Assembly: GCA_964016885.1 (NCBI GenBank)
Contig: OZ024742.1
Coordinates: 10,850,001 to 10,914,000, forward strand
From: Eledone cirrhosa
Lineage: Eukaryota
Reading direction: 5' to 3'
DNA: 64,000 nucleotides
Within the stretch, counting starts at the first letter, position 1. Each line of letters begins with the position of its first letter. This document shows, piece after piece, positions 1 through 64,000 of this stretch. The notes beneath the pieces are model-generated. The model was given only the letters and a program-made list of their open reading frames with translations, did not search any database and had not been told where the DNA came from. Made by a program: the position numbers and the translations under genes.

Positions 1-312
1 CCTACAAAATCAGAAAACAGCACAGCTCCCATGACTTTCGGAAACATTTTTTCACGCTCAGAGTTGCTGAAGCATAGAACAAACTGCCTGCGTCAGTTGT
101 TAGCTGCCGAGACACTGCATCCTTTAAAACCCTCATGCTTCCCGAAATACGCCAAAACTACACCTGATGTACCCCTTCCATACACATGCTCACCTGTATA
201 TATCATGACTCATGCACTGTTCATTTTCCTGACGTTTGTACATTACCTTATGTACTATACATGCACTTTTTGATGAGTTGTAGTGCACCTGAGCACTGTA
301 CACAATATTTCA
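1..312 (+). mobile_element. CR1/L2-type LINE 3' fragment
   Basis: Degenerate YKIRKQHSSHDFRKHFFTLRVAEA*NKLPASVVSCRDTASFK resembles the CR1-group ORF2 C-terminus and is followed by a 3' UTR. A second copy lies at 14246-15828 (-). Confidence 0.75.
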
Positions 313-359
313 TTTATATGTGTATGATGATATTGTCATCGTTTAACTGTCTATCTTCC

Positions 360-720
360 ACGACTAGAAGTCGGTGGAAACCGCGGAGTTGAGAGACCCA
401 AGAAGACTTGGGATGAGGTGATAAAAGCCGACCTTACCCTCTCGATGACACACGACCGTGACCTCTGGCGTCACACAGTAATACAGAAGACCCCGACCCC
501 CCATGGGTACAAGCCGAGGGGAAGCATATTGACAATATGCCCCCACACCCTCCCACTGCAAAGTGGTCATGGAGGTGCCACGGAAAAAAGCACCCAGCAC
601 TCACTGTAAATGAGGTTGGTGTTATGAAGGGCATCCAGATGTAGAAATCAAGCCAGAATCAGTTCCCGTCCCACCCTTGCAAGCAGGGAAAAGCGGACGT
701 AAAATGATGATGATGATGAG
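360..720 (+). mobile_element. RTE-tailed retroposon (SINE/LINE composite) fragment
   Basis: Ends cccacccttgcaagcagggaaaagcggacgtaaaa(tga)n, the same tail as the RTE copy at 4530-4858. Body is shared with copies near 28070, 41170 and 53580. Confidence 0.7.
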
Positions 721-841
721 TTCTAGTCCCGTAGAAGCCGTCTGGGTTCTGACTCTTTTCCTATTACCCACTCTACTACCCAAAGTATTGAGTACTCTGG
801 TGTGTTATGGTCCACCTGGTTCCTTACCACACTTCCTTTGT

Positions 842-866
<25 letters not shown>

Positions 867-872
<6 letters not shown>

Positions 873-1102
873 TAAAGAAAACGAAAAATCAGTGATGCAT
901 CTGGACTCAATTTATTGCGTGTTACAAATGTTTCGCCGGCAGGTAGCTCGAGACATGATCCCTGTATGGATCTGGCTGATTCTACAGCTGCAGGTTCTTT
1001 CAGAAACGGTATTTCATTTGGAGCAAATTTTATCACTCCAATTGTAACACGCAATAAATTAAGTCCAGATGCAGCACTGATTTTTCGTTTTCTTTATACT
1101 AT
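867..1102 (-). mobile_element. Fold-back element with degenerate hammerhead ribozyme (Penelope pLTR/retrozyme-like)
   Basis: 64-bp inverted arms at 867-930 and 1039-1102 (3 mismatches) beside (TA)n. Minus strand reads CTGAAAGA...GAAAcatttgTA. Confidence 0.6.
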
Positions 1103-1234
1103 CTACACTCTACTCTGCTGAATATCGAGTGTTAATTTTGGCATACCGCCTATGGAAGCACCATAGCTACCATTATACACAACTATATATATATAGGTAA
1201 TTCCGAAGGAAAAGCAAAGGAAAACAGCTATTTA

Positions 1235-1386
1235 ATTAGAAAGTGAACAACACAAAATATAACTACTCCATTACCAAAGGATAACATCTCTGCCTGATGA
1301 CCGATGCAGACGTATATTATTATTGTCTGGGACCCAGAAACCTTTGGTAATGGAGTAGTTATATTTTGTGCTGTTCACTTTCTAAT
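1235..1386 (+). mobile_element. Fold-back element with hammerhead core
   Basis: 46-bp inverted arms at 1235-1280 and 1341-1386 (1 mismatch). CTGATGA at 1294-1300 and GAAAcctttggTA at 1337-1349. Flanked by (TA)n. Confidence 0.62.
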
Positions 1387-1607
1387 GAAATATATATATA
1401 TAGAATAGAATGGCTTCTTATAAAAAAAAACCCAGTGACCTCAGTTAAAGTAAGTTACTAAGTAGTGAGGAAACCAACCAAATTTTATTTCACATAGATG
1501 TGACTAGCACTGTTTCATTCTGTGATAACATCATCAGGGCTTCTCCACCAGATGAAACAGTACTAGTCCTGTAGAAGTCACATCCATTTGAAATATATAT
1601 ATATATA

Positions 1608-2102
1608 CTAGCTGAGGTACCCGGTAACACCCGGGAGCAGGGGTATTCCCAGTTCCCATTAAAATGCCCAATGCCTCTCAGACCAAAAATGAAATCAAAA
1701 TATAGGAGAGATATTGAAAAGCGAAGACAAATTCATTTACGAAACAATAATACAAACAAATATTGTTGATTGCATTGGTCAGGTGAAAAAAATGTTTGAG
1801 TGTTGCTATAAGGAAAACAATAGAACCCCCATTAGGGTGTCTTAATATTATTGAAATTTGCTGAAATTTTGTGAATAGGCATCATATCTCGTCATTCACC
1901 TATGGTTTAAATTTCATATAAATCTAAAGGAAAAAAATTTCAGCGGGGGAACCCTTTGATTAAAATGAAATATACGTAAGAAATCAAATGGGGATGAGCC
2001 CCACACATGTGTCAAGTTTCATCAAGATCGGTTTGGTAGTTTTTGAGCTTTAGGTTCACAAACAACCAAACAAACACAGAAATTGCCATTTATGTATATA
2101 GA
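1608..2102 (-). mobile_element. Non-autonomous Helitron-like element
   Basis: Minus strand starts TC and ends with a hairpin cccgg-N6-ccggg followed by CTAG. Inserted between A and T in a TA tract with no TSD. Internal aagtttcatcaagatcggtt resembles Lep1-type elements. Confidence 0.7.
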
Positions 2103-2567
2103 TATATGTATGTATGTAAACGGTAAACAGAAATAACACAATCAGTACAGTATATGGAAGGGATATATTAGGTTAACGCTTGATATAGCAGGAAGAGGAT
2201 CGTAACATTTCGGACGCTAGTCCTTCACCAGAAGAAAGAATGAGAAATAAGATAGTTTGAGGGGACGGGTGGGTTGGAATTGGAAAAAATGTCTTTAGAC
2301 AAAAATATATACATACATACATACTATTTTCCATTTTCTAAATAATACCTACCCCCACCATTCATCCTTTTTCTTTTTTCTATTTCGTGTTCCTTTTTTC
2401 CCCCTCATTCCTTATTTTATTTTTCTGAAGAAGGACTAACACCCAAAACATAAAAGACATTTATTTTATTCAAGCGTTAATCTTATATCATTTATCATAC
2501 TGTTTTCTGTGTTTTGTTTTAACTGTTTCCTGACTGTTGTAGCCTTTGTACCACACACACACACACA

Positions 2568-2612
<45 letters not shown>

Positions 2613-3708
2613 ACACATACAAATATACATACACACACAAACATACATACATACATACATATACACACATACTGACACACTCCTACACACATAGAATGTG
2701 TTGATGTGTATAATCTTATTAAAATTCAGTTGTAGTGAACGTAAATTAGAATCTCATTATAATGTTTGAGAAATGAGATTTTATTTTGTTGAGGAAATAA
2801 TATATTATTGGTGTCTCGAAGTTGAAGGAGTGTAATGAAGGCAGGAAAGCAACAGCAATGATAAATGGTAGTCTGTAGATAGTGCCAAGTGTAATAATAG
2901 CATTAATGAGCAAATGAGATGGCCTAGTAATAGCAGCCAAAATCTCACCATTGTTGTCATAAATGATAAAGACCATGTCTGAATGAAAATTAGGATTGGA
3001 TGGTGTTTGGAATTTCTTTGTACATACATCTTCCCAATCAAGATTGACCTGAGGATAAACAACAACAGCAAAAACAACAGTAATATAGCTGCTTTGGGGT
3101 TGCTTGATCTGCTATTAATAGCAGCTGGATGAAACCTCCTTTTCAAAATATGCTCACACTGCTTAGAGGGTGGAGACGGATTAGATGATTTGTGTCCCTT
3201 CATAGACAATGACAACATGAAAGATGAGATGGTCATGGCTAGATCACCTTTGTACAAAGGTATTCTCAATCATGTTTCACCTGCAGATAAACAACAGTAA
3301 TAACAGCTTAAATCATCATCATACACCTACTTTCCATACAGGCATGGTCTGGAATTGTTATCACTGTCCAAGACCAGACAGGCTTGAGTGACCAGTCTTG
3401 ACCATCACATTCCATATTTTGCTTGGTTTCTGCCACAGGATACTCTTCCAACCACCTTAAAGGGTGTACAGGGAACGTTTTTTCATGACACAAGCAAAAA
3501 AAAAACTTTTATAAAAACCCTATCAAAAATATCTTTCTTCTGAGGGAATAACATACTATTTCTGGTACTTAATACACTATGTCACGATAAAAGCCATGAT
3601 GGTCACAGCAGGAATGCTTTAGTACAAAGATCTACTCAGTCATGTGTATGTGAGTATGTGTGCCCATATATGGTAATGTTCTATTAATGTTATTTTCTTC
3701 TATTCCAG

Positions 3709-3796
3709 ATTGATACCTTGGAACTAAAAAGTAGTGAACCTAGCCCAGGATTGTGTGCCTTTGATCCCTTCGATAACTCAACAGCCATTTTAGTCC
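3709..3796 (+). CDS. Sema2a: Semaphorin-2A-like, first exon in window (internal; Sema domain)
   Basis: Acceptor ttcttctattccag, donor gtaagt. Translates IDTLELKSSEPSPGLCAFDPFDNSTAILV, matching the semaphorin C-P/A-Y/F-D-P-x-D-N-S-T-A motif. Ends phase 1. Confidence 0.92.
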
Positions 3797-3834
3797 GTAA
3801 GTCCCCTTCATCTACACCTTAATATCTATCTGTG

Positions 3835-4110
3835 TGTCTTATTAGTGGTCACTCCTCTCAGGACAGGCTTAATTTGACAGATTTACTGGTGGTCACTCCT
3901 CAGAACAGGCTTAACTTAACAGTTTTACTTCTGACTCAGTCTTATTGGTGGTCACTCCCTCAGGACAGGCTTAACTTGACAGATTTACTGGTGGTCACTC
4001 CTCAGAACAGGCTTAACTTAACAGTTTTACTTCTGACTCAGTCTTATTGGTGGTCACTCCTCTCAGGACAGGCTTAACTTGACAGCTAATTTTACTTCTG
4101 ACTCAGTCTT
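3835..4110. repeat. Short composite tandem repeat in intron 1
   Basis: About 5 copies of ggtggtcactcctcagRacaggcttaactt, with alternating short and long units. Confidence 0.85.
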
Positions 4111-4214
4111 AACTCACAGCTTCTTTTACTCATTTCATCCTTCTTCTAACCTGCTATCCATTTATTTCAAACCATTTCCATTCTCTAACAAAACTGATAT
4201 TCTTTCTCTTGCAG

Positions 4215-4379
4215 ATAGTAAAAATTCTGAAGAAGACTTAGTATCAATATATTCAGGCACATTTGCAGATTTTTCAAAGGCAAGACCCCAAATTTATCGA
4301 CCAAATGTGTATACTAAAGATGGTAGATTAGCATATGACTTTTTGAAAACAGCTCCTTCAAGCTCAAAGTGGCTAAATG
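4215..4379 (+). CDS. Sema2a: Semaphorin-2A-like exon 2 (Sema)
   Basis: Acceptor ctttctcttgcag, donor gtaagt. (H)SKNSEEDLVSIYSGTFADFSKARPQIYRPNVYTKDGRLAYDFLKTAPSSSKWLN carries the YSGT-x-ADF and SKWL motifs. Confidence 0.94.
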
Positions 4380-4529
4380 GTAAGTTGATCCATTATTTTA
4401 ATATTTCTACACTGTAAAGTTTCCTTACATATTTGATAGCATATGGGAACCCTGGACATTTCAGCAGGGAATACCTAGTTGTTTCTACACTGTAAGGTTT
4501 CCTTATATATTTGATAGCATATGGAACCC

Positions 4530-4858
4530 AGCATAAATGTGTTGAGAGAGAAACTGTGTCTGAGAGGGATAGAATGTAGTGTATGGGAGAGGAGACTGAG
4601 GTGGTATGGACATGTGATGCGCATGGAGGATGACCGATGGGTGAAGAAGTGCCAGGAAATGCCAGTTGAAGGAAGACGTGGTAGAGGTAGACCACAAAAA
4701 ACATGGGCGGAGGTGGTGAGAACAGACCTCAGATCATTGAAGCTCACGGTGGAGATGATGAGGGACCATGACGAGTGGAGAGATGCTGTGCTGAATAAGA
4801 CCCGTCCCACCCTTGCAAGCAGGGAAAAGCGGACGTAAAATGATGATGATGATGATGA
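4530..4858 (+). mobile_element. 5'-truncated RTE-clade LINE with TSD
   Basis: LREKLCLRGIECSVWERRLRWYGHVMRMEDDRWVKKCQEMPVEGRRGRGRPQKTWAEVV is an RTE ORF C-terminus. (GAT)n tail; TSD atgg(g)aaccc. Confidence 0.88.
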
Positions 4859-5899
4859 TGGGAACCCTGGACATTTCTGGAAGGAAATATTTTGTTGTAA
4901 ATTCTTAACCTAACAAATACTTCAGCTTCACATATAACACACAGGAGATATTTTTGTTTTAGCCATTTTTTGGGGTCTTATATATCATCAAATATGGTCG
5001 TCATCATCATCAGCAGCAGTAAATCTACATTCATTGCAAGTGTTGTAACTAACCAAGTCCGTACTTAATCAGAGCTACTGTCCTCTTTGGTAGGTACAGC
5101 TCACATATCTATTGCCACTATTATGAGTACACTGGGGCTCCTTTGTAGATGGCCTGTTGTACAGTTCTGCAAACTACTGAGTGCACCATTATCAAAATGG
5201 TACACTTTTAAGACTTTCTCATGGCTGCATCATGGAGGGGACCCCCTTATGTGTATTCAATGGTCTCGTTAGATTTACAAAGGCACCATGGTGTGGGTAT
5301 TTGGAGTCAGGATTAGTCATAACAGACGTTAGCTTCATTAGAATGATAGCTGGGGTATATTAACCCCCTAACTACCAAACATATAATATAAATAACTAAA
5401 TAATTGGTTGCCAAAGTTGAGGCGGCTTATTTATTCACCTGAATCTATAAATCTTTGTAGCTAGGTGTTTATTTACCTGTCAGAGAAAAAGTCAATTAAC
5501 AAACAGATTAAAGAGTGATGTTGTGTTATGGAGGAGAAAATTAATGGACTCTTCTGCAGCAGTATATAAAGCTGGACATAACGATGATGATGATGATTGT
5601 TTTGGTTGATGTTTTTTTAGGTGGGGGTGGGGGTAAGAGTTAGCCACTAGAAAACATGATATTGTTGGTTTTATGTTTTTGAATTATATTTTTTAATTCT
5701 CTATTATATTTAATGAAAATAAATGAGCCTATATATTTTTTTATTTCTCTGTTACTGTTATTACTACGGTATTTATTACTCCCACTTGTCTAGTGTATTA
5801 GAAGGTTGTTGTATTAGTAAGCATATATACTACTACTACTACTACTACTACCATCACACTCACACACACACACACACATATTATTACCACCAGCACAGC

Positions 5900-6222
5900 T
5901 CAGAGATCAGAGAGTCACTCCAGGTAGAGTTGCTACTTCTCCAACTTGAGAGATCACATCTCTGATAGTTTGGTCATGTGGTTAGAATGTCTTAAAGAAT
6001 CACTGCACAGATGTTATGGGCAAAACCAACCAGCAGGAGACCCAGGGGCAGACGCTGAGCAAGATGGTTGGATAATATCCATGATCTCAGTGGGTCTTGC
6101 TTGCAGATCCAACTGGAACAATTGGAGATGGTTACAACTAACAGGATCCACTGCAATGAACGTTTCAGGACTCTGTCCCTACGACCCTCTCAGAAATAAA
6201 TGGACAAAGAAGGAGGAGGAAA
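5900..6222 (+). mobile_element. Degenerate RTE-like LINE 3' fragment (different family)
   Basis: Decayed RRPRGRR*ARWLDNI motif and a gaaggaggagga tail directly before the 44-bp array. Confidence 0.45.
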
Positions 6223-6225
6223 GCT

Positions 6226-9200
6226 AAAAAACTGTGATGAATGAAAATATGACAGGGGGAAGGGGAGAAAAAACAAACTGATGAATGAAAATATGACAGT
6301 GGGAAGGAGAGAAAAAACAAACTGATGAATGAAAATATGACAGGGGGAAGGAGAGAAAAAACAAACTGATGAATGAAAATATGACAGGGGGAAGGAGAGA
6401 AAAAACAAACTGATGAATGAAAATATGACAGGGGGAAGGAGAGAAAAAACAAACTGATGAATGAAAATATAACAGGGGGAAGGAGAGAAAAAACAAACTG
6501 ATGAATGAAAATATGACAGGAGGAAGGAGAGAAAAAACAAACTGATGAATGAAAATATAACAGGGGGAAGGAGAGAAAAAACAAACTGATGAATGAAAAT
6601 ATGACAGGGGGAAGGAGTGAAAAAACAAACTGATGAATGAAAATATGACAGGGGGAAGGAGAGAAAAAACAAACTGATGAATGAAAATATGACAGGGGCA
6701 AGGAGAGAAAAAACAAACTGATGAATGAAAATATGACAGGAGGAAGGAGAGAAAAAACAAACAGATGAATGAAAATATGACAGGGGGAAGGAGAGAAAAA
6801 ACAAACTGATGAATGAAAATATGACAGGGGGAAGGAGAGAAAAAACAAACTGATGAATGAAAATATGACAGGGGGAAGGAGAGAAAAAACAAACTGATGA
6901 ATGAAAATATGACAGGGGGAAGGAGAGAAAAAACAAACTGATGAATGAAAATATGACAGGGGGAAGGAGAGAAAAAACAAACTGATGAATGAAAATATGA
7001 CAGGGGGAAGGAGAGAAAAAACAAACTGATGAATGAAAATATGACAGGAGGAAGGAGAGAAAAAACAAACTGATGAATGAAAATATGACAGGGGGAAGGA
7101 GAGAAAAAACAAACTGATGAATGAAAATATGACAGGAGGAAGGAGAGAAAAAACAAACTGATGAATGAAAATATGGCAGGGGGAAGGAGAGAAAAAACAA
7201 ACTGATGAATGAAAATATGACAGGAGGAAGGGGAGAAAAAACAAACTGATGAATGAAAATATGACAAGGGGAAGGAGAGAAAAAACAAACTGATGAATGA
7301 AAATATGACAGGAGGAAGGAAAGAAAAAACAAACTGATGAATGAAAATATGACAGGGGGAAGGAGAGAAAAAACAAACTGATGAATGAAAATATGACAGG
7401 AGGAAGGAGAGAAAAAACAAACTGATGAATGAAAATATGACAGGGGGAAGGAGAGAAAAAACAAACTGATGAATGAAAATATGACAGGAGGAAGGAGAGA
7501 AAAAACAAACTGATGAATGAAAATATGACAGGGGGAAGGAGAGAAAAAACAAACTGATGAATGAAAATATGACAGGGGGAAGGAGAGAAAAAACAAACTG
7601 ATGAATGAAAATATGACAGGGGGAAGGAGAGAAAAAACAAACTGATGAATGAAAATATGACAGGGGGAAGGAGAGAAAAAACAAACTGATGAATGAAAAT
7701 ATGACAGGGGGAAGGGGAGAAAAAACAAACTGATGAATGAAAATATGACAGGGGAAGGAGAGAAAAAACAAACTGATGAATGAAAATATGATAGGGGAAG
7801 GAGAGAAAAAACAAACTGATGAATGAAAATATGACAGGGGAAGGAGAGAAAAAACAAACTGATGAATGAAAATATGACAGGGGGAAGGGGAGAAAAAACA
7901 AACTGATGAATGAAAATATGACAGGGGGAAGGAGAGAAAAAACAAACTGATGAATGAAAATATGACAGGGGGAAGGGGAGAAAAAACAAACTGATGAATG
8001 AAAATATGACAGGGGGAAGGGGAGAAAAAACAAACTGATGAATGAAAATATGACAGGGGGAAGGGGAGAAAAAACAAACTGATGAATGAAAATATGACAG
8101 GGGAAGGAGAGAAAAAACAAACTGATGAATGAAAATATGACAGGGGGAAGGGGAGAAAAAACAAACTGATGAATGAAAATATGACAGGGGGAAGGAGAGA
8201 AAAAACAAACTGATGAATGAAAATATGACAGGGGGAAGGAGAGAAAAAACAAACTGATGAATGAAAATATGACAGGGGGAAGGAGAGAAAAAACAAACTG
8301 ATGAATGACAATATGACAGGGGGAAGGGGAGAAAAAACAAACTGATGAATGAAAATATGACAGGGGGAAGGGGAGAAAAAACAAACTGATGAATGAAAAT
8401 ATGACAGGGGGAAGGGGAGAAAAAACAAACTGATGAATGAAAATATGACAGGGAGAAGGAGAGAAAAAACAAACTGATGAATGAAAATATGACAGGGCGA
8501 AGGGGAGAAAAAACAAACTGATGAATGAAAATATGGCAGGGGGAAGGGGAGAAAAAACAAACTGATGAATGAAAATATGACAGGGGGAAGGAGAGAAAAA
8601 ACAAACTGATGAATGAAAATATGACAGGAGGAAGGAGAGAAAAAACAAACTGATTAATGAAAATATGACAGGGGGAAGGGGAGAAAAAACAAACTGATGA
8701 ATGAAAATATGACAGGGGGAAGGGGAGAAAAAACAAACTGATGAATGACAATATGACAGGGGGAAGGGGAGAAAAAACAAACTGATGAATGAAAATATGA
8801 CAGGGGGAAGGAGAGAAAAAACAAACTGATGAATGAAAATATGACAGGAGGAAGGAGAGAAAAACAAACTGATGAATGAAAATATGACAGGGGGAAGGGG
8901 AGAAAAAACAAACTGATGAATGAAAATATGACAGGGGGAATGGGAGATAAAACAAACTGATGAATGAAAATATGACAGGGGGAAGGGGAGAAAAAACAAA
9001 CTGATGAATGAAAATATGACAGGGGGAAGGGGAGAAAAAACAAACTGATGAATGAAAATATGACAGGAGGAAGGAGAGAAAAAACAAACTGATGAATGAA
9101 AATATGACAGGAGGAAGGAGAGAAAAAACAAACTGATGAATGAAAATATGACAGGGGGAAGGGGAGAAAAAACAAACTGATGAATGAAAATATGACAGGG

Positions 9201-10998
9201 GGAAGGGGAGAAAAAACAAACTGATGAATGAAAATATGACAGGAGGAAGGAGAGAAAAAACAAACTGATGAATGAAAATATGACAGGAGGAAGGAGAGAA
9301 AAAACAAACTGATGAATGAAAATATGACAGGAGGAAGGAGAGAAAAAACAAACTGATGAATGAAAATATGACAGGGGGAAGGAGAGAAAAAACAAACTGA
9401 TGAATGAAAATATGACAGGAGGAAGGAGAGAAAAAACAAACTGATGAATGAAAATATGACAGGAGGAAGGAGAGAAAAAACAAACTGATGAATGAAAATA
9501 TGACAGGGGGAAGGGGAGAAAAAACAAACTGATGAATGAAAATATGACGGGGAAGGGGAGAAAAAACAAACTGATGAATGAAAATATGACAGGAGGAAGG
9601 AGAGAAAAAACAAACTGATGAATGAAAATATGACAGGGGGAAGGAGAGAAAAAACAAACTGATGAATGAAAATATGACAGGAGGAAGGAGAGAAAAAACA
9701 AACTGATGAATGAAAATATGACAGGAGGAAGGAGAGAAAAAACAAACTGATGAATGAAAATATGACAGGAGGAAGGAGAGAAAAAACAAACTGATGAATG
9801 AAAATATGACAGGAGGAAGGAGAGAAAAAACAAACTGATGAATGAAAATATGACAGGAGGAAGGAGAGAAAAAACAAACTGATGAATGAAAATATGACAG
9901 GAAGAAGGAGTGAAAAAACAAACTGATGAATGAAAATATGACAGGGGGAAGGGGAGAAAAAACAAACTGATGAATGAAAATATGACAGGAGGAAGGAGAG
10001 AAAAAACAAACTGATGAATGAAAATATGACAGGAGGAAGGAGAGAAAAAACAAACTGATGAATGAAAATATGACAGGAGGAAGGAGAGAAAAAACAAACT
10101 GATGAATGAAAATATGACAGGAGGAAGGAGAGAAAAAACAAACTGATGAATGAAAATATGACAGGAGGAAGGAGAGAAAAAACAAACTGATGAATGAAAA
10201 TATGACAGGAGGAAGGAGAGAAAAAACAAACTGATGAATGAAAATATGACAGGGGGAAGGGGAGAAAAAACAAACTGATGAATGAAAATATGACAGGGGG
10301 AAGGGGAGAAAAAACAAACTGATGAATGAAAATATGACAGGAGGAAGGAGAGAAAAAACAAACTGATGAATGAAAATATGACAGGAGGAAGGAGAGAAAA
10401 AACAAACTGATGAATGAAAATATGACAGGGGGAAGGGGAGAAAAAACAAACTGATGAATGAAAATATGACAGGGGGAAGGGGAGAAAAAACAAACTGATG
10501 AATGAAAATATGACAGGAGGAAGGAGAGAAAAACAAACTGATGAATGAAAATATGACAGGAGGAAGGAGAGAAAAAACAAACTGATGAATGAAAATATGA
10601 CAGGAGGAAGGAGAGAAAAAACAAACTGATGAATGAAAATATGACAGGGGGAAGGGGAGAAAAAACAAACTGATGAATGAAAATATGACAGGGGGAAGGG
10701 GAGAAAAAACAAACTGATGAATGAAAATATGACAGGAGGAAGGAGAGAAAAAACAAACTGATGAATGAAAATATGACAGGAGGAAGGAGAGAAAAACAAA
10801 CTGATGAATGAAAATATGACAGGGGGAAGGGGAGAAAAAACAAACTGATGAATGAAAATATGACAGGGGGAAGGGGAGAAAAAACAAACTGATGAATGAA
10901 AATATGACAGGGGGAAGGAGAGAAAAAACAAACTGATGAATGAAAATATGACAGGGGGAAGGAGAGAGAGAAACGACTGTGATGAATGAAAATATGAG
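6226..10998. repeat. 44-bp minisatellite, about 108 copies
   Basis: Unit gatgaatgaaaatatgacagggggaaggagagaaaaaacaaact, with a few 43-bp variants. Confidence 0.98.
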
Positions 10999-11189
10999 AG
11001 GGGGTGGGGGTATATTTTGTAATAGAGGTGGGAAAGAAGAGAAACTCCTGAGAGAGACAAGAGTATAAAAGTCAATATTGGTTTGTTTTCTCTCCTGCTT
11101 TTATGGTATGTCATAGTTTTAATAATAATACATTAATCATAATTTTGGGGAATATTGGAGAAGAAATATTGTTAGTCCCTTGTTGACAC

Positions 11190-11800
<611 letters not shown>

Positions 11801-12993
11801 CTACACATATACTAAGAGGTTGTTGTTAGCAATGAAATATATATATAAACACGCACATAGACAGATATGTGTAGTAAGAGGTTCCTTGGTATTCTAGATA
11901 GGATTGTTGGGGTGGCAGCCCCACCACAAGACATATCTTGATTCTTTTTTAAAATCTTGCCTGAATGCTGCCCATTTCTTCAGAGAGAAAGAGAAAGTAA
12001 GGAAGACAGAGAGAGAAAGAACCAATTGTTGTAGTAGGCTTGTAGTGTATTTATCAACCTGGATAGGATGAAAGTCAAAGTTGACCTGGAGAGTATTTGA
12101 AGTAAGAAGAGAGAAAGCTGGACCATATATTTACCAACTCATCACCTTTGTATATACAAAGCTAGATATTACCTAGATATTTCATGCTAGAAGAGCTGTT
12201 GTGTGTATGAAAGAAAGACTAGCATTTCAGTGGAATAATAAAAGATAAAGTTGTTTAATATTACCTAACATCATAAGCTGCTCACCTGGCCCGTGACTCC
12301 TGCCATTCATCATATCACATGCAACAGACTGTGTTAGTAATGGCTGGCTGCTCTTTTGTCATCTGACGGGAAACTTCAGAGATGGCTTTATGAATCTCTG
12401 CATTACATATAGATGCATGAAATTTGATACTTTCAATGTAAGAGCAATTGAACATCTGAGTGTGTGTGTGTGTATGTGTATGTGTGTGTGTGTGTGTGTG
12501 TGCGTGTGTGTAAACCATTCTAGTCATGCCAACTTGAGAAGTGAATATGTTTCGTCGAAGATATCTAATATGAGTGGAGGGGCGTGACCTAGTATTAAGA
12601 GTGTTGGACTTACAATCATAATGTCATGCGTTCGATTACTGGGTTGTGTTATGTTCTTGGATGGTAAACACATTCCAAGAGGCTTTAAGGAAAAAAAGCA
12701 AAGATAAACCATGAACATCTGACTGTGTATAAAGGTGTGTGTGTGTGTGTGTGTGTGTATACTTTAGAAGTGAAGGCGTGTGGCTGAGTGGTTAGAGAAT
12801 TGGATTCACAATCTTGAGGTTGTGAGTTCAATTCCTGGACCAGGCGATGCATTATGTCCTTGAGCAAGACACTTTATTTCACGTTGCTCCTTCTACCTGG
12901 AGTTGCAACCGATAGATAGTATTAGCAACTGGAAAGACCAACGGAAACATTGTTTCTTCGGTCCGATTTGACGAAAGTCGATCGACCCTTTAT

Positions 12994-13396
12994 ATCATCA
13001 TCATCATCATCATTTTACATCCGCTTTTCCCTGCTTGCAAGGGTGGGACGGGTCTTATTCAGCACAGCATCTCTCCACTCGTCACGGTCCCTCGTCATCT
13101 CCACCGTGAGCTTCAGCGATCTGAGGTCTGTTCTCACCACCTTCGCCCATGTTTTTTGTGGTCTACCTCTACCATGTCTTCCTTTAACTGGCATCTCCTG
13201 GCACTTCTTCACTCATCAGTCATCCTCCATTCGCATCACATGTCCATACCACCCCAGTCTCCTCTCTCGCACACTACATTCTATCCCCCTCAGACACAGT
13301 TTCTCTCTCAACACATTTATGCTGGGTCGTTCACGTACATTGACACTGCACATCCAACGGAGCATGCTTGCCTCACTTCTTTCCAGCCGTCGCATA
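12994..13396 (-). mobile_element. 5'-truncated RTE-clade LINE
   Basis: Near-identical to 4530-4858 in reverse orientation; (CAT)n tail on the + strand. Confidence 0.88.
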
Positions 13397-13447
13397 TTTC
13401 TTTTATACTAGTAAGAAATAGACAGCAGATTCAATCTCACCAAGGAC

Positions 13448-13512
<65 letters not shown>

Positions 13513-13839
13513 TCATCATTATCATTTTATGTCTGCTCTTCCCTGCTAGCAAGGGTGGGACAGGAACTGATTCTGGCTTGATTTCTACAGCTGGATGCCC
13601 TTCCTAACACCAACCTCATATATATATATATATATATATATATTAGGTATAGGATTATCCTGGATGCAGTAATGGTTAATTACTACACTGGATAGAGTGT
13701 GACGTACAGTGAGGGGTTACTCAATGAGTTATGGAAGAATAGTTGAAGAAACTCAGATCCTAATCCATCTGTATTCTGGAGTGTAGATAAAGAATGAATA
13801 ATAACAGGTAGACATCATAAAAAGGTAATTTATTCTGTG

Positions 13840-13951
13840 TGCTTACAAATGTTTCCACGGTGGTTATACAGCCTAGTTATGCTATGTGCAACTTTATAAC
13901 TATTTGCAAAACTCAATTATCAAATGCTGTGACCACTGTATCCTCAGAGCA
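13840..13951 (-). ncRNA. Candidate type-I minimal hammerhead ribozyme in a TA-flanked element (about 13643-13990)
   Basis: Minus strand reads tgct-CTGAGGA-tacagtgg...ccaccgtg-GAAA-catttg-TA-agca. Core is intact, stem I has 4 bp, stem II about 7 bp and stem III 2 bp. Confidence 0.6.
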
Positions 13952-14245
13952 GAATGGTTAAAATGTAAAATGTAAATACCCTTAACTATAACTATATATA
14001 TATATATAGTTATTGTTATCATTATAAATACTTTCTCAAAAGAGTTGCATGCTACCTAAGGTTTCTAATCCTACTATTTCATAGGACATAGAGACACTAT
14101 ATCTGCTACTGTTGCTTATTTTCTAGGTTTGGTATTGCCTGAAAGATAAGTCACACTAGCAGATACACCATCTTTAAGACCTATGCTAAAATAGGGTTTG
14201 GTATTTTAGGTATCATGCAACTGTATTGAATAATTATTTATAATA

Positions 14246-15828
14246 ATGAAATTATTGTGTACAGTGCTCAGGTGCACTACAACTCATCAAAGGTGCATGT
14301 ATAGTACACAGGATAATGTACAAATGTCAGGAAAATGAACAGTGTATGAGTCATGAAATACATGTGTGCATGTGTATGGAGTGGGGACATCAGTTGTAGT
14401 GTTAGCGAATCTCAGGAAGCATGGATGTTTTAAAGGATGCAGTATCTCAACAGCTAACAACTGATGCTGGTAGTTTGTTCCATGGATGTTTTAAAGGATG
14501 CAGTGTCTCAACAGCTAACAACTGATGCAGGTAGTTTGTTCCATGGAGGTTTTAAAGGATGCAGTGTCTCGACAGCTAACAACTGATGCAGGCAGTTTGT
14601 TCCATGGAGGTTTTAAAGGATGCAGTGTCTCGACAGCTAACAACTGATGCTAGTAGTTTGTTCCATGGTGGTTTTAAAGGATGCAGTGTCTCGACAGCTA
14701 ACAACTGATGCTGGTAGTTTGTTCCATGGTGGTTTTAAAGGATGCAGTGTCTCGACAGCTAACAACTGATGCAGGCAGTTTGTTCATGGAGGTTTTAAAG
14801 GATGCAGTGTCTCGACAGCTAACAACTGATGCTGGTAGTTTGTTCCATGGTGGTTTTAAAAGATGCAGTGTCTCGACAGCTAACAACTGATGCTGGTAGT
14901 TTGTTCCATGGTGGTTTTAAAAGATGCAGTGTCTCAACAGCTAACAACTGATGCTGGTAGTTTGTTCCATGGATGTTTTAAAGGATGCAGTGTCTCAACA
15001 GCTAACAACTGATGCAGGTAGTTTGTTCCATGGAGGTTTTAAAGGATGCAGTATCTCGACAACTAACAACTGATGCAGGCAGTTTGTTCCATGGAGGTTT
15101 TAAAGGATGCAGTGTCTCGACAGCTAACAACTGATGCCGGTAGTTGGTTCCATGGAGGTTTTAAAGGATGCAGTGTCTCGACAGCTAACAACTGATGCAG
15201 GTTGTTTGTTCCATGGAGGTTTTAAAGGATGCAGTGCCTGACAGCTAACAACTGATGCCGGTAGTTGGTTCCATGGAGGTTTTAAAGGATGCAGTGTCTC
15301 GACAGCTAACAACTGATGCAGGTTGTTTGTTCCATGGAGGTTTTAAAGGATGCAGTGTCTTGACTGCTAACAACTGATACAGGTAGTTTGTTCCATGGAG
15401 GTTTTAAAGGATGCAGTGTCTCGACAGCTAACAACTGATGCTGGTAGTTTGTTCCATGGAGGTTTTAAAGGATGCAGTGTCTCGACAGCTAACAACTGAT
15501 GCTGGTAGTTTGTTCCATGGAGGTTTTAATAGATGCAGTGTCTCGACAGCTAACAACTGATGCCGGTAGTTTGTTTCATGGAGGTTTTAAAGGATGCAGT
15601 GTCTCGACAGCTAAGAACTGATGCCGGTTGTTTGTTCCATGGAGGTTTTAAAGGATGCAGTGTTTCGACAGCTAACAACTGATGCCGGTAGTTTGTTCCA
15701 TGGAGGTTTTAAAGGATGCAGTGTCTCGACAGCTAAGAACTGATGCCGGTTGTTTGTTCCATGTTTCAGCAACTCTGAGTGTGAAAAAATGTTTCCGAAA
15801 GTCGTGGGAGCTGTGCTGTTTTATAATA
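14246..15828 (-). mobile_element. CR1/L2-type LINE 3' fragment containing an internal tandem array
   Basis: Both flanks of the 61-bp array are colinear with the single-unit copy at 1-312. Confidence 0.8.
14420..15763. repeat. 61-bp minisatellite, about 22 copies
   Basis: Unit catggaggttttaaaggatgcagtgtctcgacagctaacaactgatgcaggtagtttgttc. Confidence 0.97.
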
Positions 15829-15993
15829 TACTTTAACTCTGTACTTAATATAGAGCACTCTTTTCCTTTGTCTATACTACAGAAACTCTTGACATTATAA
15901 TATAATAATGTATGTATGTAATTTGCAGCTTTCTTAAGTAAACCCAATATATGATCAATAATCTATAATATTTCCTCTTCTTCTGTTTCATAG

Positions 15994-16115
15994 AACCACA
16001 GTTTGTAGCTTCCTTCAATACAAAAGACCAAGTTTTGTTTTTCCTAAGAGAATTGGCTGTAGAATATGGTAATTGTGGGAAAAAAATATATTCCAGAGTT
16101 GCCAGAGTTTGTAAG
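15994..16115 (+). CDS. Sema2a: Semaphorin-2A-like exon 3 (Sema)
   Basis: Acceptor tttcatag, donor gtatgt. (E)PQFVASFNTKDQVLFFLRELAVEYGNCGKKIYSRVARVCK is a hallmark Sema motif. Confidence 0.96.
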
Positions 16116-16367
16116 GTATGTCAATTATAATTTATTAAGCCATCCCACAAATAAGGTTTTTTTTTTCAATTGCATGTAATAAAAGTAAGAGGAGGGGGGG
16201 GGGGGGGATAAACAACTACATAAACTTGATATAAAAGCAGGTATTACATTCACCTTGATCTCATTCTTAGTGTAAACTTTGAAAAGTACATTTTATCTTA
16301 ATTTTTGGAAATAAAAGAAATATTAAAAAATACTACATTATTTATGGGATACCCTAATACTATAGAG

Positions 16368-16801
16368 CAGGGGTCAGCACCTTCTTTGATCCACGGACCG
16401 GATGAAGGTCATAAAAGAATAATTATGGAAAATTACACAAGCTAAAATTTAATCACGAGTGTTGACTATACTTTAAAATAATTTGTATTAACCACAGATG
16501 AATGTAATAATGGAAAAACATTGTTTAATTGAAGACATCATTGGAATTATTTGCTTAAAAAAATCTTAAAAATACATAACAGCCAAAAACTTGTCATTTG
16601 TTGCTTGAAAGATTCTCAATATTAGGCTTCAAACATGAGCAAGATATCTCGTCTCTCATATTAAAATAAATTTAAATTGTAAATAAATAACTCATTGGGC
16701 ATCAGTTCTCGTGGGCTAGTCAAAATCCCTTCGTGGGCTAGTCAAAATCCCTTCGTGGGCTAGTCAAAACCCCTTCGCGGGCCATAGGTTGCCAACCCCT
16801 G
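16368..16801. mobile_element. hAT (Charlie-like) MITE
   Basis: TIR CAGGGGT...ACCCCTG with a perfect 8-bp TSD ctatagag at 16360-16367 and 16802-16809. Contains a triplicated 22-bp subterminal unit. Confidence 0.88.
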
Positions 16802-16902
16802 CTATAGAGCATGTGAATACGTCATTGCTGTTGTTTACCCTAAGCCAGCTTTAATTGAACTGTAATGAAATACTTGGTAGATTTAACCATCCTGTCATAT
16901 AT

Positions 16903-17832
16903 TTCTGTCATACCACTATATTTACAATGGTATATACCATTCTGTCATACCACTATATCTACAATGGTATATACCATTCTGTCATACCACTATATTTACA
17001 ATGGTATATACCATTCTGTCATACCACTATATCTACAATGGTATATACCATTCTGTCATACCACTATATCTACAATGGTATATACCATTCTGTCATACCA
17101 CTATATTTACAATGGTATATACCATTCTGTCATACCACTATATTTACAATGGTATATACCATTCTGTCATACCACTATATCTACAATGGTATATACCATT
17201 CTGTCATACCACTATATTTACAATGGTATATACCATTCTGACATACCACTATATTTACAATGGTATATACCATTCTGTCATACCACTATATTTACAATGG
17301 TATATACCATTCTGTCATACCACTATATCTACAATGGTATATACCATTCTGACATACCACTATATCTACAATGGTATATACCATTCTGTCATACCACTAT
17401 ATTTACAATGGTATATACCATTCTGTCATACCACTATATTTACAATGGTATATACCATTCTGACATACCACTATATCTACAATGGTATATACCATTCTGA
17501 CATACCACTATATCTACAATGGTATATACCATTCTGTCATACCACTATATTTACAATGGTATATACCATTCTGTCATACCACTATATCTACAATGGTATA
17601 TACCATTCTGACATACCACTATATCTACAATGGTATATACCATTCTGTCATACCACTATATTTACAATGGTATATACCATTCTGTCATACCACTATATTT
17701 ACAATGGTATATACCATTCTGACATACCACTATATCTACAATGGTATATACCATTCTGTCATACCACTATATTTACAATGGTATATACCATTCTGACATA
17801 CCACTATATTTACAATGGTATATATACCATTC
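16903..17832. repeat. 37-bp minisatellite, about 25 copies
   Basis: Unit ttctgtcataccactatatYtacaatggtatatacca. Confidence 0.97.
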
Positions 17833-17984
17833 TCTTGTATTTTGTAGTTTGAATGAAAGTATTGAGTCTCAATTGTCTGTTCAGTATTCATTGTTGTTGT
17901 TGTAGCTCACTTATGCAGGTTTAGCTGGCCTCTTCCAAGGTATATCTCGTTAAAGGTGTCTTGGGTGATTTAATGATAGGGACC

Positions 17985-18142
17985 CCAATCCTATCATCTC
18001 ATTTCTACAGCTGAGTAAACTGGAGCAATGTGAAATAAAGTGCTTTGCTCAAGGAAACAACACATCACCCGGTCTGAGAATTGAACTCACAACCTTTCCA
18101 TTGCAAGCCCAATGCTCTAACCACTAAGCCATGTGCCTTCAC
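17985..18142 (-). mobile_element. tRNA-headed SINE (family A)
   Basis: Minus strand tggcttagtggttagagc (A box) and gagttcaattc (B box). Copies near 12770, 27122, 27921 and 41340. Confidence 0.75.
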
Positions 18143-18399
18143 TTCAGTATTCATTAGTATCGATTGAATAACAATTGTTGTGTAGACATAGATGAGCCCT
18201 GATGGTGCAAACCTCTGCTTAGTAATTTTGTTACTTCTTACTGTGTCCACAAGAATGTCAGCTACAAAGCTTGGCTAGATGTCGTTCCACATTGCTTTCC
18301 TTTCTCATTAAACTCTGCCAAGTCCAATGCTGTGGAGGGGGCATATCAGGAGGAGCTTTTTGTTACTGTAATTCTAAGAAAAGATACTGCCAGTGTAAA

Positions 18400-18585
18400 T
18401 AATTGTTTCTACTTTAGGCACAAGGCCAGCATTTACCCAGTGCATTACTGGTACTTTATTTTATCGACCCTGTAAGAATGAAAGACAAAGCTAACCTCAG
18501 CAGGATTTGAACTCAGAATGTAAAGAGTTGTATCTCTGCCATAGCATGTTGTCCGATCTTCTACCGATTCTGCCAATCCACTGCG
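18400..18585 (-). mobile_element. tRNA-headed SINE (family B)
   Basis: Homologous to 43149-43342. Confidence 0.7.
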
Positions 18586-19373
18586 CTAAATTTGAAAACA
18601 ATAATGAAAAATGTCTATATGAATGTTTATAAATAACTTTTTCCTTAATAAGTTGATTTTAAACATTTAAAATTATGCTGAGCAGATTTACATCATAAAA
18701 CCAGGAAGACAGAGCAATGAACTTACATGAAGATAAATATAAATTCTGAAGGCCTATATACACACACACACACACACATCTGTGTAGATAGATAGATTTG
18801 TGTGTGATGCATATATATTCACACATGCATAATCTCACAAATCTCATAGAAACAAACTTACACATTGTTTTGTTGTTTTTTGTTTTGTTGTTGTAGTTGT
18901 TGTGGTAGTTATTTTTGTTGTAGTAGTCATTGTTGTGGTAATTATTTTTGTTGTAGTAGTCGTTGGTGTGGTAGTTATTTTTGTTGTAGTTGTTCAAAGC
19001 TTCCACCTAAACTATCCATGGCCGTGTGTTTATATTGAACAGAGCCACATCACATGTTGATGATAAATCAAGCCAAATTACCAAAATTACCACAAGTCTC
19101 TATACCATATGTTTCAACTTGTTTACTGAAAATTTGTATCCATATAAATGTTGTTTGGGGAAGGAATTTACGACTGTGTGTGTGTGTGTGTGTGTGTTTG
19201 CGTGTGTGTGTGTGTCCTATGTGTGTGTGTGTGTGTAGATGATTTTCCTTACACAACCCCACCAAACTTCATACAATAAGCCTAAACTAGCCAAATTCCA
19301 ACATACAAAATTCAATTACCCATGTGTGTGTGTGTGTGTGTATATATATATACACACATATCTATCTAGATGG

Positions 19374-19444
<71 letters not shown>

Positions 19445-19498
19445 CATACGATGGGTATATATATATATATACACACACATATTTATCTATATGTATAC

Positions 19499-19543
<45 letters not shown>

Positions 19544-20054
19544 TATTTATCTATATGTATACGTGTGTGTATGTACATGAATGCAATAGTGTATTTGTAA
19601 CATCATTTCCAATGTACTACAATAACCTCTTCTAGAATTTATAACCTGAAATAATTATGGTCATTCCACTCCCTTCGGTGTGTCGAGGGGGGTTGAGGCA
19701 GGGTGTGAGGGGGGTGGGGCCGGGTGTCGGCCTGTGTGGAGTATGGCAGGGTATTGTGATGTCGGGGTGTTGGCAATAATCAATTTTCCTGTTTCACATA
19801 AGCAATGTCAAAACCTGTTTATGTCTCAAAAGAAGACGCCATCAGATTGTGGCAAATATGTATTACAATTCCACAGAATATATATATAGATATATGTATA
19901 TATATATATATATGCATGTGTGTGGGTGTGTATGTGTATATGTGTATATATATATATAGATAGATAGATATATGCATGTGTGTGAGAGTATGTATGTTTT
20001 TTCATTCGTTCGTTTAATGTCTATCTTCCATGCTAGCATGGGTTAGACTATATA

Positions 20055-20085
<31 letters not shown>

Positions 20086-20338
20086 GCCTGTGTATGGGTG
20101 TATATATATATATTTATATATATGTGCATGTGTATGTATATATATATATATATGCATGTGTATGTATATAGATATATGCATGTGTATGTATATACAGATA
20201 GATATATGCATGTGTGTGTATATATATATATGTATATATATATGTGTGCATGTGTGTATGTACACACACACACATAAATGATGATGGAGATGATGATATA
20301 CATATGTATTGATATGTATATATGTGTGTGTGTGTGTG

Positions 20339-20379
<41 letters not shown>

Positions 20380-21529
20380 GTTCTGGAAACTATCCAGCCT
20401 ATTGACATGTACACCTCCTCCCCCACACCTACAGCCTATTGACATGTACACCTCCTCCACCACACCTACAGCCTGTCACTTATTTTTTATTTCATTTTAT
20501 TTTTATTTTTCTTCATATATTGTTGTTGTTATTGGTGTTGCAGACTCATTGTTTCTATTACTAGTGTTGTTGTTGTTGTTGTTGTGTCTGCTGCTGTTAC
20601 CATAGTTTGTGTTGTTGTTGTTGTCTGCTGCTGTTACCATAGTTTGTGTTGCTGTAGAAGTTATTGCTACAGTAGTTATTGTAGTAGTATATGTAGTAGT
20701 AGTGGTAGTAGCGGTGGTAGTAGTAGTAGTGTATTAATAGATTGTCAGTTCCATGTAAAAGGGGTGCCAGCAGAGTTGTCAGTCACGACTTTTAGGCAAA
20801 TAAGCTGTCATTGAAGGGTTTACCTACATATCACCCAGCCCAGCCCTCCTCTTACATGTTAGTTCTACTATTGCATGTTCAACAAGTATTTTCTATTGTT
20901 AACTACTAATGGTAGAAAGATGTGAAATGTCCTAGGTTCTCCTGTGTCTGGACATCTGTGTGTGGTAGAAAGATATGAGTTCCCATGGGTTCTCATGAGA
21001 TTTCACATGTGTGTGTGGTAGAAAGATGCGAGTTCTCATGTGTTCTAATGAGATTTCACATCTGTGTTCTGTTTAGAATTGATACTCTCTGAACAACAAG
21101 GTATGAATGAGATGAGAGAATATCTGGTATATGAGGTATCTGATGGGTGTTAGGAAGTGCATCCAGCTGTAGACATCTTGCCAAACAAAGGGTTGGGAGG
21201 GCAGGGCCCTCAGTTGTATCAAAGACATGACAACCTCTCCCGTGTACTAGAGAGAATGTAAGACCATACATAATTGAGATGAAGTATCCCTTTCTCTTAA
21301 GATATGTTTAACTAAATATACCTGTACAGTTGTTGATAGGAAGGGGAGTGTGTGACAAGGCTTTAAATTACAGGTACAACTATGTAAACTGGAGTTATGT
21401 GAAATTAAATAAAATACATGACCGAGAATTGAACTGTTGACTAAATGATTGAACCAAAACTCCCCAACCACTAAGCCATGCACTTTCACACATGTACACA
21501 TACAATTGTTCTATATACTAACCAAACTA

Positions 21530-22206
21530 TCCTCCCACCACTACCACTACAACCACCACCACTGCAACTAACACCACTATAACCACTGCAATCACCACCA
21601 CAGCCACCACCACCACTGCCACTACAATCACGATTGCAACCACCACTACCACTGCAACTACCACTACCACTGCAACTATCACCACTACTGCAATCACCAC
21701 CAAACCTAACACCACCACCACTGCTACCACCACCATCACAACCACCACTGCTACCACCACCACCACTACCACCACCATTGCTACCACCACCACTACCACC
21801 ACCACCACCACTACCACCACCACCACCACTGCTACCACCACCACTACCACCACAACCACCACTGCTACCACCACCACCACCACCACCACCACTGCTACCA
21901 CCACCACTACCACCACAACCACCACTGCTACCACCACCACCACCACCACCACCACCACCACCACCACCACCACCACCACTACTACCACCACCACTACCAC
22001 CACAACCACCACTGCTACCACCACCATCACAACCACCACTGCTACCACCACCACCACTACCACCACCACCACCACCACCACCACTACCACCACCACCACC
22101 ACTGCTACCACCACCACCACCACCACCACTACCACCACAACCACCACTGCTACCACCACCACCACCACCACCACTACCACCACCACCACCACTACCACCA
22201 CCACAA
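21530..22206. repeat. Cryptic (CCA/CTA)n trinucleotide repeat
   Basis: Low-complexity tract producing spurious poly-P and poly-V ORFs. Confidence 0.95.
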
Positions 22207-22675
22207 CTCTCCCTTTTCTCTCTCTCTGTGGAGTATCAAGTACTGAATGTTGTGGTGTCAGGTGACTAGATTGTCAAAGCAGATTACTAAAATGGTTGAT
22301 ATTTACATGAGAAGCCCCCACCCACCTGACAACATCAACTGTGGGGGGTGAATTGAAAGAATCAAACCCTTTAGGGGAATAAAATGCCTGTGGTATTTAG
22401 TTACTGGCTTTTAAAGTCCTGAGTTGAAACTGGATGTCACTTGTAGCTGTGTTCCAGGGTTAATACTACTATAAGAATGGTGGTGAATTGTGATGGCAGT
22501 TGTAAGAGTTTTACAGTAAAAATAGCCCAGAATATGTTCTGGTCCACTGTGTTCTCAGTTCAAATCTCACCTGGGTCAACTTTGATTGTCATCCTTTTAA
22601 ATTCCTAAATCTTCCATATAACAACACTACCTTAATAACACACACACACATATATCATCATCATCTTCGTTTAAC

Positions 22676-22853
22676 GTCTATCTTCCACCCTAGCATGGGT
22701 TAGATGGGAATTGTCCCACTTGAGGCAAGATTGGTCGTGTGACCGTGTCTCACTCGTATGCCCTACCAATCTTGCCTCAAGTGAGCCAATTCCCATCTAC
22801 CCATGCTAGCATGGAAGATAGACGCTAGCATGGGTTAGACAGGAATTGTCCCA
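22676..22853. repeat. Inverted duplication of a retroposon 3' end
   Basis: Arms of about 60 bp at 22676-22736 and 22765-22822, plus a third direct partial copy. Confidence 0.8.
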
Positions 22854-24130
22854 CTATATATATATATGTAAATATATGAGTATATGTATCTATATGTATA
22901 TACACTTATATGAGCCAAAGTGAGAATCACTAGCCAGTTCAAGGAAATGTCTCTCAAATTATTCCACATCTGCAAGAACACATTAGATAATGTACTCCTT
23001 GAAACACTTACTATATCTATAAAAGGAAGAAAGCCTGGTGAGAGTTAACCACCAACAACACCACCTTGATTCTTCTTCTATACTCTCTCATAAATTCTCC
23101 ACTCTTTACTATTTCCCACCCCACTCCCACCCTACAAAACACTTATTTTCCTTCTCTCTCTCTCTCAACCATTCCCTCTTGCACAGCTCTGACACTCACA
23201 CACAAATTGCATATAAGTCTTTTCCCCTTCTCTTTAACCACAAACATACACTACACACATATATATGCATGTTCACCAGCAGGCATATATATATAATGTA
23301 TACACAGGTATATACATACATAATATATACATATATTGCATATATATATATATAATACATGCAATACATACATACTTCAGTATTATATATACAAAAAATA
23401 CCTCACCCAAATGATGCGTATATATATATATATATATATAATACACACATGATATACATATAATATAATACATTCATACAACACTTACAAACTTCAATCA
23501 TATATATACAAAATATACTTTACCCAAGTGATGCATATATATAACACTCATACACACATACATACTATCATAATACATACATACATACATACACTCATAA
23601 TACATACATACACACGATAAATACACTAATACATACATACATACATATAATACTTACATATATACATTCATATATACACACACACTTCAGTTATATATAC
23701 ATACACACAATACATAAAATACTTACATATATACACACACTTCAGTTATATATACATACATACAATACTTACATATATACATTCATATATACACACACAC
23801 TTCAGTTATATATACATACACACCATACATAAAATACTTACATATATACATTCATATATACACACACTTCAGTTATATACACATACAAAACTATGTTGCC
23901 CAACTGATGCATATAACTGCAGAATAACCTTGAATTGGTTTTGGAGGCTTTTCATAAACTGAATACATTATATCTAATTGCAGCGGACAGAGAAGCTGCA
24001 ATCAGATGCATAATACGCAACAAAGTGCATCTCCTGCCAATAATGGATTCTCTTTCAGACATATTCAGTGATTCCCATTCTTTGTACAATCCTTTCTTGC
24101 TGTTGAGGTGACAAACTTCAATCTCATTGT

Positions 24131-24972
24131 TTCTATGAGAGCTCCGAAGCCTCCCAAATGGAAGTCCCTTTATGTGGTCACTCTATTTACTAGAAATAGC
24201 AGTCAAATTTTCTATGAGAGCTCCGAACCCTCCCAAATGGAAGTCCCTTTATGTGGTCACACCATTTACTAGAAATAGCAGTCAAATTTTCTAAGAGATC
24301 CGAAGCCTCCCAAATGGAAGCCCCTTTATGTGGTCACTCCATTTACTAGAAATAGCAGTCAAATTTTCTAAGAGATCCGAAGCCTCCCAAATGGAAGCCC
24401 CTTTATGTGGTCACACCATTTACTAGAAATAGCAGTCAAATTTTCTAAGAGATCCGAAGCCTCCCAAATGGAAGCCCCTTTATGTGGTCACACCATTTAC
24501 TAGAAATAGCAGTCAAATTTTCTATGAGAGCTCCGAAGCCTCCCAAATGGAAGCCCCTTTATGTGGTCACTCCATTTACTAGAAATAGCAGTCACATTTT
24601 CTATGAGAGCTCCGAAGCCTCCCAAATGGAAGCCCCTTTATGTGGTCACTCCATTTACTAGAAATAGCAGTCAAATTTTTTAAGAGATCCGAAGCCCCTT
24701 TATGTGGTCATTCCATTTACTAGAAATAGCAGTCAAATTTTCTAAGAGATCCGAAGCCTCACAAATGGAAGTCCCTTTATGTGGTCACTCCATTTACTAG
24801 AAATAGCAGTCAAATTTTCTAAGAGATCCGAAGCCTCACAAATGGAAGTCTCTTTATGTGGTCACTCCATTTACTAGAAATAGCAGTCAAATTTTCTATG
24901 AGAGCTCAGAAGCCTCACAAATGGAAGCCCCTTTATGTGGTCACTCCATTTACTAGAAATAGCAGTCAAATC
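24131..24972. repeat. 77-79-bp minisatellite, about 11 copies
   Basis: Unit ccgaagcctcccaaatggaagcccctttatgtggtcactccatttactagaaatagcagtcaaattttcta(t)gag. Confidence 0.95.
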
Positions 24973-25039
24973 TCTCTTTAATCACACCAGACCCTTTAAA
25001 CTCTTAACATCGAATAATGATTTTTGTGAAGAATCATCT

Positions 25040-25375
25040 TTGTTCTATGCTTGCATGGGTTGGACAGGTCCTTCTCAGCACAGCATCTCTACTTGTTACG
25101 ATCCTTTGTCATCTCCTCTGTGAATGTCAGTGATTTGGAGCTAGCTCTCACAACCTCTGCTCAGGTCTTTCTTGATCTACCTCTATCATGGCTTCCTTCC
25201 ACTGGCATTTCCTGGCACTTCTTCACCCAAAGATCATTGCCTATGCATATTACATGTCCATACCAATGCAGTATTCTCTTCTGCACACCACTTTGGATTC
25301 CGCTTAAACCCAGTTTCTCCCTCAACCTGTCCAAGCTCTGACTTTCTCTCACACTTACATTCCACATCCAACAGA
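25040..25375 (-). mobile_element. Older RTE-clade LINE fragment
   Basis: LDRLREKLGLSGIQSGVQKRILHWYGHVICIGNDLWVKKCQEMPVEG. Confidence 0.8.
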
Positions 25376-26575
25376 ACACAAATATTTGTTTATTAATTCA
25401 AGGTTTTATAGTATCTTTATTAGTGGACTGATTGTTGTGAAAATTTACAATAAACTAAAATAAAGAGCTAACCTTTTTAGTGTGTTGCAGTCATAGAGCT
25501 GTTTGGTACTTTTCAAGGCTTGATAAAAAAAGTACTAGTCTAATACTGGGGTCGATTCTTCCTCTATATCTCTTTCCCACTATCCTCCTCTTGAAAAATT
25601 TGCTGTAGTCAGAACTAGAGAGGAGATGGGCTCCGGGAGGTTTAAAAAGAAAATTCCCTTGAAACACTGTATGTCAATATGATGCCCCCACAACTCCCTC
25701 AGGAGATACATGTCCATACATCCTACACCACTAATACCTCACTCCAACCCCCTACAGATAGCAGCTAGATTGAAACCTTGTACTTATCTCGTAAATCATG
25801 TACGTAAATGTTTTATAACATTTAATTCTATTTCTTGTAAGTTTAGAGTTCAAATTACATTGAGACAGAGCTGAGGATCAACTTTGATGTTCACCTTTCT
25901 GAACTATGCTTCAAATAGTCTGTTGAACTTTCCCCACCCATACAAATATTTGCCCCTTGTGTCAATGTAAAATCATTATTTACTCAGGTTTTGAGTTCAA
26001 ATTATAGTAGGAGTTAGTTTTGCCTTTCATCCTCCCAGCAAGATAAAAATAGTTAGTACTATTAATAGATCTTTAGTACATTTTAGTACACTGCCTTCTT
26101 TCTATATTGTATCTTTTGACACTATATGCTGAGTTATAACCTTCATTATAAAACAAAACTGGTGTAGATCCTTGTCAAAGAAAAAAAGCTTATAAATAGA
26201 AGCAAGCATATATGTGTCTAACTATATATGTATAGCTTAATATTCTCTGTATTAACCCCTTTGTTACCATATTTCTAATGAGATAGTGTACTTGAATAAA
26301 TTAATGAAGAATCTTGAGGGATTCACAAAAAATATAATTTCATTATTGAGCTGGTGCTTGTAATATAACTGAAGTAGTTTTTATATAAAATTATGTTGGA
26401 AGATTTTCATTTAAATAGGAACCATTTAAAATTGATGGTTTTGTCTCATAAATCCAAAGACTATTTTGGGTAGGTTAATATCAAAAGTATCTTAACTCAT
26501 CTAACTACCTTAATGGGATTTGAACTTGCATATTTGTGAAAATATTAAACAGAAACAGTATTAGTTATTGATTAA

Positions 26576-26773
26576 CCCTTTAGCATTTACATTACTCTAT
26601 ATATATTATTATATTTTCATGGTAAAGGCTTTACCTCACATAATATTGAATCTATGAGATTTTGATATTATTTATTTTGAGAACAATATCTTAACATCAG
26701 TATGAGTGGCCAGCTTGAACAGAAAGAGGTGAGAGAATTCTGGTTGGATATGGCCAGTTTGTATGCTAAGGGG
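26576..26773. mobile_element. piggyBac-like TTAA MITE
   Basis: TTAA-CCCTTTAGCAT...ATGCTAAGGGG-TTAA. A second, degenerate copy lies at about 46041-46230. Confidence 0.7.
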
Positions 26774-26935
26774 TTAATATAGATTTTTCCCTCATCACAT
26801 AATTATTTCTAATAAGTATTTTTGATACTCCATGCATTAAATGTTAACAATAAGATTGGACATAACTATAAACAACTTGGCTCCCACAATTCATTAAACA
26901 ACTTGATGACATGATAATTATCTCTTCTTTTATAG

Positions 26936-27044
26936 AATGACCGAGGTGGAGAGCGACTTTTGATAAATGAGTGGTCAACTTATTTAAAAGCCAGGATAAA
27001 CTGTTCTTTACCGGGACAGTATCCATATTATTTTGATGAAATAC
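26936..27044 (+). CDS. Sema2a: Semaphorin-2A-like exon 4 (Sema)
   Basis: Acceptor cttttatag, donor gtaagt. NDRGGERLLINEWSTYLKARINCSLPGQYPYYFDEI carries the W-x-T-Y-L-K-A-R-x-N-C-S motif. Confidence 0.96.
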
Positions 27045-27121
27045 GTAAGTTATTTATTTATTTATTTATTGGTTCAATTGAAGCAGTAAAACATTTTTAC
27101 TCCTCACTAAAATGGATGGTA

Positions 27122-27440
27122 GTGAAGGTGCATGGCTTAGTGGTTAGAGCATTGGGCTTGCAATTGAGAGGTTGTCAGTTCAATTCTTAGACTGAGTAAT
27201 GAGTTTTGAGCAAGACACTTTATTCCACTTTACTACAGTTTACTCAGCTGTAGAAATGGGTTGTGACATCACTGGTGTCAAGCTGTATTGGTCATTGCCT
27301 TGGACAACATTGAGGGCGAGGGGAGACTGGTATGGATGACTGCTGGTCTTCCACAATAACACCTTGCTCAGACTTGTGCCTCAGAGGGGAACTTTCTAGG
27401 TACAAATTCCATGGTCATTCATGACCAAAGGGGTCTTTAC
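27122..27440 (+). mobile_element. tRNA-headed SINE
   Basis: A box tggcttagtgg, a B-box-like gttcaattc, and a shared gagcaagacactt core. Confidence 0.7.
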
Positions 27441-27801
27441 TCTGGTTGATGAAGGTCATTGTATCATGCAACTTTGATGCGGTCCACTGATTCATGATCC
27501 ATCTAGGAAAGGAGGCAGTAACAATAAAAATTGACTCAGATGGTAACAACCTGACCCATGACAATGTGAAGTTAAATGGATGATGACAATAATTGTGTGT
27601 GTGTGTGCATGCGCGTGTGTGAGTGTGCACTCAAATAGACTCACAGCCATAAATACACAATGCCACTCACATATACTGTATTTCATGCGAGAAATTATTT
27701 TTACATACATAATCTGAACAAACAATACACACACACACATTCCCATATAAACTCTATTTCATACTATATATTAGCATATATTGTTATACTGTGTGTGTAT
27801 A

Positions 27802-28300
<499 letters not shown>

Positions 28301-28939
28301 TATATATATATATATATATATAAACATGTTGGCAAATATATGTTAACATATACACCCTTAACAAACATACACATACACACATACAAAAACAAACACACAT
28401 ATTTTCATAGAAAACTGGCTGGGACAACAGATATTAAATAGAGACGATGATGATGCTTCAATACAAACTTTATTTTATGCTATAAACATACATACACATC
28501 ATCATCATCATCATCATCATCATCAGGTTTAGCGTCCGTGTTCCACACTTGCATGGGTTTGGACGGGGGTTTTCCCACTTGAGGCAAGAGTGGTTGTCTT
28601 GCTCGCATAGGACTGTCTGGCGGGTTTTCTACAGTTGGATGCCTTTCCTAACACCAACCACATTTACAGTGTGGGGCTGGGAGGTTTTTACGTGTTGCCT
28701 ACACATATATAAACATATCTATATCTATCTATCTATCTATATCTATCATATATATATATATATTAAACATATCTATATCTATCTATCTATATCTATCATA
28801 TATATATATATTAAACATATCTATATATATACATAAACATATTTATATATATATATATATACGTAATCTTGTATATATACATAAATTTGTTGGCAATTAT
28901 TTAAAAGATAAACTCCTAACACACAGATACACTCACATA

Positions 28940-31900
28940 CACACACACAGATATGTAGTCACATACCCACACATATAGATATACAGTCACATACCCACAC
29001 ATATAGATATACAGTCACATACCCACACACATAGATATACAGTCACATACCCACACACATAGATATACAGTCACATACCCACACACAGATATACAGTCAC
29101 ATACCCACACACATATATACAGTCACATACCCACACATATAGATATACAGTCACATACCCACACATATAGATATACAGTCACATACCCACACATATAGAT
29201 ATACAGTCACATACCCACACACACAGATATACAGTCACATACCCACACACAGATATACAGTCACATACCCACACACATATATACAGTCACATACCCACAC
29301 ACAGATATACAGTCACATACCCACATATAGATATACAGTCACATACCCACACACATATATACAGTCACATACCCACACACATAGATATACAGTCACATAC
29401 CCACACACAGATATACAGTCACATACCCACACACACAGATATACAGTCACATACCCACACACAGATATACAGTCACATACCCACACATAGATATATAGTC
29501 ACATACCCACACACACAGATATACAGTCACATACCCACACACAGATATACAGTCACATACCCACACATAGATATATAGTCACATACCCACACACACAGAT
29601 ATACAGTCACATACCCACACACACAGATATACAGTCACATACCCAGACATAGATATATAGTCACATACCCACACACACAGATATACAGTCACATACCCAC
29701 ACACAGATATACAGTCACATACCCACACATATAGATATACAGTCACATACCCACACATAGATATACAGTCACATACCCACACACATATATACAGTCACAT
29801 ACCCACACACATAGATATACAGTCACATACCCACACACATAGATATACAGTCACATACCCACACACACAGATATACAGTCACATACCCACACACAGATAT
29901 ACAGTCACATACCCACATATAGATATACAGTCACATACGCACACACACATATATATAGTCACATACCCACACACACAGATATACAGTCACATACCCACAC
30001 ACACAGATATACAGTCACATACCCACACACTTAGATATACAGTCACATACCCACACACACAGATATACAGTCACATACCCACACACACAGATATACAGTC
30101 ACATACCCACACACATAGATATACAGTCACATACCCACACACACAGATATACAGTCACATACCCACACACAGATATACAGTCACATACCCACACACATAG
30201 ATATACAGTCACATACCCACACACAGATATACAGTCACATACCCACACACATAGATATACAGTCACATACCCACACACACAGATATACAGTCACATACCC
30301 ACACACTTAGATATACAGTCACATACCCACACACACAGATATACAGTCACATACCCACACACACAGATATACAGTCACATACCCACACACACAGATATAC
30401 AGTCACATACCCACACACATAGATATACAGTCACATACCCACACACACAGATATACAGTCACATACCCACACACAGATATACAGTCACATACCCACACAC
30501 ACAGATATACGGTCACATACCCACACACAGATATACAGTCACATACCCACACACATAGATATACAGTCACATACCCACACACACAGATATACGGTCACAT
30601 ACCCACACACAGATATACAGTCACATACCCACACACATAGATATACAGTCACATACCCACACACACAGATATACGGTCACATACCCACACACACAGATAT
30701 ACAGTCACATACCCACACATAGATATACAGTCACATACCCACACACACAGATATACAGTCACATACCCTCACACACAGATATACAGTCACATACCCACAC
30801 ACATAGATATACAGTCACATACCCACACACACAGATATACAGTCACATACCCACATATAGATATACAGTCACATACGCACACACACATATATATAGTCAC
30901 ATACCCACACACACAGATATACAGTCACATACCCACACACATAGATATACAGTCACATACCCACACACATATATACAGTCACATACCCACACATATAGAT
31001 ATACAGTCACATACCCACACACATAGATATACAGTCACATACCCACACACATATATACAGTCACATACCCACACACACAGATATACAGTCACATACCCAC
31101 ACACATAGATATACAGTCACATACCCACACACATAGATATACAGTCACATACCCACACACATATATACAGTCACATACCCACACACAGATATACAGTCAC
31201 ATACCCACACACACAGATATACAGTCACATACCCACACACATAGATATACAGTCACATACCCACACACACAGATATACAGTCACATACCCACACACATAG
31301 ATATACAGTCACATACCCACACACACAGATATACAGTCACATACCCACACACATAGATATACAGTCACATACCCACACACACAGATATACGGTCACATAC
31401 CCACACACACAGATATACAGTCACATACCCACACACAGATATACAGTCACATACCCACACACATAGATATACAGTCACATACCCACACACACAGATATAC
31501 GGTCACATACCCACACACAGATATACAGTCACATACCCACACACATAGATATACAGTCACATACCCACACACACAGATATACGGTCACATACCCACACAC
31601 AGATATACGGTCACATACCCACACACACAGATATACAGTCACATACCCACACACATAGATATACAGTCACATACCCACACACACAGATATACAGTCACAT
31701 ACCCACACACAGATATACAGTCACATACCCACACACACAGATATACAGTCACATACCCACACACACATATATACAGTCACATACCCACACACACAGATAT
31801 ACAGTCACATACCCACACACACAGATATACAGTCACATACCCACACATATAGATATACAGTCACATACCCACACACACAGATATACAGTCACATACCCAC

Positions 31901-34552
31901 ACACAGATATACAGTCACATACCCACACACATAGATATACAGTCACATACCCACACACACAGATATACAGTCACATACCCACACACACAGATATACAGTC
32001 ACATACCCACACATATAGATATACAGTCACATACCCACACACACAGATATACAGTCACATACCCACACACAGATATACAGTCACATACCCACACACACAG
32101 ATATACAGTCACATACCCACACACACAGATATACAGTCACATACCCACATATAGATATACGGTCACATACCCACACACACAGATATACAGTCACATACCC
32201 ACACACACAGATATACAGTCACATACCCACACACATATATATACAGTCACATACCCACATATAGATATACGGTCACATACCCACACACACAGATATACAG
32301 TCACATACCCACACACATAGATATACAGTCACATACCCACATATAGATATACAGTCACATACCCACACACACAGATATACAGTCACATACCCACATATAG
32401 ATATACGGTCACATACCCACACACACAGATATACAGTCACATACCCACACATATAGATATACAGTCACATACCCACACACAGATATACAGTCACATACCC
32501 ACACATAGATATATAGTCACATACCCACACACACAGATATACAGTCACATACCCACACACACAGATATACAGTCACATACCCACACACACAGATATACAG
32601 TCACATACCCACACACAGATATCCGGTCACATACCCACACACATAGATATACAGTCACATACCCACACACACAGATATACAGTCACATACCCACACACAC
32701 AGATATACAGTCACATACCCACACACACAGATATACAGTCACATACCCACACACAGATATACAGTCACATACCCACACACATAGATATACAGTCACATAC
32801 CCACACACACAGATATACAGTCACATACCCACACACAGATATACAGTCACATACCCACACACATAGATATACAGTCACATACCCACACATATAGATATAC
32901 AGTCACATACCCACACACAGATATACAGTCACATACCCACACACACAGATATACAGTCACATACCCACACACACAGATATACAGTCACATACCCACACAC
33001 AGATATACAGTCACATACCCACACACATAGATATACAGTCACATACCCACACACACAGATATACAGTCACATACCCACACACACAGATATACAGTCACAT
33101 ACCCACACACACAGATATACAGTCACATACCCACACACACAGATATACAGTCACATACCCACACACACAGATATACAGTCACATACCCACACACACAGAT
33201 ATACAGTCACATACCCACACACACAGATATACAGTCACATACCCACACACACAGATATACAGTCACATACCCACACACACAGATATACAGTCACATACCC
33301 ACACACACAGATATACAGTCACATACCCACACACACAGATATACAGTCACATACCCACACACACAGATATACAGTCACATACCCACACACATAGATATAC
33401 AGTCACATACCCACACACAGATATACAGTCACATACCCACACACATAGATATACAGTCACATACCCACACACACAGATATACAGTCACATACCCACACAC
33501 AGATATACAGTCACATACCCACACACACAGATATACAGTCACATACCCACACACATATATACAGTCACATACCCACACACAGATATACAGTCACATACCC
33601 ACACACACAGATATACAGTCACATACCCACACACACAGATATACAGTCACATACCCACACACACAGATATACAGTCACATACCCACACACATAGATATAC
33701 AGTCACATACCCACACACATAGATATACAGTCACATACCCACACACACAGATATACAGTCACATACCCACACACATAGATATACAGTCACATACCCACAC
33801 ACACAGATATACAGTCACATAGCCACACACACAGATATACAGTCACATACCCACACACAGATATACAGTCACATACCCACACACACAGATATACGGTCAC
33901 ATACCCACACACACAGATATACAGTCACATACCCACACACACAGATATACAGTCACATACCCACACACACAGATATACAGTCACATACCCACACACACAG
34001 ATATACAGTCACATACCCACACACACAGATATACAGTCACATACCCACACATAGATATACAGTCACATACCCACACACAGATATACAGTCACATACCCAC
34101 ACACACAGATATACAGTCACATACCCACACACACAGATATACAGTCACATACCCACACACACAGATATACAGTCACATACCCACACACAGATATACAGTC
34201 ACATACCCACACACATAGATATACAGTCACATACCCACACACACAGATATACAGTCACATACCCACACACATATACAGTCACATACCCACACACACAGAT
34301 ATACAGTCACATACCCACACACACAGATATACAGTCACATACCCACACACATAGATATACAGTCACATACCCACACACATAGATATACAGTCACATACCC
34401 ACACACACAGATATACAGTCACATACCCACACACACAGATATACAGTCACATACCCACACACATAGATATACAGTCACATACCCACACACATAGATATAC
34501 AGTCACATACCCACACACACAGATATACAGTCACATACCCACACACATAGAT
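28940..34552. repeat. 26/28-bp minisatellite, about 200 copies
   Basis: Unit agatatacagtcacataccc(ac)3-4. Confidence 0.98.
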
Positions 34553-35027
34553 GCAAATGTTACATTTATCCTCATATTGTCAAACATGCCATAGTGTATG
34601 TACAAATTGACAGATACACATGCACATACATGCACATACATGTATGTATGCACAAAAACACAGATATATACAGATGCACACATACATACATACATACATG
34701 TATGTATGTATGTATGTATGTGTGCGTGTGTATATGTATGTATTTTTGCGCATACATACATACATGTACACGCACATACATGTATGTATGCGCAAAAATA
34801 CATACACATACACACATACATACATACATGTATGTATGTATACACAAACATATACACACGCACACACATATATATATACATACATACATACACACGCACT
34901 CATGTATGTATACACACACACACATATATATATATATATACATGCGTACATACATACACACACATGTATGTATACACACACACACATCTACGATTTTTGC
35001 TAAGAAGTTACCCTTTGTTATTTGCAG

Positions 35028-35082
35028 AGGATGTTTACACACAAGACAATAAGATATTCTATGGCTTATTTACAACAAACAG
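35028..35082 (+). CDS. Sema2a: Semaphorin-2A-like exon 5 (Sema)
   Basis: Acceptor ttatttgcag, donor gtcagt. (Q)DVYTQDNKIFYGLFTTN; phases fit both neighbours. Confidence 0.92.
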
Positions 35083-35757
35083 GTCAGTGAAACTTATTTC
35101 CCCCCATGTCTCCCCTCCCCACTATCTGTCTATATATTTATCTATCCATCTATCTATCTGGATGGCATTCTAACCCCCACCTCCTGCTACACTCTCAGAT
35201 TAAAAAAAAACATTACAGTGATATACTTATTCCAAATCTTTGCCTTAGAATTATGGCAAATTAAAATGTCCACAGAGAACGTACTGAAGCCCATTTCCCC
35301 ACAAGCCTCAAAATATGACCATGGGCCTAGTTTTAATTCCCCTATTCTCCCTCACTTTCGTTGTTCCTATTGGTGTACACCTCACCACATCTTCCTCTAA
35401 CTATTCAACATCTTTCCTATTCCCCTGCCATATACAACCCTCTACATCCATCCTTAAATAACTTTATTTTTTATTACAATCATACTTATTACATTCCTTT
35501 GTGTTATATATAACCAGCATGCCAGAGTACTTACACCCACCCCTACTTGCTTACCTACCTCACATATGCTCATAAACTCTTTTTTTTCTTCAATCTTCCA
35601 ACCTCCTCTCTCTCTCTCCTAACTCTTTTCTGATGAAAGACTAATATCCGATACATTAAGACATTATTTTGCCTCTTCCCACAAACGTAAAACTAACAAG
35701 ACTTCTCTGTGTTGTCTTTTTTAATCTTAAACTATATATGCATATATATATCCACAG

Positions 35758-35905
35758 AAATGGTATCACTGCCTCTGCTATTTGTGCATACCACTGGACT
35801 GACATACAGAAAGTCTTCGATGGCCCCTTTAAGGATCAGAACACGGACACATCTTACTGGTTACCAGTTGCCAATAACCAGGTGCCTGCTATTCGACCAG
35901 GAAAT
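35758..35905 (+). CDS. Sema2a: Semaphorin-2A-like exon 6 (Sema)
   Basis: Acceptor tccacag, donor gtaagt. (R)NGITASAICAYHWTDIQKVFDGPFKDQNTDTSYWLPVANNQVPAIRPGN. Confidence 0.95.
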
Positions 35906-36196
35906 GTAAGTAAACAAAGAAGTAATTAGGTTTTCAGATTTTATACAGATTTAAATTAATTGAGGTAACGAATTGACAGAGTAGTTAGAACGTCAGATAG
36001 AATGTTTGAGAATATTCATTCCAGCTCTCCCTGGGATTGATGTCACCTTTCCAGGTTGATAAAACAATAAGCGGGCGATTATTCGAGATCCGAGAATAGA
36101 CACAAACATACAGTTTTACATATAAATACACGTTTTCTTTATTTAACCCTTACATTCTGACATAATGAATAATCCTCTCTATTTCTATCACTTCAG

Positions 36197-36389
36197 TGCT
36201 CAATCAATGATTCTCGTTCACTACCAGACAATGTTTTAACATTCATCAAAGACAAACCATTGATGCATATGCTGTTACAACATATGTATTCAACACCAAT
36301 ATTTCATAAGGCTGACGTCATGCTACAGAAATTGACCATGGCATTTAATGTTTCTGGACACAACGATATTGTTTTCTTTGCAGCCAGTA
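36197..36389 (+). CDS. Sema2a: Semaphorin-2A-like exon 7 (Sema)
   Basis: Acceptor cacttcag, donor gtaagt. CSINDSRSLPDNVLTFIKDKPLMHMLLQHMYSTPIFHKADVMLQKLTMAFNVSGHNDIVFFAAS carries LPD-x-VL-x-FI-x-x-x-PLM. Confidence 0.95.
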
Positions 36390-36491
36390 GTAAGTTTTTT
36401 ACTCCTCTTCTTCACTGCCATGTTCTCTTTAATCTATGAAGTGATGAAAAGATATTGAAAAAATCTATAGAGCTGATTAATTAATGAGTTA

Positions 36492-38697
36492 TTCCCTCTT
36501 GCACATATTCCCTTGACACTGTCCCCAACCAATTCTATTGTAGGTCCCTCTTGCACAGATCCCCTTGACTGTCACCAACCAATTCTATTGTAGGTCCCTC
36601 TTGCACAGATCCCCTTGACTGTCACCAACCAATTCTATTGTAGGTCCCTCTTGCACAGATCCCCTTGACTGTCCCCAACCAATTCTATTGTAGGTCCCTC
36701 TTGCACAGATCCCCTTGACTGTCCCCAACCAATTCTATTGTAGGTCCCTCTTGCACAGATCCCCTTGACTGTCACCAACCAATTCTATTGTAGGTCCCTC
36801 TTGCACAGATCCCCTTGACTGTCCCCAACCAATTCTATTGTAGGTCCCTCTTGCACAGATTCCCTTGACTGTCCCCAACCAATTCTATTGTAGGTCCCTC
36901 TTGCATAGATCCCCTTGACTGTCCCCAACCAATTCTATTGTAGGTCCCTCTTGCACAGATCCCCTTGACTGTCCCCAACCATTTCTATTGTAGGTCCCTC
37001 TTGCACAGATTCCCTTGACTGTCCCCAACCAATTCTATTGTAGGTCCCTCTTGCACAGATCCCCTTGACTGTCCCCAACCAATTCTATTGTAGGTCCCTC
37101 TTGCACAGATCCCCTTGACTGTCACCAACCAATTCTATTGTAGGTCCCTCTTGCACAGATCCCCTTGACTGTCCCCAACCAATTCTATTGTAGGTCCCTC
37201 TTGCACAGATCCCCTTGACTGTCCCCAACCAATTCTATTGTAGATCCCTCTTGCACAGATCCCCTTGACTGTCCCCAACCAATTCTATTGTAGGTCCCTC
37301 TTGCACAGATTCCCTTGACACTGTCACCATCCAATTTTATTGTAGGTCCCTCTTGCACAGATTCCCTTGACTGTCCCCAACCATTTCTATTGTAGGTCCC
37401 TCTTGCACAGATCCCCTTGACTGTCCCCAACCAATTCTATTGTAGGTCCCTCTTGCACAGATCCCCTTGACTGTCACCAACCAATTCTATTGTAGGTCCC
37501 TCTTGCACAGATCCCCTTGACTGTCCCCAACCAATTCTATTGTAGGTCCCTCTTGCACAGATCCCCTTGACTGTCCCCAACCATTTCTATTGTAGGTCCC
37601 TCTTGCACAGATTCCCTTGACTGTCCCCAACCATTTCTATTGTAGGTCCCTCTTGCACAGATCCCCTTGACTGTCCCCAACCAATTCTATTGTAGATCCC
37701 TCTTGCACAGATCCCCTTGACTGTCCCCAACCAATTCTAGTGTAGGTCCCTCTTGCACAGATTCCCTTGACACTGTCACCATCCAATTTTATTGTAGGTC
37801 CCTCTTGTACAGATTCCCTTGACTGTCCCCAACCAATTCTATTGTAGATCCCTCTTGCACAGATTCCCTTGACTGTCCCCAACCAATTCTATTGTAGATC
37901 CCTCTTGCACAGATCCCCTTGACTGTCCCCAACCAATTCTAGTGTAGGTCCCTCTTGCACAGATTCCCTTGACACTGTCACCATCCAATTTTATTGTAGG
38001 TCCCTCTTGTACAGATTCCCTTGACTGTCCCCAACCAATTCTATTGTAGATCCCTCTTGCACAGATCCCCTTGACTGTCCCCAACCAATTCTAGTGTAGG
38101 TCCCTCTTGCACAGATTCCCTTGACTGTCCCCAACCAATTCTATTGTAGATCCCTCTTGCACAGATTCCCTTGACTGTCCCCAACCAATTCTATTGTAGA
38201 TCCCTCTTGCACAGATTCCCTTGACTGTCCCCAACCAATTCTATTGTAGATCCCTCTTGCACAGATTCCCTTGACTGTCCCCAACCAATTCTATTGTAGA
38301 TCCCTCTTGCACAGATTCCCTTGACTGTCCCCAACCAATTCTATTGTAGATCCCCCTTGCACAGATTCCCTTGACTGTCATCATCCAATTCTATTGTAGA
38401 TCCCTCTTGCACAGATTCCTTTGACTGTCCCCAACCAATTCTATTGTAGATCCCTCTTGCACAGATTCCCTTGACTGTCCCCAACCAATTCTATTGTAGA
38501 TCCCTCTTGCACAGATTCCCTTGACTGTCCCCAACCAATTCTATTGTAGATCCCCCTTGCACAGATTCCCTTGACTGTCATCATCCAATTCTATTGTAGA
38601 TCCCTCTTGCACAGATTCCTTTGACTGTCCCCAACCAATTCTATTGTAGATCCCTCTTGCACAGATTCCCTTGACTGTCATCATCCAATTCTACTGT
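36492..38697. repeat. 50-bp minisatellite, about 44 copies
   Basis: Unit tccctcttgcacagatYcccttgactgtccccaaccaattctattgtagR. Confidence 0.98.
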
Positions 38698-39329
38698 TCA
38701 ATCATATTCAGGGGGTCAGAGGGAATGTAGTTTATGTCATCACAAATCTGCTTCATATAGGTCTTGGCTTGTCATCCTCTGCTAACTCTTCCTTGCGTAG
38801 TTTTTCACAAAAGAACTTCAACAATTTTATCAGTTAACAAATCTTTAGTTAATTTATTAATCAGTCAAGAAACCTTTAATTAACTTTATTAATCAGTCAA
38901 GAAATGATTATCCCTTGTTGCTCAACATGTAATGTAAGGCAGATATATCTGTCTTACGTTACATTTCTCAATCTTGAATACATAAAGATTGCAATAAATA
39001 AAGTCTTTAATAGGACAGGATGACCATGACTGGAGAGTCTGTCTTTATAAATCTGCCCAGTTTAATTTGAGCTGAAGTTAACCCACAGCCAATTGTCTGG
39101 TTTAACACTACCTGGCTCTTGGATATTTTTAAGAGTTTACTCTGTTGCAAGTGTTTAGGCTAGCTGTCCAGTCCAAGCATATTTTTTTTATTTATTTTAC
39201 CTGCCACTGAGGCATAAACATACAGACATAAGCATATACATGTATAGACACACATACACACAATACCTAGCATAGAACTCATTTTCAAAGTGTAACTTAT
39301 TTAATGATATACCATTTTCTTTTCTTCAG

Positions 39330-39457
39330 ATCAAGGAAAAGTTTATAAAATTTTCCAGTGGCCTATTTACAATGTAAATGAGAAGCCTTACGCAGTTGTG
39401 TCTGCTGTGTATTCACCATTTTCAGACACTCAACCAATATGGAATATGATAATGCAG
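39330..39457 (+). CDS. Sema2a: Semaphorin-2A-like exon 8 (Sema)
   Basis: Acceptor ttttcttcag, donor gtaagt. (N)QGKVYKIFQWPIYNVNEKPYAVVSAVYSPFSDTQPIWNMIMQ. Confidence 0.92.
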
Positions 39458-41164
39458 GTAAGTATCATTTCAGTCTTTGATAAAATGTTATATTTTGTGG
39501 TGGGTTAAGGCTTGGTTAAAAATGTCATTTTGTGTGTTGTTGAAGACATGATTGTGAGTTAAGGCTTGGTTAAAAATTTTATATTTTGTATAGGTAGTTG
39601 TATGGATGTGGGGGTTATTTCTTGGATAAAAATGTTATATTTTGTGTGTTGGTGAAGGCATGATTGTGGGGTTAAGTATTGGAGAAAAATGTTACATTTT
39701 GTGTCGGTGGAGGAATGGTTGTGTGGTTTGGTTATTTTCTAACGGTGGTTGGTTCTGGATTTGATCTCACTATACTAAGATACTAATTCAAAGAATTAAT
39801 ATCTTCATCAACAGCAAGTAGAATTTGTTAGATAGAAACTGCATGAAAACCAATAAGTTCCTCTAGAGAATTATGACAGATTCTGAGAGAAAAATGTCAT
39901 TGTAATTCAATATTATATAGTAACTTAGGTTGGGATAGGAGACAAATAAACTGGTTCATTGAAATGTCATGGGTTTGTCCCTCACTGATGATAGAATATC
40001 TTTTTGCCTGTTTTCCATGCAGGAATGGTCATTAGAGTCGAGATTAGACAGGTCAGGCAACCATGTCTTGATCATGTGTACTATATTATGACATGGCTTC
40101 TAAATTACTTGCTAATGTTACTTATTTTACAGAGTAGACTGGGTGCATTTATCATGGCATCCGCACTAGAGAAGTTGTCAAGTCTCTGTTATAACTAAAG
40201 GGTCCTCTCTACCCTAGATTGTTTCAGTTTGTTCATCAACCCCTTTACAGGTTGTACTGAGTATATATCATAGGTGTTGCTTTGTAAACCCAGCCAACCC
40301 CTACCTAGCATAAACAAAACAAAACATATGATAATGATCCTTTTAATGTATAAAAGAATATCTCATTTGTTGTGGTTAGGCCAGTGATAACCTAATACAA
40401 GTAGAGGCCAACCTTTTAACACTGTGCGAGATATGACTCATCATAATGTGGGCCAAACTAAAACGTTTCAAGGTAACATTTCATCAGGTATGCCATTGAG
40501 AAAGCCAAACGAGCTGTCGCTTACCTATGACTGCTTTAGTAGATACTGGGTTATTATATTTTGAAACCTTTGTAATAGCAATTGTTTAGTAAAGCAAATA
40601 ATTTAGTTAATCAAATAAGTTTGCTTTGAGATATTGTTTACGAAAGAGACACATATCTATAGAAAAGTGGATTTTATTTTTTATATAATTGTATTGATGT
40701 ATGTGAATTTCCATCCTCTGTTCATTACTGAATGTAGAGAGCAAGCTTACACCAACTTACACAACAACTCTCAAATACATGAAAACTATAATTGAAAAAG
40801 CAAGTATATAAATGTCAATAATAATGTTATAGATATTCTATCATGCATTCTGTTTTGTTGTATTCTGTTGAAACTAAGATACAGAATATATCAACTTAAT
40901 TGTCAACAATTTTTTTTATTGAATTTAACCTCATAACTGATATTAGAGGTCAGCAAGCCATTTCCTTGGCAAGTTGGCAGCAAAGTTGTTAGAATATAAG
41001 AAAGAATACTTTGTGGTGCTTGTTTTGGCTGTGTGCTCTGAGTTCAAAACACACTGAGGTCAATATAAGGTAGATAAAGACATTACTACTCCAGTACTGG
41101 GTTGATTATTCCTCAATAGTTCTTTACAAGGTAGATAACAGTACCAGTTTTGTACTGGGGTCAT

Positions 41165-41503
41165 CATTTTCATCATTTCATTTTACGTCCGCTTTTCCCT
41201 GCTTGCAAGGGTAGGACGGGAACTGATTCTGGCTTGATTTCTACAGCTGGATGCCCTTCCTAACACCAACCTCATTTACAGTGAGTGATGTGTGCTTTTT
41301 TGCTGTGGCACCTCCACGACCACTTTACAGTGGAATGATAGGGACCCCAGTCCTATCATGTCATTTCTACAGCTGAGTAAACTGGAGCAATGTGAAATAA
41401 AGTGTCTTGCTCAAGGAAACAACACATCACCCGGTCTGAGAATTGAACTCACAACCTTTCGATTGCAAGGCCAATGCTCTAACCACTAAGCCATGTGCCT
41501 CCA
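41165..41503 (-). mobile_element. tRNA-headed SINE with RTE-type tail
   Basis: Reverse copy of the 27921-28300 family. Confidence 0.78.
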
Positions 41504-42024
41504 TGTCAATTCCACTATATTTCTTTACACGGTAGATAAAACTACCAGTTTTGTACTGGGGGTTGATTCTTCCTCTATATTTCTTTACAAGGTAGATAAT
41601 AGTACCAGTTTCATACTGGGATCAATTCTTCTATATCTCTCACTTCATCTCTATCACTCCTCTTCTCTGGAAGAAATTGGCACTGTTGAAATATGAAGAG
41701 AGGGTGGCCCCCATCAGGTTTAAATGGTTAAGACACAAGATGTCATAACTGTTTCCCTATAGCTCCACCAGGAGCTATACATCTATACATATACATCCAT
41801 CAATCGATTGATCAACAAGTTCCCCGACTTCATTCACTTACTGAGTCGGATGGAATTTGTCAAATCAGATCAAGGAAACAATGTTGCCATTCGTCTTTCC
41901 ATTGCTGTTTCATATCTACTGATCGCAACACAAACACACACACACACACACACAACTAACTTTTATTCTCAGGACTATTCTGTCTAAAGATTGCAGTGAA
42001 TAATGTTTTGGCCACTACATCCTT

Positions 42025-42366
42025 ATTGTTATTACTACCACCACCACTACTACTACCACCACCACTACTACTATCACCACCACCACTGCTACTACCACCA
42101 CCACTATTATCATCACTACTACAACCCCCACTACTATTACCACCACCACCACTATTATTACCACCACCATTATTACTATAACCCCCACTACTACTATCAC
42201 CACCACCACTGCTACTACCACCACCACTATTATCATCACTACTACAACCCCCACTACTATTACCACCATCACCACCACCACCACCACTACTACTATTACC
42301 ACCACCATTATTACTACAACCCCCACTACCAACACAACTAATACCACCACTATTCCAACTACTACT
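42025..42366. repeat. Cryptic (CCA/CTA)n repeat with higher-order duplication
   Basis: Low-complexity trinucleotide tract just upstream of exon 9. Confidence 0.9.
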
Positions 42367-42408
42367 GTTTGTAATCATCTGAATTTATTTGTATTGTTTT
42401 CATTGCAG

Positions 42409-42569
42409 AAAGACTATTTGTATTTGAGTACAGACAGTAAAGTACTACAGGTGAATGTGGAGACATGTGAACAGTATAAAAAAGCAGACGCTTGTATTAA
42501 TGACCCCTACTGTGGATGGGCTAGGAATGACAGATGTATGCCTTACAAGAGAGGTTCTTCTCATTACAA
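42409..42569 (+). CDS. Sema2a: Semaphorin-2A-like exon 9 (end of Sema, PSI domain)
   Basis: Acceptor ttcattgcag, donor gtaagc. KDYLYLSTDSKVLQVNVETCEQYKKADACINDPYCGWARNDRCMPYKRGSSHY contains the PSI motif DPYCGW. Confidence 0.95.
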
Positions 42570-43148
42570 GTAAGCACACTACAGATAAATTCTATTGTCA
42601 CTTGTAAACACTGTTTATGATTTGAAGTCTTGTCAGGAGCTCAGAAGTTCATCAGCCCAGGGAATATCCCAGTTTCCATGGGGTTAAGTGACTGAGTACA
42701 AGACTTCCCATCTATAGGATGCCAGTCCATCATAGGGGTAAACCCTCTGCTATTGCTGGTACTCATTTTCAGTTGAGTAAACTGGAGCAACGTGAAATGA
42801 AGTGTTTGGCTCAAGAACACAACACAACCCAGCCTGGAAATTGAACATACGATATTATGATCATAAGTCCAACACCCTTACTACTGTTATGTTTGTGTTT
42901 ATATTTCAACTGTTCATGATACTTAAAATATACATATAAATATGGCAGCATGGTGATGCAATTTAACAAGTTCACCATCACCATTATGGTGATTCACAGT
43001 TGTGGTTATGTAGTTCCAGAGATTCCAAGTTCAATCACATGACATCATACATTAAACTAGTGGTTTCTTTTTTACTATATCTGACCTTGTCAGTGACATT
43101 TGCTATACACATGTTTATATACTTATTATTATTAAAATATAATAAAAA

Positions 43149-43342
43149 GGGCGGTGGATTGGCAGTATCGGTAGAGAGTTGGACACCATGCTTTACAGCA
43201 TAGAGTTACGGCCCTTTATGATCGGAGTTCAAATCCCGCCGAAGTCAACTTTGCCTTTCATCCTTACGAGGTCGATAAAATAAAGTACCAGTAATGCACT
43301 GGGATAATTGCTGGCCTTGTGCCAAAAGTAGAAACAATTATT
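43149..43342 (+). mobile_element. tRNA-headed SINE (family B), full length
   Basis: Head ggcggtggattggcagtatcggtagag, B box gagttcaaatccc, core gcctttcatcc...gtcgataaaataaagtaccag. Flanking direct repeat attattaaaatataat. Confidence 0.82.
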
Positions 43343-43513
43343 AAAATATAATCAAGAAAGAAATTATATTATACATGATATACAAAGAAGACAACCCAGG
43401 GAAACACAGGCACATGTATTTTGTCAAGCAAATCAACATATATGTTAAAACTTGCCCTATAGACTGAGTGTTCTACACCTTCTTAGATGTCTTACTAAAT
43501 AAACTATAACAAA

Positions 43514-43579
<66 letters not shown>

Positions 43580-43870
43580 TGTTTGTCTAACCTCATTGGT
43601 TTTTTCGTTGCTTTGGTATTATGTGGCTAGGCTTACCTGCCGCAGTTTTCCATTTGTCAAGCTATCTAACGTATGTTATTACTCTAAGGTGACTCAGCCT
43701 TATCGAGTGCTTTGCTGCACATTCCTAATTGTATATTGTTAGTTTGACCACAGCCAAAACTTCGATTTTACTAAACTTCCATTTGTATATTAGAGAGAGA
43801 GAGAGAGATTAAGTAATGACAACAACTAAAGTAAATGTCCCTCAATGTGATTCCTCTTTTTCTTCTTCAG

Positions 43871-43950
43871 GTTGAGCACATTCAGAGATGTTCCAGAAAA
43901 AATGCCTTTTAAAGAAGCCATGGCTCATGTTATAAATGAACCATTATATG
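43871..43950 (+). CDS. Sema2a: Semaphorin-2A-like exon 10 (PSI-Ig linker)
   Basis: Strong pyrimidine tract ttttttcttcttcag, donor gtaagt. (K)LSTFRDVPEKMPFKEAMAHVINEPLY bridges phase 2 to phase 1 exactly as required, though similarity is weak. Confidence 0.85.
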
Positions 43951-44769
43951 GTAAGTGGTGCCTCTATTGATGATAGTATTGTTATAGCTACACATTCTAT
44001 TACTGACACCATGGTAAGTGGTGCCTCTATTGATGATAGTGTTGTTAGAACTGCACATTCTTTTACTGACATTTTTCTATGTCTTGCGAGACCCTGTGTC
44101 TCTATCAGAACAACGTTCATTCCTAAGCTACAGACGTGCATAAGGAGTTTTAGTGTAAGACCAACAGTCATCCATGCAGACGAGTTTCTTCTCAATTCCA
44201 CTGATGTCCAAAGGAAAGAAAAGAACTGATATAGTTTGGAATCAATGTTATCACAGGATAAGTGAGATCATTAAGGGCTGAAAGACAACAAGGCATCACA
44301 TCTTGTGCTAGGAAAATTCCCCCACCAACTCTCTTATAACTGAATTCAAATCCTGCCCTTTCATCTTTTCAGTAAATGAAATAGCAGTTCAGTGGATTAG
44401 GGGATTATTAAAATATCAGAGATCATCATCATCATTTAACGTCCATCTTCCACACTAGCATTGGTTAGACAGTTTTGTTCCATTTGATACAGGAATCGTT
44501 GGGAGACCATGTCTTGTTTGCACGGAAGTGTCTCTGGCAGGTTTTTTACAGCTGGATGCCCTTCCTAACACTAACTACATTTACAGTGTGGACTGGGAGC
44601 CTTTTTACCATGTCCCCTACACAACCACCTTGCAGTGTGGACTAGTGTCATCAACACAGTGGACGGAACAGGAGAGGGAGGGTTGAGTAGAGGTGTGGAG
44701 TGTACATTGGGTTAAGAGGTGCCTACTGATTGTATCAATATCTGAAACAATTCTACCTAGTTGCCAATG

Positions 44770-45401
44770 TTCAGGGTTAGTCACCTGACTAACGAGGTAT
44801 CCTGTCCAATGCGGAATGGTCAGGGTTAGTCACCTGACTAACGAGGTATCCTGTCCAAACTGGAATGGTCAGGGATAGTCACCTGACTAACGAGGTATCC
44901 TGTCCAACCTGGAATGGTCAGTGTTAGTCACCTGACTAACGAGGTATCCTGTCCAACCTGGAATGGTCAAGGTTAGTCACCTGACTAACGAGGTACTCTG
45001 TCCAACCTGGAATGGTCAAGGTTAGTCACCTGACTAACGAGGTATCCTGCCCAGCCTGGAATGGTCAAGGTTAGTCACCTGACTAACGAGGTATCCTGTC
45101 CAACCTGGAATGGTCAGTGTTAGTCACCTGACTAACGAGGTATCCTGTCCAACCTGGAATGGTCAGGGTTAGTCACCTGACTAACGAGGTATCCTGTCCA
45201 ACCTGGAATGGTCAAGGTTAGTCACCTGACTAACGAGGTATCCTGTCCAAACTGGAATGGTCAGGGTTAGTCACCTGACTAACGAGGTATCCTGTCCAAT
45301 GCGGAATGGTCAAGGTTAGTCACCTGACTAACGAGGTATCCTGTTCAACCTGGAATGGTCAGGGTTAGTCACCTGACTAACGAGGTATCCTGTCCAACCT
45401 G
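44770..45401. repeat. 49-bp minisatellite, about 13 copies
   Basis: Unit ggtcagggttagtcacctgactaacgaggtatcctgtccaacctggaat. Confidence 0.96.
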
Positions 45402-45679
45402 TAATTAGCCAGCATTGGACAGGAAGAGTTACAATGATCATAACTTACTAATTTGTTTATCTCTCATTTATCTACTTAGTTAACATCTAACTACTTTAAA
45501 GTCCTTTCCAATGCGGCTTTCTTTTTCTCTATGTTTGACTAAACATTCTAATTCTATGTATGTAACTAGATAAATATTATTATTCCATTGTACAATTAAA
45601 GAAATAAGTGGAACCCATAAAAAAACTACTTGTTTATCTTTCTATTTAAATATTTACTCATCAACAATCCTATTTTCAG

Positions 45680-45925
45680 AATCTCGTACAGTAAATGTAT
45701 CTGTTGGGACGTCATTCCGACTACGATTAAGCTACAAAATTTGTGTTGAAGGCCCAGTAAAATGGAAAAAAAATGAGACAGTACTATGTCCTGGCAATGA
45801 ATATTTGCTGGCACAAGATAATTCACTAATTCTACAAAACATTCACACTGGTCACCAAGGTCACTATCAGGCCGAAGACCGACATAATGCAGTAGTTTCA
45901 CAATACATTGTTAACATACGTAAAG
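45680..45925 (+). CDS. Sema2a: Semaphorin-2A-like exon 11 (Ig-like domain)
   Basis: Acceptor tattttcag, donor gtcagt. (E)SRTVNVSVGTSFRLRLSYKICVEGPVKWKKNETVLCPGNEYLLAQDNSLILQNIHTGHQGHYQAEDRHNAVVSQYIVNIRK shows the Ig pattern G-x-S-x-x-L, core W, L-x-L and G-x-Y. Confidence 0.9.
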
Positions 45926-46414
45926 GTCAGTTATTATTTCTTCTTCTTGTCACTGTTGTTGTTGCTGAGCTCTAATCCAGCAAAATAGATCATCAAAGTT
46001 GTCCCAACCATGTTCTGGATATTTAATCTGTTACCCAGTTTAACACTTTACCATTTACATTACTCTCTATATACTATTATATTTTCATGGTAAAGGCTTT
46101 ACATCATATAATAATCTCATAATATTGAAGCTATGAGATTTTGATATTTATTTTGAGAACAATACCTTAACATCAGTATGAGCCATTTTGAACAGAAAGA
46201 GGTGAGGAAATTCTGGCCGGGTACGACCGGTATAATCTCTGATTGTAACCAGAGAACTGCATATGGTGGATGAAGTGTTGTATGTGTCTCTCTAGTTATT
46301 TGGGGTTGCACATGCGGGACACGTTTCTCATCACCTGTACCAAATCCGCAATCAGTATGTTGATTTTGGTGTGATCCGAAACAGCTAAGTTTCAGTGGAT
46401 CAGGTATTTGGAAG

Positions 46415-46669
46415 TCATGGGTTTGGATAATCGGATTGGAGGATTTGTTTTTTGTTATTAATGGTTTCTAACCAGAGCTCTGTGTCTAGTACAGGTAATC
46501 GATGGTTGGGGTGTTTGCTTGGGTAGTCTATAGTAACTCTAATACTCTGGTGGATGGAGTTAGCTATTTGCTGGATGCTGTCCATGGTGTTTTTCTCTAA
46601 TTCCTGACTGTTCTCTAGTGGGGGTGTTTTTACTACAATGTTTATATCATCAACGTAGCGGGAGTACAA
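46415..46669 (-). mobile_element. Penelope-like element reverse transcriptase remnant
   Basis: YSRYVDDINIVV (RT catalytic motif) followed by IRVTIDYPSKHPNHRLPVLDTELW, resembling the PLE-type LP-x-LD motif. Confidence 0.75.
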
Positions 46670-46717
46670 ATTCTGTTTATGTTTTATGTATTATTTGTGT
46701 TTTATTCTTTGTTTTAG

Positions 46718-46806
46718 ACAAGGAAGATATTGAGAAAGATTGGATGCTGAAGTTCCAAGAATGGTGTGACTTATTTGAGGATTACAAAAGAGAACGTGAC
46801 AAATGG
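46718..46806 (+). CDS. Sema2a: Semaphorin-2A-like exon 12 (class-2 C-terminal helix)
   Basis: Acceptor tttgttttag, donor gtaaat. (D)KEDIEKDWMLKFQEWCDLFEDYKRERDKW matches the class-2 W-C-x-x-F-E-x-Y-K...W tail. Confidence 0.92.
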
Positions 46807-46953
46807 GTAAATGTTTGTTTTTAATTCATACATACTTTATTGCAGCTTCCCCACCACTACCACCACATCAACAGCATCATCATCATCATCAATCAGACTA
46901 ATTAACTGTTTTTGCAGAACACACGATTCTTCATTACTATGATCATCATCATA

Positions 46954-47140
46954 GGGCAGTGGATTGGCAGTATCGGTAGAGAGTCAGACGCCATGCTTTG
47001 CAGCATAGAGTTACGACCCTTGCCATTCTGAGTTCAAATCCTGCTGAGGTTAACTTTGCCTTTCATCCTTACGTACCATAAAGTACCTGTAATATACTGG
47101 GATAATTGCTGGCCTTGTGCCAAGAGTAGAAACAATTATT
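46954..47140 (+). mobile_element. tRNA-headed SINE (family B)
   Basis: Homologous to 43149-43342. Confidence 0.8.
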
Positions 47141-47903
47141 ATGAACATCATCATCTTATCTAAGTAGAGCATAAGATTCTTCAACATTTTCCTCCTCGTC
47201 AATATCTATATTATGAGTCATTGCCATAATCATCATCATCAATATCATCAATATTATCATCCTTTCATCTCAGTCAACATGACAAGTCACAACATTATTT
47301 TTACCATCAATATCCTTGCAAGCTATATCATCATCATCATCATACACTACAAATGTAACCAGTACACTGTATAATGTAGTTGGTAATAGGAAGTCCCTCC
47401 AACAATAGAAAATCTCCCAAACAAAGAGTCAGGAGGACCCCTCAGCTGTGTCTAAGATATGGCAATTTTCCTAGTGCTGGTGCCATCATAAAATGTATGT
47501 GGTGGACTTGGTAAAGTCTAGGAACATATGTAAGCAAGATGGTGGTCAGTAAGAAAGGGGACTGTGAGAATATGGAGTATGTGGGTGAGATGCCAGCACT
47601 CGGCATATCTGAGAGGTCAGTTGCTCCAATTAATTACTGACGTTAACTGTAGTGACCCGTCCAACCCTTGCAAGTAGGGAAACAGACATGAACATGAACA
47701 TTTCCACAGCTAACAAAACTGTCATCAAGTGAGCTGATTACAGGAGGCTTGATCAGCTAGAAATAGAAGGCAAATCTTCCTTGAATCACACCCTATATCT
47801 ACAATCTTAGAAACAAAAGAAAAAAAGGGGACATATTGTAATATATAGTCATTTTTTTAAAAAGATGGATTAGTCAGGATTGGAATGTCATTGGCTATAT
47901 AAT

Positions 47904-48667
47904 TGTTTCTACTTTTGGCACAAGGTGAGCAATTATCCAGTATATTACTGGTACTTTATCGACCCTGTAAGGATGAAAGGTAAGATTAACCTCGGCGGGA
48001 TTTGAACAAAGAATGGCAAGGGACGTAACTGTGCATCAAAGCATGACATCCGACCCTCTACCGATACTGCCAATCCACTGCCCTCGCATGGTGTCAGACC
48101 CTCTACCGATACTGCCAATCCACTGCCCTAGCATGGCCTCAGACCCTCTACCGATACTGCCAATCCACCGCCCTAGCATGGCGTCAGACCCTCTACCGAT
48201 ACTGCCAATCCACTGCCCTAGCATGGCGTCAGACCCTCTACCGATACTGCCAATCCACTGCCCTAGCATGGCGTCAGACCCTCTACCGATACTGCCAATC
48301 CACTGCCCTAGCATGGCGTCAGACCCTCTACCGATACTGCCAATCCACTGCCCTAGCATGGCGTCAGACCCTCTACCGATACTGCCAATCCACTGCCCTA
48401 GCATGGCGTCCGACCCTCTACCGATACTGCCTATCCACCGCCCTAGCATGGCGTCAGACCCTCTACCAATACTGCCAATCCACTGCCCTAGCATAGCGTC
48501 AGACCCTCTACCAATACTGCCAATCCACTGCCCTAGCATGGCGTCCGACCCTCTACCGATACTTCCAATCCACTACCCTAGCATGGCATCAGACTCTCTA
48601 CCGATACTGCCAATCCACCACCCTAGCATGGCGTCAGACTCTCTACCGATACTGCCAATCCACCGCC
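47904..48667 (-). mobile_element. Family B SINE with tandemly amplified 5' head
   Basis: TSD attggctatataat at 47890-47903 and 48668-48681. SINE body occupies about 47904-48040. Confidence 0.85.
48040..48667. repeat. 45-bp minisatellite, about 14 copies
   Basis: Unit cactgccctagcatggcgtcagaccctctaccgatactgccaatc. Confidence 0.96.
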
Positions 48668-48962
48668 ATTGGCTATATAATGTCTGTTCAAGCTGATTGT
48701 AGAGAGCAGCAAAAGAACCTTGCTACTTTTACCTTCATTACCACCATTATCATCAACCAATTCCCACTACTGTTCTACCACTAACATCATCACATCAGCC
48801 ATTTGCCACTATTGTTACCACTACTATCATTATCATCACCAACCACCACCATTGCTATCATCATCATCACCAACCACCACCATTATTATCATCAACATCA
48901 TCACCATCAACCACCACCCCACCCTTCAACCATATAACCTATTTCTCTTTCTCTCCTCACAG

Positions 48963-49037
48963 ACCAACAACTGCCATACTGGTAATGCTGACATCAACAG
49001 TAACACCATCAATGCCATCCCGCAGAATAGAAACTGA
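48963..49037 (+). CDS. Sema2a: Semaphorin-2A-like terminal coding exon
   Basis: Acceptor ttctctttctctcctcacag. TNNCHTGNADINSNTINAIPQNRN then TGA. No transmembrane segment in the spliced 552 aa, so a secreted protein is predicted. AATAAA at about 49080. Confidence 0.8.
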   Translation, partial: TNNCHTGNADINSNTINAIPQNRN

Positions 49038-50817
49038 ATTCCTTAAAAGTAAAAAAAAATTCTAAAAAATATTAAAATTAATAAAGAAAAATGTTTAAAA
49101 AGAAAGAAAGAGGATATATATAAACACATGTATATATACTTATATATACATATATAAACATGTATATATACATATATAAACAAACATGTATATATACATA
49201 TATATAAACAAACACGTATATATACATAAACACATGTATATATACTTATGTATACATAAACATGTATATATGCATATATATATAAACATGTATATATACT
49301 TCTACATATATATACAAAATGCATACATTCACATACACATATGTATACATACATAAGGAAACAAAGTTTTTTTCTACAGCATATATATATATATGTATAT
49401 AAAATACATATGTGTATATATTTATATATGTACATATAATAAATGTTTATATATGTATATATATGTGTGTGTGTGTGTATTATATATGTATATAATACAT
49501 ATGTGTATATATATTTTGTGTGTATATATGTATATATAATATATCGCTATATAAACACACACACATACTGACCTCCCCTTCTGCTCCTACTACTGTTACT
49601 ACTACAAACGATGTTGTCTTTACTTGTGTCATTATTGACACTGTTGTCTTCTGTGACAGTGCCAGGACAGAGCCGCTTTTTCCTGCCACTCGAGGATATA
49701 TATAAGAAAACATAGAGACGGTGTGCCACTGCCTCCGCTGTCAGCCCATTGCCGCCACTGCTGCTGCTGCTACCTCCAACTACAACAACAACAAAACAGC
49801 AGCAACAACTACAATAACTTGAGTAACAGACAGTAAGAGTGAAAAAAAAAAAGTAACAAGAATTGTTGCTGCTAACTACAACAACACACCACCAAACCGC
49901 CACCCTCCTCCACCATTGCAACCTTAAACCCACCTACCCAACCCTACCACTAGCATACCTTTCTTTCTTCATCTTCTTCCCCTCCTGTCTTCCCACCCTT
50001 ACTCATCCTCCCCCCTTGTAGACCCGTCCCTTGATCCCTTGCAGGTTTTTAACTAAGCAATCAGTAAATTGACGACTGATACCAAAAACAAAAAAAGAGC
50101 AGAGAAAATGCAAAAAAAAAAAACTTTAACAAATCTAAAACAACAACAACAAACTGAAAAGACAAATAACAAAAAAAAACACCAATGTTAATAATAATGG
50201 TTTTAATTTAGGCACAAGGCCAACAATTTTGGGAGTGGGGAAAGTCAAATCACCCCAATGTGTTACTGGTACTTTATTTTATCAGTAACACACTCAGGTT
50301 GATTTAATAATAATAATAATAACTATAAATACAATGAGAAAATGTAACCAAATGATGAATGACAAACAAAGAAAAAAATAGCAAAATAATAAATAAATAA
50401 AATAAAATAAATTGAAACAAATTCCTTGTCAAAGTCAGTGTCCCATACTTTCTTATGGAATATGACCCCACAAATGTTCTCACCCCGCTTATTGCTATTT
50501 GCCCCTACATACAATCTACCTTTCTCTCTTTCTCTTTCTCTCATTTTCTTCTCTTCTGCATCTATATTTTATCTTTTTTTCTGCTCCTTTCAGAGTTTCA
50601 ATACACAACAACATTGTCAACAATAAAAATAGCCAAAACACCTCAAAAAATAAGATAAAACTGACAACAACCCCAGTTTAATAACTAGTACCACTACTAC
50701 AAGGTTGCCTCATTCTCATCACCACCACCAAATTATTATCTTTTATAACAGTTACTACAACAGCAAGCTCCTAGTAACATGACCATCATCCTATACATAC
50801 ATATATATATATATATA

Positions 50818-50958
50818 TATTAAAATAACAGATTAAAGTTTAAGCAAAGAATCACTGCTTTCACCCTTAACGGGATCTTCTGAAACTGAGTTTCAGAAGA
50901 TCCCGTTAAGGGTGAAAGCAGTGATTCTTTGCTTAAACTTTAATCTGTTATTTTAATA
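50818..50958. repeat. Perfect palindrome, 70-bp arms, 1-nt spacer
   Basis: Centre ...cttctgaaact-g-agtttcagaag... at 50888; abuts (TA)n. Confidence 0.95.
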
Positions 50959-51491
50959 AATATTTGCTCTACGGTTTTATATATATTATATATATATTAT
51001 CCTTATCGAGCCCTCTTCAGATTTTAGTCTTCACATTATTACTATATATATATACATACACATAAATATGGATTCAGAGGGATGAGGCTGTAAGTTACTG
51101 ATGACGAGTGTTAGAAAGTAAAGGTACACAAGAAATGGACATCTTCCCTTCATCAGTTATGTATATATATATATATATATATACAAGGATCGGAATTAGA
51201 GTATTCCGCAGTTCACAGTAATAATAATATTAGCTCAAAGAAGAACATAATTGCTAACCTGTAGGTGTTGTTTTCCATACAGTAACGGTTAAACCCACAT
51301 GTAATAATTCTTTACACACATCTCGCTGTGTAACACACTTCTCTCTGTGTAATATATTTGTATATATATATATAGGAAAAGAGTCAGGACCCTGACGGCT
51401 GAGCTCTTGCCGTTTCGACAGCTAGATCTGAATATATATATAGTTGAAAGACAAGAGAAAAATATACTCAATACTGTAGTTCAGTTTAATT

Positions 51492-51610
51492 ATTAAGGCT
51501 ATATAGTGAGTGTTGTTACTCTGGAGTTTCATCTGTTCCCCCTCAGTGTCTGACAACACTGAGGAACAGGGGAAACTCCAGAGTAACAACACTCACTATA
51601 TAGCCTTAAT
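51492..51610 (+). mobile_element. Fold-back element with degenerate hammerhead
   Basis: 39-bp perfect arms at 51492-51530 and 51572-51610. Motif tgt-CTGACAA-cactgaggaacaggg-GAAA-ctccagag-TA-aca. Confidence 0.6.
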
Positions 51611-51954
51611 GAAATGAATATCTATAATGCATAGGTGTGTACGTCTACTCAACCCAATATTATATATATATATATATATATATGGGTGTGTATGTAGCAT
51701 TATGTTGATGAGGATAACCCCTACTATGGCTACTGACAAACTACTACCATTACTAATTCTTCTTTGCTACCAATCCAAAAACAAAGATTGCACATATATA
51801 ATCATCAACAACAGTACCTTTAAGTGGTTGCTCTACATGCTATAAAGAGCAACTAAATCTGCCTCAAATCAACAATACTGTCTATGTACTTTACTCCAGG
51901 TGGAATCATAGGTGTGTTGTTGAGACATGCTGTGAGCCATTCAACTTCAAATGT

Positions 51955-52165
51955 CATTGGTAGAGTTATTGCTCTGTACCAGATCTTGGGCTAAAGTTAT
52001 TGCTGTGTACTAGATCTTGGGGTAGAGTTATTGCTGTGTACTAGATCTTGGGGTAGAGTTATTGCTGTGTACTAGATCTTGGGGTAGAGTTATTGCTGTG
52101 CCAGATCTTAGGCTAAAGTTATTGCTGGGTACCAGAACTTGTGCTACTGGTGTGTACCAGATCCT
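51955..52165. repeat. About 31-bp tandem repeat, about 6 copies
   Basis: Unit gatcttggggtagagttattgctgtgtacta. Confidence 0.88.
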
Positions 52166-52765
52166 GGGTCTCTACTAATAATTTGCCTCGTCATTCTTTG
52201 AAGATTTCTGTCCTCTCCCTCCACATGGCCATGTCACAGTGTTCTTTCCCCTCTCTGATATATAAACGTTTTCATAGAGGTCAATGTGATACAGCAGAGC
52301 TTCAAAGATATACTTATGATTTGATCCAGTTATAAGATACAAGGTTGCACTACCGTCTCATGTATAGTAGCTCTATCTTCTTTATTAATGTCTCTGCAGT
52401 GAGTGTTAATGGCTCACATGTATATAGGGAGATGGATAGCATGACTACAACTACTACTACTACTACTACTACACAGGAGTGTGATATTTCTCTTCAAGGT
52501 GATGTTTCTATCTTTCTATATTGGCTGTAGTCCAGTTATTGCAGTTACTGCAATAATATATCATAAATATCATAATCCGTTAAAATGCCATCCCTCTCTC
52601 TCCTTAGCAATTTCCTCAACAAAACCACCACTACTACCACCACTACAGCCATACTATAATTATCCCCACTGTTCTATGGTAGGTTCATATAGAATCAATT
52701 TGATTCACTGAAGATACAAAGGTTTATTAAAGTGTTTTTTCCAGTTTTCATTTGATTGCTGAAAT

Positions 52766-52814
<49 letters not shown>

Positions 52815-52984
52815 GTGTGTGTGTGTGTCTGATTCAGTTTGTTGAATAACTAATCTGAAGAGCAGATTAATAATGGAGTCAGGTCCATAACTTCTATGGG
52901 TGACCTTGAGCCAATCCTCTGAGAAACACCCGTAACAGATCGCTACACAAAAATCTAAATACATGTAAATGAACTTCGTTTTTC

Positions 52985-53045
<61 letters not shown>

Positions 53046-53577
53046 CATACACACATACACACACTGATGTGCATAAATTCACAATTTTGAGGAGTCAATG
53101 TTGGGATATTAAATAAAATAAATCAGGAAAGGGTATTGTATGTCATGACCTCTACACCTCCATAAGTAGTTACAGCTCCTTAAATTACATAAATACATAA
53201 ACTATGAAATATCAAAGTCTTTCATTATATCCCTTCTAAGATATCTGATCCACTAAATAACACCCTACAAGCTATTTGATATGTCATCTGATCTCTGATC
53301 CACCTAGTATCACTCTAAAAGCTATTTGATCTGTCACACTCCACTGATTCAACAAATAACACTCCAGAAGATATTTGATTTTTTATACTGGCTTATCTCA
53401 CAATGGGGCAACCCGTCTAACCCATGCTAGCATGAGAAAATGGATTTTAAACAGTGATGAAGATGATGATAGGCTATCATCATTTATACGTATAAATATA
53501 TATATATATACCATACTGTTTGACTCATACAGCATGGAAAACTGACATAAATCTATGAAAGAAAATATGATGAGAGT

Positions 53578-53910
53578 CATCATCATCGTCATCATCACCG
53601 TTTTACGTCCGTTCTTCCACGCTAGCATGGGTTAGACGGGTTGTCCTGTTATGGGCAGTGTCTGGTCGGCTGACCATGCCTTGCTCATACAGGAACTGAT
53701 CTGGCTTGATTTCTACAGCTGGATGCCCTTCCTAACACCAACCTCATTTACAGTGAGTGCTGGGTGCTTTTTCGTGGCGCCTACACATCCACTTTACAGT
53801 TTGGGCTGGGTGCTTTTTTGCCGTGGCACCTCCACGACCACCTTGCGGTGGGGGGAGTGGGGGCATATTGTTTATATGCTTCAGCATGTACCCATGGGAG
53901 GTCGGGTGTG
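53578..53910 (-). mobile_element. RTE-tailed retroposon fragment
   Basis: Reverse copy of the 360-720 / 28070-28300 body and tail. Confidence 0.72.
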
Positions 53911-53912
53911 TT

Positions 53913-53944
<32 letters not shown>

Positions 53945-54640
53945 GATATATATATATATATATACATACACACAGTCCTAAACTCTAGCAAGGGAATTTG
54001 TCTGAGACACCAACAGAGTATGTATAATACACATCTACACTTCTATCATATAAAGGTGTATTGAACAAAAGCAATAATATGTGTGTGTGTCTGTCTTAAT
54101 ATCGTTATCATATGAATAAATATGTACACAATGTCCCTGGAACACTTCCACACACACACACACATCAATATTCTCAGCATTTTAACTCCATTCTGTTATC
54201 CACACTTATATACACCAGATAGAAAGCCTTCATACATATCCAATAGATGTAAGAAGCTGCAAGTATGGCTGGCTGGCTGGTTAAGATATTTGATTTGGAA
54301 TAATGAGATTTTCAGTTCAATCCCAAATGTCTTTACTACAGCCTCAGCTTGACCCAACCCATAAGAGTGAAATTTGGTAGACAGTGACTGTATGGAAGCC
54401 CTTCAGATTGAGTTTTACTACCACCAATACTGATATTGTATCACAATTGTCATAATTAAGAATTATTGCTGAAACCAATGACGGATCCATTATCATTATA
54501 TACACACAGTATATATATTACATCACATATACATACATTATCATATATATATATATATACTTCAAATATACACAGTATATAGACTGCATACACTATATAT
54601 ACATACATACATTATTATCCTATATATATATATACTACAA

Positions 54641-54678
<38 letters not shown>

Positions 54679-54839
54679 TGCATACATACATTATTATCAC
54701 TGCACATATGCTACAAATATAAACATATATTGCATATATGTATACATACATAATACATATTCACACACACACATTATTATATATATACTACAAATATATA
54801 CACACTATATACATCATAAATTGCATGCATAAATGCATA

Positions 54840-56092
54840 CATACACTACATACATACACTACATACATATATTACATACATACATACATTAAATACACTA
54901 TGTACATAAACACTACATATATTACATACACTACATAAATTACACACACTACATACATTACATATACTACACACATTACATATACTACATACACTACATA
55001 CATTACATACGCTACATACACTACATACATTACATACATTACACACTACATACACTACATATATTACATACATTACATACACTACATACATTACATACAC
55101 TACATACACTACATACACTACATACATTACATACATTACATACATTACATACACTACATACATTACATACATTACATACACTACATACACTACATACATT
55201 ACATACATTACACATTACATACACTACATACATTACATACACTACATACATTACATACACTACATACATTACATACACTACATACACTACATACACTACA
55301 TACATTACATACACTACATACATTACATACACTACATACATTACATATATTACATACATTACATACATTACATATATTACATACATTACATACATTACAT
55401 ACATTACATACATTACATACATTACATACACTACATACATTACATACATTTCATACACTACATACACTACATACACTACATACACTACATACATTACATA
55501 CATTACATATATTACATACACTACATACATTACATACATTACATACATTACATACACTACATACATTACATATATTACATACATTACATACATTACATAC
55601 ATTACATATATTACATATATTACATACACTACATACATTACATACATTACATACACTACATACATTACATACACTACATACATTACATACACTACATATA
55701 TTACATACATTACATACATTACATACATTACATACACTACATACATTACATACATCATACACTACATACATTACATACACTACATACACTACATACATTA
55801 CATACATCATACACTACATACAGTACATACACTACATACACTACATACATTACATACATCATACACTACATACATTACATACACTACATACATTACATAC
55901 ACTACATACACTACATACATCATACACTACATACATTACATACACTACATACACTACATACATTACATACATCATACACTACATACATTACATACACTAC
56001 ATACATTACATACATTACATACACTACATACATTACACACTACATACATTACATACATTACATACACTACATACATTACACATTACATACAT
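54840..56092. repeat. 9-bp tandem array (tacatacat/tacatacac)
   Basis: Direct inspection. Confidence 0.95.
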
Positions 56093-56479
56093 AGCCCAGC
56101 TATATCTGTGTTCTTTAATATACTAATTGCTACACAGGGCTTCTATTTCCCAGTTATTTTACATATGAGTGTGTGTAAGCCCATAGCCATTTAGATGTTG
56201 CATAACCCTGCTCTCCCCAATTCCTTCCATCCCCTTCGTCCCCTTCCATCCCCTTCATCCCCCTACTTTTCTTTCCCCCTCCTCCCTTTCAATTGTACAC
56301 CTCTAAATTTATAATCTTCAACTCTTTGTCTTCCTCTTGTCCTCCTCCTCCCCTACTTATATATAAACCTTACACTCTCTCTCTCTCTTGTCCTCCTTCT
56401 CCTCTAATATAAACCTTACACATTTTCTTTCCTTTTTGTCCTCCTTAAACCTCACACACTCATTCTCAAGCCTCTCACC

Positions 56480-56750
56480 AACCGACCACCACCACTATTA
56501 CCAACCCTAGCAGCACCACCACCACCACCACCATTACCAACCCTAGCAGCACCACCACCACTATTACCAACCCTAGCAGCACCACCACCACCACCACCAC
56601 CACCATTACCAACCCTAGCACCACCACCACCACTATTACCAACCCTAGCAGCAGCACCACCACCACCAACCCTAGCAGCACCACCACCACCACCACCATT
56701 ACCAACCCTAGCACCACCACCACCACTATTACTAACCCTAGCACCACCAC
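56480..56750. repeat. Variable-unit repeat attaccaaccctagca(gca)(cca)n
   Basis: About 8 units. Confidence 0.9.
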
Positions 56751-56849
56751 TAGTCCCAACATAATTAATTAACCCTTAATATAGGTTTATCTATTGGTCA
56801 TTGTATCTTTTGTTAATCCTCTCATTCTCTATTCTTATTAATATCTCTT

Positions 56850-57635
56850 TCTCTATCAATCAGTCTATCTCTCTATCTCTCTTTCTCTATCAGTCTATCT
56901 CTCTCTCTCTCTCTATCAGTCTATATATATATATCTCCCTCTACCAGTCTATATATATATATATATCTCTACCTCTATCAGTCTATATATATATATATAT
57001 ATCTCCCTCTATCAGTCTATATATATATATCTCCCTCTATCAGTCTATATATATATCTCTCCCTCTATCAGTCTATATATATATCTCTACCTCTATCAGT
57101 CTCTCTCTCTCTCTATATATATATCTCCCTCTATCAGTCTCTCTATATATATCTCTCCCTCTATCAGTCTCTCTATATATATCTCTCCCTCTATCAGTCT
57201 ATATATATATCTCTCCCTCTATCAGTCTATATATATATCTCTCCCTCTATCAGTCTCTCTATATATATATCTCCCTCTATCAGTCTATATATATATCTCT
57301 CCCTCTATCAGTCTATATATATATATATATATATCTCCCTCTATCAGTCTATATATATATATCTCTCTCCCTCTATCAGTCTATATATATATATATCTCC
57401 CTCTATCAGTCTATATATATATATCTCCCTCTATCAGTCTCTCTATATATATCTCTCCCTCTATCAGTCTCTCTATATATATATCTCTCCCTCTATCAGT
57501 CTATATATATATATCTCCCTCTATCAGTCTCTCTATATATATCTCTCCCTCTATCAGTCTCTCTATATATATATCTCTCCCTCTATCAGTCTATATATAT
57601 ATATCTCTCCCTCTATCAGTCTATCTATATTTCTC
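56850..57635. repeat. Compound repeat ctccctctatcagtct(at)n
   Basis: About 28 variable-length units. Confidence 0.93.
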
Positions 57636-58371
57636 TCCATCTCAAATCAGCCATCATTCACTTACATACATTGCCAGCAACCACTTGTACACCACAACTA
57701 CAACTTCTACTAGCACTACCATTTGCTACTTCTATCTGCTAGTACCATTGGCTATTACTAGTACCATTTGCTACTACTAGTACCTTTCACTAGTACTATC
57801 TGCTAGTACCATCTGTTGCTACTAGTACCACTTGCTAGTACCATTTACTAGAGCCATGAACGAAATCTTACAACAACACAAACGACAATGTACCCTTCCC
57901 CCACAACCATTATTGACATTTAACATGGGTGTGGGGTCACAAAATATGTTTTTCTAAGGGGAGGTCAAGAACTATTTGTGGATTAAATTGACTCACCTGG
58001 CAACCACCTACCTTGTAATTGACCAGGTAAACAATACCATTGCTACAATCACCACCACCACTACTACTACTAACACACTTCAATTTATAACTTACTACTA
58101 CTAATAGTAGTAGTACTACTACAACTACTATTACTAACAATACCACTACAACTTCAACAGCAATATGAACAAAATAAGGTTTAAATCTACAATATTACTT
58201 AGCATAACAACAACAACAATTATAACATTACATACTATTGCATCAACCACCACCACTACTATTACTACTATTATTACCAAACAACCACCAACACCACTAC
58301 AACTATTACCAACACACTACTGCATCAACCACCAACACTACCAATACTATTATCAACACTAATACAAGTAC

Positions 58372-59076
58372 TAGATACTACTACTACCACTAGCACTACT
58401 ACTACTACAACCACCAACTCTACTACCAATACTACTACAACTATAACTACAACTACTACCACCAACTCTACTACCAATACTACTACAACTATAACTACAA
58501 CCACCAACTCTACTACCAATACTACTACAACTACAACCACCAACACCACTACCACCAACTCTACTACCAATACTACTACAACTACTACCACCAACTCTAC
58601 TACCAATACTACTACAACTACTACCACCAACTCTACTACCAATACTACTATAACTACAACTACTACCACCAACTCTACTACCAATACTACTACAACTATA
58701 ACTACAACTACTACCACCAACTCTACTGCCAATACTACTACAACTACAACCACCAACACCACTACCACCAACTCTACTACCAATACTACTACAACTACTA
58801 CCACCAACTCTACTACCAATACTACTACAACTATAACTACAACTACTACCACCAACTCTACTACCAATACTACTACAACTATAACTACAACTACTACCAC
58901 CAACTCTACTACCAATGCTACAACCACCAACACCACAACCACCAACACCACTACCACCAACTCTACTACCAATACTACTACAACTACAACCACCAACTCT
59001 ACTACTACCACCAACACTACTACCACCAACACTACCACCAACACTACAACTATAACTACTACCACCAACACTACAA
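58372..59076. repeat. Trinucleotide-based minisatellite (accaccaactctactaccaatactactacaact...)
   Basis: Produces a spurious poly-Val ORF on the minus strand. Confidence 0.93.
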
Positions 59077-59839
59077 CAAAAGCGGAACTAGATCCAGTTC
59101 TCTACAGGAAGACTGTAAATAATAAAATACATAATTTTACCATTTTGACTTTAGTTTCGTTATTTCATTATTGTACTTCAATATTGGGTTGTTGTGTGTT
59201 GTGTGATGTTATTGTGTGTTGTGTGATGTATATTGTGTGTTGTGTGATGTATATTGGGTTGTTGTGTGATGTACTTCAATGCTGTATGTTATTGTATGTT
59301 GTTATTGTGTGATGTACTTCAATCTTATTGTATGTTGTACTTCAATATTGTATGTTGTGTTGTACTGCAATATTATGTTTTTGTATGCTATTCTGTGATG
59401 TACTTCAATATTGTGTATTGTTGTACTTCAATATTTTATATTATTATTGTCATTCACCAGAAGAGAAACATGAGAGTGGTGAGAGAAGTGCAGCCTTCTA
59501 ACCAGTTTGTTGAAAGGTAGGTGAGAGAGGGAATCATGATCTGAGTGAATGGGCTTACCTTGAGTATGTACCTTTATATTGGAGGAGGACAACAGAGAGG
59601 GCACTTACCTTAGCAGTCAAGGTTATTGTGGCCTTTCTCCCTAAGTAACCCTGGGAGGTATGACCCTTTTGGGGAATTTGTTGTGTTTTGATATTTTAAA
59701 TGTATATTTTTTTTTTAGTCTTTGTTATAAATCTTTCTTACACACACACAAAACAACAAAACTGTACCGTCCTGTACCACCTTGTTGTTTTAATGTGAGC
59801 CCTGTCTGGCTTATAAAGAAACCATTCTTATTATTATTG

Positions 59840-62800
59840 AGACAGCAGTGCTACAGAGGAGTACTATCAGGTTGTAACAGGTTCTATTGCTATGACAGTG
59901 CTATAGAGGTGTACTATCAGGTTGTAACAAGTTCTATTGGTATGACAGTGCTACAGAGGAGTACTATCAGGTTGTAACAGTTTCTATTGGTATGACAGTG
60001 CTACAGAGGAGTACTATCAGGTTGTAACAAGTTCTATTGGTATGACAGTGCTACAGAGGAGTACTATCAGGTTGTAACAGTTTCTATTGGTATGACAGTG
60101 CTACAGAGGAGTACTATCAGGTTGTAACAGGTTCTATTGGTATGACAGTGCTACAGAGGAGTACTATCAGGTTGTAACAAGTTCTATTGGTATGACAGTG
60201 CTACAGAGGAGTACTATCAGGTTGTAACAGTTTCTATTGGTATGACAGTGCTACAGAGGAGTACTATCAGGTTGTAACAGGTTCTATTGGTATGACAGTG
60301 CTACAGAGGAGTACTATCAGGTTGTAACAAGTTCTATTGGTATGACAGTGCTACAGAGGAGTACTATCAGGTTGTAACAGTTTCTATTGGTATGACAGTG
60401 CTACAGAGGAGTACTATCAGGTTGTAACAAGATCTATTGGTATGACAGTGCTACAGAGGAGTACTATCAGGTTGTAACAGGTTCTATTGGTATGACAGTG
60501 CTACAGAGGAGTACTATCAGGTTGTAACAAGTTCTATTGGTATGACAGTGCTACAGAGGAGTACTATCAGGTTGTAACAGGTTCTATTGGTATGACAGTG
60601 CTACAGAGGAGTACTATCAGGTTGTAACAAGTTCTATTGGTATGACAGTGCTACAGAGGAGTACTATCAGGTTGTAACAAGTTCTATTGGTATGACAGTG
60701 CTACAGAGGAGTACTATCAGGTTGTAACAATTTCTATTGGTATGACAGTGCTACAGAGGAGTACTATCAGGTTGTAACAGGTTCTATTGGTATGACAGTG
60801 CTACAGAGGAGTACTATCAGGTTGTAACAGGTTCTATTGGTATGACAGTGCTACAGAGGAGTACTATCAGGTTGTAACAAGTTCTATTGGTATGACAGTT
60901 CTACAGAGGAGTACTATCAGGTTGTAACAGTTTCTATTGGTATGACAGTGCTACAGAGGAGTACTATCAGGTTGTAACAGGTTCTATTGATATGACAGTG
61001 CTACAGAGGAGTACTATCAGGTTGTAACAGTTTCTATTGGTATGACAGTGCTACAGAGGAGTACTATCAGGTTGTAACAATTTCTATTGGTATGACAGTG
61101 CTACAGAGGAGTACTATCAGGTTGTAACAGTTTCTATTGGTATGACAGTGCTACAGAGGAGTACTATCAGGTTGTAACAGGTTCTATTGGTATGACAGTT
61201 CTACAGAGGAGTACTATCAGGTTGTAACAATTTCTATTGGTATGACAGTGCTACAGAGGAGTACTATCAGGTTGTAACAAGTTCTATTGGTATGACAGTG
61301 CTACAGAGGAGTACTATCAGGTTGTAACAATTTCTATTGGTATGACAGTGCTACAGAGGAGTACTATCAGGTTGTAACAGTTTCTATTGGTATGACAGTG
61401 CTACAGAGGAGTACTATCAGGTTGTAACAATTTCTATTGGTATGACAGTGCTACAGAGGAGTACTATCAGGTTGTAACAGTTTCTATTGGTATGACAGTG
61501 CTACAGAGGAGTACTATCAGGTTGTAACAGTTTCTATTAGTATGACAGTGCTACAGAGGAGTACTATCAGGTTGTAACAGGTTCTATTGGTATGACAGTG
61601 CTACAGAGGAGTACTATCAGGTTGTAACAGGTTCTATTGGTATGACAGTGCTACAGAGGAGTACTATCAGGTTGTAACAATTTCTATTGGTATGACAGTG
61701 CTACAGAGGAGTACTATCAGGTTGTAACAGTTTCTATTGGTATGACAGTGCTACAGAGGAGTACTATCAGGTTGTAACAATTTCTATTGGTATGACAGTG
61801 CTACAGAGGAGTACTATCAGGTTGTAACAGTTTCTATTGGTATGACAGTGCTACAGAGGAGTACTATCAGGTTGTAACAATTTCTATTAGTATGACAGTG
61901 CTACAGAGGAGTACTATCAGGTTGTAACAGGTTCTATTGGTATGACAGTGCTACAGAGGAGTACTATCAGGTTGTAACAGGTTCTATTGGTATGACAGTG
62001 CTACAGAGGAGTACTATCTGGTTGTAACAGTTTCTATTGGTATGACAGTGCTACAGAGGAGTACTATCAGGTTGTAACAATTTCTATTAGTATGACAGTG
62101 CTACAGAGGAGTACTATCAGGTTGTAACAGGTTCTATTGGTATGACAGTGCTACAGAGGAGTACTATCAGGTTGTAACAGGTTCTATTGGTATGACAGTG
62201 CTACAGAGGAGTACTATCAGGTTGTAACAAATTCTATTGGTATGACAGTGCTACAGAGGAGTACTATCAGGTTGTAACAGGTTCTATTGGTATGACAGTG
62301 CTACAGAGGAGTACTATCAGGTTGTAACAGTTTCTATTGGTATGACAGTGCTACAGAGGAGTACTATCAGGTTGTAACAGTTTCTATTGGTATGACAGTG
62401 CTACAGAGGAGTACTATCAGGTTGTAAAAGTTTCTATTGGTATGACAGTGCTACAAAGGAGTACTATCAGGTTGTAACAGGTTCTATTGGTATGACAGTG
62501 CTACAGAGGAGTACTATCAGGTTGTAACAAGTTCTATTGGTATGACAGTGCTACAGAGGAGTACTATCAGGTTGTAACAGGTTCTATTGGTATGACGGTG
62601 CTACAGAGGAGTACTATCAGGTTGTAACATGTTCTATTGGTATGACAGTGCTACAGAGGAGTACTATCAGGTTGTAACAAGTTCTATTGGTATGACAGTG
62701 ATACAGAGGAGTACTATCAGGTTGTAACAGGTTCTATTGGTATGACAGTTCTACAGAGGAGTACTATCAGGTTGTAACAAGTTCTATTGGTATGACAGTG

Positions 62801-64000
62801 CTACAGAGGAGTACTATCAGGTTGTAACAGATTCTATTAGTACTCCTCTGTAGCACTGTCATACCATCAGGTTGTAACAAGTTCTATTGGTATGACAGTG
62901 CTACAGAGGAGTACTATCAGGTTGTAACAGGTTCTATTAGTACTCCTCTGTAGGACTGTCATACCAATAGAACCTGTTACAACCTGATAGTACTCCTCTG
63001 TAGCACTGTCATACCAATAGAACTTGTTACAACCTGATGGTATGACAGTGCTACAGAGGAGTACTAATAGAATCTGTTACAAACTGATAGTACTCCTCTG
63101 TAGCACTGTCATACCAATAGAACTTGTTACAACCTGATAGTACTCCTCTGTAGAACTGTCATACTAATAGAATCTGTTACAACCTGATAGTACTCCTCTG
63201 TATCACTGTCATACCAATAGAACTTGTTACAACCTGATAGTACTCCTCTGTAGCACTGTCATACCAATAGAACATGTTACAACCTGATAGTACTCCTCTG
63301 TAGCACCGTCATACCAATAGAACCTGTTACAACCTGATAGTACTCCTCTGTAGCACTGTCATACCAATAGAACTTGTTACAACCTGATAGTACTCCTCTG
63401 TAGGACTGTCATACCATCAGGTTGTAACAAGTTCTATTGGTATGACAGTGCTACAGAGGAGTACTATCAGGTTGTAACAGGTTCTATTTGTATGACAGTG
63501 CTACAGAGGAGTACTATCAGGTTGTAACAAGTTCTATTGGTATGACAGTGCTACAGAGGAGTACTATCAGGTTGTAACAGGTTCTATTGTTATGACAGTG
63601 CTACAGAGGAGTACTATCAGGTTGTAACAAGTTCTATTGGTATGACAGGGCTACAGAGGAGTACTATCAGGTTGTAACATGTCCTATTGGTATGACAGTG
63701 CAACGGAGGAGTACTATCAGGTTGTAACAAGTTCTATTGGTATGACAGTGCTACAGAGGAGTACTATCAGGTTGTAACAAGTTCTATTGGTATGACAGTG
63801 CTACAGAGGAGTACTATCAGGTTGTAACAGGTTCTATTGGTATGACAGTGCTACAGAGGAGTACTATCAGGTTGTAACAAGTTCTATTGATATGACAGTG
63901 CTACAGAGGAGTACTATCAGGTTGTAACAAGTTCTATTGGTATGACAGTGCTACAGAGGAGTACTATCGGGTTGTAACAGGTTCTATTGGTATGACAGTG
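59840..64000. repeat. 50-bp satellite, more than 80 copies, runs off the window; contains internal inversions
   Basis: Unit gtactatcaggttgtaacaRNttctattggtatgacagtgctacagagga. Inverted segments at 62838-62866 and 62938-63416. Confidence 0.98.

Follow-up and report, generated by a model that had tools for sequence, protein, structure and literature searches.

We found that a 450-nt stretch of a 50-bp satellite in Eledone cirrhosa has been copied in reverse directly beside its source. The block lies near the end of the 64,000-nucleotide stretch of DNA analysed here (the window; Table 1). We regard it as probable, though far from assured, that a single event produced it, in which two polymerase strand switches left nine units (450 bp) duplicated in tandem and inverted. 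A pre-existing micro-inverted unit would have guided the return switch. We infer both the mechanism and the order of events from one assembled haplotype. On this reading the locus records, with unusual clarity, a series of nested events in which a micro-inversion came first, followed by what was probably a dimer duplication, then by the nine-unit inverted duplication and last by a short conversion patch.

The satellite unit (50 nt) consists of an A box (29 nt) and a B box (21 nt). TRF matched the satellite at 59846-64000 of the window (period 50, 83.1 copies). The whole array measures 56,640 bp (~1133 units) and occupies contig positions 10909838-10966477, so that it extends past the window to window-continued coordinate 116477. 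All 684 exact matches of the 29-nt core word in the whole 3.0-Gb genome fell inside this one array, and the repeat is therefore a single-locus array. No other array of the family was found genome-wide with the exact junction words J1 and J2 or the 29-nt core word, a search by exact words only that diverged relatives would escape. Only one haplotype of the array locus is present in the assembly.

Table 1. Features of the satellite array and its inverted block, in window positions.
Feature	Position	Strand	Remarks
50-bp satellite array, left part	59838..64000	+	TRF, segment maps, edge/size determination
Left (source) arm	62488..62937	+	nine forward units, one with micro-inverted A box
Micro-inverted A box, 29 nt, in left arm	62838..62866	-	exact reverse complement of A consensus
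Flipped A box, G variant, palindrome centre	62938..62966	-	19 nt unpaired
Inverted copy of 62517-62937	62967..63387	-	421 nt, 3 mismatches
Forward A box inside flipped block, mirror image of micro-inversion	63038..63066	+	
21-nt patch	63162..63182	-	identical to 63062-63082, 100 bp upstream; holds 2 of 3 arm mismatches
Second flipped A box, G variant, right edge of flipped block	63388..63416	-	identical to 62938-62966

The preliminary description of this DNA had reported that 62967-63387 is the reverse complement of 62517-62937, and the comparison confirmed this over 421 nt, with mismatches at 62731/63173, 62739/63165 and 62821/63083. The full arms (62488-62937 and 62967-63416) are 450 nt long and 99.1% alike, compared with at most 94.9% between the arm and the rest of the array; they have four mismatches, the fourth being the G variant (62500/63404). 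An inverted-repeat search returned arms of 455 nt that were 99% complementary and 19 nt apart, and the next 24 listed pairs reached 94-97%. The 50-bp register was also correctly described as unbroken: A and B pieces adjoin without gaps throughout the region, and both junctions are seamless (pure satellite, in register, no added bases). Orientation returns to forward at 63417, after 479 bp flipped and in the correct dimer phase, and the array goes on for 53 kb. The right flank (63417-63866) is no third copy, its best match (97.8% at 60417) being generic for the array. When 450 bp are taken out, the regular dimer pattern is restored, and the G is the sole difference between 62838-62937 and 63388-63487.

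Variants shared by the arms carry much of the argument. Four variants had been singled out as private to this block and mirrored in its arms. Mirroring held for all four, and rarity for three of them: among 123 nearby units, 62597G occurred in 0.8%, 62630T in 1.6% and 62701A in 0.8%. The fourth, 62750T, is not private, as it occurs in 8.9% of the 123 units and the array contains its 13-mer 194 times. Also rare and mirrored is a fifth variant, 62831A (2.4% of nearby units). Altogether, 9 of 13 non-consensus sites are common to both arms at mirrored positions, five of them rare (0.8-8.9% of units). The micro-inversion is mirrored as well, 62838-62866 being the exact reverse complement of 63038-63066, and it predates the duplication. 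The two 29-mers at 62938-62966 and 63388-63416 proved identical and carry, as had been noted, a rare G variant that the left arm lacks. In the array as a whole, the flipped-orientation G variant is confined to these two units; its forward form was found in 7 of ~1133 units, the nearest ~3.7 kb off. Earlier these units were thought to bracket the inverted block from outside, a view that did not survive, since they belong to the flipped block itself, a(ba)x9, as its terminal A boxes. The shared rare G is consistent with a single pre-existing micro-inverted unit having been copied twice.

A path that would produce this arrangement begins with an array of the form ...B a(G) B..., the micro-inverted unit a(G) lying at 62938 and a second micro-inverted unit already present 100 bp to its left, matching the dimer context. 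Copying would pass a(G) and then fold back at the weakly self-complementary unit ends (TAGTA...TACCA, 4/5), after which the opposite strand would be copied for ~421-437 nt. At the next A box, the new end would match a(G) on the original template over its first 16 nt; re-annealing there would let a(G) be copied a second time and synthesis continue. In four-point notation the order would be 3-2-4-1. This path accounts for the whole change provided that B a(G) B is ancestral, and repair synthesis at a break, instead of a replication fork, could yield the identical product.

The two switches differ in the homology available to them. It had been proposed that a micro-inverted unit supplied homology for both, and this suits the return switch, with up to 16 nt or the entire 29-nt unit available. 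For the switch out the proposal is not supported. The symmetry axis falls inside the unit, and there 1 nt of microhomology is certain, or 4/5 if the 5-nt terminal self-complementarity (TAGTA...TACCA, one mismatch) is counted. A homology-guided switch out via a/A pairing was considered and rejected: it would place the axis in a B box, and the first flipped B box would then copy 62867-62887, whereas 62917-62937 was observed. The spacer of 19-29 nt counts for fold-back, which predicts a short spacer. Points against the favoured origin are the scant microhomology at the centre and its need for a second prior micro-inverted unit; besides, conversion between the arms could have given the shared G later.

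Other flips in the array bear on how its orientation changes. Five flipped blocks were found in the 56.6-kb array (one of 29 bp, one of 479 bp and three copies of 79 bp), and all five start and end exactly at A-box edges, which form an inverted micro-repeat of 5 nt (TGGTA...TACTA). The three of 79 bp ("aba") have the look of A-B-A pieces turned over in place and not of fold-back copies: their unflipped paralogs have, at the corresponding place, A(G)-B(AAG)-A(G). The array thus does undergo in-place inversion at A-box edges, another point against the favoured origin. A tentative and rather doubtful extension is that A-box edges may be a hot spot for polymerase strand switching, recorded as flips of 29, 79 and 479 bp, and that a micro-inverted unit may be the sole homing site for a backwards-copied strand, so that micro-inversions would seed long satellite palindromes and orientation switches. 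If true, this would offer a general and testable route to strand switches in complete centromere and satellite assemblies.

These shared edges also lend something to an origin from an un-inverted unit in one step, as a micro-inversion with overshoot. In this case the polymerase would leave its template where B9 ends and resume on the other strand, at the far end of a forward, C-variant A box; it would then travel back through that A box and nine more units and return at the usual A/B edge. Register and arms would come out the same, the edges would be those of the 29-bp and 79-bp flips, and no second prior micro-inversion would be required. However, the last flipped A box should then copy 62488-62516, which lacks the variant; the G observed there would have to come from a later conversion by the central flipped A box, an extra event at exactly that unit, and we consider this course unlikely. 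Quite unlikely, too, is a pair of events in which a direct 450-bp tandem duplication ending in a C-variant A box was followed by in-place inversion of 479 bp that included both such A boxes. Every feature would be reproduced, both G variants included; multi-kb tandem duplications are abundant in the array, where a marker B box recurs 10 times with multi-kb spacing, and the "aba" blocks show in-place inversion at A-box edges. Yet, for the spacer to be as short as 19-29 nt, both ends of the inversion would have to fall exactly on those of the second copy, a coincidence that costs roughly two orders of magnitude (a rough estimate, with ~18 possible edges per side). Because a separate inversion must match the second copy in this way, a single event comprising both switches is preferred over two.

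An assembly or library artefact, whether from a chimeric or fold-back long read or from faulty polishing, was judged improbable. On its side are the single haplotype in the assembly and the public sequencing runs. Among the listed Logan pieces over 62400-63500 and 62810-63450, which were 40-84 nt long (162 and 115 pieces lie beyond them), no contig or read bridges 62837/62838, 62937/62938, 63066/63067 or 63416/63417, and bins were 0 at three of these, although such holes prove nothing. Eight public runs were found, and the best three, all from one sample, held 0.22-0.24 of the 46 sampled words. Loose contig ends from these three runs match the unique sequence that borders the array to its left and right, and this sample therefore holds the same locus. 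Raw reads of two RAD-seq runs included 8 partly fitting reads each. Against an artefact, orientation returns to forward in the correct dimer phase, unlike in a fold-back read, both flanking units bear a rare variant that is missing from the left arm, and the block sits 3.1 kb inside the 56.6-kb array on a 379-Mb contig. Besides, the arms differ by the structured 21-nt patch and one substitution, and such a patch between arms argues against fold-back in vitro. A retrotransposon-linked local inversion (twin priming or an ORF2p-type nick) is highly improbable and was rejected, as neither junction shows foreign sequence, poly(A) or a target duplication, and the block is duplicated, not merely flipped.

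The patch also bears on age. Its 13-mer with both changes has only three occurrences in the array (at 62830, 63062 and 63162), and the patch is likely a short conversion that postdates the duplication. A few arm mismatches had been taken as an argument for real age. This needs trimming, because two of the three mismatches represent a single patch event and because conversion between the arms could also mask age.

The inverted block is a clear instance of an already known kind of mutation. Template-switch events usually involve tens of bases, whereas the fragment between points 2 and 3 here would span ~421-437 nt within a tandem array, with a return perhaps guided by an older micro-inversion. 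Short-range template switches (Walker, Loytynoja and Goldman 2021, PMC7954356) likewise leave the reverse complement of nearby sequence as a perfect inverted repeat and give a hairpin-capable product; events with point 4 before point 1, the order proposed here too, are described for great apes and resemble one large insertion. The expected reverse complement of adjacent sequence was found here (421 nt, 3 mismatches, rare variants mirrored). Inverted tandem duplication is a recurring class in human DNA (6 of 166 rearrangements; Frith and Khan 2018, PMC5829575); the duplicate is inserted inverted beside its source, with no triplication. Similarly, our block comprises two copies only, the second inverted and adjacent. 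It differs from that class in that it lies within satellite DNA, has its limits at sub-boxes of the unit and has a 29-nt direct repeat on either side. In yeast, inverted insertions templated by fold-back at DNA breaks (PMC11724301) also place an inverted copy beside the break point by fold-back priming at microhomology; most are ~5-34 bp, compared with 450 bp here, where a break is hypothetical.

Other classes fit less well. The arrangement is not that of DUP-TRP/INV-DUP, in which a triplicated segment with its middle copy inverted lies between two duplicated ones, as the private variants occur in two copies only and 94.9% is the best forward match of the left arm elsewhere in the array. With large fold-back inverted duplications and breakage-fusion-bridge palindromes, the outcome is a terminal deletion or a dicentric chromosome. 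They share with our block a short spacer between inverted arms (PMC3907307). The palindrome here does not run outward with distal loss, given that forward orientation resumes and the array continues. PATRRs on human chromosomes 11 and 22 are AT-rich and almost perfect palindromes, several hundred bp long and able to form cruciforms. The satellite palindrome resembles them in its near-perfection, length of several hundred bp and short spacer, but its G+C content is 40%, equal to that of the array, and it has no rearrangement linked to it.

A hairpin-capable palindrome of about 870 bp had been anticipated, and it measures 871 bp by the earlier limits or 929 bp with full arms. As single-stranded DNA it has a predicted fold of -553.9 kcal/mol (z = -91.6, 20 shuffles). 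The inverted block has no evident function; stalled replication or cruciform extrusion is predicted for the 929-bp palindrome, and if the array were transcribed, ~450 bp of double-stranded RNA would be predicted. The locus could illustrate how tandem arrays gain orientation switches and long palindromes, and it raises the testable idea that a small inversion supplies the homology for a return switch.

In the remaining tandem arrays of the window, no flips were found (inverted 22-mers within 5 kb), and Rfam gave 0 matches on the 64-kb window. The window also contains at least 25 open reading frames of at least 130 aa, most of them within tandem-repeat stretches identified by TRF.

The 50-bp repeat lies on a 379-Mb contig (C3) of a 3.0-Gb assembly in 1796 contigs. 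In the window, Tandem Repeats Finder (TRF) reported it from 59846 to the end (83.1 copies, 91% matches). When window numbering is carried into the next 70 kb of C3, the array spans 59838 to 116477 (56,640 bp, ~1133 units, 39.6% G+C). All 684 exact matches of the 29-nt unit core word in the whole genome (675 forward, 9 reverse) were inside this array; at exact-word stringency the satellite family is single-locus. The proximal 6 kb are more uniform, with 50/100-bp periodicity. The distal ~50 kb (64000–116477; extension pieces L009–L014) is composed of multi-kb repeated segments, in which a marker B box and small indels (27, 19, 11 and 3 nt) come back at intervals of ~3.1, 5.8, 6.5, 7.6 and 8.1 kb.

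Units are best divided into a 29-nt A box (TGGTATGACAGTGCTACAGAGGAGTACTA) and, after it, a 21-nt B box (TCAGGTTGTAACAGGTTCTAT). Mapping of these boxes and of their reverse complements (a and b) along the full array, by Hamming distance and optimal choice of non-overlapping positions, gave five flipped blocks. Each is opened and closed by a flipped A box, so that all breakpoints are A-box edges. By direct reading, the A-box ends (TGGTA...TACTA) form a 5-nt inverted micro-repeat, complementary at 4 of 5 positions, or at all 5 if G-T is allowed.

Flipped blocks, rare mirrored variants and selected tandem arrays (window numbering, carried past 64000 into C3)
Feature	Position	Size or frequency	Remark
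Flipped block a	62838-62866	29 bp	micro-inversion
Flipped block a(ba)x9	62938-63416	479 bp	one forward A inside at 63038-63066
Flipped block a-b-a	84947-85025	79 bp	L011:947-1025
Flipped block a-b-a	93087-93165	79 bp	L011:9087-9165
Flipped block a-b-a	100653-100731	79 bp	L012:6653-6731
Rare mirrored variant	62597G	0.8% of 123 units	
Rare mirrored variant	62630T	1.6% of 123 units	
Rare mirrored variant	62701A	0.8% of 123 units	
Rare mirrored variant	62750T	8.9% of 123 units	
Rare mirrored variant	62831A	2.4% of 123 units	
Tandem array	6235-11004	44 bp x 108.6	TRF
Tandem array	14420-15763	61 bp x 22.1	TRF
Tandem array	28919-34552	28 bp x 205.4	TRF
Tandem array	36493-38697	50 bp x 43.9	TRF

The inverted duplication noted in the preliminary description was confirmed. 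Its 421-nt reverse-complement arms differ at three positions and lengthen to 450 nt (62488–62937 and 62967–63416) with four differences. An inverted-repeat search returned 455-nt arms, 99% complementary and 19 nt apart, and the next 24 pairs listed were at 94–97%. The left arm matched its inverted partner at 99.1%, versus 94.9% for its best forward match elsewhere in the array. As had been described, the micro-inversion is mirrored exactly, the flipped A boxes flanking the right arm are identical by direct comparison, and box mapping showed an unbroken register. Both junctions of the flipped block are pure satellite, which speaks against a retroelement-linked flip here. The G variant said to be shared by the flanks and absent from the left arm was indeed confined, in flipped orientation, to these two boxes; its forward form occurred in 7 of ~1133 units, the closest ~3.7 kb away. 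When both arms were compared with a 50-column consensus from 123 neighbouring units, 9 of the 13 sites that were non-consensus in at least one arm were mirrored in both, including five rare variants. The four variants earlier called private are all mirrored, but 62750T is not private, since it marks a common unit type, with 194 array-wide occurrences of its 13-mer. The 929-nt stretch is predicted to fold into a single hairpin (−553.9 kcal/mol, z = −91.6).

Internal evidence favours a real structure, a polishing artefact being less likely. Forward orientation is regained 479 bp further on and in phase with the 100-bp dimer, both flanks bear the variant missing from the left arm, and the arm mismatches are structured. 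Two of the three mismatches (63165 and 63173) make a 13-mer with only three occurrences array-wide: the micro-inversion junction (62830), its mirror (63062) and the mismatch site itself (63162). Right-arm positions 63162–63182 are identical over 21 nt to 63062–63082, 100 bp upstream; together these look like one short post-duplication conversion rather than random error. Public runs contained at most 0.24 of sampled words. The pieces listed from them were unitigs of 40–84 nt and several RAD reads that fitted in part; none of those listed bridged a junction, and such gaps are uninformative. Loose contig ends of the public sample matched unique flanks at both array sides, indicating that this locus is present in it. 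In two further individuals (X6 and X7), RAD-seq reads matched just the ~40-nt stretch 63080–63119 and then ran into unrelated sequence, with the same loose end in 6 and 3 reads, suggesting that these individuals may carry a unit fragment elsewhere.

Any mechanism has to explain that the inverted copy adjoins its source with a spacer of 19–29 nt, that two identical flipped A boxes with a rare variant enclose the block, and that its edges are those of the small flips. A single event from a pre-existing micro-inverted unit carrying the G variant, a(G), would account for all three. Synthesis, at a fork or in break repair (either is compatible), would copy a(G), turn back at its weakly self-complementary ends and copy 421 nt, or slightly more, of the opposite strand. 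When the growing end entered the A box that follows, it would match the a(G) start by up to 16 nt; nearby, the backward-copied strand would find homology to the original template only in a(G) and in the older micro-inversion at 62838. Re-annealing at a(G) would then copy it a second time before synthesis went on. With 450 bp removed, two micro-inverted units remain, separated by 100 bp and set in the same dimer context (62838–62937 and 63388–63487 differ at the G only), as expected from simple dimer duplication of one micro-inversion. The earlier proposal of a switch out and a switch back is reasonable in outline and partly supported, on the evidence of one assembled haplotype. The switch back fits the a(G) homology, whereas a homology-guided switch out misplaces the axis: if a(G) paired with a regular A box, the axis would shift into a B box and the first flipped B would be a copy of 62867–62887, when it actually copies 62917–62937.

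A tandem duplication and, as a separate later event, an in-place inversion running from one C-variant A box (the G variant read forward) to its copy would reproduce every base. However, the inversion must share both of its edges with the second copy, a coincidence that we judged costly by estimate rather than by a computed test. The 79-bp blocks bear on this alternative. A marker B box (TCAGATTGTAAGAGTTTCTGT), whose 10 copies define paralogous stretches of the array, is followed by forward units in seven cases and by a-b-a in three. Three of the seven unflipped paralogs have exactly the left context of the flipped copies and read A(G)-B(AAG)-A(G). The A box that comes next after an a-b-a is T-type in all three cases and so differs from the flipped A boxes. 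This comparison suggests one in-place A-B-A inversion rather than fold-back copies, and the inversion looks to have been copied later with its surroundings as multi-kb segments duplicated within the array. This shows that flips in place do happen at A-box edges here, which keeps the two-event explanation alive. A micro-inversion of an un-inverted unit, with backward copying overshooting by nine units, is another single-event alternative. Its last flipped A box should copy 62488–62516, without the variant, and later conversion would therefore be needed for its G.

The structure at 62488–63416 is an inverted tandem duplication, a class that recurs in human DNA (6 of 166 rearrangements; PMC5829575), and is consistent with the four-point description of template switches. 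At yeast breaks, inverted insertions templated by fold-back are documented at ~5–34 bp (PMC11724301). DUP-TRP/INV-DUP was ruled out by the lack of a third copy, and a fold-back/BFB palindrome by the return of orientation; PATRRs differ in composition, the palindrome here being 40% G+C. A literature search found no account of a micro-inverted repeat unit guiding a return switch, a weak negative. The locus shows no sign of function and is a neat further case of a known class of mutation; specialists might be interested only in the recurrence of breakpoints at A-box edges and in the idea of a “return ticket”.

The rest of the window (1–59800) is very rich in tandem repeats (150 TRF rows), and an inverted 22-mer scan found no internal flips in them. 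Rfam gave no matches in the window, and most of the 25 listed ORFs of at least 130 aa fell within tandem-repeat stretches. Inverted ~70-nt arms with essentially no spacer at 50818–50959, in unique-looking surroundings, may form a small hairpin element. Upstream of the array at 48040–48667, at a distance of 1–5 kb, its 45-bp unit occurs as isolated inverted copies (43151–43177 and 46952–46985).
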